Below are positions 1 through 64,000 of a stretch of DNA of 64,000 bases, one piece after another. Source of the stretch: Eledone cirrhosa (Eukaryota); contig OZ024764.1 of assembly GCA_964016885.1 (NCBI GenBank), positions 19,406,001 through 19,470,000 of the forward strand, given 5' to 3'. Every line of letters begins with the position of its first letter. Position 1 is the first letter of the stretch. A model generated the notes under the pieces. The model was not told the origin of the DNA, searched no databases, and saw only the letters and a list, made by a program, of their open reading frames with translations. Made by a program: the position numbers and the translations under genes.

Positions 1-747
1 ACATCAGGGTCGGTCCTCAGCCCGCCCTTGTTCATTATAGGCCTCCAGCCATAAAAGAGGAGTTTAAGACTGGCTGCCCATGGGAACTTCTCTAGGCTGA
101 CGATGTGGTTCTTATAGCAGAATCAGTAGAGGAGCTAGAGAATAAATTCTGGCTATGGAAACCGCAGTTGGAAGCAAGAGGACTGAGAGTGAACCTAGCT
201 AAGACTAAAGTGTTGAGTAGAAAAGAGGACAAAACTCTCATTCCATCAGGGAAATGGCCTTTTTCAATATGTAGAAAAGGAACTGGCATAAATTCTATAA
301 TGTACACAATGCAGATTTTGGGTACACAAGAGATGTAGTGGGATAGCAGGCAAACTAACAGGTAGGGAAAACTACATATGCAGTAGATGTACAGAGAAAT
401 TTGACAGTAGAAGTCGCATTGATAGACACATTTTTCAAATGCAGGAAGGATCTACAGAGGTGGTTGATAGCTTCCGATACCTAGGTGATCAGAGGCCATA
501 GTATCTAGAATAAGGACGGGTTGGAAGACGTTTAGGGAGCTGCTTGCTCTGTTGACAAAGAAGGGTTTCTCCCTAAGAACGAATGGCTTGTGATGCCTGC
601 GTGAGATGTGTGATGCTGCACGGTAGTGAGACATGGACAGCAACTGCGGAGGATATGCAACGACTGGAGAGAAATGAAGCAAGTATGCTCCGTTGGATGT
701 GCAATGTCAATGTGCATCAATGACCAAGCATAGATGAGTTGAGAGAG
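1..747 (+). mobile_element. Degenerate RTE-clade LINE fragment (RT C-terminal half)
   Basis: Broken frames give HQGSVLSP..EEFKTGCPWELL*ADD, GLRVNLAKTKVL, SGKWP and HGSETW..RLERNEASMLRWMC, collinear with the RT at 13994-16345; stops and frameshifts present. Confidence 0.85.
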
Positions 748-1152
748 AATGCTCAACATGGCCATACCAGTGCATGTGTCTCCTGTGAAACACATCCTTG
801 AGGTTGTCGATCAGCAGTTTTTTTAAGAGCTCAGTTGAGCTGACATCATCCTCAATGGTCACACTACACATCCAGTGGATCATAGCTCTGTCATTTCTTC
901 AGAGTCAATTCAGACAGTCAGATAACATGGCCCAGGTCTCACTGGCATGAAACAACACACTTCTCCCACAGGTGTTATAAATCTGCCCCATGGTGTCTAA
1001 TGGTAGCCAGCATGTCTAGGAGAAGCTGCCTAAACTTGTTACCTGTGGAGTGGCACAGCACAATGGCAGTGAACTTGGCTCCACTTCCAGCTGACATGTC
1101 ACACAGGTAGCAGAAAGATGTCACCACATCCAGCTTGTCCTCACCAACAGGC
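748..1152 (-). mobile_element. Second, more divergent RTE-like LINE fragment (thumb/C-terminal region)
   Basis: Minus strand reads, across frameshifts, LDVVTSFCYL..QIYNTC..HASETWA..RNDRAMIHWMCSV..HWYGHVEH, motifs that match the RTE C-terminus. Confidence 0.7.
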
Positions 1153-1297
1153 CTCTAGTTATAAAGGTTATCATTGACCAACACTGACACCCCTCAGGGT
1201 AGACTGAACCAACACTTACACCCCCCAGGGTGGACTGAACCAACATTTACCACAGGTCTATAAATAACTGTATTACCCTATCATGATACTATAACAT

Positions 1298-1709
1298 TAT
1301 AAACCTAAAACTCTGTGATTGTGTCTTGTCTGTAATGTAATACAGCTAAAACGGGGCATAATGGGAAAATAGTTTGAAAGGAAGTTGACCCTGACATGGG
1401 AATACAAATGGGATAAAATAAGTTTCACGTAAATCAGAGCACAGGTCCCCAGGATATGGGTTTTTTCTGGTACCTTTATAAATAGAGAGAGAAAGATAAT
1501 GGGTGTGTGTGAGAGAGATAGCTGGTGGTGCTGTTGAACAAAGTTATAAAATTAGAACAAGTGACTTGTGTGTGTCTGTGACAGACATTCATATATATAT
1601 ATATATACTACTAATTTCATTTTACATTATATACATGTCTGTGTATATTTTAATTATTTAAAAATTATTTTTAAAGGGAACGTGATCCAACAGGTCACAG
1701 GTGTTCTAG
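1298..1709 (+). mobile_element. Non-autonomous Helitron, copy in module A
   Basis: 3' end GTGAtC-CAACA-GGTCAC hairpin then CTAG|T at 1706-1710; homologous to the intact copy at 24831-25226. The 5' end is degraded. Confidence 0.7.
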
Positions 1710-1767
1710 TAAGATTATAAATATAAACACACAAAAGATAGAATCTACTCAAACCTTAATATCTCAG

Positions 1768-1910
1768 ACCCCAGTAGATTACTGGAACTTTAATTTATCC
1801 ACTCCGTTAGAATGAAAGACAAAGTTAACTTTGGTGGGATTTGAACTCATAACATAAAGGGTTGAAATCCCGCCGAGGTTAGCTTTGCCCTTCATCTTTA
1901 CGGGGTTGAT
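1768..1910. mobile_element. Head-to-head pair of tRNA-derived SINE relics (also in copies B and C)
   Basis: B-box-like GAGTTCAAATCCC on minus (~1837-1849) and GGGTTGAAATCCC on plus (~1859-1871), each followed by a related ..CTTT(G)..TTCAT.. body. Confidence 0.55.
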
Positions 1911-2111
1911 TTAAGATCTTATAATAGTTTCTGATTAAGACACAAGGTCGACAATGTTTGGGGGGGAATAAGTTGATTAAATCAAACACAGTTACTGTGA
2001 GATCACTTCTTTGATAGTTTGTTTAAAAATAACTGATTCACAATTTACGTATGAAAAGTTGACAAAGATTTACAGGTGGTGTTATCAATAAATAGGGTCT
2101 TCAAAGTAGCA

Positions 2112-2469
2112 GGAAACGACTAGATTTATAGATAAAGAAGTGGGAGACAGGATTATCAGAGTTAAGAAGAGCTACACACTTCTCCAGTTGGCTGGGAAAT
2201 AATTACTTTTCCTTAATTTTATTTCTCGACCTCTTAGATGTTTGGAATCGACTTTTCTTCCTGAAAACTGAAACCCTAACCCTAATACTGGGGAATAAAA
2301 CGTCTATTGCAAGTATCGAAGGGGTCCAGAGAAAATATTGAAAAGGGGTCTAGAAAAAAATCTAAGAAAAATAATTATTTCCCACCCAACGTGAGGTGTG
2401 AGTAGATCTGTGAAACTACATCTCTTCATATACTTTCACCCTACTTTTTCTACAAATCTAGTCGTTTCC
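2112..2469. mobile_element. MITE / non-autonomous TIR element, copy A
   Basis: GGAAACGACTAGATTT(A/G)TAGA ... TCTACAAATCTAGTCGTTTCC terminal inverted repeats, internal imperfect inverted arms, central CCCTAACCCTAA. Confidence 0.75.
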
Positions 2470-2625
2470 GTAAGGGTACCTGGTTATCTCAGCACCTTAG
2501 CCTCACCTTACTGAGGCGTCAGGTGATACCCGTGAGGGTTCCTGGTTATTTAAGCACCTTAGCCACACCTTACCGAGGTGTCAGGTGATACCCGTGAGGG
2601 TACCTGGTTATTTCAACACCTTAGT
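2468..2625. repeat. 62-bp minisatellite, ~2.5 units
   Basis: CCGTGAGGGTACCTGGTTATT..CACCTTAGCCTCACCTTACTGAGGTGTCAGGTGATAC repeated with period 62. Confidence 0.9.
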
Positions 2626-3156
2626 AATGCTGCCAGTGTGTTGGCTTGCCTCAAAGTGTGTAGTTAACCCCTAAGGTGTGAGGTGTGGCCTATTATCACA
2701 CTTGGTGGTCAATTGCCATCTCCCACTGTGTTTTTCTTTCCTTTATCATTATTGTTCAATAAATTATATTATTATACACAGTTTAGACAATATATTTTTA
2801 ATGTCTTTCTCAAGGAATTGCCAGCAATTTATAATGTTATTTACACACTTATGTTATTTATGTATATATTGAAAACATATTTACAACGTTATTCTACTGT
2901 AAATTTATACAATTGTAATAAAATATATTAATTATATCATCACATAATATAAAAACGACCTTTAGAATATTTAAATATTTAGTTTTGTTAATTTATTTTT
3001 CAGCAACAACAAAAGTTTTCACTTTAATTAATTAGAGGTAGGTAAAATATAGATAATTACGATAACATTTTATATTTCCAGTAATGAAACAAACAAGAAA
3101 ATATATATTTGTGATGTGAAAAGTGAGCTTAAATCTACAATATTAATAGACATAAT

Positions 3157-3300
3157 ACTTACATTATAGTCTCAGGTGTTTAGTATTTACAGAAATGTTT
3201 TCTAAATGATATTGTAGGAAGACTAACACGTGGACAGGAAGTCGACAACTGCACCACTGCGCATGCTTCAATGTCAAAGGTCAAGTTTTTGTGTGACGTA
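3157..3300. promoter_or_regulatory. Putative promoter plus short minus-strand first exon, copy A
   Basis: CACGTG (3227), CAGGAAGT (3235), TGCGCATGC (3258) and TGACGT (3294) cluster within 75 bp of AT-rich DNA; minus-strand donor GTAAGT at 3162-3157. Confidence 0.6.
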
Positions 3301-3343
3301 AATATTTTTACCGAATTAAATTATGTAAAGTTTGTAATAAAAA

Positions 3344-3591
3344 CGTGGGTATGGTGTGGCGTGCGGTGGCCGGAAGCGGGGGATTGCCCGACCGGAAGGG
3401 TGCTTGGCCGGAAGGATGCTCGACCGGAAGGGCCAGCAGATGGCGCTCTCTAGTGGTGACCAGCAACGGTGTAGACGCGAGTTTTGGCATCTCCCGGTGT
3501 TAAGGAGTTGGACGCACGTGGGAGAGGAGAGACCAGCAGTGGAAGTTAGCGGCGCCTATGAAAAGCGGTGAGATAGCTTTTTCTAACCACA
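3344..3591 (+). repeat. 5' LTR
   Basis: (c)GTGGG...AACCACA; direct repeat of 7185-7434. Confidence 0.9.
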
Positions 3592-3603
3592 AGCTATTTC
3601 GGC
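3592..3603 (+). promoter_or_regulatory. Putative non-canonical primer-binding site (complement of tRNA-Phe nt 1-12)
   Basis: AGCTATTTCGGC abuts the LTR-terminal CA; its reverse complement GCCGAAATAGCT is the 5' end of metazoan tRNA-Phe(GAA). Confidence 0.6.
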
Positions 3604-3711
3604 ACTGGAAACTGAGATCTGATTGAAAAAAAATAAATAAATAAAGCTACTGGAAAAACAGAGAGGAGTCTGTTGTTTTTTTTTATCACGTACCGCAAGA
3701 CAAATTAGAAG

Positions 3712-4386
3712 ATGGCGTCAAGACTACGAACAAGCGAAGCTATCAGGGCATTTACCGGGGTAGGTGTTGTCGCTTGGCTGCGAAAAGTCCGGCTGGTCGC
3801 AAGCTTGCAGAAGATAGAAGATGTGGCTGGCCTCATGGCACTGTACCTCGAGGGGGACACGTTGGTACTCTTCCTTGAGTTGGACGAACACAGCGAAAGA
3901 GATGCGCAAAAGATTGAGAGGCGCATGATGGAAGCGTTCGCAGAGGCACCGTTAGCCGCTTTCGCTAAGCTGGCAAGAATTAGATGGAACGGTGAACACG
4001 TTGATATTTTCGCAGCGGAAATACGGCGATTGGCCATGTTGGCTGGATATCAGGTGGAATGCGAATGCACGGTGCGGTTGGCGTTCATAAATGGATTTCC
4101 AGACGACATAGCGGTGAAACTGCAGCAAGTCCCGGGTTACAAAGAAATGGAAATGCATTCACTGGTGGAACAAGCCCGGATTATAGCAGAAGATGCCAAG
4201 AAGAGTGTTGCAGCGATAGCAACTACAGAGGCTCAAGACAGCTGGCAGCGAAATGGTGAAAGGGAGGCAACCACGGCACGCGGCCGCCCGCGAACGTTTA
4301 GAGGTCGCTGTTTTTGGTGCCAGGGACCGCACATGGCTAGAGACTGCAGAGAGTCAAGGCTGGAAATAATATGCTACCGGTATTAA
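3712..4386 (+). CDS. gag: Gag-like protein of the LTR element
   Basis: 224-aa ORF with W..K..LVA, ALYLEG, LAFINGFP and zinc knuckle CFWCQGPHMARDC; second knuckle truncated (ICYRY*). Confidence 0.8.
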   Translation: MASRLRTSEAIRAFTGVGVVAWLRKVRLVASLQKIEDVAGLMALYLEGDTLVLFLELDEHSERDAQKIERRMMEAFAEAPLAAFAKLARIRWNGEHVDIFAAEIRRLAMLAGYQVECECTVRLAFINGFPDDIAVKLQQVPGYKEMEMHSLVEQARIIAEDAKKSVAAIATTEAQDSWQRNGEREATTARGRPRTFRGRCFWCQGPHMARDCRESRLEIICYRY

Positions 4387-4439
4387 CTGCGACCAGGGAA
4401 ACAATCCAAGGGGAACTACTGCGCCGGTAGTTTCCCCTT

Positions 4440-7169
4440 ACGAGTAGAGGCGCTGCCCGTGGTGGAAGTCTTCGTGAGGGGAAAGCCACAGCGAGCACTC
4501 GTGGACACGGGCTGTTTGACGACACTGATGGCGCAGGGGTGGAGAGGGAAGAGCAGTGTAAGGGCAGTCGACGGCAGGAAAATTGAATGCTGAGGTCGCA
4601 GCGAGATGGAAATAGCGGTACGGGGAAGGAAAGTAAGGTGGATGGGATTGGCGTGGTTATGGGCATGGACGCAATTGGCCGTCTAAGAGGCGTCACAGTG
4701 AACAACGTCGGTGTGCCGTTTAGCGCCGCTACATCGGTATGCGCTGTGAGTGCGCGACAGGAGAACCAGAAGGCCCACGAGGAGAAATACCCCGCTTACA
4801 CTGTGCAGGACAAAGACTTCAAGGCCGTGTGCAATGGGTTGTTGAGTGGTACTGGAAGGGAGAACCACCAACACTGAAGACCAAAGTGGGCTGCTATCAA
4901 CACACATTGAAAGGAAACTATTAGGAGCGAGTTCGAGCGAGAGGTAGAGAGATGGATTGAGGAGGGCATACTGCTTCCCTGGAAAGAGGAGGTGAAGTGC
5001 AGAGTATTGCCGTTAATGGCGGTGGCGCAACCCACGAAGAACAAGGTGAGGCCGGTGCTGGACTTTCGGGAGCTGAACGAGCACCTGTCATGCCACACGG
5101 GTGGCGAGGTCACGGATGTCTGTGGGGAAACCCTGCGTGAGTGGAGATGCATGACGGGGGGTTCAGCAATCGTAGATCTAAAGTCGGCTTACTTGCAATT
5201 GCATATAGATGAGAAGCTCTGGCAGTATCAGCTGGTCAGGTATAAGGGCCGGACATATTGCCTGACCAAGCTCGGATTCGGGCTGAGCTCCGCACCGAAG
5301 ATCATGGCGGCGGTCCTCAAGACCATTCTGGGAAAGGCCGACAAGATGAAGTGGGCCACTAACTCCTATATTGACGACATCCTAGTGGACGAGTCTGTGG
5401 TGGCGGCGGAGGTCACGAGCCATTTACAGGGGTATGGACTGGCTGCGAAGCCGTCAGAAGCGTTGGAGGGAGGAGCCGCGCTGGGACTTAGGCTACGGCG
5501 AGACAGGACGGGCGTCTTGGTATTCCAGAGGGGAAACGAAGTTCCAGAACTGGGCCCAAGTATGAGTAGGCGGGAGCTTTTCTCGGTGTGTGGAAAGTTG
5601 GTGGGTCACTACCCGATTGCTGGGTGGCTCCGGACGGCATGCAGCTATGTCAAGAGACGAGCGGGAGGGGTGACTTGGAGTGACAGAGCGGGAGAGAGGA
5701 TGGTGGCCATGATGCAGGAGATCGTGGGGAGGGTGAAGGCCGACGACCCAGTGCGGCGACGCTGGTATGTTCCCAAATCACAGAGCGGGACCGTATGGTG
5801 CGATGCCAGCAGCATAGCGCTGGGTGTCACGTTGGAGATAGGAGGTGTTGAGGTCGAGAATGCATCAATGTGGCCGAACTGGACGCAGTGTTGAGAGGGG
5901 TGAACCTCGCCCTGAGGTGGGGACTGCGCACCATCGAGAAATGCACCGACTCGGCTACTGTACTCGGATGGGTGAGATCAGTGCTCACCAGTGAGAAGAG
6001 AGGCGCGGCGGAGATGCTGATAAAGCGCCGCCTGGGAACTTTAGGAGAGCTGGCCACCGAGTTCGTTCTGAGGCTGAGCGTAGTTTTCGTGCCCTCAGAG
6101 AAAAATAGGGTGGACATCTTAACTAGGGTGAAGAAAGCCTGGATGGAAGCGCCGGAGGAGGTAGAAGATGAGATAGCTGCCGTGTGTCGGCTGACCGAGT
6201 CGGATCTGAAAGGGTTGCATGACATGCACCACATGGGAGTGGATAGGAGCCTGTTCCTAGCCAGGAGAATCGACTCGGACGTTAACAGTCTCAGTGTTCA
6301 AAGGGTGGTTAGAGGCTGCGTCCGATGCCAGTCCATTGATTCCGCCCCGGGTGTACACGAAACGGGAAGCCTCCCAGTGGATCGCGACTGGAAGCGATTG
6401 GCGGTGGATGTAACGCACTACCGACAGGGAACATACCTCTCGATGGTCAACTGTGGACCAGGACGGATGGCGATATGGAGGGAGATGAAGACTGGAACGG
6501 CCGAGGAAATCATGCGGGCGTTGAGAGGTGTTCTTGGAGCGGGGCCCTGTGGACGAACTGCTGATGGACAACGGCGCAGCGTTCCACTCGGAGGCACTGA
6601 GGGAGATGCTCGACGGATGGAAGGTGGACGTTTCTTCAGAGCGGCGCACAGGCCGAGCGGGAATGGAATCGTGGAGCGACACCACCGGACGATCAAGGCA
6701 ATAGCGGAGCGGGGCCATATCTCACCAATGGAGGCAGTGTTCTGGTACAATGTCCCCTCGGGTTGGACAGGTCGAGGAATCGGTGCCACATAGAGCAGTA
6801 TTCAAATACGAGTGGCGGCACCCGTGCACGCCACCACAACGGCCAGTGGGGAGAGAGAGTGCATTCGTGCAGGTAGGCGAAGAAGTCTGGGTTAAGCCCC
6901 CAGATGCACGTTGCACATCTCAATGGGGAAGGGGAACAGTGACGGCCGTAAATTCAAAGAAAAATGTGTCCGTGGACGGGGTGCCACGTCATGTCCTGGA
7001 CGTAAGAAGAATCACTGTGTCGACGGACTCCGAGGAAGAGGAAACCCAAGATGAGGTGGGAACCCAGAGCTCTGCCCCAATACTACGAAGATCTCAACGA
7101 AGTCGTAGACCACCGACCTGGACAGCAGACTTTCATATGCAGAGGGACGAGGGGGAAATTGATCCTTGA
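4440..7169 (+). pseudogene. pol: pol (aspartic protease, RT, RNase H, integrase) split by frameshifts
   Basis: ALVDTG (D at 4504); ORF 4992-5894 RPVLDFRELN, VDLKSAYLQ, LGFGLSSAP, YIDD, WCDASS; ORF 5870-6793 AELDAV, TDS, H..HH..C..C, LAVDVTHY, GNGIVERHHRTIK; ORF 6750-7169 integrase C-terminal part. Confidence 0.88.
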
Positions 7170-7184
7170 GATCAGGGGGGGGCG

Positions 7185-7434
7185 TGTGGGTATGGTGTGG
7201 CGTGCGGTGGCCTGAGGCGGGGGAATGCTCGACCGGAAGGTGTTTGGCTGGAAGGATGCTCGACCGGAAGGGCCAGCAGAGGGCCTCTCTCTAGTGGTGA
7301 CCAGCAAACGGTGTGGACGCGAGTTTTGGGCAGCTCCCGGTGTTAAGCAGATGGACGCACGTGGAAGAGGAGTAACCTGCAGTGGAATTTAACGGCGCCT
7401 GTGAAAAGCGGTGAGATAGCTTTTTCTAACCACA
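7185..7434 (+). repeat. 3' LTR, preceded by polypurine tract
   Basis: TGTGG...CCACA inverted termini; AGGGGGGGG at 7174-7182. Confidence 0.9.
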
Positions 7435-7438
7435 CATT

Positions 7439-7893
7439 CTAAACCTAAAACTCTGTGATTGTGTCTTGTCTGTAATGTAATACAGCCAAAACGGGGCATA
7501 ACGGGAAAATAGTTTGAAAGGAAGTTGACCCTGAAATGGGAACACAAACGGGATAAAATAAGTTTCACGTAGATCAGAGCACAGGTTCCCGAGATATGGG
7601 TTTTTCTGGTACCTTCATAAATAGAGAGAGAAAGATAATGGGTGTGTGAGTGAGAGAGCTGTTGGTGTTGTTGAACGAAATTTTTAAATTATAACAAGCG
7701 ACTTGTGTGTGTGTCTGTGACATATATATATACACACACACACACATATATATATACACACACGCATATATATATATATACATGGGCCTACCTACTAAAT
7801 TCATTTTACATTATAGACATGTCTGTGTATATTTTAATTATTTAAAAATTATTTTTAAAGGGAACGTCACCCAACAGGTCACAGGGTTTCTAG
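7439..7893 (+). mobile_element. Non-autonomous Helitron, copy in module B
   Basis: Hairpin remnant and CTAG|T at 7890-7894; internal (CA)n/(TA)n. Confidence 0.7.
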
Positions 7894-8296
7894 TAAGATT
7901 ATAAATACAAACACACAAAAAGATAGAATCAACTCAAACGTTTAATATCTCAGACCTCAGTAGATTACTGGAACTTTAATTTATCCACCCCGTTAGAATG
8001 AAAGACAAAGTTAACTTTGGTGGGATTTGAACTCATAACATAAAGGGTTGAAATCCCGCCGAGGTTAGCTTTGCCCTTCATCTTTACGGGGTTGATTTAA
8101 GATCTAATAATAGTTTCTGATTTAGACACAAGGTCGACAATGTTTGGGGGGAATAAGTTGATTAAATCAAACACAGTTACTGTGAGATCACTTCTTTGAT
8201 AGTTTGTTTAAAAATAACTGATTCACAATTTACGTATGAAAAGTTGACAAAGATTTACAAGTGGTGTTATCAATAAATAGGGTCTTCAAAGTAGCA

Positions 8297-8650
8297 GGAA
8301 ACGACTAGATTTGTAGATAAAGAAGTGGGAGACAGGATTATCGGAGTTTAGAAGAGCTACACACTTCTCCAGTTGGCTGGGAAATAATTATCTTTCCTTA
8401 TTATTTTTCTCGACCTCTTAGATGTTTGGAACCGACTTTTCTTCCTGAAAACGGAAACCCTTACCCTAATACTGGGGAATAAAACGTCTATTGCAAGTAT
8501 CTAAGGGGTCCAGGGAAAATATTGAAAAGGGGTCTAGAAAAAAATCTAAGAAAAATAATTATTTCCCACCCAACGTAAGGTGTGAGTAGATCTGTGAAAC
8601 ATCTCTTCGTATACTTTCACCCTACTTTTTCTACAAATCTAGTCGTTTCC
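8297..8650. mobile_element. MITE, copy B
   Basis: Perfect 21-bp TIR GGAAACGACTAGATTTGTAGA / TCTACAAATCTAGTCGTTTCC. Confidence 0.78.
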
Positions 8651-8875
8651 GTGAGGGTACCTGGTTATTTAAGCACCTTAGCTTCACCTTACTGAGGTGT
8701 TAGGTGATACCCGTGAGGGTACCTGGTTATTTAAGCACCTTAGCCTCATGATACTGAGGTGTCAGGTGATACCCGTGAGGGTACCTGGTTATTTCAGCAC
8801 CTTAGCCTCACCTTACTGAGGTGTCAGGTGATACCCGTGAGGGTACCTGGTTATTTCAGCACCTTAGCCTCACCA
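8649..8875. repeat. 62-bp minisatellite, ~3.6 units
   Basis: CCGTGAG at 8649, 8711, 8773, 8835. Confidence 0.9.
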
Positions 8876-8988
8876 TCTGGTATTGCTGCCAGTGTGTTGG
8901 CTTGCCTCAAAGTGTGTAGTTAACCCCTAAGGTGTGAGGTAAAATATAGATAATTACCATAACATTTTATATATCCAATAATGAAACA

Positions 8989-9688
8989 CCATATCAATTG
9001 CTCCAATGCAGTTTATCATCTCGCCAAACTTGTTGGCACCAACTCTCTATCGCCAAAGACTGCAATATAAGATTGAAATAAAGCAGCTCTTGTACCATGT
9101 TGGCTCTCGTCGATCTAGACAATGATGGACTCACCATTGTCATCGAAGCCTCCAAGTTGTTGGCGATTTTCCTCCAAATATTGCTCGCAAATGTCTCGAG
9201 TAAAATTGCACCAGTCAATAATTGTCGGTTGGGAGACTCCCGTTTCTCGAATCATCTCAGCTTGTGTATAATTGTAGCACCACGTGTATAAAATAAAAAT
9301 AAGGTGGTCGAGTGGCACATGGCTTCCTTGAAAAAAACAATTATGTCGCACTGCTTGGGAGACATTGTCGGGGTTACATCGCCATCTCCATTTCTTGTGA
9401 GTCTCAGAATAATGGTTTAATGTGCAGGTTTCATTACAAACAGGACAATTGACACTGTCACTGCCGTCTTACCAGCCACTCTAACATAGATTGTCACCGT
9501 GTATGACAGGTATAAGAGTAACAAGTGTAATATTCTCATTAACGATGTCATTTACATCCAAAACATCAACTAACGTAGTGCCAGCCCGTAGTCGTCCAAC
9601 CAGTTTTTGTATTCAGATAAACAATAGTTTTTAATGAATCGAAAATGAAAATAAATTTCATTTCTGACGTGAGACTTAAGGTTGAGCG
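8989..9688 (-). mobile_element. Internally deleted Merlin/ISXO2 (IS1595-like) transposase fragment
   Basis: Absent from copies A and C. Minus strand gives CPVC..WRWRC, FFQGSHVPL..TIIDWCNFTRDIC..LGG..IV*IDES, then jumps to C-terminal HGT..LFQSYI. Confidence 0.7.
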
Positions 9689-9750
9689 AAGAAAATATAT
9701 ATTTGTGATGTGAAAAGTGAGCTTAAATCTACAATATTAATAGACATAAT

Positions 9751-9882
9751 ACTTACATTATAGTTTCAGGTGTTTAGTATTTACAGAAATGTTTTCTAAA
9801 TGTTGTTGTAGGAAGACTAACACGTGGACAGGAAGTCGACAACTGCACCACTGCGCATGCTTCAATGTTTTTTTGTGACGTA
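9751..9882. promoter_or_regulatory. Putative promoter plus minus-strand first exon, copy B
   Basis: CACGTG 9821, CAGGAAGT, TGCGCATGC, TGACGT 9876; minus donor GTAAGT 9756-9751; candidate plus-strand donors near 9968 and 10019. Confidence 0.6.
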
Positions 9883-10232
9883 AAAATATTTTTACCGAAT
9901 TAAATTACGTAAAGTTTGTAATAATAAAATGAAGTTGAAAACAGTAAATGTAATTAAAATAGAGAAAGTAAGGTGTTGGTGGTGAGGAATGGACGGTAGA
10001 CGTTTTACCTCAGTCTAGGTAGTGTATTTTACCTGTGTCACTCGGACAATAGCCAGCGATGACCACTACACCAACCACTCTCTCCTTCAGATGGTGTCCA
10101 CTTTCGTGAGTCTGTAGAATAACAGGGCAGTTGGAAGACAGAGGACAGCAGAAGAGGTCTTGACTTGAAAAGAGTATCACTTGATACCTCTATATAACCT
10201 GTTGGTAGAAATAGTAGGGTGCTGGATCAATC

Positions 10233-10625
10233 GAGTACCCTGGCAGAGATCACCGGGTATCTCGGGTCATATGGAGGCTAAGTTGCCAGAACAGCTAAGT
10301 ACCCTGACAGAGATCACCGTGTATCTCGGTAAGATCGGGTCATATGGAGGCTAAGCTACCAGAACAGCTAAGTACCATCACAAGAGTCATCGGGTATCTC
10401 GGTAAGATCTTGTTATAAGGAAGCTAAGCTACCAGAACAGCTAAGTACACTGACAGAGATCACCGGGTATCTCGGTAAAATCATGTCATGTGGAGGCTAA
10501 ACCGCCAGAACAGCTAAGTACACCGACAGAGATCACCGGGTATCTCAGTAAAATCTTGTCATAACGAGGCTAAACCACCCAAACAGCTAAGTACCCTCAC
10601 AAGAGTCATCGGGTACTTCGGTAAA
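10233..10625. repeat. 73-bp minisatellite, ~5.5 units
   Basis: CAGCTAAGTAC anchors at ~10297, 10370, 10443, 10516, 10589. Confidence 0.88.
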
Positions 10626-11167
10626 GCCAGCTGCCAACAGTGACCACAACTTCATTGTCAGCAGCCCAGCTTCTCAAACATCACAGACTGGAATAAATAC
10701 TTTGCCGATAATTACTGGTAGTTTAACTTTTATTTCGTTCGTCTACAGAAGCAATGACCCTCACTTTTACTACAGCTTGTAGGATGTGGGAGGGAGACAA
10801 AAACATCACTAACTGGGGTCTCACAAATGTGACAGTTAGTTTTGAAAATACATATACAAGATACAAGACAAATGACTAGACTGAAATATATTTGATAGGG
10901 AATAAAGAGTAGAATATTCTAGTCTGTGGTGTTGGAGAAGTTTGGAGGAGATAGGTCCCTGACAACGAGGTTCTTGTTATCGTTGGCAGCTCTCCTTACT
11001 GAGGTGTCAGGTGATACATATGAGGGTGTTTGGTAGTTCCAACATCTTAGCCTTGCTATCACTCGAGGTGAGACTGTCTCAGAAAGTATACATCCATATA
11101 TTGCGAGGAGAAAAATATTAAAACTGTGAATTATGTGAGAAACTGAGGTGATTGATATCTTTTATGA

Positions 11168-12220
<1,053 letters not shown>

Positions 12221-12266
12221 TAGTAAATCATTCAGTCAGGGTAATACCTTAACTACCCACAAACGT

Positions 12267-13272
12267 TAAATATATTTAAAGATGATACAAACTGTTTTGT
12301 AGATCTCTTCAAGTTTAATCATCATCATCATCATCATCTCATTTTACGTCCACTTTTCCCTGCTTGCAAGGGTGGGACGGGAACTGATTCTGGCTTGATT
12401 TCTACAGCTGGATGCCCTTCCTAACACCAACCTCATTTACAGTGAGTGCTGGGTGCTTTTTTGCCGTGGCACCTCCACGACCACTTTGCAGTGGAATGAT
12501 AGGGACCCCAATCCCTATCATCTCATTTCTACAGCTGAGTAAACTGGAGCAATGTGAAATAAAGTGCCTTGCTCAAGGAAACAACACATCACCCGGTCTG
12601 AGAATTGAACTCACAACCTTTTGATTGCAAGGCCAATGCTCTAACCACTAAGCCATGTGCCTCCATAAAAAAATATAATATACATATAAAATTATTTTGT
12701 ACATATTCCTGACAGTGAAGAATCTAATTTTTCTGGTCTTCATTTGATTAGTTATTCCTGTAATAATGGAAATATTTCTACTCCTGTAGTTCCATCAACT
12801 ATCATCTTTGTCAATATATGAAGATCTTACAAAATCATGTGTAATTGAGTTTACAAGAAATATTTCCCAGTATTTCTCGCATAGATTTATATAAACAAGG
12901 TTGTATCTGTTCTGTATAACAGCTTCCTTTAGTCTTTAAATAATGGTGTTGATGAAACAACTGATATAAAAGTGTTTTATCTTTTTCATACCAGTCTTTA
13001 TATTTATCTAAAAACTTTCCATTGTAAGTTCATGAAATTGTGCAAAGTTATGTTCCAAATAGCAGCTTAATACTGAGAAATTTAGTTATATTACTAAATC
13101 CCTTGAAAGTGTTGAGTGTTTTCAAAATTATTTGAAAATGATGGGTAGTGTCTTTCATTAGAAATGGTTAATGTTGAGGATATGTCTGATGTAACGTGCT
13201 CTTTAATGCCAATGTCCTCTGGTATTCTGAAATAATAAAAGAACATTATAAGATACTCAGAAACTTGTAATA
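12267..13272 (-). other. ZNF-gene 5'UTR exon portion and splice acceptor (paralog of ~28090-28793)
   Basis: Same-orientation match to 28090-28793; minus-strand TTCTTTTATTATTTCAG acceptor ending at 13227. Confidence 0.7.
12320..12664 (-). mobile_element. tRNA-derived SINE with RTE-type 3' tail
   Basis: Minus: A-box TGGCTTAGTGG, B-box GAGTTCAATTC, CCTTGAGCAAGGCAC core, tail matching RTE 3'UTR 17350-17503, (ATG)n end; absent from the paralogous site at ~28139. Confidence 0.8.
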
Positions 13273-13993
13273 ACTGTATTACCCTATGATGATACTATAA
13301 CATTATAAACCTAAAATTCTGTGATTGTGTCTTGTCTGTAATGTAATACAGCCAAAACGGGGCATAATGGGGAAATAGTTTGAAAGGAAGTTGACACTGA
13401 AATGGGAATACAGATGGGATAAAATAAGTTTCATGTAAATCAGAGCACAGGTTCCCGAGATATGGGGTTTTTCAGGTACCTTCATAAAGAGAGAGAGAGA
13501 GAGAGAGAGATAGTGTAAGAAAGCTGGTGGTGTTGTTGAACGAAAAATTTTAAAATTATAACAAGAGACTTGTGTGTGTGCGTCTGTGAGAGACACTCCC
13601 ATTATCATCATCATCATCATCATCAACGTTTAACGTCCGTGTTCCACGCTTGCATGGGTTTGGACGGGGGTATTCCCACTTGAGGCAAGAGTGATTGTCT
13701 TGCTCGCATAGGACTGTCTGGCGGGTTTTCTACAGTTGGATGCCCTTCCTAACACCAACCACATTTACAGTATGGAACTGGGAGGTTTTTACCGTGTTAC
13801 CTACACGGCCACATTACAGCGTGGACTGTGTGTTTTTTTGTCGTGACACCTACACGATCTCATTTGTTTCGGCCTGGATGGTGTGGCACCAACATAACTT
13901 TACATAGGAGGGGGTGGTGTGGATGGGGTGGGGGGGACGGGGGGTGTATTTTGTTAGAGATGCCTACTGGCTGTAGTAGGTTTTACTATGTAT

Positions 13994-16345
13994 TTAGGCA
14001 AGGCGGGTCTTCTCTATTACTGAGTACCGCCAAAGGTCTCGGTCCAGTGACATTGTCTTGGAGAGGTGTAAGTGTGTGAGGTCGGAGTTTATCAGCTCGT
14101 CCCAGGATTTTCTAGGTCTGCCTATTCCGTGGCTACCGTCTATCTTTATTGCCCTGCACTTTGTTATACAGCTATCGACTTTCATGCGCATCACGTGTCC
14201 ATACCAACGTAGCCTTCTCTCGAGTAAACAACATCTGATCCCTCTTATTTCTAATTTTTTCCTTAGTTCGTTTATGCTTTGCCGTTCACGTATATTACTA
14301 TTACACATCCAGCGGAGCATGCAAGCTTCGTTCCTCTCTAGTCTGCGTATATCCTCTGCACACAATGCCCAGGTCTCACTGCCATGCAACATTGCTGTTC
14401 GTATGCAGGCATCATACAACCTGCCTTTCATTTTTAGGGAGAACCCTTTAGCGGCTAATAGTGGTATAAGCTCTCTGAACTTTTTCCATCCAGTTCTGAC
14501 TCTAGCTACTGTACTTTCAGAGCATCCTCCCCCACTGCTGATTTTGTCACCCAGGTAACGGAAGCTGTCCACTATTTCTATAGAGCCCTCTGCGCAGTTG
14601 TAAGAGCTAGTATTTTGTGGGCACTCGCTGCTACTTATTGCACCAGAGCACCGCCCACATGTAAAATCTATGTTCTTAGTTAGCTTACCTGTGATCCCAC
14701 TACATCTTTTATGCACCCATACTTTGCATTTGGGACATAAAATGGAGTTTCTACCTACGCCTTTCCTACACACTGAGCATGGCCATTTCCCGGAAGGGAC
14801 CGCCGCCTTATTTTCTTTCCTACAAACTAGAACTTTAGTCTTAGCCAGGTTAATTTTAAGGCCTTTTGATTCTAGGCCGTGCTTCCATGTTTGGAATTTC
14901 TTCTCTAGCTCGGCCATTGATTCAGCTATGAGTGTCAGGTCGTCTGCGTATAGGAGTTCCCATGGGCAGCCGGTCTTGAACTCCTCTGTTATAGCCTGAA
15001 GGGCAATAATAAATAGTAGGGGGCTGAGAACAGAGCCCCGATGGACGCCAACTTTTACGCTAAACTCTTCACTATATTCGTTAATTCTAACCGTGCTGGC
15101 TGTTTCTTTATACGTAGCTTGTATAGCTCTCACAAGCCATTCGTCGACACCTAGTTTTCTAAGGGCCCACCAGATAATGGAACGGGGGACTCTGTCGAAG
15201 GCTTTCTCCAAGTCGACAAAAGCTAAGTAGAGGGGTTTACCTTTAGCTAGGTACTTCTCCTGTAGTTGACGTACAATGAAAAGAGCGTCTGTGGTACTTT
15301 TGCCTGACACAAACCCGAACTGCATTTCATCTAGGTCAATTCTCTCTCTGATTAGTTGCGCTATTACTTTTTCCGTGACCTTCATGACCTGGTCGATTAA
15401 TTTAATGCCTCTATAGTTACTCCTATCTAGGGCATCTCCTTTACCCTTATAACAGTTAATGATGATGCTGCTATGCCAGTCCTTCGGAACAACCCCATTC
15501 TGTACGACTTGGTTAACTATCCGGGTGACCATGGTGTGTCCCACCGTGCCAGATGCCTTCAGCATCTCAGCAACTATTTCCGAAGGCCCAGCCGCCTTAC
15601 CCGTCTTCATATCCTTGATTGCCTTACTTATTATACTACCCTCGACTAACACTGCTGGTCCCTCTATTGGGTCAATATGGGGGAGACTGTCTTTCTCCCA
15701 TTTATTCTCCTCATTTAGTAGCCTTTCATAGTGACACTTCCAAGCTACCTTCTTATCAGCGTCGGTGATGGCAAGTACGCCGTCATCATTAAGTACACAC
15801 TTCTCCCCGACAATATCACGGTTTTCCTTGACACATTGCCTAGCAATCCTGAACACCTCACGTTTTTGGTCCTCGCGTTGTAGAACATGCTTGAACTTTC
15901 TTTCCTCTGCTTCCCTTCTTGCAAAGTACACTTGTCTCCTAGCTTCCCTCCTGGCCACTTGATAGTCTTCTCTACTTCCCCCATCCCGCCATACTTTCCA
16001 AGCCTTTTTTTTGGCCTTAATTGACCCCTCCACCTTACTGTTCCACCACCATGTTACTCTCCTCCTGCCAACAGGCCTGCTCCAGCCACAGACTTCGTCT
16101 GTCGCCATCAGCAGGTTTGCTTTCAGAAATTCCCACTGTCCCTCTATATTGTCCAACTCTAAATGCTCTTCCTTACTGTCGAAAGCATCAAGTAATATGC
16201 TTTGAAATTTATTTCTGGCTGTGGGGTCCTTTAGCTTCCATATTTTTCTCCTGAGGATAGTCCTCTTCTGCTGTCGAGTACGTCTCGTCCTGACTATGAG
16301 GTCGCTAATTATCAGTCTATGTTGGGAGGTGCATTCTTCATGCAC
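13994..16345 (-). CDS. RTE reverse transcriptase (783-aa part after a frameshift)
   Basis: NYRGIKL, QFGF, FVDLEKAFDRV, GVHRGSVLSP (Q>R), LLYADD, FRYLG, RLRWYGHV, GRPRKSW. Confidence 0.9.
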   Translation of the reverse strand: MHEECTSQHRLIISDLIVRTRRTRQQKRTILRRKIWKLKDPTARNKFQSILLDAFDSKEEHLELDNIEGQWEFLKANLLMATDEVCGWSRPVGRRRVTWWWNSKVEGSIKAKKKAWKVWRDGGSREDYQVARREARRQVYFARREAEERKFKHVLQREDQKREVFRIARQCVKENRDIVGEKCVLNDDGVLAITDADKKVAWKCHYERLLNEENKWEKDSLPHIDPIEGPAVLVEGSIISKAIKDMKTGKAAGPSEIVAEMLKASGTVGHTMVTRIVNQVVQNGVVPKDWHSSIIINCYKGKGDALDRSNYRGIKLIDQVMKVTEKVIAQLIRERIDLDEMQFGFVSGKSTTDALFIVRQLQEKYLAKGKPLYLAFVDLEKAFDRVPRSIIWWALRKLGVDEWLVRAIQATYKETASTVRINEYSEEFSVKVGVHRGSVLSPLLFIIALQAITEEFKTGCPWELLYADDLTLIAESMAELEKKFQTWKHGLESKGLKINLAKTKVLVCRKENKAAVPSGKWPCSVCRKGVGRNSILCPKCKVWVHKRCSGITGKLTKNIDFTCGRCSGAISSSECPQNTSSYNCAEGSIEIVDSFRYLGDKISSGGGCSESTVARVRTGWKKFRELIPLLAAKGFSLKMKGRLYDACIRTAMLHGSETWALCAEDIRRLERNEACMLRWMCNSNIRERQSINELRKKLEIRGIRCCLLERRLRWYGHVMRMKVDSCITKCRAIKIDGSHGIGRPRKSWDELINSDLTHLHLSKTMSLDRDLWRYSVIEKTRLA

Positions 16346-17030
16346 AGGGGGAGGGATTTAGTGTTTACAACAGACACTCTGTCACGTCTTCTGGTAAGGA
16401 TATAATCTACCTGGCTTGTGTGTTCCCTGGATCTATAGGTGATCAGGTGATTGTCACGTTTTTTGAAGTTAGTGTTACAGATAGTTAGGTTATTTGAGTC
16501 ACAGAATTCCAGGATTCTGGAGCCTTCCTCATTTCTGGTACCAAACCCATAGCCTCCATGGACTTCGTCGTAGCCGTCACAATGTTGTCCAACGTGACCA
16601 TTTAGGTCGCCTGCAATAATTATATAGTCACTGTCGGTTATTTGGGAGGTAGTGAGCATCAGTGTCTCATAGAATCTGTCTTTTATAGTGCCGGGCAGAC
16701 CGGATTGGGGTGCGTACGCAGATATTACTGTCACTGTAGTTCTATTGAGGACAAGTCTTATTTTAATTATTCTGTCGTTCACTCTATTTACGTCTATTAT
16801 CTTATCTGCCCACTTTTCTGCTACCATGATTCCTACTCCACCCAGCCCATCGTCGTCGTTTCCCACCCACAAAAGCTTATAGCATCGTTCTTTACCCACG
16901 ATGAATCTAGCAGACCCACCCCTCCACCTGGTCTCTTGAATACAACAAACATCGACCTCCTTACGTTCAAGCATTTCTACAACCTCGTTAGTGCGACCCT
17001 TTAAGGTGCCTACATTTATGGTACCAACTC
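16312..17030 (-). CDS. RTE apurinic-endonuclease domain
   Basis: GTINV, CIQETRW, SAYAPQ, AGDLNGHVG, QVDYIL; QHRL lies in the next frame (frameshift at ~16350). Confidence 0.88.
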
Positions 17031-17154
17031 TGAATTTTGGATTGCGTTTGGAGGGCGGGGGCAGTGGGGGGCGGGGGGAGATGGGGTTATGTTAGCCGTC
17101 CGTGGTCGAAACAAAGAGGAGTGCTCGCATTCTCGTCCACGAGGTGAATTTGTC

Positions 17155-17185
<31 letters not shown>

Positions 17186-17187
<2 letters not shown>

Positions 17188-17615
17188 GATGAGGTGATAA
17201 AAGCCGACCTTACCCAACTACACCTCTCAAAGTCAATGACACACGACCGTGACTTCTGGCGTCACGCAGTAATACAGGGTACCCGACCTCCCATGGGTAC
17301 ATGCTGAAGCATATAAACAATATGCCCCCCCCCCCCCCCCCCCCCCCACCGCAAGGTGGTCGTGGAGGTGCCATGGCAAAAAAGCACCCAGCCCACACTG
17401 TAAAGTGGACGTGTAGGCGCCACGAAAAAGCACCCAGCACTCACTGTAAATGAGGTTGGTGTTAGGAAGGGCATCCAGCTGTAGAAATCAAGCCAGATCA
17501 GTTCCTGTATGAGCAAGGCATGGTCAGCCGACCAGACACTGCCCACAACAGGACAACCCGTCTAACCCATGCTAGCGTGGAAGAACGGACGTAAAATGAT
17601 GATGATGATGATGAT
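17186..17615 (+). mobile_element. 5'-truncated RTE LINE 3' end
   Basis: WDEVIKADLTQLHLSKSMTHDRDFWR matches the RT C-terminus; 3'UTR and (GAT)n tail; flanked by (TA)n. Confidence 0.85.
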
Positions 17616-18174
17616 ATATATACACACTTATATATATATATATATATATATATACATAAACATGGGCCTACCTACTAATTTCATTTTAGATTATAGACAT
17701 GTCTGTGTATATTTTAATTATTTAAAAATTATTTTTAAAGGAAACGTGACCAAACAGGTCACAGGTGTTCTAGTAAGATTATAAATACAAACACACAAAA
17801 GATAGAATCTACTCAAACGTTAATATCTCAGACCCCAGTAGATTACTGGAACTTTAATTTATCCACCCCGTTAGAATGAAAGACAAAGTTAACTTTGGTG
17901 GGATTTGAACTCATAACATAAAGGGTTGAAATCCCGCCGAGGTTAGCTTTGCCCTTCATCTTTACGAGGTTGATTTAAGATCTAATAATAGTTTCTGATT
18001 TAGACACAAGGTCGACTATGTTTGGGGGGAATAAGTTGATTAAATCAAACACAGTTACTGTGAGATCACTTCTTTGATAGTTTGTTTAAAAATAACTGAT
18101 TCACAATTTACGTATGAAAAGTTGACAAAGATTTACAAGTGGTGTTATCAATAAATAGGGCCTTCAAAGTAGCA

Positions 18175-18531
18175 GGAAACGACTAGATTTGTAGATAAAG
18201 AAGTGGGAGACAGGATTATCAGAGTTTAGAAGAGCTACACACTTCTCCAGTTGGCTGGGAAATAATTATCTTTCCTTATTATTTTTCTCGACCTCTTAGA
18301 TGTTTGCAATCGACTTTTCTTCCTGAAAACGGAAACCCTAACCCTAATACTGGGGAATAAAACGTCTATTGCAAGTATCTAAAGGGTTCAGAGAAAATAT
18401 TGAAAAGGGGTCTAGAAAAAAATCTAAGAAAAATAATTATTTCCCACCCAACGTGAGGTGTGAGTAGATCTGTGAAACTACATCTCTTCGTATACTTTCA
18501 CCCTACTTTTTCTACAAATCTAGTCGTTTCC
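18175..18531. mobile_element. MITE, copy C (followed by ~1.5 units of the 62-bp repeat)
   Basis: Same 21-bp TIRs as copy B. Confidence 0.78.
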
Positions 18532-19156
18532 GTGAGGGTACCTGGTTATTTCAGCCCCTTAGCCTCACCTTACCGAGGTGTCAGGTGATACCCGTGAGGG
18601 TACCTGGTTATTTCAACACCTTAGTAATGCTGCCAGTGTGTTGGCTTGCCTCAAAGTGTGTAGTTAACCCCTAAGGTGTGAGGTGTGGCCTATTATCACA
18701 CCTAGTGGTGAATTGCCATCTCCCACTGCGTTTTTCTTTCCTTTATCATTATTGTTCAATAAATTATATTATTATACACAGTTTAGACAATATATTTGTA
18801 ATGTCTTTCTAAAGGAATTGCCAGCAAGTTATAATGTTATTTACACACTTATGTTATTTATGTATATATTTAAAACATATTTTCAACGTTATTCTACTGT
18901 AAATTTATACAATTGTAATAAAATATATTAATTATATCATCACATAATATAAAAACGACCTTTAGAATATTTAAATATTTAGTTTTGTTAATTTATTTTT
19001 CAGCAACAACAAAAGTTTTCACTTTAATTAATTAGAGGTAGGTAAAATATAGATAATTACGATAACATTTTATATTTCCAGTAATGAAACAAACAAGAAA
19101 ATATATATTTGTGATGTGAAAAGTGAGCTTAAATCTACAATATTAATAGACATAAT

Positions 19157-19288
19157 ACTTACATTATAGTCTCAGGTGTTTAGTATTTACAGAAATGTTT
19201 TCTAAATGTTGTTGTTGGAAGACTAACACGTGGACAGGAAGTCGACATCTGCACCACTGCGCATGCTTCAAGGTTTTTTTGTGACGTA
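19157..19288. promoter_or_regulatory. Putative promoter plus minus-strand first exon, copy C
   Basis: CACGTG 19227, CAGGAAGT, TGCGCATGC, TGACGT 19282; minus donor GTAAGT 19162-19157. Confidence 0.6.
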
Positions 19289-19637
19289 AAATATTTTTAC
19301 CGAATTAAATTCTGTAAAGTTTGTAATAAAAAAATGAAGTTAAAAACAGTAAATGTAACTAAAATAGAGAAAGTAAGGTGTTGGTGATGAAGAATGGACG
19401 GTAGACGTTTTACCTCAGTCTAGGTAGTGTATTTTACCTGTGTCACTCGGACAATAGCCAGCGATGACCACTACACCAACCACTCTCTCCTTCAGGTGGT
19501 GTCCACTTTCGTGAGTCTGTAGAATAACAGGGCAGTTGGAAGACAGAGGACAGCAGAGGAGGTCTTGACTAGAAAAGAGTATCACTTGATACCACGATAT
19601 AACCTGTTGGTAGATATAGTAGGGTGCTGGATCAATC

Positions 19638-19820
19638 GAGTACCCTGGCAAAGATCAACGGGTATCTCGGTAAGATCGGGTAGTATGGAGACGAAGTTGC
19701 CAGAAGAACTAAGTACCCTGACAGAGATAACCGTGTATCTCGGTAATATCGGGTAATATGGAGGATAAGCTGCCAGGACAGCTAAGTACCCTCACAAGAG
19801 TCATCGGGTACTTCGGTAAA
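19638..19820. repeat. 73-bp minisatellite, ~2.5 units
   Basis: AAGTACC at 19711 and 19784; homologous to 10233-10625. Confidence 0.85.
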
Positions 19821-20782
19821 GCCAGCCGCCAACAGTGACAACAACTTCGTTGTCAGCAGCCCAGCTTCTCAAACATCACGGACTGGAATAAATACTTTAC
19901 CGATAATTACTGGTAGTTTAACTTTTATTTCGTTCGTCTATGGAAGCAGTGACCCTCACTTTTACTACAGCATGTAGGATGTGGGAGAGAGACAAAAACA
20001 TCACTAACTGGGGTCTCACAAATGTGACAGTTAGTTTTGAAAATACATATACAAGATACAAGACAAATGACTAGACTGAAATATATTTGATAGGGAATAA
20101 AGAGTAGAATATTCTAGTCTGGGGTGTTGGAGAAGTTTGGAGGAGATAGGTCCCTGACAACGAGGTTCTTGTTATCGTTGGCAGCTCTCCTTACTGAGGT
20201 GTCAGGTGATACATATGAGGGTGTTTGGTAGTTCCAACATCTTAGCCTTGCTATCACTCGAGGTAAGACTGTCTCAGAAAGTATTAGAGGGAGACTCCAG
20301 CACCCCATGTGATGTGAGACTGATTGACAGAGTGTTGACTTAATATTTTCATTTGTTGTGATTCTATGTGAAATATATCTCTATGTAAGTAACTTGGTTA
20401 CGTGAATCATTGTGACTCTCGTAAATACTTAAACAGAAATCTACTTAGGACACAAAATAAAGCAGAGTCCTTACATATGTTTTACAGTAGTGTACGTTTG
20501 TGTGTTTTCTCTCTCTCTATATATATATATAAATATATATATTTTTTTTACGATCGACTTTTCGTCAAATCGGACCGAGGAAACAATGTTTCCATTGGTC
20601 TTTCCAATTGCTACTACTATCTATCGGTCGCAACTCCAGAAGACTGCAAAAGACTGTCTCATACTTCTTTGAAAGATGTTTTCAAACAAACACGTGTACA
20701 AAATCCTATTGTGTTAAAAGTAATAATTACGTATGAAACAAATTATTCATTAAAGTAATTAGCAAATACGTTTTTATATATG

Positions 20783-20900
20783 GTGTCTTGCAAGGGGACC
20801 CACTCGCCTCACTCCTATTGGTGCTGACAGTTGACAACATGGTCTAGTTACAGCTGTCTGGTACGTAGATGACACAACCCTGGGTGGCTCGGCTGAGACA
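20783..20900 (+). mobile_element. Short non-LTR RT relic, CRE-like
   Basis: GVLQGDPLASLL and WYVDDTTLGGS resemble the QGDPL and WYLDDGTLGG motifs of CRE-clade RTs. Confidence 0.45.
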
Positions 20901-21340
20901 GGCTAAGGCCTCTCTAAACCCAAGTATATTACAGTCCTACATAACTGGGATGACATCAATTGTAGGTAGGTCTCTTCACACCGGTCACCATCAAGACCTC
21001 AGAAGTACTTAGACCCCGTACTGCCAAGCTCCTCTGTAAGATCAGTAGGTTGGTGGCCCTTCTGAAGAGGGAGTCCCATGAGGTTGGGGTGGCTGTAACT
21101 ATCCATCGTCCGGGGCAAATACTTTTGCAGTCTTATCCACAGGGCGCAGCACTTCTGCCCCCTTAACCTAGACCCAAAGCACAATTATTTGCTTTTTGCT
21201 GAATTGTGGGTAGTTTCGTATTTAGTTCTTTTGTGACTCTTCTTTGAAATGTCTTTGTGTCATGTGGTGACCTCCTGGTAGTTAATGTAGCAGAAGACAC
21301 TGAAGGACATGCTGCCCTCCCTAGTGTTAGTAACCTACAT

Positions 21341-23376
21341 CAGACACATCAAACATGCGGCCTTTTGCAAGCAAACCTGCAGCCCACACAAAGGTTTTTA
21401 CAGTGCCACCATGTTTCATTTTCGTAATATAAAATTTAAAACATTTTCGATACAATTATTTTTTTTGGTGCAATTTTTGTCAACTACTTTTAACTTCCAT
21501 TAATCACGTGCAGCTCATTAACAGAAAACTTTCTTTCAAAATTTCAAATGATTTTGTTTTTGAAATGGTTAGTGCTCCTCCAGCTAAGAGAAAAAGGAAA
21601 TTGAACGAAGAAGGGCAAGTGTTTCAAGAAAAGTGGTAATTACAGTATTTTTGCTCAACGCTGAACAGAAAGATACACTGTTTAATTTGCAACAACTACA
21701 TCTCCACGCCAAAAGAGTACAATTTAAAAAGACATTATGAAACAAACCCTCGATCTTACGATAAATATGAAGGCCCAATGTGTGTTTCAAGACTCAAGGA
21801 ATTGAAGGTTAACTTGACACAACAACAGACCTGTTTTATGTTAATTCAGGAAGAGAATGTCACTTCCGTTACTGCAAGCTATGAACTCAGTCAAATGATT
21901 GCCATGAGTGGGAAATCTTACAGTGAAGGAGATTTTGTAAAGCAATGTCTTGTAAAAACAGCTGAAATTGTCCAGAGAAAGCAGAGTTATTCAAAGACAT
22001 TTCATTAACCAGTAACACTGTTGCTGAACAGATTAATGAAATGTCAGGTGATCTGAAACAACAGTTAAAGGCTGTATCATCAAGGTTTGAACATGTTTCT
22101 ATTGCTATTGATGAGACTGTTGACATCACTGGAATAGTACAGATTGCATTCTTTATCAGGGCCTGTGACTGTGAATTTAATATTTATGAAGAACTGGTCC
22201 CCATGCATGACACTATAACAAGCCAGGACATCTTTGGGAAGGTCAAGCAGGGTCTGCATGGTTTTGATCTGAGTAAACTTGCATGTTTATCTACTGACAG
22301 TGCTGCGAATATGGTTGGTAGACATAATGGTGTTGCTGCCAAGTTACAAACAAAAATAGAAAACTCATATCTAGATTCATCATTTGCACATTTTCACTAT
22401 TATTCATCAACAAAATTTATGTTCAAAGATTTTAAAATTGCATCATGTGCTTAGCTTGGTCACAAAGACAGTGAACTAAATCAGAGACCGTGCTCTCAAC
22501 CACCGTCAGTTCAGCCAGTTGTTGGAAGATATGGATAATCAGTTCACCGATGTTCCATTCTACACAGAAGTCTGCTGGTTGACATATCACAAAGTGCTGA
22601 AAAGATGCTATTTGTTGAAATAATTATGTTTTTGGAGATGAAAGGTCAAAACACAGATGAGATAAAAGATGAAAGTTGGCGCCAACATCTGGCTTTTTTT
22701 GTGGATATTACTGCACAATTAACTGATCTTAATTTGAAATTACAAGGTAAAAACAAACCCATCACTCAGTTGTATGATGACATCAAGTTCTTCATTAGAA
22801 AACTTAGCTTATGGAAGTCTCCGTTGTCAGGTGAAAATTTAATTCATTTTCTTATGTGCAAAGAGCTGAAAACACTGCCCATACTGAGTCTGTACTTATC
22901 TTAACAAAAACTTCTCAGAGAACAAGGCTGACAGATCAACACTTGTCATTTCTGATTAAAGTTGGAACTGTACAGACATTTCAGCCAGATATACCAAAAA
23001 TCGTCAACAGAAAGAAGTATCAAGCCTCAGGACAAAACACTAAAAATGGTTGAATAGTAGCAAATAAATGTTCAGTTTTGAACTGTTGTTATTTGTGTAC
23101 AATGTATTTGTTGCTGTTACAATCTGCAAGTATATGTTGACATGTTAAATTTTAGTTTTTTGTCAAACTACTTCATTACTTTGTATTCATGAATGCTGCT
23201 AAAACATTTGTATGTACATTGTATGTTTCTAAATTTAAGTAACAAATCTTTCTGTATTAAATTTTATGAAATGACCTTAATTAGTTGTTGTGTACATAAT
23301 TAGTTGCAGTGTGCAACCCTCAGACAACACATGTGACCTATGTGGCCCTTGGGGAACCCTCAGTTTGTTATGCCTC
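21341..23376 (+). mobile_element. hAT (Charlie/SPIN-like) DNA transposon, degenerate transposase
   Basis: Perfect 8-bp TSD ACCTACAT (21333-21340 and 23377-23384); decayed TIRs; frames with FQEKW, KRHYE, SIAIDETVD, STDSAANMVG, LAFFVDI..LNLKLQG. Confidence 0.88.
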
Positions 23377-23689
23377 ACCTACATGATAAACACACCCAAC
23401 ACAGGCTGTAATGTGGTTGGTCATGTGAAGGACATCTAGCCATAGAAAGCTTGCCCGACAATAGTGTCGGAGAACCCTTCAATCATGACAAAGACATGAC
23501 AACCTTTTCTGTGCACTCAGTAGCAAATGAGACCTTATGTAAATAAGTCTCAGATCCTTGGTCTGTCTGGGAGATCAGTAGCCTCACTTCAGTACTTACT
23601 TGGTTGAAGTAGACTCATTAAACCCTTGCTAGCAGGGAAATCTGATGCTGATTATGTAACCTCAACCTCTTCTTATTAACCCACTTATT

Positions 23690-24130
23690 CCAGAGAGGGT
23701 CTTGGGGGCAGAGTCCTCAAACACTCCCTCCAACAGGTCCTGTCAGAAGCAACCCACTCCAACTGATCTGGCTGGATCTCCCAAGCTCATGGATGTTATG
23801 TGACCATCTTGCTCAGGTCTACCCCTGGGTTTCCTGCCGGTTAGTTTTGCCTGTAAAATCTATCCAGTGATTCTTTCCTCAGACATTCTAACCACATGGC
23901 CATAGTATTGCAGCTGTGATCTCTCAATTCGGAGAAGTAACAGCTCCACCTGGAGTGACTCTCTGATCTCAGAGCTATGCACTTTATTGAGAAACGTTTC
24001 TTCAAAGACCCTTCAGAGGAATCCCATATCTGCCATTTGTATTCCCAATCATATTCTTTTGGTCATTACCCAAGATATGTGACCATAGGTAAGGGTTGGC
24101 ACAAAAACCTAATTGAAGACAGCAAGTTTG
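23690..24130 (-). mobile_element. RTE/Rex3-like LINE 3' fragment
   Basis: Minus: VFVPTLTYGH.SWVMT, SSEIRESLQVELLLLRIERSQLQYYGHVVRM, RKPRGRP. Confidence 0.75.
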
Positions 24131-24199
24131 GCTTTTATACCTACCTCCCTTCTTCTGATTAGTGAATATTGGAGCTGGTGCATTACTGATATTTCACTG

Positions 24200-24645
24200 C
24201 CCACACTGCAAAGTGGCTGGGTAGGTGATATGACAAAAAGCACCCAACCCACACTGTAGAGAACACACAGTCAACATTATAAGGTGGTCATGTAGGTGAT
24301 ATGATAAAAAGAAACCAGCCCACACTACAGAGAACACACAGCCAACATTATAAGTTGGTCATGTAGGTGATATGACAAAAAGAAACCAGCCCACACTGCA
24401 AATAACACACAGTCAACATTATAAGGTGGTCATGTAGATGTTATGACAAAAAGTACCCAGCCCACACTGTAAAGTGCTCATGTAGGTGACAACAAAAAGA
24501 ACCCAGTCCACACTATAAAATGGTCATGTAGGTGTCACGACAAAAAGCACCCAGTGCAAACTGTAAAGTGGTCATGTAGGTGTCACAACAAAAAGAACCC
24601 AGTCTACACTGTAAAGTGGTTCTGTAGGTGTCACAACAAAAAGGT
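24200..24645 (+). repeat. Minisatellite (71-bp then ~48-bp units) derived from the RTE 3'UTR unit
   Basis: Repeats of CACCCAGCCCACACTGTAAAGTGGTCATGTAGGTG..ACAAAAAG, the same unit as 17383-17450. Confidence 0.8.
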
Positions 24646-24830
24646 TCTTCTCTAAAAATATATAATTATCTTTTATATTAATGTTAATGATGAAGAATAA
24701 CTAATATAATAAATATACCACCATAGGTGCTGAGGTGGCTAGCTGCTGGTGTGAGCCTCACGAGATGGAATGGCTCTTCCAGCACATCTAGAACAACATG
24801 ACACTCTAATATCTAGTATTTAGTAACAAA

Positions 24831-25226
24831 CTAGACCACCCGGGACCTGTTGGGTCACGTTCCCTTAAAACTATTTTTTTAAAATCATGTTCACTTAAAA
24901 ATAATTTTCAAATAGTTAAAATATAGACATATATATATATATAGACACATATATACACACGCATTTTATTAAACATCACCACCAGCTCTCTCTCTTTCTC
25001 TTCCCCTTTCCATCCATCTCCTTTTCAATCCACACTCTCACAACCACTATCTCTTTCTCTCCCTATATTTATGAAGGTACCCAGAAAACCCCGTATCTTG
25101 GGAACCTGTGCTCCAATTTATACAAAACTTGTTTTATTCCTTTCAAAGTATTTCCCCATTATGCACTGTTTTAGCTGTATTAAATTACAGACAAGACACA
25201 ATCACAGAGTTTTAGTAGTATATAGA
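24831..25226 (-). mobile_element. Non-autonomous Helitron with intact termini (396 bp)
   Basis: Minus strand A|TCTATATACTACTAAAACTCTG ... GACC-CAACA-GGTC hairpin ... CTAG|T; no TSD. Confidence 0.8.
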
Positions 25227-25229
25227 TAA

Positions 25230-25760
25230 TATAGCTTCAAATTAAAGTTAGTAAACGACAGTTTGGAGAAATCTGTAACATTTATTAAACATTCTTCAAG
25301 TTTGTCAATTCTATAGCACAATAGTTTGTTAATTAAAATGTTTAGTTAGATGTTCTACATATAAAGAAGAGAGAATACTTTACCACAAATATTACAGTGG
25401 TATAATGATTTTCCCATCTCTTCTGGAAAATATTCCTATGTTGATGTAAATATTTCTATTGTTCATAATTTTACCAAATGTGATCTTTGTCAATATCCAA
25501 ATACTTTGAAAACTCCTTTGTAAATATCCAAAGTTCAATCAGAATGTAAAATCATCTTGTAAATATTCCAGACAGTGAAAAAGGAAAATATTTATCTCAA
25601 TTCAGAAGAAATATTTCACCATAATTCACCACAGACTAAACAAGTTTATATCACTTGTATGTAACATCTTTCTGTTGTCTTTAAAAGACTCTTTTCTGTC
25701 AAGGTCATGTGATATTCTGAAATAGTAGAGAAACATTATTAAGATATTTAGAAAATAGAG
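25230..25760 (-). pseudogene. Orphan ZNF-type acceptor and 5'UTR exon relic without a finger ORF
   Basis: TTTCTCTACTATTTCAG|AATA acceptor at 25717 resembles 28748; AAAATCATCTTGTA.ATATTCCAGACA.TGAA shared with ~28150. Confidence 0.45.
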
Positions 25761-25986
25761 ATACAACAGTGAAAACTTTACTACATCTCTATATTAATAG
25801 ATATAAACCTTACATGGTGACACAAACACTGCAACACTAACTTACAGGAAACCATCTAGTTACTTGATCTAGTTACTTCAATCAGGTGAAGAGATAAACT
25901 AGATTGACTTCATTCTCATCAGAAAACAGGATAGACAGATAGTTGGGAATATTAACTCCTTTACTGGAGAAGGACATACCACTCAA

Positions 25987-26376
25987 GAGATACAAGACAA
26001 CCTAAATAAAGAGTAGAGATAATAAAAGATCTTCCTGTTAAATATAAAATCTAGAAGGGCAGTGAGAGAGGTACAAGATAACTTAGAGAAAAGGGTAGGG
26101 ATAGTAAAAGATCTCCCTGTTAAATATAAGATCTACAGGGACTGTGAGAGAGGTACAAGAAAACCTAGAGAAAAAGGTAGGGACAGTAAAAGATCTCCCT
26201 GTTAAATATAAGATATAGAGGGACTGTGAGAGAGGTAAAAGACAACCTAGAGAAAAGGGTAGGGATAGTAAAAGATCTCCCTGTTAAATATAAGATATAG
26301 AGGGACTGTGAGAGAGGTACAAGACAACCTAGAGAAAAGGGTAGGGACAGTAAAAGAGCTCCCTGTTAAATATAAA
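25987..26376. repeat. 82-bp purine-rich minisatellite, ~4.7 units
   Basis: GATC/GAGC anchors at 26028, 26110, 26192, 26274, 26356. Confidence 0.9.
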
Positions 26377-26981
26377 TTCAGAGATGTTCTACATGATACA
26401 TATGATAAGGAGGAGGAGATTGATAGCTAGGACATAGAAGATATCTGGAAGTTTCTTTCTGCCATCAAGATGAATGTTGCCTTGGTGATGGAATAGTACA
26501 GTAGATAGAAGTTGAAATCTAAAAGACCTGAAGAGACAGGAGGGGAACAACAATATCAAATAGTTAAAATGGAAGCTAGATATTAGGCTTACAAGTTATT
26601 GATTTCTGTTGTTATTGTTAAAATCTGTTTAATCTGTGATATTTGAGACAATGTACAGGACAATAGAATTAATATCAATGTCTGACTAACAACAACAAAA
26701 GTTTTCATTTTATTGGCAGGTTTAAATTACAGAAGTTCCCAAACCTTTACTAAAAATACAAATATATATCTTATCTGTTAAAGTATAATAAATCAAAGTT
26801 TAATGTGAAAAACTTTAATTTACACAAAATCTTCAAACACTGCTTCAAAAATGGAAACCTGGTGTTTATGATCCCTGTCCTAGGTAAAACCTACAAGGTT
26901 ATCCTCAGTTTTAGCAAGGATGATGGATCTACACATTTGTTGTTGTTGTAGTATGATGTAATGAGTTTGATATTGATACAG

Positions 26982-28765
<1,784 letters not shown>

Positions 28766-28887
28766 ATTATAAGATACTCAGAAACTTGTAATACATCAGT
28801 ACAAATTTCATATAATATTTCTATATTGATAAATGGACTGTAATAAATACTAAGGCCTTCCTTGGTGAAGAATGTGCTGACTAACAT

Positions 28888-31800
28888 AGGTTAGTTATTA
28901 GTGGTAGTAGATTATACTGACTGATAAAAGTAGTTATTAGTGACATTAGATTATACTGACTGATAAAAGTAGTTATTAGTGACATTAGATTATACTGACT
29001 GATAAAAGTAGTTATTAGTGACTTTAGATTATACTGACTGATAAAAGTAGTTATTAGTGACATTAGATTAAACTGACTGATAAAAGTAGTTATTAGTGAC
29101 ATTAGATTAAACTGACTGATAAAAGTAGTTATTAGTGATATTAGTTCAAACTGACTGATAAAAGTAGTTATTAGTGATATTAGATTAAACTGACTGATAA
29201 AAGTAGTTATTCGTGACATTAGATTATACTGACTGATAAAAGTAGTTATTAGTGACATTAGATTAAACTGACTGATAAAAGTAGTTATTAGTGACATTAG
29301 ATTATACTGACTGATAAAAGTAGTTATTAGTGACATTAGATTAAAATGACTGATAAAAGTAGTTATTAGTGACATTAGATTATACTGACTGATAAAAGTA
29401 GTTATTAGTGACATTAGATTAAACTTACTGATAAAAGTAGTTTTTAGTGACATTAGATTATACTGACTGATAAAAGTAGTTATTAGTGACATTAGATTAT
29501 ACTGACTGATAAAAGTAGTTATTAGTGACATTAGATTAAACTGACAGATAAAAGTAGTTATTAGTGACATTAGATTATACTGACAGATAAAAGTAGTTAT
29601 TAGTGAGATTAGATTAAACTGACTGATAAAAGTAGTTATTAGTGACATTAGATTAAACTGACTGATAAAAGTAGTTATTAGTGACATTAGATTATACTGA
29701 CTGATAAAAGTAGTTATTAGTGACATTAGATTAAACTGACTGATAAAAGTAGTTATTAGTGACATTAGATTATACTGACAGATAAAAGTAGTTATTAGTG
29801 AGATTAGATTAAACTGACTGATAAAAGTAGTTATTAGTGACATTAGATTAAACTGACTGATAAAAGTAATTATTAGTGACTTTAGATTATACTGACAGAT
29901 AAAAGTAGTTATTAGTGGCATTAGATTAAACTGACTGATAAAAGTAGTTATTAGTGACATTAGATTATACTGACTGATAAAAGTAGTTATTAGTGACATT
30001 AGATTATACTAACTGATAAAAGTAGTTATTAGTGACATTAGATTATACTGACTGATAAAAGTAGTTATTAGTGACATTAGATTATACTGACAGATAAAAG
30101 TAGTTATTAGTGAGATTAGATTAAACTGACTGATAAAAGTAGTTATTAGTGAGATTAGATTAAACTGACTGATAAAAGTAGTTATTAGTGACATTAGATT
30201 AAACTGACTGATAAAAGTAGTTATTAGTGACATTAGATTAAACTGACTGATAAAAGTAGTTATTAGTGACATTAGATTATACTGACTGATAAAAGTAGTT
30301 ATTAGTGACATTAGATTAAACTGACTGATAAAAGTAGTTCTTAGTGACATTAGATTTAACTGACTGATAAAAGTAGTTATTAGTGACATTAGATTAAACT
30401 TACTGATAAAAGTAGTTTTTAGTGACATTAGATTATACTGACTGATAAAAGTAGTTATTAGTGACATTAGATTATACTGACTGATAAAAGCAGTTATTAG
30501 GGACATTAGATTAAACTGACAGATAAAAGTAGTTATTAGTGACATTAGATTATACTGACAGATAAAAGTAGTTATTAGTGAGATTAGATTAAACTGACTG
30601 ATAAAAGTAGTTATTAGTGACATTAGATTAAACTGAGTGATAAAAGTAGTTATTAGTGACATTAGATTATACTGACTGATAAAAGAAGTTATTAGTGACA
30701 TTAGATTAAACTGACTGATAAAAGTAGTTATTAGTGACATTAGATTATACTGACAGATAAAAGTAGTTATTAGTGAGATTAGATTAAACTGACTGATAAA
30801 AGTAGTTATTAGTGACATTAGATTAAACTGACTGATAAAAGTAGTTATTAGTGACATTAGATTAAACTGACTGATAAAAGTAGTTAATAGTGACATTAGA
30901 TTATACTGACTGATAAAAGTAGTTATTAGTGACATTAGATTATACTAACTGATAAAAGTAGTTATTAGTGACATTAGATTATACTGACTGATAAAAGTAG
31001 TTATTAGTGACATTAGATTATACTGACAGATAAAAGTAGTTATTAGTGAGATTAGATTAAACTGACTGATAAAAGTAGTTATTCGTGAGATTAGATTAAA
31101 CTCACTGATAAAAGTAGTTATTAGTGACATTAGATTATACTGACTGATAAAAGTAATTATTAGTGACATTAGATTATACTGACTGATAAAAGTAGTTATT
31201 AGTGACATTAGATTAAACTGACTGATAAAAGTAGTTATTAGTGACATTAGATTAAACTGACTGATAAAAGTAGTTATTAGTGAGATTAGATTAAACGCAC
31301 TGATAAAAGTAGTTATTAGTGACATTAGATTAAACTGACTGATAAAAGTAGTTATTAGTGGCATTAGATTAAACTGACTGATAAAAGTAGTTATTAGTGA
31401 CATTAGATTATACTGACTGATAAAAGTAGTTATTAGTGACATTAGATTATACTAACTGATAAAAGTAGTTATTAGTGACATTAGATTATACTGACTGATA
31501 AAAGTAGTTATTAGTGACATTAGATTATACTGACAGATAAAAGTAGTTATTAGTGAGATTAGATTAAACTGACTGATAAAAGTAGTTATTAGTGAGATTA
31601 GATTAAACTGACTGATAAAAGTAGTTATTAGTGACATTAGATTATACTGACTGATAAAAGTAGTTATTAGTGACATTAGATTATACTGACTGATAAAAGT
31701 AGTTATTAGTGAGATTAGATTAAACTGACTGATAAAAGTAGTTATTAGTGACATTAGATTAAACTGACTGATAAAAGTAGTTATTAGTGACATTAGATTA

Positions 31801-34800
31801 AACTGACTGATAAAAGTAGTTATTAGTGACATTAGATTATACTGACTGATAAAAGTAGTTATTAGTGACATTAGATTAAACTGACTGATAAAAGTAGTTA
31901 TTAGTGACATTAGATTTAACTGACTGATAAAAGTAGTTATTAGTGACATTAGATTAAACTTACTGATAAAAGTAGTTTTTAGTGACATTAGATTATACTG
32001 ACTGATAAAAGTAGTTATTAGTGACATTAGATTATACTGACTGATAAAAGTAGTTATTAGGGACATTAGATTAAACTGACAGATAAAAGTAGTTATTAGT
32101 GACATTAGATTATACTGACTGATAAAAGTAGTTATTAGTGACATTAGATTAAACTGACTGATAAAAGTAGTTAATAGTGACATTAGATTATACTGACTGA
32201 TAAAAGTAGTTATTAGTGACATTAGATTATACTAACTGATAAAAGTAGTTATTAGTGACATTAGATTATACTGACTGATAAAAGTAGTTATTAGTGACAT
32301 TAGATTATACTGACAGATAAAAGTAGTTATTAGTGAGATTAGATTAAACTGACTGATAAAAGTAGTTATTCGTGAGATTAGATTAAACTGACTGATAAAA
32401 GTAGTTATTAGTGACATTAGATTATACTGACTGATAAAAGTAATTATTAGTGACATTAGATTATACTGACTGATAAAAGTAGTTATTAGTGACATTAGAT
32501 TAAACTGACTGATAAAAGTAGTTATTAGTGACATTAGATTAAACTGACTGATAAAAGTAGTTATTAGTGAGATTAGATTAAACGCACTGATAAAAGTAGT
32601 TATTAGTGACATTAGATTAAACTGACTGATAAAAGTAGTTATTAGTGGCATTAGATTAAACTGACTGATAAAAGTAGTTATTAGTGAGATTAGATTAAAC
32701 TCACTGATAAAAGTAGTTATTAGTGACATTAGATTATACTGACTGATAAAAGTAGTTATTAGTGACATTAGATTATACTGACTGATAAAAGTAGTTATTA
32801 GTGACATTAGATTATACTGACAGATAAAAGTAGTTATTAGTGAGATTAGATTAAACTGACTTATAAAAGTAGTTATTAGTAACATTAGATTATACTGACT
32901 GATAAAAGTAGTTATTAGTGACATTAGATTAAACTGACTGATAAAAGTAGTTATTAGTAACATTAGATTATACTGACTGATAAAAGTAGTTATTAGTGAG
33001 ATTAGATTAAACTGACTGATAAAAGTAGTTATTAGTGAGATTAGATTACACTGACTGATAAAAGTAGTTATTAGTGACATTAGATTAAACTGACTGATAA
33101 AAGTAGTTATTAGTGACATTAGATTATACTGACAGATAAAAGTAGTTATTAGTGAGATTAGATTAAACTGACTGATAAAAGTAGTTATTAGTGACATTAG
33201 ATTAAACTGACTGATAAAAGTAGTTATTAGTGACATTAGATTATACTGACAGATAAAAGTAGTTATTAGTGAGATTAGATTATACTGACAGATAAAAGTA
33301 GTTATTAGTGACATTAGATTATACTGACTGATAAAAGTAGTTATTAGTGACATTAGATTATACTGACAGATAAAAGTAGTTATTAGTGAGATTAGATTAA
33401 ACTGACTGATAAAAGTAGTTATTAGTGACATTAGATTAAACTGACTGATAAAAAGTAGTTATTAGTGACATTAGATTATACTGACAGATAAAAGTAGTTA
33501 TTAGTGGCAGTAGATTATACTGACTGATAAAAGTAGTTATTAGTGACATTAGATTATACTGACTGATAAAAGTAGTTATTAGTGACATTAGATTATACTG
33601 ACTGATAAAAGTAGTTATTAGTGAGATTAGATTAAACTGACTGATAAAAGTAGTTATTAGTGACATTAGATTATACTGACTGATAAAAGTAGTTATTAGT
33701 GACATTAGATTATACTGACTGATAAAAGTAGTTATTAGTGACATTAGATTATACTGACAGATAAAAGTAGTTATTAGTGAGATTAGATTAAACTGACTGA
33801 TAAAAGTAGTTATTAGTGAGATTAGATTAAACTGACTGATAAAAGTAGTTATTAGTGACATTAGATTATACTGACTGATAAAAGTAGTTATTAGTGACAT
33901 TAGATTATACTGACTGATAAAAGTAATTATTAGTGACATTAGATTATACTGACTGATAAAAGTAGTTATTAGTGACATTAGATTAAACTGACTGATAAAA
34001 GTAGTTATTAGTAACATTAGATTATACTGACTGATAAAAGTAGTTATTAGTGACATTAGATTAAACAGACTGATAAAAGTAGTTATTAGTAACATTAGAT
34101 TATACTGACTGATAAAAGTAGTTATTAGTGAGATTAGATTAAACTGACTGATAAAAGTAGTTATTAGTGAGATTAGATTAAACTGACTGATAAAAGTAGT
34201 TATTAGTGACATTAGATTAAACTGACTGATAAAAGTAGTTATTAGTGACATTAGATTATACTGACAGATAAAAGTAGTTATTAGTGAGATTAGATTAAAC
34301 TGACTGATAAAAGTAGTTATTAGTGACATTAGATTAAACTGACTGATAAAAGTAGTTATTAGTGACATTAGATTATACTGACAGATAAAAGTAGTTATTA
34401 GTGAGATTAGATTATACTGACAGATAAAAGTAGTTATTAGTGACATTAGATTATACTGACTGATAAAAGTAGTTATTAGTGACATTAGATTATACTGACT
34501 GATAAAAGTAGTTATTAGTGACATTAGATTATACTGACAGATAAAAGTAGTTATTAGTGAGATTAGATTAAACTGACTGATAAAAGTAGTTATTAGTGAC
34601 ATTAGATTATACTGACTGATAAAAGTAGTTATTAGTGAAATTAGATTATACTGACTGATAAAAGTAGTTATTAGTGACATTAGATTATACTGAGAGATAA
34701 AAGTAGTTATTAGTGAGATTAGATTAAACTGACTGATAAAAGTAGTTATTAGTGACATTAGATTAAACTGACTGATAAAAGTAGTTATTAGTGATATTAG

Positions 34801-37800
34801 TTCAAACTGACTGATAAAAGTAGTTATTAGTGATATTAGATTAAACTGACTGATAAAAGTAGTTATTCGTGACATTAGATTATACTGACTGATAAAAGTA
34901 GTTATTAGTGACATTAGATTAAACTGACTGATAAAAGTAGTTATTAGTGACATTAGATTATACTGACTGATAAAAGTAGTTATTAGTGACATTAGATTAA
35001 ACTGACTGATAAAAGTAGTTATTAGTGACATTAGATTATACTGACTGATAAAAGTAGTTATTAGTGACATTAGATTAAACTGACAGATAAAAGTAGTTAT
35101 TAGTGACATTAGATTATACTGACTGATAAAAGTAGTTATTAGTGACATTAGATTATACTGACTGATAAAAGTAGTTATTAGTGACATTAGATTAAACTGA
35201 TTGATAAAAGTAGTTATTAGTGACATTAGATTAAACTGACTGATAAAAGTAGTTATTAGTGACATTAGATTATACTGACAGATAAAAGTAGTTATTAGTG
35301 AGATTAGATTAAACTGACTGATAAAAGTAGTTATTAGTGACATTAGATTATACTGACAGATAAAAGTAGTTATTAGTGAGATTAGATTAAACTGACTGAT
35401 AAAAGTAGTTATTAGTGACATTAGATTATACTGACTGATAAAAGTAGTTATTAGTAACATTAGATTAAACTGATTGATAAAAGTAGTTATTAGTGACATT
35501 AGATTAAACTGATTGATAAAAGTAGTTATTAGTGACATTAGATTATACTGACAGATAAAAGTAGTTATTAGTGAGATTAGATTAAACTGACTGATAAAAG
35601 TAGTTATTAGTGACATTAGATTAAACTGACTGATAAAAGTAGTTATTAGTGACATTAGATTATACTGAGAGATAAAAGTAGTTATTAGTGAGATTAGATT
35701 ATACTGACAGATAAAAGTAGTTATTAGTGACATTAGATTAAACTGACTGATAAAAGTAGTTATTAGTGACATTAGATTATACTGACAGATAAAAGTAGTT
35801 ATTAGTGACATTAGATTAAACTGACTGATAAAAGTAGTTATTAGTGACAGTAGATTATACTGAGAGATAAAAGTAGTTATTAGTGAGATTAGATTATACT
35901 GACAGATAAAAGTAGTTATTAGTGACATTAGATTAAACTGACTGATAAAAGTAGTTATTAGTGACATTAGATTATACTGACTGATAAAAGTAGTTATTAG
36001 TGACATTAGATAATACTGACAGATAAAAGGAGTTATTAGTGAGATTAGATTAAACTGACTGATAAAAGTAGTTATTAGTGACATTAGATTATACTGACAG
36101 ATAAAAGTAGTTATTAGTGACATTAGATTAAACTGACTGATAAAAGTAGTTATTAGTGACATTAGATTATACTGACAGATAAAAGTAGTTATTAGTGACA
36201 TTAGATTAAACTGACTGATAAAAGTAGTTATTAGTGACAGTAGATTATACTGAGAGATAAAAGTAGTTATTAGTGAGATTAGATTATACTGACAGATAAA
36301 AGTAGTTATTAGTGACATTAGATTAAACTGACTGATAAAAGTAGTTATTAGTGACATTAGATTATACTGACAGATAAAAGTAGTTATTAGTGACATTAGA
36401 TTAAACTGACTGATAAAAGTAGTTATTAGTGACAGTAGATTATACTGAGAGATAAAAGTAGTTATTAGTGAGATTAGATTATACTGACAGATAAAAGTAG
36501 TTATTAGTGACATTAGATTAAACTGACTGATAAAAGTAGTTATTAGTGACATTAGATTATACTGACTGATAAAAGTAGTTATTAGTGACATTAGATAATA
36601 CTGACAGATAAAAGGAGTTATTAGTGAGATTAGATTAAACTGACTGATAAAAGTAGTTATTAGTGACATTAGATTATACTGACTGATAAAAGTAGTTATT
36701 AGTGACATTAGATTATACTGACTGATAAAAGTAGTTATTAGTGACATTAGATTATACTGAGAGATAAAAGTAGTTATTAGTGAGATTAGATTAAACTGAC
36801 TGATAAAAGTAGTTATTAGTGACATTAGATTATACTGACAGATAAAAGTAGTTATTAGTAACATTAGATTATACTGACAGATAAAAGTAGTTATTAGTAA
36901 CATTAGATTATACTGACTGATAAAAGTAGTTATTAGTGAGATTAGATTAAACTGACTGATAAAAGTAGTTATTAGTGACATTAGATTAAACTGACTGATA
37001 AAAGTAGTTATTAGTGACATTAGATTATACTGACAGATAAAAGTAGTTATTAGTAACATTAGATTATACTGACTGATAAAAGTAGTTATTAGTGAGATTA
37101 GATTAAACTGACTGATAAAAGTAGTTATTAGTGAGATTAGATTAAACTGACTGATAAAAGTAGTTATTAGTGACATTAGATTAAACTGACTGATAAAAGT
37201 AGTTATTAGTGACATTAGATTATACTGACAGATAAAAGTAGTTATTAGTGAGATTAGATTAAACTGACTGATAAAAGTAGTTATTAGTGACATTAGATTA
37301 AACTGACTGATAAAAGTAGTTATTAGTGACATTAGATTATACTGACAGATAAAAGTAGTTATTAGTGAGATTAGATTATACTGACAGATAAAAGTAGTTA
37401 TTAGTGACATTAGATTATACTGACTGATAAAAGTAGTTATTAGTGACATTAGATTAAACTCACTGATAAAAGTAGTTATTAGTGACATTAGATTATACTG
37501 ACAGATAAAAGTAGTTATTAGTGACATTAGATTAAACTGACTGATAAAAGTAGTTATTAGTGACATTAGATTATACTGACTGATAAAAGTAGTTATTAGT
37601 GACATTAGATAATACTGACAGATAAAAGGAGTTATTAGTGAGATTAGATTAAACTGACTGATAAAAGTAGTTATTAGTGACATTAGATTATACTGACTGA
37701 TAAAAGTAGTTATTAGTGACATTAGATTATACTGACTGATAAAAGTAGTTATTAGTGACATTAGATTATACTGAGAGATAAAAGTAGTTATTAGTGAGAT

Positions 37801-40800
37801 TAGATTAAACTGACTGATAAAAGTAGTTATTAGTGACATTAGATTAAACTGACTGATAAAAGTAGTTATTAGTAACATTAGATTATACTGACTGATAAAA
37901 GTAGTTATTAGTGAGATTAGATTAAACTGACTGATAAAAGTAGTTATTAGTGAGATTAGATTAAACTGACTGATAAAAGTAGTTATTAGTGACATTAGAT
38001 TAAACTGACTGATAAAAGTAGTTATTAGTGACATTAGATTATACTGACAGATAAAAGTAGTTATTAGTGAGATTAGATTAAACTGACTGATAAAAGTAGT
38101 TATTAGTGACATTAGATTAAACTGACTGATAAAAGTAGTTATTAGTGACATTAGATTATACTGACAGATAAAAGTAGTTATTAGTGAGATTAGATTATAC
38201 TGACAGATAAAAGTAGTTATTAGTGACATTAGATTATACTGACTGATAAAAGTAGTTATTAGTGACATTAGATTAAACTCACTGATAAAAGTAGTTATTA
38301 GTGACATTAGATTATACTGACAGATAAAAGTAGTTATTAGTGAGATTAGATTAAACTGACTGATAAAAGTAGTTATTAGTGACATTAGATTATACTGACT
38401 GATAAAAGTAGTTATTAGTGACATTAGATTATACTGACTGATAAAAGTAGTTATTAGTGACATTAGATTATACTGAGAGATAAAAGTAGTTATTAGTGAG
38501 ATTAGATTAAACTGACAGATAAAAGTAGTTATTAGTGATATTAGATTAAACTGACTGATAAAAGTAGTTATTCGTGACATTAGATTATACTGACTGATAA
38601 AAGTAGTTATTAGTGACATTAGATTAAACTGACTGATAAAAGTAGTTATTAGTGACATTAGATTAAACTGACTGATAAAAGTAGTTATTAGTGACATTAG
38701 ATTATACTGACTGATAAAAGTAGTTATTAGTGACATTAGATTAAACTGACTGATAAAAGTAGTTATTAGTGACATTAGATTATACTGACAGATAAAAGTA
38801 GTTATTAGTGAGATTAGATTAAACTGACTGATAAAAGTAGTTATTAGTGAGATTAGATTAAACAGACTGATAAAAGTAGTTATTAGTGACATTAGATTAT
38901 ACTGACTGATAAAAGTAGTTATTAGTGACATTAGATTATACTGACTGATAAAAGTAGTTATTAGTGAGATTAGATTAAACTGACTGATAAAAGTAGTTAT
39001 TAGTGACATTAGATTAAACTGACTGATAAAAGTAGTTACTAGTGACATTAGATTATACTGACAGATAAAAGTAGTTATTAGTGAGATTAGATTAAACTGA
39101 CTGATAAAAGTAGTTATTAGTGAGATTAGATTAAACTGACTGATAAAAGTAGTTATTAGTGACATTAGATTAAACTGACTGATAAAAGTAGTTATTAGTG
39201 ACATTAGATTATACTGACTGATAAAAGTAGTTATTAGTGACATTAGATTATACTGACTGATAAAAGTAGTTATTAGTGACATTAGATTATACTGACAGAT
39301 AAAAGTAGTTATTAGTGAGATTAGATTAAACTGACTGATAAAAGTAGTTATTAGTGACATTAGATTATACTGACAGATAAAAGTAGTTATTAGTGACATT
39401 AGATTAAACTGACTGATAAAAGAAGTTATTAGTGACATTAGATTATACTGACTGATAAAAGTAGTTATTAGTGACATTAGATTATACTGACAGATAAAAG
39501 TAGTTATTAGTGAGATTAGATTAAACTGACTGATAAAAGTAGTTATTAGTGAGATTAGATTAAACTGACTGATAAAAGTAGTTATTAGTGACATTAGATT
39601 AAACTGACTGATAAAAGTAGTTATTAGTGACATTAGATTAAACTGACTGATAAAAGTAGTTATTAGTGATATTAGATTAAACTGACTGATAAAAGTAGTT
39701 ATTAGTGACATTAGATTATACTGACTGATAAAAGTAGCTATTAGTGACATTAGATTAAACTGACTGATAAAAGTAGTTATTAGTGACATTAGATTAAACT
39801 GACTGATAAAAGCAGTTATTAGTGAGATTAGATTAAACTGACTGATAAAAGTAGTTATTAGTAACATTAGATTATACTGACTGATAAAAGTAGTTATTAG
39901 TGAAATTAGATTATACTGACTGATAAAAGTAGTTATTAGTGACATTAGATTAAACTGAAAGATAAAAGTAGTTATTAGTGACATTAGATTAAACTGACTG
40001 ATAAAAGTAGTTATTAGTAACATTAGATTATACTGACTGATAAAAGTAGTTATTAGTGAAATTAGATTATACTGACTGATAAAAGTAGTTATTAGTGAAA
40101 TTAGATTATACTGACTGATAAAAGTAGTTATTAGTGAAATTAGATTATACTGACTGATAAAAGTAGTTATTAGTGGCATTAGATTAAACTGAATGATAAA
40201 AGTAGTTATTAGTGACATTAGATTAAACTGACTGATAAAAGTAGTTATTAGTGGGAGTAGATTAAACTGACTGATAAAAGTAGTTATTAGTGGCAGTAGA
40301 TTAAACTGACTGATAAAAGTAGTTATTAGTGGCAGTAGATTAAACTGACTGATAAAAGTAGTTATTAGTGACATTAGATTATACTGACTGATAAAAGTAG
40401 TTATTAGTGACTTAGATTAAACTGACTGATAAAAGTAGTTATTAGTGGCATTAGATTAAACTGACTGATAAAAGTAGTTATTAGTGGCAGTAGATTAAAC
40501 TGACTGATAAAAGTAGTTATTAGTGGCAGTAGATTAAACTGACTGATAAAAGTAGTTATTAGTGGCAGTAGATTAAACTGACTGATAAAAGTAGTTATTA
40601 GTGGCAGTAGATTCAACTGACTGATAAACGTAGTTATTAGTAACATTAGATTAAACTGACTGATAAAAGTAGTTATTAGTGACATTAGATTAAACTGACA
40701 GATAAAAGTAGTTATTAGTGGCAGTAGATTAAACTGACTGATAAAAGTAGTTATTAGTGACATTAGATTATACTGACTGATAAAAGTAGTTATTAGTGAC

Positions 40801-43800
40801 ATTAGATTATACTGACAGATAAAAGTAGTTATTAGTGACATTAGATTAAACTGACTGATAAAAGTAGTTATTAGTGACTTAGATTAAACTGACTGATAAA
40901 AGTAGTTATTAGTTACATTAGATTAAACTGACTGATAAAAGTAGTTATTAGTGACATTAGATTAAACTGACTGATAAAAGTAGTTATTAGTGGCAGTAGA
41001 TTAAACTGACTGATAAAAGTAGTTATTAGTGACATTAGATTATACTGACTGATAAAAGTAGTTATTAGTGACATTAGATTATACTGACTGATAAAAGTAG
41101 TTATTAGTGACATTAGATTAAACTGACTGATAAAAGTAGTTATTAGTGACATTAGATTAAACTGACTGATAAAAGTTGTTATTAGTGGCAGTAGATTAAA
41201 CTGACTGATAAAAGTAGTTATTAGTGGCAGTAGATTAAACTGACTGATAAAAGTAGTTATTAGTGGCAGTAGATTAAACTGAGTGATAAATGTAGTTATT
41301 AGTGACATTAGATTAAACTGACTGATAAAAGTAGTTATTAGTGACGTTAGATTAAACTGACTGATAAAAGTAGTTATTAGTGGCTGTAGATTAAACTGAC
41401 TGATAAAAGTAGTTATTAGTGGCAGTAGATTAAACTGACTGATAAAAGTAGTTATTAGTGGCAGTAGATTAAACTGAATGATAAAAGTAGTTATTAGTGA
41501 CATTAGATTATACTGGCTGATAAAAGTAGTTATTAGTGACATTAGATTAAACTGACTGATAAAAGTAGTTATTAGTGGCAGTAGATTAAACTGACTGATA
41601 AATGTAGTTATTAGTGGCAGCAGATTAAACTGACTGATAAAAGTAGTTATTAGTGGCATTAGATTAAACTGACTGATAAAAGTAGTTATTAGTGGCAGTA
41701 GATTAAACTGACTGATAAAAGTAGTTATTAGTGGCAGCAGATTAAACTGACTGATAAAAGTAGTTATTAGTGAGATTAGATTATACTGAGAGATAAAAGT
41801 AGTTATTAGTGAGATTAGATTAAACTGACAGATAAAAGTAGTTATTAGTGACATTAGATTAAACTGACTGATAAAAGTAGTTATTAGTGACATTAGATTA
41901 TACTGACAGATAAAAGTAGTTATTAGTAACATTAGATTATACTGACTGATAAAAGTAGTTATTAGTGAGATTAGATTAAACTGACTGATAAAAGTAGTTA
42001 TTAGTGAGATTAGATTAAACTGACTGATAAAAGTAGTTATTAGTGACATTAGATTAAACTGACTGATAAAAGTAGTTATTAGTGACATTAGATTATACTG
42101 ACAGATAAAAGTAGTTATTAGTGAGATTAGATTAAACTGACTGATAAAAGTAGTTATTAGTGACATTAGATTAAACTGACTGATAAAAGTAGTTATTAGT
42201 GACATTAGATTATACTGACAGATAAAAGTAGTTATTAGTGAGATTAGATTATACTGACAGATAAAAGTAGTTATTAGTGACATTAGATTATACTGACTGA
42301 TAAAAGTAGTTATTAGTGACATTAGATTAAACTCACTGATAAAAGTAGTTATTAGTGACATTAGATTATACTGACAGATAAAAGTAGTTATTAGTGACAT
42401 TAGATTAAACTGACTGATAAAAGTAGTTATTAGTGACATTAGATTATACTGACTGATAAAAGTAGTTATTAGTGACATTAGATAATACTGACAGATAAAA
42501 GGAGTTATTAGTGAGATTAGATTAAACTGACTGATAAAAGTAGTTATTAGTGACATTAGATTATACTGACTGATAAAAGTAGTTATTAGTGACATTAGAT
42601 TATACTGACTGATAAAAGTAGTTATTAGTGACATTAGATTATACTGAGAGATAAAAGTAGTTATTAGTGAGATTAGATTAAACTGACTGATAAAAGTAGT
42701 TATTAGTGACATTAGATTAAACTGACTGATAAAAGTAGTTATTAGTAACATTAGATTATACTGACTGATAAAAGTAGTTATTAGTGAGATTAGATTAAAC
42801 TGACTGATAAAAGTAGTTATTAGTGAGATTAGATTAAACTGACTGATAAAAGTAGTTATTAGTGACATTAGATTAAACTGACTGATAAAAGTAGTTATTA
42901 GTGACATTAGATTATACTGACAGATAAAAGTAGTTATTAGTGAGATTAGATTAAACTGACTGATAAAAGTAGTTATTAGTGACATTAGATTAAACTGACT
43001 GATAAAAGTAGTTATTAGTGACATTAGATTATACTGACAGATAAAAGTAGTTATTAGTGAGATTAGATTATACTGACAGATAAAAGTAGTTATTAGTGAC
43101 ATTAGATTATACTGACTGATAAAAGTAGTTATTAGTGACATTAGATTAAACTCACTGATAAAAGTAGTTATTAGTGACATTAGATTATACTGACAGATAA
43201 AAGTAGTTATTAGTGAGATTAGATTAAACTGACTGATAAAAGTAGTTATTAGTGACATTAGATTATACTGACTGATAAAAGTAGTTATTAGTGACATTAG
43301 ATTATACTGACTGATAAAAGTAGTTATTAGTGACATTAGATTATACTGAGAGATAAAAGTAGTTATTAGTGAGATTAGATTAAACTGACAGATAAAAGTA
43401 GTTATTAGTGATATTAGATTAAACTGACTGATAAAAGTAGTTATTCGTGACATTAGATTATACTGACTGATAAAAGTAGTTATTAGTGACATTAGATTAA
43501 ACTGACTGATAAAAGTAGTTATTAGTGACATTAGATTAAACTGACTGATAAAAGTAGTTATTAGTGACATTAGATTATACTGACTGATAAAAGTAGTTAT
43601 TAGTGACATTAGATTAAACTGACTGATAAAAGTAGTTATTAGTGACATTAGATTATACTGACAGATAAAAGTAGTTATTAGTGAGATTAGATTAAACTGA
43701 CTGATAAAAGTAGTTATTAGTGAGATTAGATTAAACAGACTGATAAAAGTAGTTATTAGTGACATTAGATTATACTGACTGATAAAAGTAGTTATTAGTG

Positions 43801-46800
43801 ACATTAGATTATACTGACTGATAAAAGTAGTTATTAGTGAGATTAGATTAAACTGACTGATAAAAGTAGTTATTAGTGACATTAGATTAAACTGACTGAT
43901 AAAAGTAGTTACTAGTGACATTAGATTATACTGACAGATAAAAGTAGTTATTAGTGAGATTAGATTAAACTGACTGATAAAAGTAGTTATTAGTGAGATT
44001 AGATTAAACTGACTGATAAAAGTAGTTATTAGTGACATTAGATTAAACTGACTGATAAAAGTAGTTATTAGTGACATTAGATTATACTGACTGATAAAAG
44101 TAGTTATTAGTGACATTAGATTATACTGACTGATAAAAGTAGTTATTAGTGACATTAGATTATACTGACAGATAAAAGTAGTTATTAGTGAGATTAGATT
44201 AAACTGACTGATAAAAGTAGTTATTAGTGACATTAGATTATACTGACAGATAAAAGTAGTTATTAGTGACATTAGATTAAACTGACTGATAAAAGAAGTT
44301 ATTAGTGACATTAGATTATACTGACTGATAAAAGTAGTTATTAGTGACATTAGATTATACTGACAGATAAAAGTAGTTATTAGTGAGATTAGATTAAACT
44401 GACTGATAAAAGTAGTTATTAGTGAGATTAGATTAAACTGACTGATAAAAGTAGTTATTAGTGACATTAGATTAAACTGACTGATAAAAGTAGTTATTAG
44501 TGACATTAGATTAAACTGACTGATAAAAGTAGTTATTAGTGATATTAGATTAAACTGACTGATAAAAGTAGTTATTAGTGACATTAGATTATACTGACTG
44601 ATAAAAGTAGCTATTAGTGACATTAGATTAAACTGACTGATAAAAGTAGTTATTAGTGACATTAGATTAAACTGACTGATAAAAGCAGTTATTAGTGAGA
44701 TTAGATTAAACTGACTGATAAAAGTAGTTATTAGTAACATTAGATTATACTGACTGATAAAAGTAGTTATTAGTGAAATTAGATTATACTGACTGATAAA
44801 AGTAGTTATTAGTGACATTAGATTAAACTGAAAGATAAAAGTAGTTATTAGTGACATTAGATTAAACTGACTGATAAAAGTAGTTATTAGTAACATTAGA
44901 TTATACTGACTGATAAAAGTAGTTATTAGTGAAATTAGATTATACTGACTGATAAAAGTAGTTATTAGTGAAATTAGATTATACTGACTGATAAAAGTAG
45001 TTATTAGTGAAATTAGATTATACTGACTGATAAAAGTAGTTATTAGTGGCATTAGATTAAACTGAATGATAAAAGTAGTTATTAGTGACATTAGATTAAA
45101 CTGACTGATAAAAGTAGTTATTAGTGACATTAGATTATACTGACTGATAAAAGTAGTTATTAGTGGCAGTAGATTAAACTGACTGATAAAAGTAGTTATT
45201 AGTGGCAGTAGATTCAACTGACTGATAAACGTAGTTATTAGTGACATTAGATTATACTGACTGATAAAAGTAGTTATTAGTGACTTAGATTAAACTGACT
45301 GATAAAAGTAGTTATTAGTGGCATTAGATTAAACTGACTGATAAAAGTAGTTATTAGTGGCAGTAGATTAAACTGACTGATAAAAGTAGTTATTAGTGGC
45401 AGTAGATTAAACTGACTGATAAAAGTAGTTATTAGTGGCAGTAGATTAAACTGACTGATAAAAGTAGTTATTAGTGGCAGTAGATTCAACTGACTGATAA
45501 ACGTAGTTATTAGTAACATTAGATTAAACTGACTGATAAAAGTAGTTATTAGTGACATTAGATTAAACTGACAGATAAAAGTAGTTATTAGTGGCAGTAG
45601 ATTAAACTGACTGATAAAAGTAGTTATTAGTGACATTAGATTATACTGACTGATAAAAGTAGTTATTAGTGACATTAGATTATACTGACAGATAAAAGTA
45701 GTTATTAGTGACATTAGATTAAACTGACTGATAAAAGTAGTTATTAGTGGCATTAGATTAAACTGAATGATAAAAGTAGTTATTAGTGACATTAGATTAA
45801 ACTGACTGATAAAAGTAGTTATTAGTGACATTAGATTATACTGACTGATAAAAGTAGTTATTAGTGGCAGTAGATTAAACTGACTGATAAAAGTAGTTAT
45901 TAGTGGCAGTAGATTCAACTGACTGATAAACGTAGTTATTAGTGACATTAGATTATACTGACTGATAAAAGTAGTTATTAGTGACTTAGATTAAACTGAC
46001 TGATAAAAGTAGTTATTAGTGGCATTAGATTAAACTGACTGATAAAAGTAGTTATTAGTGGCAGTAGATTAAACTGACTGATAAAAGTAGTTATTAGTGG
46101 CAGTAGATTAAACTGACTGATAAAAGTAGTTATTAGTGGCAGTAGATTAAACTGACTGATAAAAGTAGTTATTAGTGGCAGTAGATTCAACTGACTGATA
46201 AACGTAGTTATTAGTAACATTAGATTAAACTGACTGATAAAAGTAGTTATTAGTGACATTAGATTAAACTGACAGATAAAAGTAGTTATTAGTGGCAGTA
46301 GATTAAACTGACTGATAAAAGTAGTTATTAGTGACATTAGATTATACTGACTGATAAAAGTAGTTATTAGTGACATTAGATTATACTGACAGATAAAAGT
46401 AGTTATTAGTGACATTAGATTAAACTGACTGATAAAAGTAGTTATTAGTGACTTAGATTAAACTGACTGATAAAAGTAGTTATTAGTTACATTAGATTAA
46501 ACTGACTGATAAAAGTAGTTATTAGTGACATTAGATTAAACTGACTGATAAAAGTAGTTATTAGTGGCAGTAGATTAAACTGACTGATAAAAGTAGTTAT
46601 TAGTGACATTAGATTATACTGACTGATAAAAGTAGTTATTAGTGACATTAGATTATACTGACTGATAAAAGTAGTTATTAGTGACATTAGATTAAACTGA
46701 CTGATAAAAGTAGTTATTAGTGACATTAGATTAAACTGACTGATAAAAGTTGTTATTAGTGGCAGTAGATTAAACTGACTGATAAAAGTAGTTATTAGTG

Positions 46801-49800
46801 GCAGTAGATTAAACTGACTGATAAAAGTAGTTATTAGTGGCAGTAGATTAAACTGAGTGATAAATGTAGTTATTAGTGACATTAGATTAAACTGACTGAT
46901 AAAAGTAGTTATTAGTGACGTTAGATTAAACTGACTGATAAAAGTAGTTATTAGTGGCTGTAGATTAAACTGACTGATAAAAGTAGTTATTAGTGGCAGT
47001 AGATTAAACTGACTGATAAAAGTAGTTATTAGTGGCAGTAGATTAAACTGAATGATAAAAGTAGTTATTAGTGACATTAGATTATACTGGCTGATAAAAG
47101 TAGTTATTAGTGACATTAGATTAAACTGACTGATAAAAGTAGTTATTAGTGGCAGTAGATTAAACTGACTGATAAATGTAGTTATTAGTGGCAGCAGATT
47201 AAACTGACTGATAAAAGTAGTTATTAGTGGCATTAGATTAAACTGACTGATAAAAGTAGTTATTAGTGGCAGTAGATTAAACTGACTGATAAAAGTAGTT
47301 ATTAGTGGCAGCAGATTAAACTGACTGATAAAAGTAGTTATTAGTGGCATTAGATTAAACTGACTGATAAAAGTAGTTATTAGTGACATTAGATTAAACT
47401 GATTGATAAAAGTAGTTATTAGTGACATTAGATTAAACTGACTGATAAAAGTAGTTATTAGTGGCATTAGTTTAAACTGACTGATAAAAGTAGTTATTAG
47501 TGACATTAGATTAAACTGACTGATAAAAGTAGTTATTAGTGACATTAGATTAAACTGACTGATAAAAGTAGTTATTAGTGGCAGTAGATTAAACTGACTG
47601 ATAAAAGTAGTTATTAGTGGCAGTAGATTAAACTGACTGATAAAAGTAGTTATTAGTGGCAGTAGATTAAACTGACTGATAAAAGTAGTTATTAGTGAAC
47701 TTAGATTATACTGAAAGATAAAAGTAGTTATTAGTGACATTAGATTATACTGACTGATAAAAGTAGTTATTAGTGACATTAGATTATACTGACAGATAAA
47801 AGTAGTTATTAGTGACATTAGATTAAACTGACTGATAAAAGTAGTTATTAGTGACTTAGATTAAACTGACTGATAAAAGTAGTTATTAGTGACATTAGAT
47901 TAAACTAACTGATAAAAGTAGTTATTAGTGACATTAGATTAAACTGACTGGTAAAAGTAGTTATTAGTGGCAGTAGATTAAACTGACTGATAAAAGTAGT
48001 TATTAGTGACATTAGATTAAACTGACTGATAAAAGTAGTTATTAGTGACATTAGATAATACTGACTGATAAAAGTAGTTATTAGTGACATTAGATTAAAC
48101 TGACTGATAAAAGTTGTTATTAGTGACATTAGATTAAACTGACAGATAAAAGTAGTTATTAGTGGCAGTAGATTAAACTGACTGTTAAAAGTAGTTATTA
48201 GTGACATTAGATTAAACTGACTGATAAAAGTAGTTATTAGTGACATTAGATTAAACTGACTGATAAAAGTTGTTATTAGTGGCAGTAGATTAAACTGACT
48301 GATAAAAGTAGTTATTAGTGGCAGTAGATTAAACTGACTGATAAAAGTAGTTATTAGTGGCAGTAGATTAAACTGAGTGATAAATGTAGTTATTAGTGAC
48401 ATTAGATTAAACTGACTGATAAAAGTAGTTATTAGTGACGTTAGATTAAACTGACTGATAAAAGTAGTTATTAGTGGCTGTAGATTAAACTGACTGATAA
48501 AAGTAGTTATTAGTGGCAGTAGATTAAACTGACTGATAAAAGTAGTTATTAGTGGCAGTAGATTAAACTGAATGATAAAAGTAGTTATTAGTGACATTAG
48601 ATTATACTGGCTGATAAAAGTAGTTATTAGTGACATTAGATTAAACTGACTGATAAAAGTAGTTATTAGTGGCAGTAGATTAAACTGACTGATAAATGTA
48701 GTTATTAGTGGCAGCAGATTAAACTGACTGATAAAAGTAGTTATTAGTGGCATTAGATTAAACTGACTGATAAAAGTAGTTATTAGTGGCAGTAGATTAA
48801 ACTGACTGATAAAAGTAGTTATTAGTGGCAGCAGATTAAACTGACTGATAAAAGTAGTTATTAGTGGCATTAGATTAAACTGACTGATAAAAGTAGTTAT
48901 TAGTGACATTAGATTAAACTGATTGATAAAAGTAGTTATTAGTGACATTAGATTAAACTGACTGATAAAAGTAGTTATTAGTGGCATTAGTTTAAACTGA
49001 CTGATAAAAGTAGTTATTAGTGACATTAGATTAAACTGACTGATAAAAGTAGTTATTAGTGACATTAGATTAAACTGACTGATAAAAGTAGTTATTAGTG
49101 GCAGTAGATTAAACTGACTGATAAAAGTAGTTATTAGTGGCAGTAGATTAAACTGACTGATAAAAGTAGTTATTAGTGGCAGTAGATTAAACTGACTGAT
49201 AAAAGTAGTTATTAGTGAACTTAGATTATACTGAAAGATAAAAGTAGTTATTAGTGACATTAGATTATACTGACTGATAAAAGTAGTTATTAGTGACATT
49301 AGATTATACTGACAGATAAAAGTAGTTATTAGTGACATTAGATTAAACTGACTGATAAAAGTAGTTATTAGTGACTTAGATTAAACTGACTGATAAAAGT
49401 AGTTATTAGTGACATTAGATTAAACTAACTGATAAAAGTAGTTATTAGTGACATTAGATTAAACTGACTGATAAAAGTAGTTATTAGTGGCAGTAGATTA
49501 AACTGACTGATAAAAGTAGTTATTAGTGACATTAGATTAAACTGACTGATAAAAGTAGTTATTAGTGACATTAGATAATACTGACTGATAAAAGTAGTTA
49601 TTAGTGACATTAGATTAAACTGACTGATAAAAGTTGTTATTAGTGACATTAGATTAAACTGACAGATAAAAGTAGTTATTAGTGGCAGTAGATTAAACTG
49701 ACTGTTAAAAGTAGTTATTAGTGACATTAGATTAAACTGACTGATAATAGTAGTTATTAGTGACATTAGATTAAACTGACTGATAAAAGTAGTTATTAGT

Positions 49801-52800
49801 GACATTAGATTATACTGACTGATAAAAGTAGTTATTAGTGACATTAGATTAAACTGACTGATAAAAGTAGTTATTAGTGGCAGTAGATTAAACCGACTGA
49901 TAAAAGTAGTTATTAGTGGCAGTAGATTAAACTGACGGATAAAAGTAGTTATTAGTGACATTAGATTATACTGAAAGATAAAAGTAGTTATTAGTGAGAT
50001 TAGATTAAACTGACTGATAAAAGTAGTTATTAGTGACATTAGATTAAACTAACTGATAAAAGTAGTTATTAGTGACATTAGATTAAACTGACTGATAAAA
50101 GTAGTTATTAGTGACATTAGATTAAACTGACTGATAAGAGTAGTTATTAGTGACATTAGATTATACTGACTGATAAAAGTAGTTATTAGTGACATTAGAT
50201 TATACTGACTGATAAAAGTAGTTATTAGTGACATTAGAGTATACTGACTGATAAAAGTAGTTATTAGTGACATTAGATTAAACTGACTGATAAAAGTAGT
50301 TATTAGTGACATTAGATTAAACTGACTGATAAAAGTAGTTATTAGTGACATTAGATTATACTGACTGATAAAAGTAGTTATTAGTGACATTAGATTAAAC
50401 TGACTGATAAAAGTAGTTATTAGTGGCAGTAGATTAAACTGACTGATAAAAGTAGTTATTAGTGGCAGTAGATTAAACTGAATGATAAAAGTAGTTATTA
50501 GTGACAGTAGATTAAACTGACTGATAAAAGTAGTTATTAGTGGCAGTAGATTATACTGACTGATAAAAGTAGTTATTAGTGACATTAGATTAAACTGACT
50601 GATAAAAGTAGTTATTAGTGACATTAGATTATACTGACTGATAAAAGTAGTTATTAGTGACATTAGATTATACTGACTGATAAAAGTAGTTATTAGTGAC
50701 ATTAGATTAAACTGACTGATAAAAGTAGTTATTAGTGACATTAGATTAAAATGACTGATAAAAGTAGTTATTAGTGATATTAGATTAAATTGACTAATAA
50801 AAGTAGTTATTAGTGACATTACATTAAACTGACTGATAAAAGTAGTTATTAGTGGCAGTAGATTAAACTGACTGATAAAAGTAGTTATTAGTGGCATTAG
50901 ATTATACTGACTGATAAAAGTAGTTATTAGTGACATTAGATTAAACTGACTGATAAAAGTAGTTATTAGTGACATTAGATTAAACTGACAGATAAAAGTA
51001 GTTATTAGTGGCAGTAGATTAAACTGACTGATAAAAGTAGTTATTAGTGACATTAGATTAAACTGACTGATAAAAGTAGTTATTAGTGACATTAGATTAA
51101 ACTGACTGATAAAAGTAGTTATTAGGGACATTAGATTAAACTAACTGATAAAAGTAGTTATTAGTGACATTAGATTAAACTGACTGATAAAAGTAGTTAT
51201 TAGTGACATTAGATTAAACTGACTGATAAAAGTAGTTATTAGTGACATTAGATTAAACTGACTGATAAAAGTAGTTATTAGTGGCAGTAGATTAAACTGA
51301 CTGATAAAAGTAGTTATTAGTGACATTAGATTATACTGACTGATAAAAGTAGTTATTAGTGACATTAGATTAAACTGACTGATAAAAGTAGTTATTAGTG
51401 ACATTAGATTAAACTGACTGATAAAAGTAGTTATTAGTGACATTAGATTATACTGACTGATAAAAGTAGTTATTAGTGAAATTAGATTAAACTGACTGAT
51501 AAAAGTAGTTATTAGTGACATTAGATTATACTGACTGATAAAAGTAGTTATTAGTGACATTAGATTAAACTGACTGATAAAAGTAGTTATTAGTGACATT
51601 AGATTAAACTGACTGATAAAAGTAGTTATTAGTGACATTAGATTATACTGACTGATAAAAGTAGTTATTAGTGACATTAGATTAAACTGACTGATAAAAG
51701 TAGTTATTAGTGACATTAGATTATACTGACAGATAAAAGTAGTTATTAGTGAGATTAGATTAAACTGACTGATAAAAGTAGTTATTAGTGAGATTAGATT
51801 AAACTGACTGATAAAAGTAGTTATTAGTGACATTAGATTATACTGACTGATAAAAGTAGTTATTAGTGACATTAGATTATACTGACTGATAAAAGTAGTT
51901 ATTAGTGACATTAGATTATACTGACTGATAAAAGTAGTTATTAGTGACATTAGATTATACTGACAGATAAAAGTAGTTATTAGTGAGATTAGATTAAACT
52001 GACTGATAAAAGTAGTTATTAGTGACATTAGATTATACTGACTGATAAAAGTAGTTATTAGTGACATTAGATTATACTGACTGATAAAAGTAGTTATTAG
52101 TGACATTAGATTATACTGACTGATAAAAGTAGTTATTAGTGACATTAGATTATACTGACAGATAAAAGTAGTTATTAGTGAGATTAGATTAAACTGACTG
52201 ATAAAAGTAGTTATTAGTGGCAGTAGATTATACTGACAGATAAAAGTAGTTATTAGTGACATTAGATTATAGTGCAAGATAAAAGTAGTTATTAGTGACA
52301 TTAGATTATACTGACTGATAAAAGTAGTTATTAGTGACATTAGATTATACTGACTGATAAAAGTAGTTATTAGTGACATTAGATTATACTGACTGATAAA
52401 AGTAGTTATTAGTGACATTAGATTATACTGACTGATAAAAGTAGTTATTAGTGACATTAGATTATACTGACTGATAAAAGTAGTTATTAGTGACATTAGA
52501 TTATACTGACTGATAAAAGTAGTTATTAGTGACATTAGATTAAACTGACTGATAAAAGTAGTTATTAGTGACATTAGATTATACTGACTGATAAAAGTAG
52601 TTATTAGTGAAATTAGATTAAACTGACTGATAAAAGTAGTTATTAGTGGCAGTAGATTCAACTGACTGATAAACGTAGTTATTAGTAACATTAGATTAAA
52701 CTGACTGATAAAAGTAGTTATTAGTGACATTAGATTAAACTGACAGATAAAAGTAGTTATTAGTGGCAGTAGATTAAACTGACTGATAAAAGTAGTTATT

Positions 52801-55800
52801 AGTGACATTAGATTATACTGACTGATAAAAGTAGTTATTAGTGACATTAGATTATACTGACAGATAAAAGTAGTTATTAGTGACATTAGATTAAACTGAC
52901 TGATAAAAGTAGTTATTAGTGACTTAGATTAAACTGACTGATAAAAGTAGTTATTAGTTACATTAGATTAAACTGACTGATAAAAGTAGTTATTAGTGAC
53001 ATTAGATTAAACTGACTGATAAAAGTAGTTATTAGTGGCAGTAGATTAAACTGACTGATAAAAGTAGTTATTAGTGACATTAGATTATACTGACTGATAA
53101 AAGTAGTTATTAGTGACATTAGATTATACTGACTGATAAAAGTAGTTATTAGTGACATTAGATTAAACTGACTGATAAAAGTAGTTATTAGTGACATTAG
53201 ATTAAACTGACTGATAAAAGTTGTTATTAGTGGCAGTAGATTAAACTGACTGATAAAAGTAGTTATTAGTGGCAGTAGATTAAACTGACTGATAAAAGTA
53301 GTTATTAGTGGCAGTAGATTAAACTGAGTGATAAATGTAGTTATTAGTGACATTAGATTAAACTGACTGATAAAAGTAGTTATTAGTGACGTTAGATTAA
53401 ACTGACTGATAAAAGTAGTTATTAGTGGCTGTAGATTAAACTGACTGATAAAAGTAGTTATTAGTGGCAGTAGATTAAACTGACTGATAAAAGTAGTTAT
53501 TAGTGGCAGTAGATTAAACTGAATGATAAAAGTAGTTATTAGTGACATTAGATTATACTGGCTGATAAAAGTAGTTATTAGTGACATTAGATTAAACTGA
53601 CTGATAAAAGTAGTTATTAGTGGCAGTAGATTAAACTGACTGATAAATGTAGTTATTAGTGGCAGCAGATTAAACTGACTGATAAAAGTAGTTATTAGTG
53701 GCATTAGATTAAACTGACTGATAAAAGTAGTTATTAGTGGCAGTAGATTAAACTGACTGATAAAAGTAGTTATTAGTGGCAGCAGATTAAACTGACTGAT
53801 AAAAGTAGTTATTAGTGGCATTAGATTAAACTGACTGATAAAAGTAGTTATTAGTGACATTAGATTAAACTGATTGATAAAAGTAGTTATTAGTGACATT
53901 AGATTAAACTGACTGATAAAAGTAGTTATTAGTGGCATTAGTTTAAACTGACTGATAAAAGTAGTTATTAGTGACATTAGATTAAACTGACTGATAAAAG
54001 TAGTTATTAGTGACATTAGATTAAACTGACTGATAAAAGTAGTTATTAGTGGCAGTAGATTAAACTGACTGATAAAAGTAGTTATTAGTGGCAGTAGATT
54101 AAACTGACTGATAAAAGTAGTTATTAGTGGCAGTAGATTAAACTGACTGATAAAAGTAGTTATTAGTGAACTTAGATTATACTGAAAGATAAAAGTAGTT
54201 ATTAGTGACATTAGATTATACTGACTGATAAAAGTAGTTATTAGTGACATTAGATTATACTGACAGATAAAAGTAGTTATTAGTGACATTAGATTAAACT
54301 GACTGATAAAAGTAGTTATTAGTGACTTAGATTAAACTGACTGATAAAAGTAGTTATTAGTGACATTAGATTAAACTAACTGATAAAAGTAGTTATTAGT
54401 GACATTAGATTAAACTGACTGGTAAAAGTAGTTATTAGTGGCAGTAGATTAAACTGACTGATAAAAGTAGTTATTAGTGACATTAGATTAAACTGACTGA
54501 TAAAAGTAGTTATTAGTGACATTAGATAATACTGACTGATAAAAGTAGTTATTAGTGACATTAGATTAAACTGACTGATAAAAGTTGTTATTAGTGACAT
54601 TAGATTAAACTGACAGATAAAAGTAGTTATTAGTGGCAGTAGATTAAACTGACTGTTAAAAGTAGTTATTAGTGACATTAGATTAAACTGACTGATAAAA
54701 GTAGTTATTAGTGACATTAGATTAAACTGACTGATAAAAGTTGTTATTAGTGGCAGTAGATTAAACTGACTGATAAAAGTAGTTATTAGTGGCAGTAGAT
54801 TAAACTGACTGATAAAAGTAGTTATTAGTGGCAGTAGATTAAACTGAGTGATAAATGTAGTTATTAGTGACATTAGATTAAACTGACTGATAAAAGTAGT
54901 TATTAGTGACGTTAGATTAAACTGACTGATAAAAGTAGTTATTAGTGGCTGTAGATTAAACTGACTGATAAAAGTAGTTATTAGTGGCAGTAGATTAAAC
55001 TGACTGATAAAAGTAGTTATTAGTGGCAGTAGATTAAACTGAATGATAAAAGTAGTTATTAGTGACATTAGATTATACTGGCTGATAAAAGTAGTTATTA
55101 GTGACATTAGATTAAACTGACTGATAAAAGTAGTTATTAGTGGCAGTAGATTAAACTGACTGATAAATGTAGTTATTAGTGACATTAGATTAAACTGACT
55201 GATAATAGTAGTTATTAGTGACATTAGATTAAACTGACTGATAAAAGTAGTTATTAGTGACATTAGATTATACTGACTGATAAAAGTAGTTATTAGTGAC
55301 ATTAGATTAAACTGACTGATAAAAGTAGTTATTAGTGGCAGTAGATTAAACCGACTGATAAAAGTAGTTATTAGTGGCAGTAGATTAAACTGACGGATAA
55401 AAGTAGTTATTAGTGACATTAGATTATACTGAAAGATAAAAGTAGTTATTAGTGAGATTAGATTAAACTGACTGATAAAAGTAGTTATTAGTGACATTAG
55501 ATTAAACTAACTGATAAAAGTAGTTATTAGTGACATTAGATTAAACTGACTGATAAAAGTAGTTATTAGTGACATTAGATTAAACTGACTGATAAGAGTA
55601 GTTATTAGTGACATTAGATTATACTGACTGATAAAAGTAGTTATTAGTGACATTAGATTAAACTGACTGATAAAAGTAGTTATTAGTGACATTAGAGTAT
55701 ACTGACTGATAAAAGTAGTTATTAGTGACATTAGATTAAACTGACTGATAAAAGTAGTTATTAGTGACATTAGATTAAACTGACTGATAAAAGTAGTTAT

Positions 55801-58800
55801 TAGTGACATTAGATTATACTGACTGATAAAAGTAGTTATTAGTGACATTAGATTAAACTGACTGATAAAAGTAGTTATTAGTGGCAGTAGATTAAACTGA
55901 CTGATAAAAGTAGTTATTAGTGGCAGTAGATTAAACTGAATGATAAAAGTAGTTATTAGTGACAGTAGATTAAACTGACTGATAAAAGTAGTTATTAGTG
56001 GCAGTAGATTATACTGACTGATAAAAGTAGTTATTAGTGACATTAGATTAAACTGACTGATAAAAGTAGTTATTAGTGACATTAGATTATACTGACTGAT
56101 AAAAGTAGTTATTAGTGACATTAGATTATACTGACTGATAAAAGTAGTTATTAGTGACATTAGATTAAACTGACTGATAAAAGTAGTTATTAGTGACATT
56201 AGATTAAAATGACTGATAAAAGTAGTTATTAGTGATATTAGATTAAATTGACTAATAAAAGTAGTTATTAGTGACATTACATTAAACTGACTGATAAAAG
56301 TAGTTATTAGTGGCAGTAGATTAAACTGACTGATAAAAGTAGTTATTAGTGGCATTAGATTATACTGACTGATAAAAGTAGTTATTAGTGACATTAGATT
56401 AAACTGACTGATAAAAGTAGTTATTAGTGACATTAGATTAAACTGACAGATAAAAGTAGTTATTAGTGGCAGTAGATTAAACTGACTGATAAAAGTAGTT
56501 ATTAGTGACATTAGATTAAACTGACTGATAAAAGTAGTTATTAGTGACATTAGATTAAACTGACTGATAAAAGTAGTTATTAGGGACATTAGATTAAACT
56601 AACTGATAAAAGTAGTTATTAGTGACATTAGATTAAACTGACTGATAAAAGTAGTTATTAGTGACATTAGATTAAACTGACTGATAAAAGTAGTTATTAG
56701 TGACATTAGATTAAACTGACTGATAAAAGTAGTTATTAGTGGCAGTAGATTAAACTGACTGATAAAAGTAGTTATTAGTGACATTAGATTATACTGACTG
56801 ATAAAAGTAGTTATTAGTGACATTAGATTAAACTGACTGATAAAAGTAGTTATTAGTGACATTAGATTAAACTGACTGATAAAAGTAGTTATTAGTGACA
56901 TTAGATTATACTGACTGATAAAAGTAGTTATTAGTGAAATTAGATTAAACTGACTGATAAAAGTAGTTATTAGTGACATTAGATTATACTGACTGATAAA
57001 AGTAGTTATTAGTGACATTAGATTAAACTGACTGATAAAAGTAGTTATTAGTGACATTAGATTAAACTGACTGATAAAAGTAGTTATTAGTGACATTAGA
57101 TTATACTGACTGATAAAAGTAGTTATTAGTGACATTAGATTAAACTGACTGATAAAAGTAGTTATTAGTGACATTAGATTATACTGACAGATAAAAGTAG
57201 TTATTAGTGAGATTAGATTAAACTGACTGATAAAAGTAGTTATTAGTGAGATTAGATTAAACTGACTGATAAAAGTAGTTATTAGTGACATTAGATTATA
57301 CTGACTGATAAAAGTAGTTATTAGTGACATTAGATTATACTGACTGATAAAAGTAGTTATTAGTGACATTAGATTATACTGACTGATAAAAGTAGTTATT
57401 AGTGACATTAGATTATACTGACAGATAAAAGTAGTTATTAGTGAGATTAGATTAAACTGACTGATAAAAGTAGTTATTAGTGACATTAGATTATACTGAC
57501 TGATAAAAGTAGTTATTAGTGACATTAGATTATACTGACTGATAAAAGTAGTTATTAGTGACATTAGATTATACTGACTGATAAAAGTAGTTATTAGTGA
57601 CATTAGATTATACTGACAGATAAAAGTAGTTATTAGTGAGATTAGATTAAACTGACTGATAAAAGTAGTTATTAGTGGCAGTAGATTATACTGACAGATA
57701 AAAGTAGTTATTAGTGACATTAGATTATAGTGCAAGATAAAAGTAGTTATTAGTGACATTAGATTATACTGACTGATAAAAGTAGTTATTAGTGACATTA
57801 GATTATACTGACTGATAAAAGTAGTTATTAGTGACATTAGATTATACTGACTGATAAAAGTAGTTATTAGTGACATTAGATTATACTGACTGATAAAAGT
57901 AGTTATTAGTGACATTAGATTATACTGACTGATAAAAGTAGTTATTAGTGACATTAGATTATACTGACTGATAAAAGTAGTTATTAGTGACATTAGATTA
58001 TACTGACAGATAAAAGTAGTTATTAGTGAGATTAGATTAAACTGACTGATAAAAGTAGTTATTAGTGGCAGTAGATTATACTGACAGATAAAAGTAGTTA
58101 TTAGTGACATTAGATTATACTGACTGATAAAAGTAGTTATTAGTGAGATTAGATTAAACTGACTGATAAAAGTAGTTATTAGTGACATTAGATTAAACTG
58201 ACTGATAAAAGTAGTTACTAGTGACATTAGATTATACTGACAGATAAAAGTAGTTACTAGTGAGATTAGATTAAACTGACTGATAAAAGTAGTTATTAGT
58301 GAGATTAGATTAAACTGACTGATAAAAGTAGTTATTAGTGACATTAGATTAAACTGACTGATAAAAGTAGTTATTAGTGACATTAGATTATACTGACTGA
58401 TAAAAGTAGTTATTAGTGACATTAGATTATACTGACTGATAAAAGTAGTTATTAGTGACATTAGATTATACTGACAGATAAAAGTAGTTATTAGTGAGAT
58501 TAGATTAAACTGACTGATAAAAGTAGTTATTAGTGACATTAGATTATACTGACAGATAAAAGTAGTTATTAGTGACATTAGATTAAACTGACTGATAAAA
58601 GTAGTTATTAGTGACATTAGATTATACTGACTGATAAAAGTAGTTATTAGTGACATTAGATTATACTGACAGATAAAAGTAGTTATTAGTGAGATTAGAT
58701 TAAACTGACTGATAAAAGTAGTTATTAGTGACATTATATTATACTGACAGATAAAAGTAGTTATTAGTGAGATTAGATTAAACTAACTGATAAAAGTAGT

Positions 58801-61800
58801 TATTAGTGACATTAGATTAAACTGACTGATAAAAGTAGTTATTAGTGACATTAGATTAAACTGACTGATAAAAGTAGTTATTAGTGACATTAGATTAAAC
58901 TGACTGATAAAAGTAGTTATTAGTGGCAGTAGATTAAACTGACTGATAAAAGTAGTTATTAGTGACATTAGATTAAACTGACTGATAAAAGTAGTTATTA
59001 GTGACATTAGATTAAACTGACTGATAAAAGTAGTTATTAGTGACATTAGATTATACTGACTGATAAAAGTAGTTATTAGTGACATTAGATTAAACTGACT
59101 GATAAAAGTAGTTATTAGTGACATTAGATTATACTGACAGATAAAAGTAGTTATTAGTGAGATTAGATTAAACTGACTGATAAAAGTAGTTATTAGTGAG
59201 ATTAGATTAAACTGACTGATAAAAGTAGTTATTAGTGACATTAGATTATACTGACAGATAAAAGTAGTTATTAGTGAGATTAGATTAAACTGACTGATAA
59301 AAGTAGTTATTAGTGAGATTAGATTAAACTGACTGATAAAAGTAGTTATTAGTGACATTAGATTATACTGACTGATAAAAGTAGTTATTAGTGACATTAG
59401 ATTATACTGACTGATAAAAGTAGTTATTAGTGACATTAGATTATACTGACTGATAAAAGTAGTTATTAGTGACATTAGATTATACTGACAGATAAAAGTA
59501 GTTATTAGTGAGATTAGATTAAACTGACTGATAAAAGTAGTTATTAGTGACATTAGATTATACTGACTGATAAAAGTAGTTATTAGTGACATTAGATTAT
59601 ACTGACTGATAAAAGTAGTTATTAGTGACATTAGATTATACTGACTGATAAAAGTAGTTATTAGTGACATTAGATTATACTGACAGATAAAAGTAGTTAT
59701 TAGTGAGATTAGATTAAACTGACTGATAAAAGTAGTTATTAGTGGCAGTAGATTATACTGACAGATAAAAGTAGTTATTAGTGACATTAGATTATAGTGC
59801 AAGATAAAAGTAGTTATTAGTGACATTAGATTATACTGACTGATAAAAGTAGTTATTAGTGACATTAGATTATACTGACTGATAAAAGTAGTTATTAGTG
59901 ACATTAGATTATACTGACTGATAAAAGTAGTTATTAGTGACATTAGATTATACTGACTGATAAAAGTAGTTATTAGTGACATTAGATTATACTGACTGAT
60001 AAAAGTAGTTATTAGTGACATTAGATTATACTGACTGATAAAAGTAGTTATTAGTGACATTAGATTATACTGACAGATAAAAGTAGTTATTAGTGAGATT
60101 AGATTAAACTGACTGATAAAAGTAGTTATTAGTGGCAGTAGATTATACTGACAGATAAAAGTAGTTATTAGTGACATTAGATTATACTGACTGATAAAAG
60201 TAGTTATTAGTGAGATTAGATTAAACTGACTGATAAAAGTAGTTATTAGTGACATTAGATTAAACTGACTGATAAAAGTAGTTACTAGTGACATTAGATT
60301 ATACTGACAGATAAAAGTAGTTACTAGTGAGATTAGATTAAACTGACTGATAAAAGTAGTTATTAGTGAGATTAGATTAAACTGACTGATAAAAGTAGTT
60401 ATTAGTGACATTAGATTAAACTGACTGATAAAAGTAGTTATTAGTGACATTAGATTATACTGACTGATAAAAGTAGTTATTAGTGACATTAGATTATACT
60501 GACTGATAAAAGTAGTTATTAGTGACATTAGATTATACTGACAGATAAAAGTAGTTATTAGTGAGATTAGATTAAACTGACTGATAAAAGTAGTTATTAG
60601 TGACATTAGATTATACTGACAGATAAAAGTAGTTATTAGTGACATTAGATTAAACTGACTGATAAAAGTAGTTATTAGTGACATTAGATTATACTGACTG
60701 ATAAAAGTAGTTATTAGTGACATTAGATTATACTGACAGATAAAAGTAGTTATTAGTGAGATTAGATTAAACTGACTGATAAAAGTAGTTATTAGTGACA
60801 TTATATTATACTGACAGATAAAAGTAGTTATTAGTGAGATTAGATTAAACTGACTGATAAAAGTAGTTATTAGTGAGATTAGATTAAACTGACTGATAAA
60901 AGTAGTTATTAGTGACATTAGATTAAACTGACTGATAAAAGTAGTTATTAGTGACATCAGATTATACTGACAGATAAAAGTAGTTATTAGTGAGATTAGA
61001 TTAAACTGACTGATAAAAGTAGTTATTAGTGACATTAGATTATACTGACTGATAAAAGTAGTTATTAGTGACATTAGATTATACTGACTGAGAAAAGTAG
61101 TTATTAGTGACATTAGATTATACTGACTGATAAAAGTAGCTATTAGTGACATTAGATTAAACTGACTGATAAAAGTAGTTATTAGTGACATTAGATTAAA
61201 CTGACTGATAAAAGTAGTTATTAGTGAGATTAGATTAAACTGACTGATAAAAGTAGTTATTAGTAACATTAGATTATACTGACTGATAAAAGTAGTTATT
61301 AGTGACATTAGATTAAACTGACTGATAAAAGTAGTTATTAGTGATATTAGATTAAACTGACTGATAAAAGTAGTTATTAGTGAAATTACATTATACTGAC
61401 TGATAAAAGTAGTTATTAGTGACATTAGATTAAACTGACTGATAAAAGTAGTTATTAGTGACATTAGATTAAACTGACTGATAAAAGTAGTTATTAGTGA
61501 GATTAGATTAAACTGACTGATAAAAGTAGTTATTAGTGACATTAGATTATACTGACTGATAAAAGTAGTTATTAGTGACATTAGATTATACTGACTGATA
61601 AAAGTAGTTATTAGTGACATTAGATTATACTGACTGATAAAAGTAGCTATTAGTGACATTAGATTAAACTGACTGATAAAAGTAGTTATTAGTGACATTA
61701 GATTAAACTGACTGATAAAAGCAGTTATTAGTGAGATTAGATTAAACTGACTGATAAAAGTAGTTATTAGTGACATTAGATTATACTGACTGATAAAAGT

Positions 61801-64000
61801 AGTTATTAGTGACATTAGATTATACTGACTGATAAAGGTAGTTATTAGTGACATTAGATTAAACTGACTGATAAAAGTAGTTATTAGTGACATTAGATTA
61901 AACTGACTGATAAAAGTAGTTATTAGTGACATTAGATTAAACTGACTGATAAGAGTAGTTATTAGTGACATTAGATTATACTGACTGATAAAAGTAGTTA
62001 TTAGTGACATTAGATTAAACTGACTGATAAAAGTAGTTATTAGTGACATTAGAGTATACTGACTGATAAAAGTAGTTATTAGTGACATTAGATTAAACTG
62101 ACTGATAAAAGTAGTTATTAGTGACATTAGATTAAACTGACTGATAAAAGTAGTTATTAGTGACATTAGATTATACTGACTGATAAAAGTAGTTATTAGT
62201 GACATTAGATTAAACTGACTGATAAAAGTAGTTATTAGTGGCAGTAGATTAAACTGACTGATAAAAGTAGTTATTAGTGGCAGTAGATTAAACTGAATGA
62301 TAAAAGTAGTTATTAGTGACAGTAGATTAAACTGACTGATAAAAGTAGTTATTAGTGGCAGTAGATTATACTGACTGATAAAAGTAGTTATTAGTGACAT
62401 TAGATTAAACTGACTGATAAAAGTAGTTATTAGTGACATTAGATTATACTGACTGATAAAAGTAGTTATTAGTGACATTAGATTATACTGACTGATAAAA
62501 GTAGTTATTAGTGACATTAGATTAAACTGACTGATAAAAGTAGTTATTAGTGACATTAGATTAAAATGACTGATAAAAGTAGTTATTAGTGATATTAGAT
62601 TAAACTGACTAATAAAAGTAGTTATTAGTGACATTACATTACACTGACTGATAAAAGTAGTTATTAGTGGCAGTAGATTAAACTGACTGATAAAAGTAGT
62701 TATTAGTGGCATTAGATTATACTGACTGATAAAAGTAGTTATTAGTGACATTAGATTAAACTGACTGATAAAAGTAGTTATTAGTGACATTAGATTAAAC
62801 TGACAGATAAAAGTAGTTATTAGTGGCAGTAGATTAAACTGACTGATAAAAGTAGTTATTAGTGACATTAGATTAAACTGACTGATAAAAGTAGTTATTA
62901 GTGACATTAGATTAAACTGACTGATAAAAGTAGTTATTAGGGACATTAGATTAAACTAACTGATAAAAGTAGTTATTAGTGACATTAGATTAAACTGACT
63001 GATAAAAGTAGTTATTAGTGACATTAGATTAAACTGACTGATAAAAGTAGTTATTAGTGACATTAGATTAAACTGACTGATAAAAGTAGTTATTAGTGGC
63101 AGTAGATTAAACTGACTGATAAAAGTAGTTATTAGTGACATTAGATTATACTGACTGATAAAAGTAGTTATTAGTGACATTAGATTAAACTGACTGATAA
63201 AAGTAGTTATTAGTGACATTAGATTAAACTGACTGATAAAAGTAGTTATTAGTGACATTAGATTATACTGACTGATAAAAGTAGTTATTAGTGAAATTAG
63301 ATTAAACTGACTGATAAAAGTAGTTATTAGTGACATTAGATTATACTGACTGATAAAAGTAGTTATTAGTGACATTAGATTAAACTGACTGATAAAAGTA
63401 GTTATTAGTGAGATTAGATTAAACTGACTGATAAAAGTAGTTATTAGTGAGATTAGATTAAACTGACTGATAAAAGTAGTTATTAGTGACATTAGATTAA
63501 ACTGACTGATAAAAGTAGTTATTAGTGACATTAGATTATACTGACTGATAAAAGTAGTTATTAGTGACATTAGATTATACTGACTGATAAAAGTAGTTAT
63601 TAGTGACATTAGATTATACTGACTGATAAAAGTAGTTATTAGTGACATTAGATTATACTGACAGATAAAAGTAGTTATTAGTGAGATTAGATTAAACTGA
63701 CTGATAAAAGTAGTTATTAGTGACATTAGATTATACTGACTGATAAAAGTAGTTATTAGTGACATTAGATTATACTGACTGATAAAAGTAGTTATTAGTG
63801 ACATTAGATTAAACTGACTGATAAAAGTAGTTATTAGTGGCAGTAGATTAAACTGACTGATAAAAGTAGTTATTAGTGACATTAGATTATACTGACTGAT
63901 AAAAGTAGTTATTAGTGACATTAGATTAAACTGACTGATAAAAGTAGTTATTAGTGACATTAGATTAAACTGACTGATAAAAGTAGTTATTAGTGACATT
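28888..64000. repeat. 39-bp AT-rich satellite array (>=35 kb, ~900 monomers, runs off the window)
   Basis: Consensus ACTGACTGATAAAAGTAGTTATTAGTGACATTAGATTA(T/A), uninterrupted by any insertion. Confidence 0.98.

Follow-up and report, generated by a model that had tools for sequence, protein, structure and literature searches.

The accessible part of a survey of plant elements distinguishes three primer types: the whole tRNA, a half tRNA cleaved within the anticodon stem, and a self-primer (PMC6317226). Priming by the 3′-CCA end of a tRNA is given for retroviruses and most Ty3/gypsy elements in the available sections of PMC7773854 and PMC13524379; the latter, a survey of metazoan gypsy elements, tested just the last 12 nt of tRNAs, as far as its available text tells. 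Half-tRNA priming is listed for Drosophila copia, yeast Ty5, plant Osser, Bryco and Bianca, fungal Copia elements, and Helenus (PMC6317226 and PMC10886601, accessible parts). The second of these, a Repbase-based paper, adds further anticodon-loop primers in fungal Copia elements and, in its accessible sections, reports truncated primers for Copia only. The self-priming group comprises Tf1/Tf2, sushi, and Tcn1 (PMC7175516 and PMC6317226, accessible parts). In Tf1, the primer is 11 nt long, and RNase H cuts between bases 11 and 12 of the site-paired RNA 5′ end (PMC7175516, available sections). A conserved non-TGG hairpin at the position of the primer-binding site is described for fungal GalEa (PMC5445492, available sections). 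A site for the 5′ end of a tRNA is not described in the accessible parts of PMC7472051, PMC3601003, PMC5445492, PMC7515703, and PMC7773854, and we found no description of tRNA 5′-end priming in the papers searched, though one may exist in supplements, Repbase Reports, or subscription journals.

The element and the sequence that follows its 5′ LTR

We analyzed a 64,000-nt stretch of the Eledone cirrhosa genome (the window). An LTR retrotransposon of 4.1 kb occupies positions 3344–7434 on the forward strand. The 5′ LTR (3344–3591) was delimited by alignment with the 3′ LTR (7185–7434, TGT...ACA), with which it shares the same base in 227 of 251 alignment columns; 5-bp target duplications flanking other copies set its end. 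Its first base is C in the window copy and T in most copies, and its end is ACA. Both TG...CA ends and 5-bp target duplications, which mark LTR retrotransposons, were found, the latter in other copies; a target-site duplication was absent around the window copy. The duplications that fix the LTR end were read by eye in L310, L317, L322, L325, L326, and L327 and were also present in L119.

The gag gene (3712–4386) ends with a CCHC zinc knuckle. No match to it was obtained in the PDB sequence search, and PDB sequence searches in general gave weak retroviral matches only; the N-terminal part of gag of one relative resembled Ty3-type capsid proteins. The pol remnant (4453–7079) is interrupted by stops and frame changes, and its domain order, protease–RT–RNase H–integrase, was taken from relatives with one long ORF. 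In these relatives, the ORF of 1000–1250 aa encodes a zinc knuckle, protease, RT, DUF7047, RNase H, and integrase (Pfam, five proteins). The gag–PR–RT–RNase H–IN order was confirmed by Pfam in the five proteins and by the fold model of one relative, in which PR, RT, RNase H, and IN were recognized and no extra folded domain was seen. BEL/Pao-specific families were not among the Pfam hits of the five proteins. RVT_1 scores were close to or under the cut-off, and the structure hits for RT were retroviral and caulimoviral proteins at 10–19% identity; both indicate a deeply diverged lineage. By this predicted domain order, the element is filed as gypsy-type. Named protein relatives came from molluscs, crustaceans, a sea spider, a bryozoan, and nematodes.

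A polypurine tract with a G run (7174–7184) lies directly 5′ of the 3′ LTR and is abutted by a 5-bp hairpin (7160–7174). Hairpins of 5–6 bp in this place were seen across the lineage (many of L073–L150); 26 of 57 candidates, some of them not at a true tract, folded with z below −1.5. The hairpin was considered as a second tRNA contact and rejected, the compensatory changes across the lineage indicating self-pairing.

The first-pass annotation of the window had fixed where the 5′ LTR ends by comparison with the 3′ LTR, and we reproduced this: both LTRs finish ...AACCACA (3585–3591 in the 5′ LTR), and the sequences then diverge. As it also reported, the 12-mer AGCTATTTCGGC stands at 3592–3603 flush with the ACA of the LTR, with no spacer and without TGG; it is a candidate primer-binding site, being the exact complement of nt 1–12 of host tRNA-Phe(GAA). 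Its wording of the tRNA 5′ end was right, since ARAGORN called Phe(GAA) in all five loci given to it and the gene begins at the first base of our pattern in the three printed loci. The start pattern had 228 matches in the host genome versus 0 for the control. The claimed 12/12 match proved to be the longest antisense match between window positions 3581–3625 and the whole tRNA, and nt 13 would mismatch the last A of the LTR. Neither a TGG near the LTR nor pairing with the tRNA 3′ end was found, so the arrangement is not that of canonical priming; pairing with the anticodon stem-loop, as in half-tRNA priming, was likewise not found, the best match being nt 1–12. In the same genome, tRNA-Phe and tRNA-Asn genes alternate in a tandem array of about 1.26 kb per unit (G000:C4:117.36–117.54 Mb; L034–L042).

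Several other features of the window were recorded. Different host stretches are repeated on the left and right sides of the element (1294–2624, 7434–8805, 3095–3343, and 9689–9927), and its contig carries near-identical copies at other places; the element looks like a recombinant copy within a segmental duplication. A C2H2 zinc-finger array ORF and a minus-strand RT/endonuclease ORF pair, presumably an RTE-type LINE, were found at 11168–12025 and 13994–17091. From about 28.8 kb onward, there is a long tandem repeat of a 39-nt unit, which has a strong GC skew and, judging by composition, seems to occupy 28775–64000.

Conservation of the site in copies and relatives

Among close copies of the element, the 12-mer was exact in 28 of 30 and carried one substitution in the other two. 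Its flanks were conserved to the same degree; the within-family count therefore proves little and was dropped as evidence for the site, and the question had to be decided by distant relatives.

Genome-wide searches with three junction patterns gave 194, 92, and 427 matches versus 1, 1, and 0 for the controls. Sixty loci, with overlaps, were selected by junction pattern; they fell into ten LTR groups, in seven of which gag or RT adjoined the site. RT identity of the same-genome families to the window ranged from 49 to 92%, and their U5 and leader sequences differed. Since these families were found by the motif, they show its independence from U5 and not its frequency. When same-genome loci were selected by RT instead, 8 of the 11 fetched had the site (one of them with a single change); in three, a search allowing two mismatches did not find it, and one of these three had lost its leader. 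The host-type site was carried by all gag- or RT-bearing families seen in the window's genome; these families form one clade on the RT tree, so their uniform site may be due to descent.

Some further traits of the LTR ends and leaders were observed. A splice-donor-like word lies 25–27 nt before the LTR end in the window (3567–3572), in L310 and L312, and in copies L010–L030; AATAAA was absent from the LTR ends of the families of the window's genome that have this word and was found 12–80 nt before the LTR end in many metagenome relatives. The leader holds a long A run after the site (window 3625–3645; L043–L072), and one subfamily has no sequence between the site and this run.

Distant relatives were represented by 78 metagenome loci fetched by RT alignment alone. 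The position test covered the 45 loci in which 1400 nt or more precede RT, and in 43 of these the site was found 1100–1750 nt upstream of RT; it was missing from L117 and L149. A looser motif occurred in 157 of 90,000 shuffled windows. With wrapped contigs counted, the site was visible in 58 of the 78 loci (11 of the 58 assigned by eye), and 18 of the 20 site-less loci have less than 1400 nt upstream of RT. Where a second LTR fixes the end, as in L106, L114, L119, and L123, the site stands flush after ACA. RT identity of site-bearing relatives to the window was as low as about 41%. The first-pass annotation had proposed as a check that the 12-mer be kept while its flanks drift, and this holds in the distant relatives (43/45), whose LTRs and leaders have diverged while the site persists.

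In a profile partly built in by the search motif, conservation starts at the ACA of the LTR and falls directly after base 12. Among 61 sites, bases 2–5 were invariant, bases 1 and 10–12 varied rarely, and bases 7–9 often, a pattern which is again partly motif-built; past base 12, nothing was conserved save an A bias at 13. No TGG-type site was found at the LTR end in any locus with a junction read. The site is real and lineage-wide.

Relatives were not found in viral contigs, and two tRNA pattern scans of viral contigs gave no matches. Several metagenome loci (L124, L128, L108, L088, and L110) consist of head-to-tail units with one common LTR or of circularly permuted contigs, which represent tandem arrays, one-LTR circles, or assembly collapse; three runs contain L110 wholly or in part.

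Site variants and tRNA gene starts

The site is not invariable, and its middle bases, on the present comparison, show the kind of variation seen in tRNA acceptor stems. When tRNA-Phe genes were scanned for with positions 4–7 left free, 128 loci with 20 different starts were obtained; they are archaeal and, probably, contaminants of eukaryotic origin. Of the 58 sites, 41 exactly complement the start of a tRNA-Phe gene and fall into four variants: AGCTATTTCGGC (13 loci), AGCTATCGCGGC (10), AGCTATCACGGC (9), and AGCTATCTAGGC (9). The occurrence of four of the nine regular site variants among 20 tRNA variants of 256 possible corresponds to p = 0.003.

Two sites, with 4 and 5 changes, coincide exactly with other tRNAs. 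The site of L135, AGCTAGCCGGGC, is the exact complement (12/12) of nt 1–12 of tRNA-Lys(CUU), and that of L147, CGCTACCGAGGC, is the exact complement (12/12) of the elongator tRNA-Met start; both partners were guessed and then checked in the window's genome. The latter start was present in 70 of the 71 matches to the Met pattern in that genome; ARAGORN called one of five Met-pattern loci as Met and one as Tyr, leaving three uncalled, and the gene has an intron. In L147, the first base after CA is altered and pairs with nt 12 of tRNA-Met; its change to fit this nucleotide implies that pairing reaches the junction. Phe, which had been named as the primer tRNA, thus fits 41 of the 58 sites, and the claim does not extend to L135, which fits Lys(CUU), or to L147, which fits elongator Met. 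For Lys, Met, and three of the four Phe variants, the matching tRNAs come from organisms other than the hosts of the elements; a same-host match of site and tRNA was shown for the window's genome only.

Lys(UUU) was rejected as the partner of AGCTATCCGGGC, having one mismatch to the genes of the window's genome. Fifteen of the 58 sites match no tRNA in the small reference sets used; these include three 11-nt forms and one 13-nt form. Such sites, one base short or long and in the right place (L093, L101, L104, and L150), reflect either decay or bulged pairing.

Foreign-type site variants had 21 matches in the window's genome, where the control hit a repeat and was hence uninformative. Neither gag nor RT was found at the eight of these matches that were fetched, and one of the 21 belongs to a copy of the window's family that carries a single change. 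No tRNA gene starts fitting the three common foreign site variants were found in the window's genome.

The RT tree contained 71 rows (58 metagenome loci, 12 loci of the window's genome, and the window itself; one too-short locus of that genome was dropped). On this tree, the site changed 22 times among 15 states versus a shuffled mean of 42, which indicates that it is inherited and switches repeatedly. The variant AGCTACCTCGGC is common to three elements of one assembly that do not form a clade (p-AU 0.044, for a group named after the tree had been seen), a weak hint of host tracking.

Candidate priming mechanism and comparison with known systems

The complement of tRNA nt 1–12 stands at the position where the minus strand starts, and it persists across a deeply diverged lineage. 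Judged from these sequences, the 12-mer is probably, and with good confidence, the primer site for a 12-nt tRNA 5′ fragment that would start the minus strand flush with the LTR. This was the reading of the first-pass annotation, and it is supported: no TGG site appeared in other copies, the host tRNA-Phe has the 5′ end expected, and the 12-mer does not follow U5 across families.

In the proposed mechanism, the site would invade the acceptor stem and the D-stem of the tRNA, probably aided by the zinc knuckle of Gag; the tRNA would then be cleaved where the 12-bp duplex ends, and minus-strand synthesis would begin from the 3′-OH at about nt 12, flush with the LTR. That the site stops at tRNA nt 1 would reflect the end of the primer at this nucleotide. 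We infer that the primer 3′ end is nt 12, or lies 1–2 nt shorter if integrase trims the DNA end. Our leading, still tentative, candidate for the cutter is the RNase H of the element itself, acting in trans on the tRNA 5′ end, where the Tf1 enzyme acts in cis on the 5′ end of its own mRNA; it is favored because the geometry equals that of Tf1 with a tRNA as the partner. An RNase H domain is present in the relatives (Pfam and fold model). A host nuclease followed by trimming ranks second and seems rather unlikely. Variable extra bases after the site, predicted as a run-off signature, were not borne out in 83 copies (no extra base in 35, G in 40, C in 5, and A in 3); the extra base was rejected as such a signature, being a subfamily trait with 6 changes on the tree of these copies.

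Self-priming of the Tf1 kind or priming by a U5 hairpin would make the tRNA match incidental, the 12-mer pairing with RNA of the element itself. U5 positions 3570–3579 of the window's family can indeed pair over 10 bp (one G-U) with 3591–3600. This pairing, G-U included, was seen in the window's family only, and no other LTR was found in which 10 nt or more could pair with the site; in 53 elements, the longest Watson–Crick match between the site and the upstream 300 nt averaged 4.96 versus 5.20 after shuffling, with a maximum of 7. Moreover, the same 12-mer is retained by families with unrelated U5, and self-priming leaves the exact fits to three tRNA isotypes unexplained. By these comparisons, self-priming is contradicted for the lineage and we give it hardly any credence; the U5 hairpin appears to be a trait of the window's family, perhaps a regulatory one. 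Just as little credence is due to a conserved protein-binding or integrase-end motif resembling a tRNA start by chance. The bases adjoining an LTR end can be under integrase constraint; however, the variable bases of the site take values present in real tRNA genes, and the sites of L135 and L147, with their 4 and 5 changes, fall exactly on other tRNAs.

Two further explanations keep the tRNA and dispense with its cleavage. The 12-mer could bind intact tRNA, or mimic its acceptor strand, in packaging, dimerisation, or regulation, with priming left to something else. In part, the site is indeed identical to the 3′ acceptor strand of the tRNA, which necessarily holds for every complement of nt 1–7, and imperfect sites occur in some loci. 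Against this, the site is located exactly where minus-strand synthesis must start, the junctions read offer no TGG-type alternative, and the site includes D-stem bases 8–12, which an acceptor mimic would not need; we consider the explanation improbable. Alternatively, an uncut tRNA could prime from an internal 2′-OH near nt 12, giving a branched product like that which retrons form through 2′-OH priming. Such priming needs no nuclease, in keeping with a fold model without an extra nuclease domain, and the sequence evidence fits it and a cut equally. Yet we know of no branch priming by LTR-type RTs, and the nucleotide facing the junction differs between the tRNAs (U in Phe and Lys, G in Met), unlike a fixed branch nucleotide; this explanation is quite improbable.

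Priming by a tRNA 5′ fragment, our preferred reading, would be a new form of tRNA-fragment priming as far as the literature was searched, and a fourth primer type beside the three given in the accessible part of PMC6317226. In a conceivable fourth mode, to which we would give somewhat less than an even chance, a widespread, deeply diverged lineage of small gypsy-type elements would capture the 5′ end of a host tRNA, that of Phe or at times that of Lys or elongator Met, have it severed behind nt 12, probably by the RNase H of the element, and prime from the resulting 12-mer. If true, this would be an analogue of Tf1 self-priming that relies on a tRNA, and it would mean that a transposon generates tRNA fragments. 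It would connect tRNA priming with cut-and-prime of the Tf1 type, would bear on the origin of primer sites, and makes it directly testable whether an RT–RNase H can cleave a tRNA engaged in an RNA duplex. A further suggestion is that 5′ tRNA fragments, besides 3′ ones, could act as competitors or as helpers of retrotransposition. Annotation by tRNA 3′ ends alone misses the site in the whole group; the 3′-end-based methods of PMC7773854 and PMC13524379, as set out in their accessible parts, would score the present elements as site-less.

Compared with the described systems, as far as the available parts of the sources cited above characterize them, the present lineage shares features with each. 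Like canonical 3′-CCA priming, it involves a host tRNA, a site beside the 5′ LTR, and a lineage-typical isotype with occasional switches, but canonical priming uses the opposite end of the tRNA. With GalEa, it has in common a conserved non-TGG sequence at the position of the primer-binding site; the GalEa site, however, is palindromic, finds its complement within the element, and matches no tRNA, whereas the present site matches tRNA starts. Half-tRNA systems likewise have a 3′-truncated tRNA as the presumed primer and a site without TGG. They are reported for elements of the Copia type and pair with the anticodon stem-loop, while here pairing is with nt 1–12 and covers the whole presumed primer; the present lineage would further need a cut in the D-stem and has a gypsy-type domain order. 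The latter it shares with Tf1/Tf2, sushi, and Tcn1, together with a site of 11–12 nt that pairs with the extreme 5′ end of an RNA. In Tf1, a cut at the end of the duplex yields the primer, which for the present lineage is suggested by the geometry; the Tf1 primer is the 5′ end of its own mRNA, whereas here the LTR has no complement and the partner is a host tRNA.
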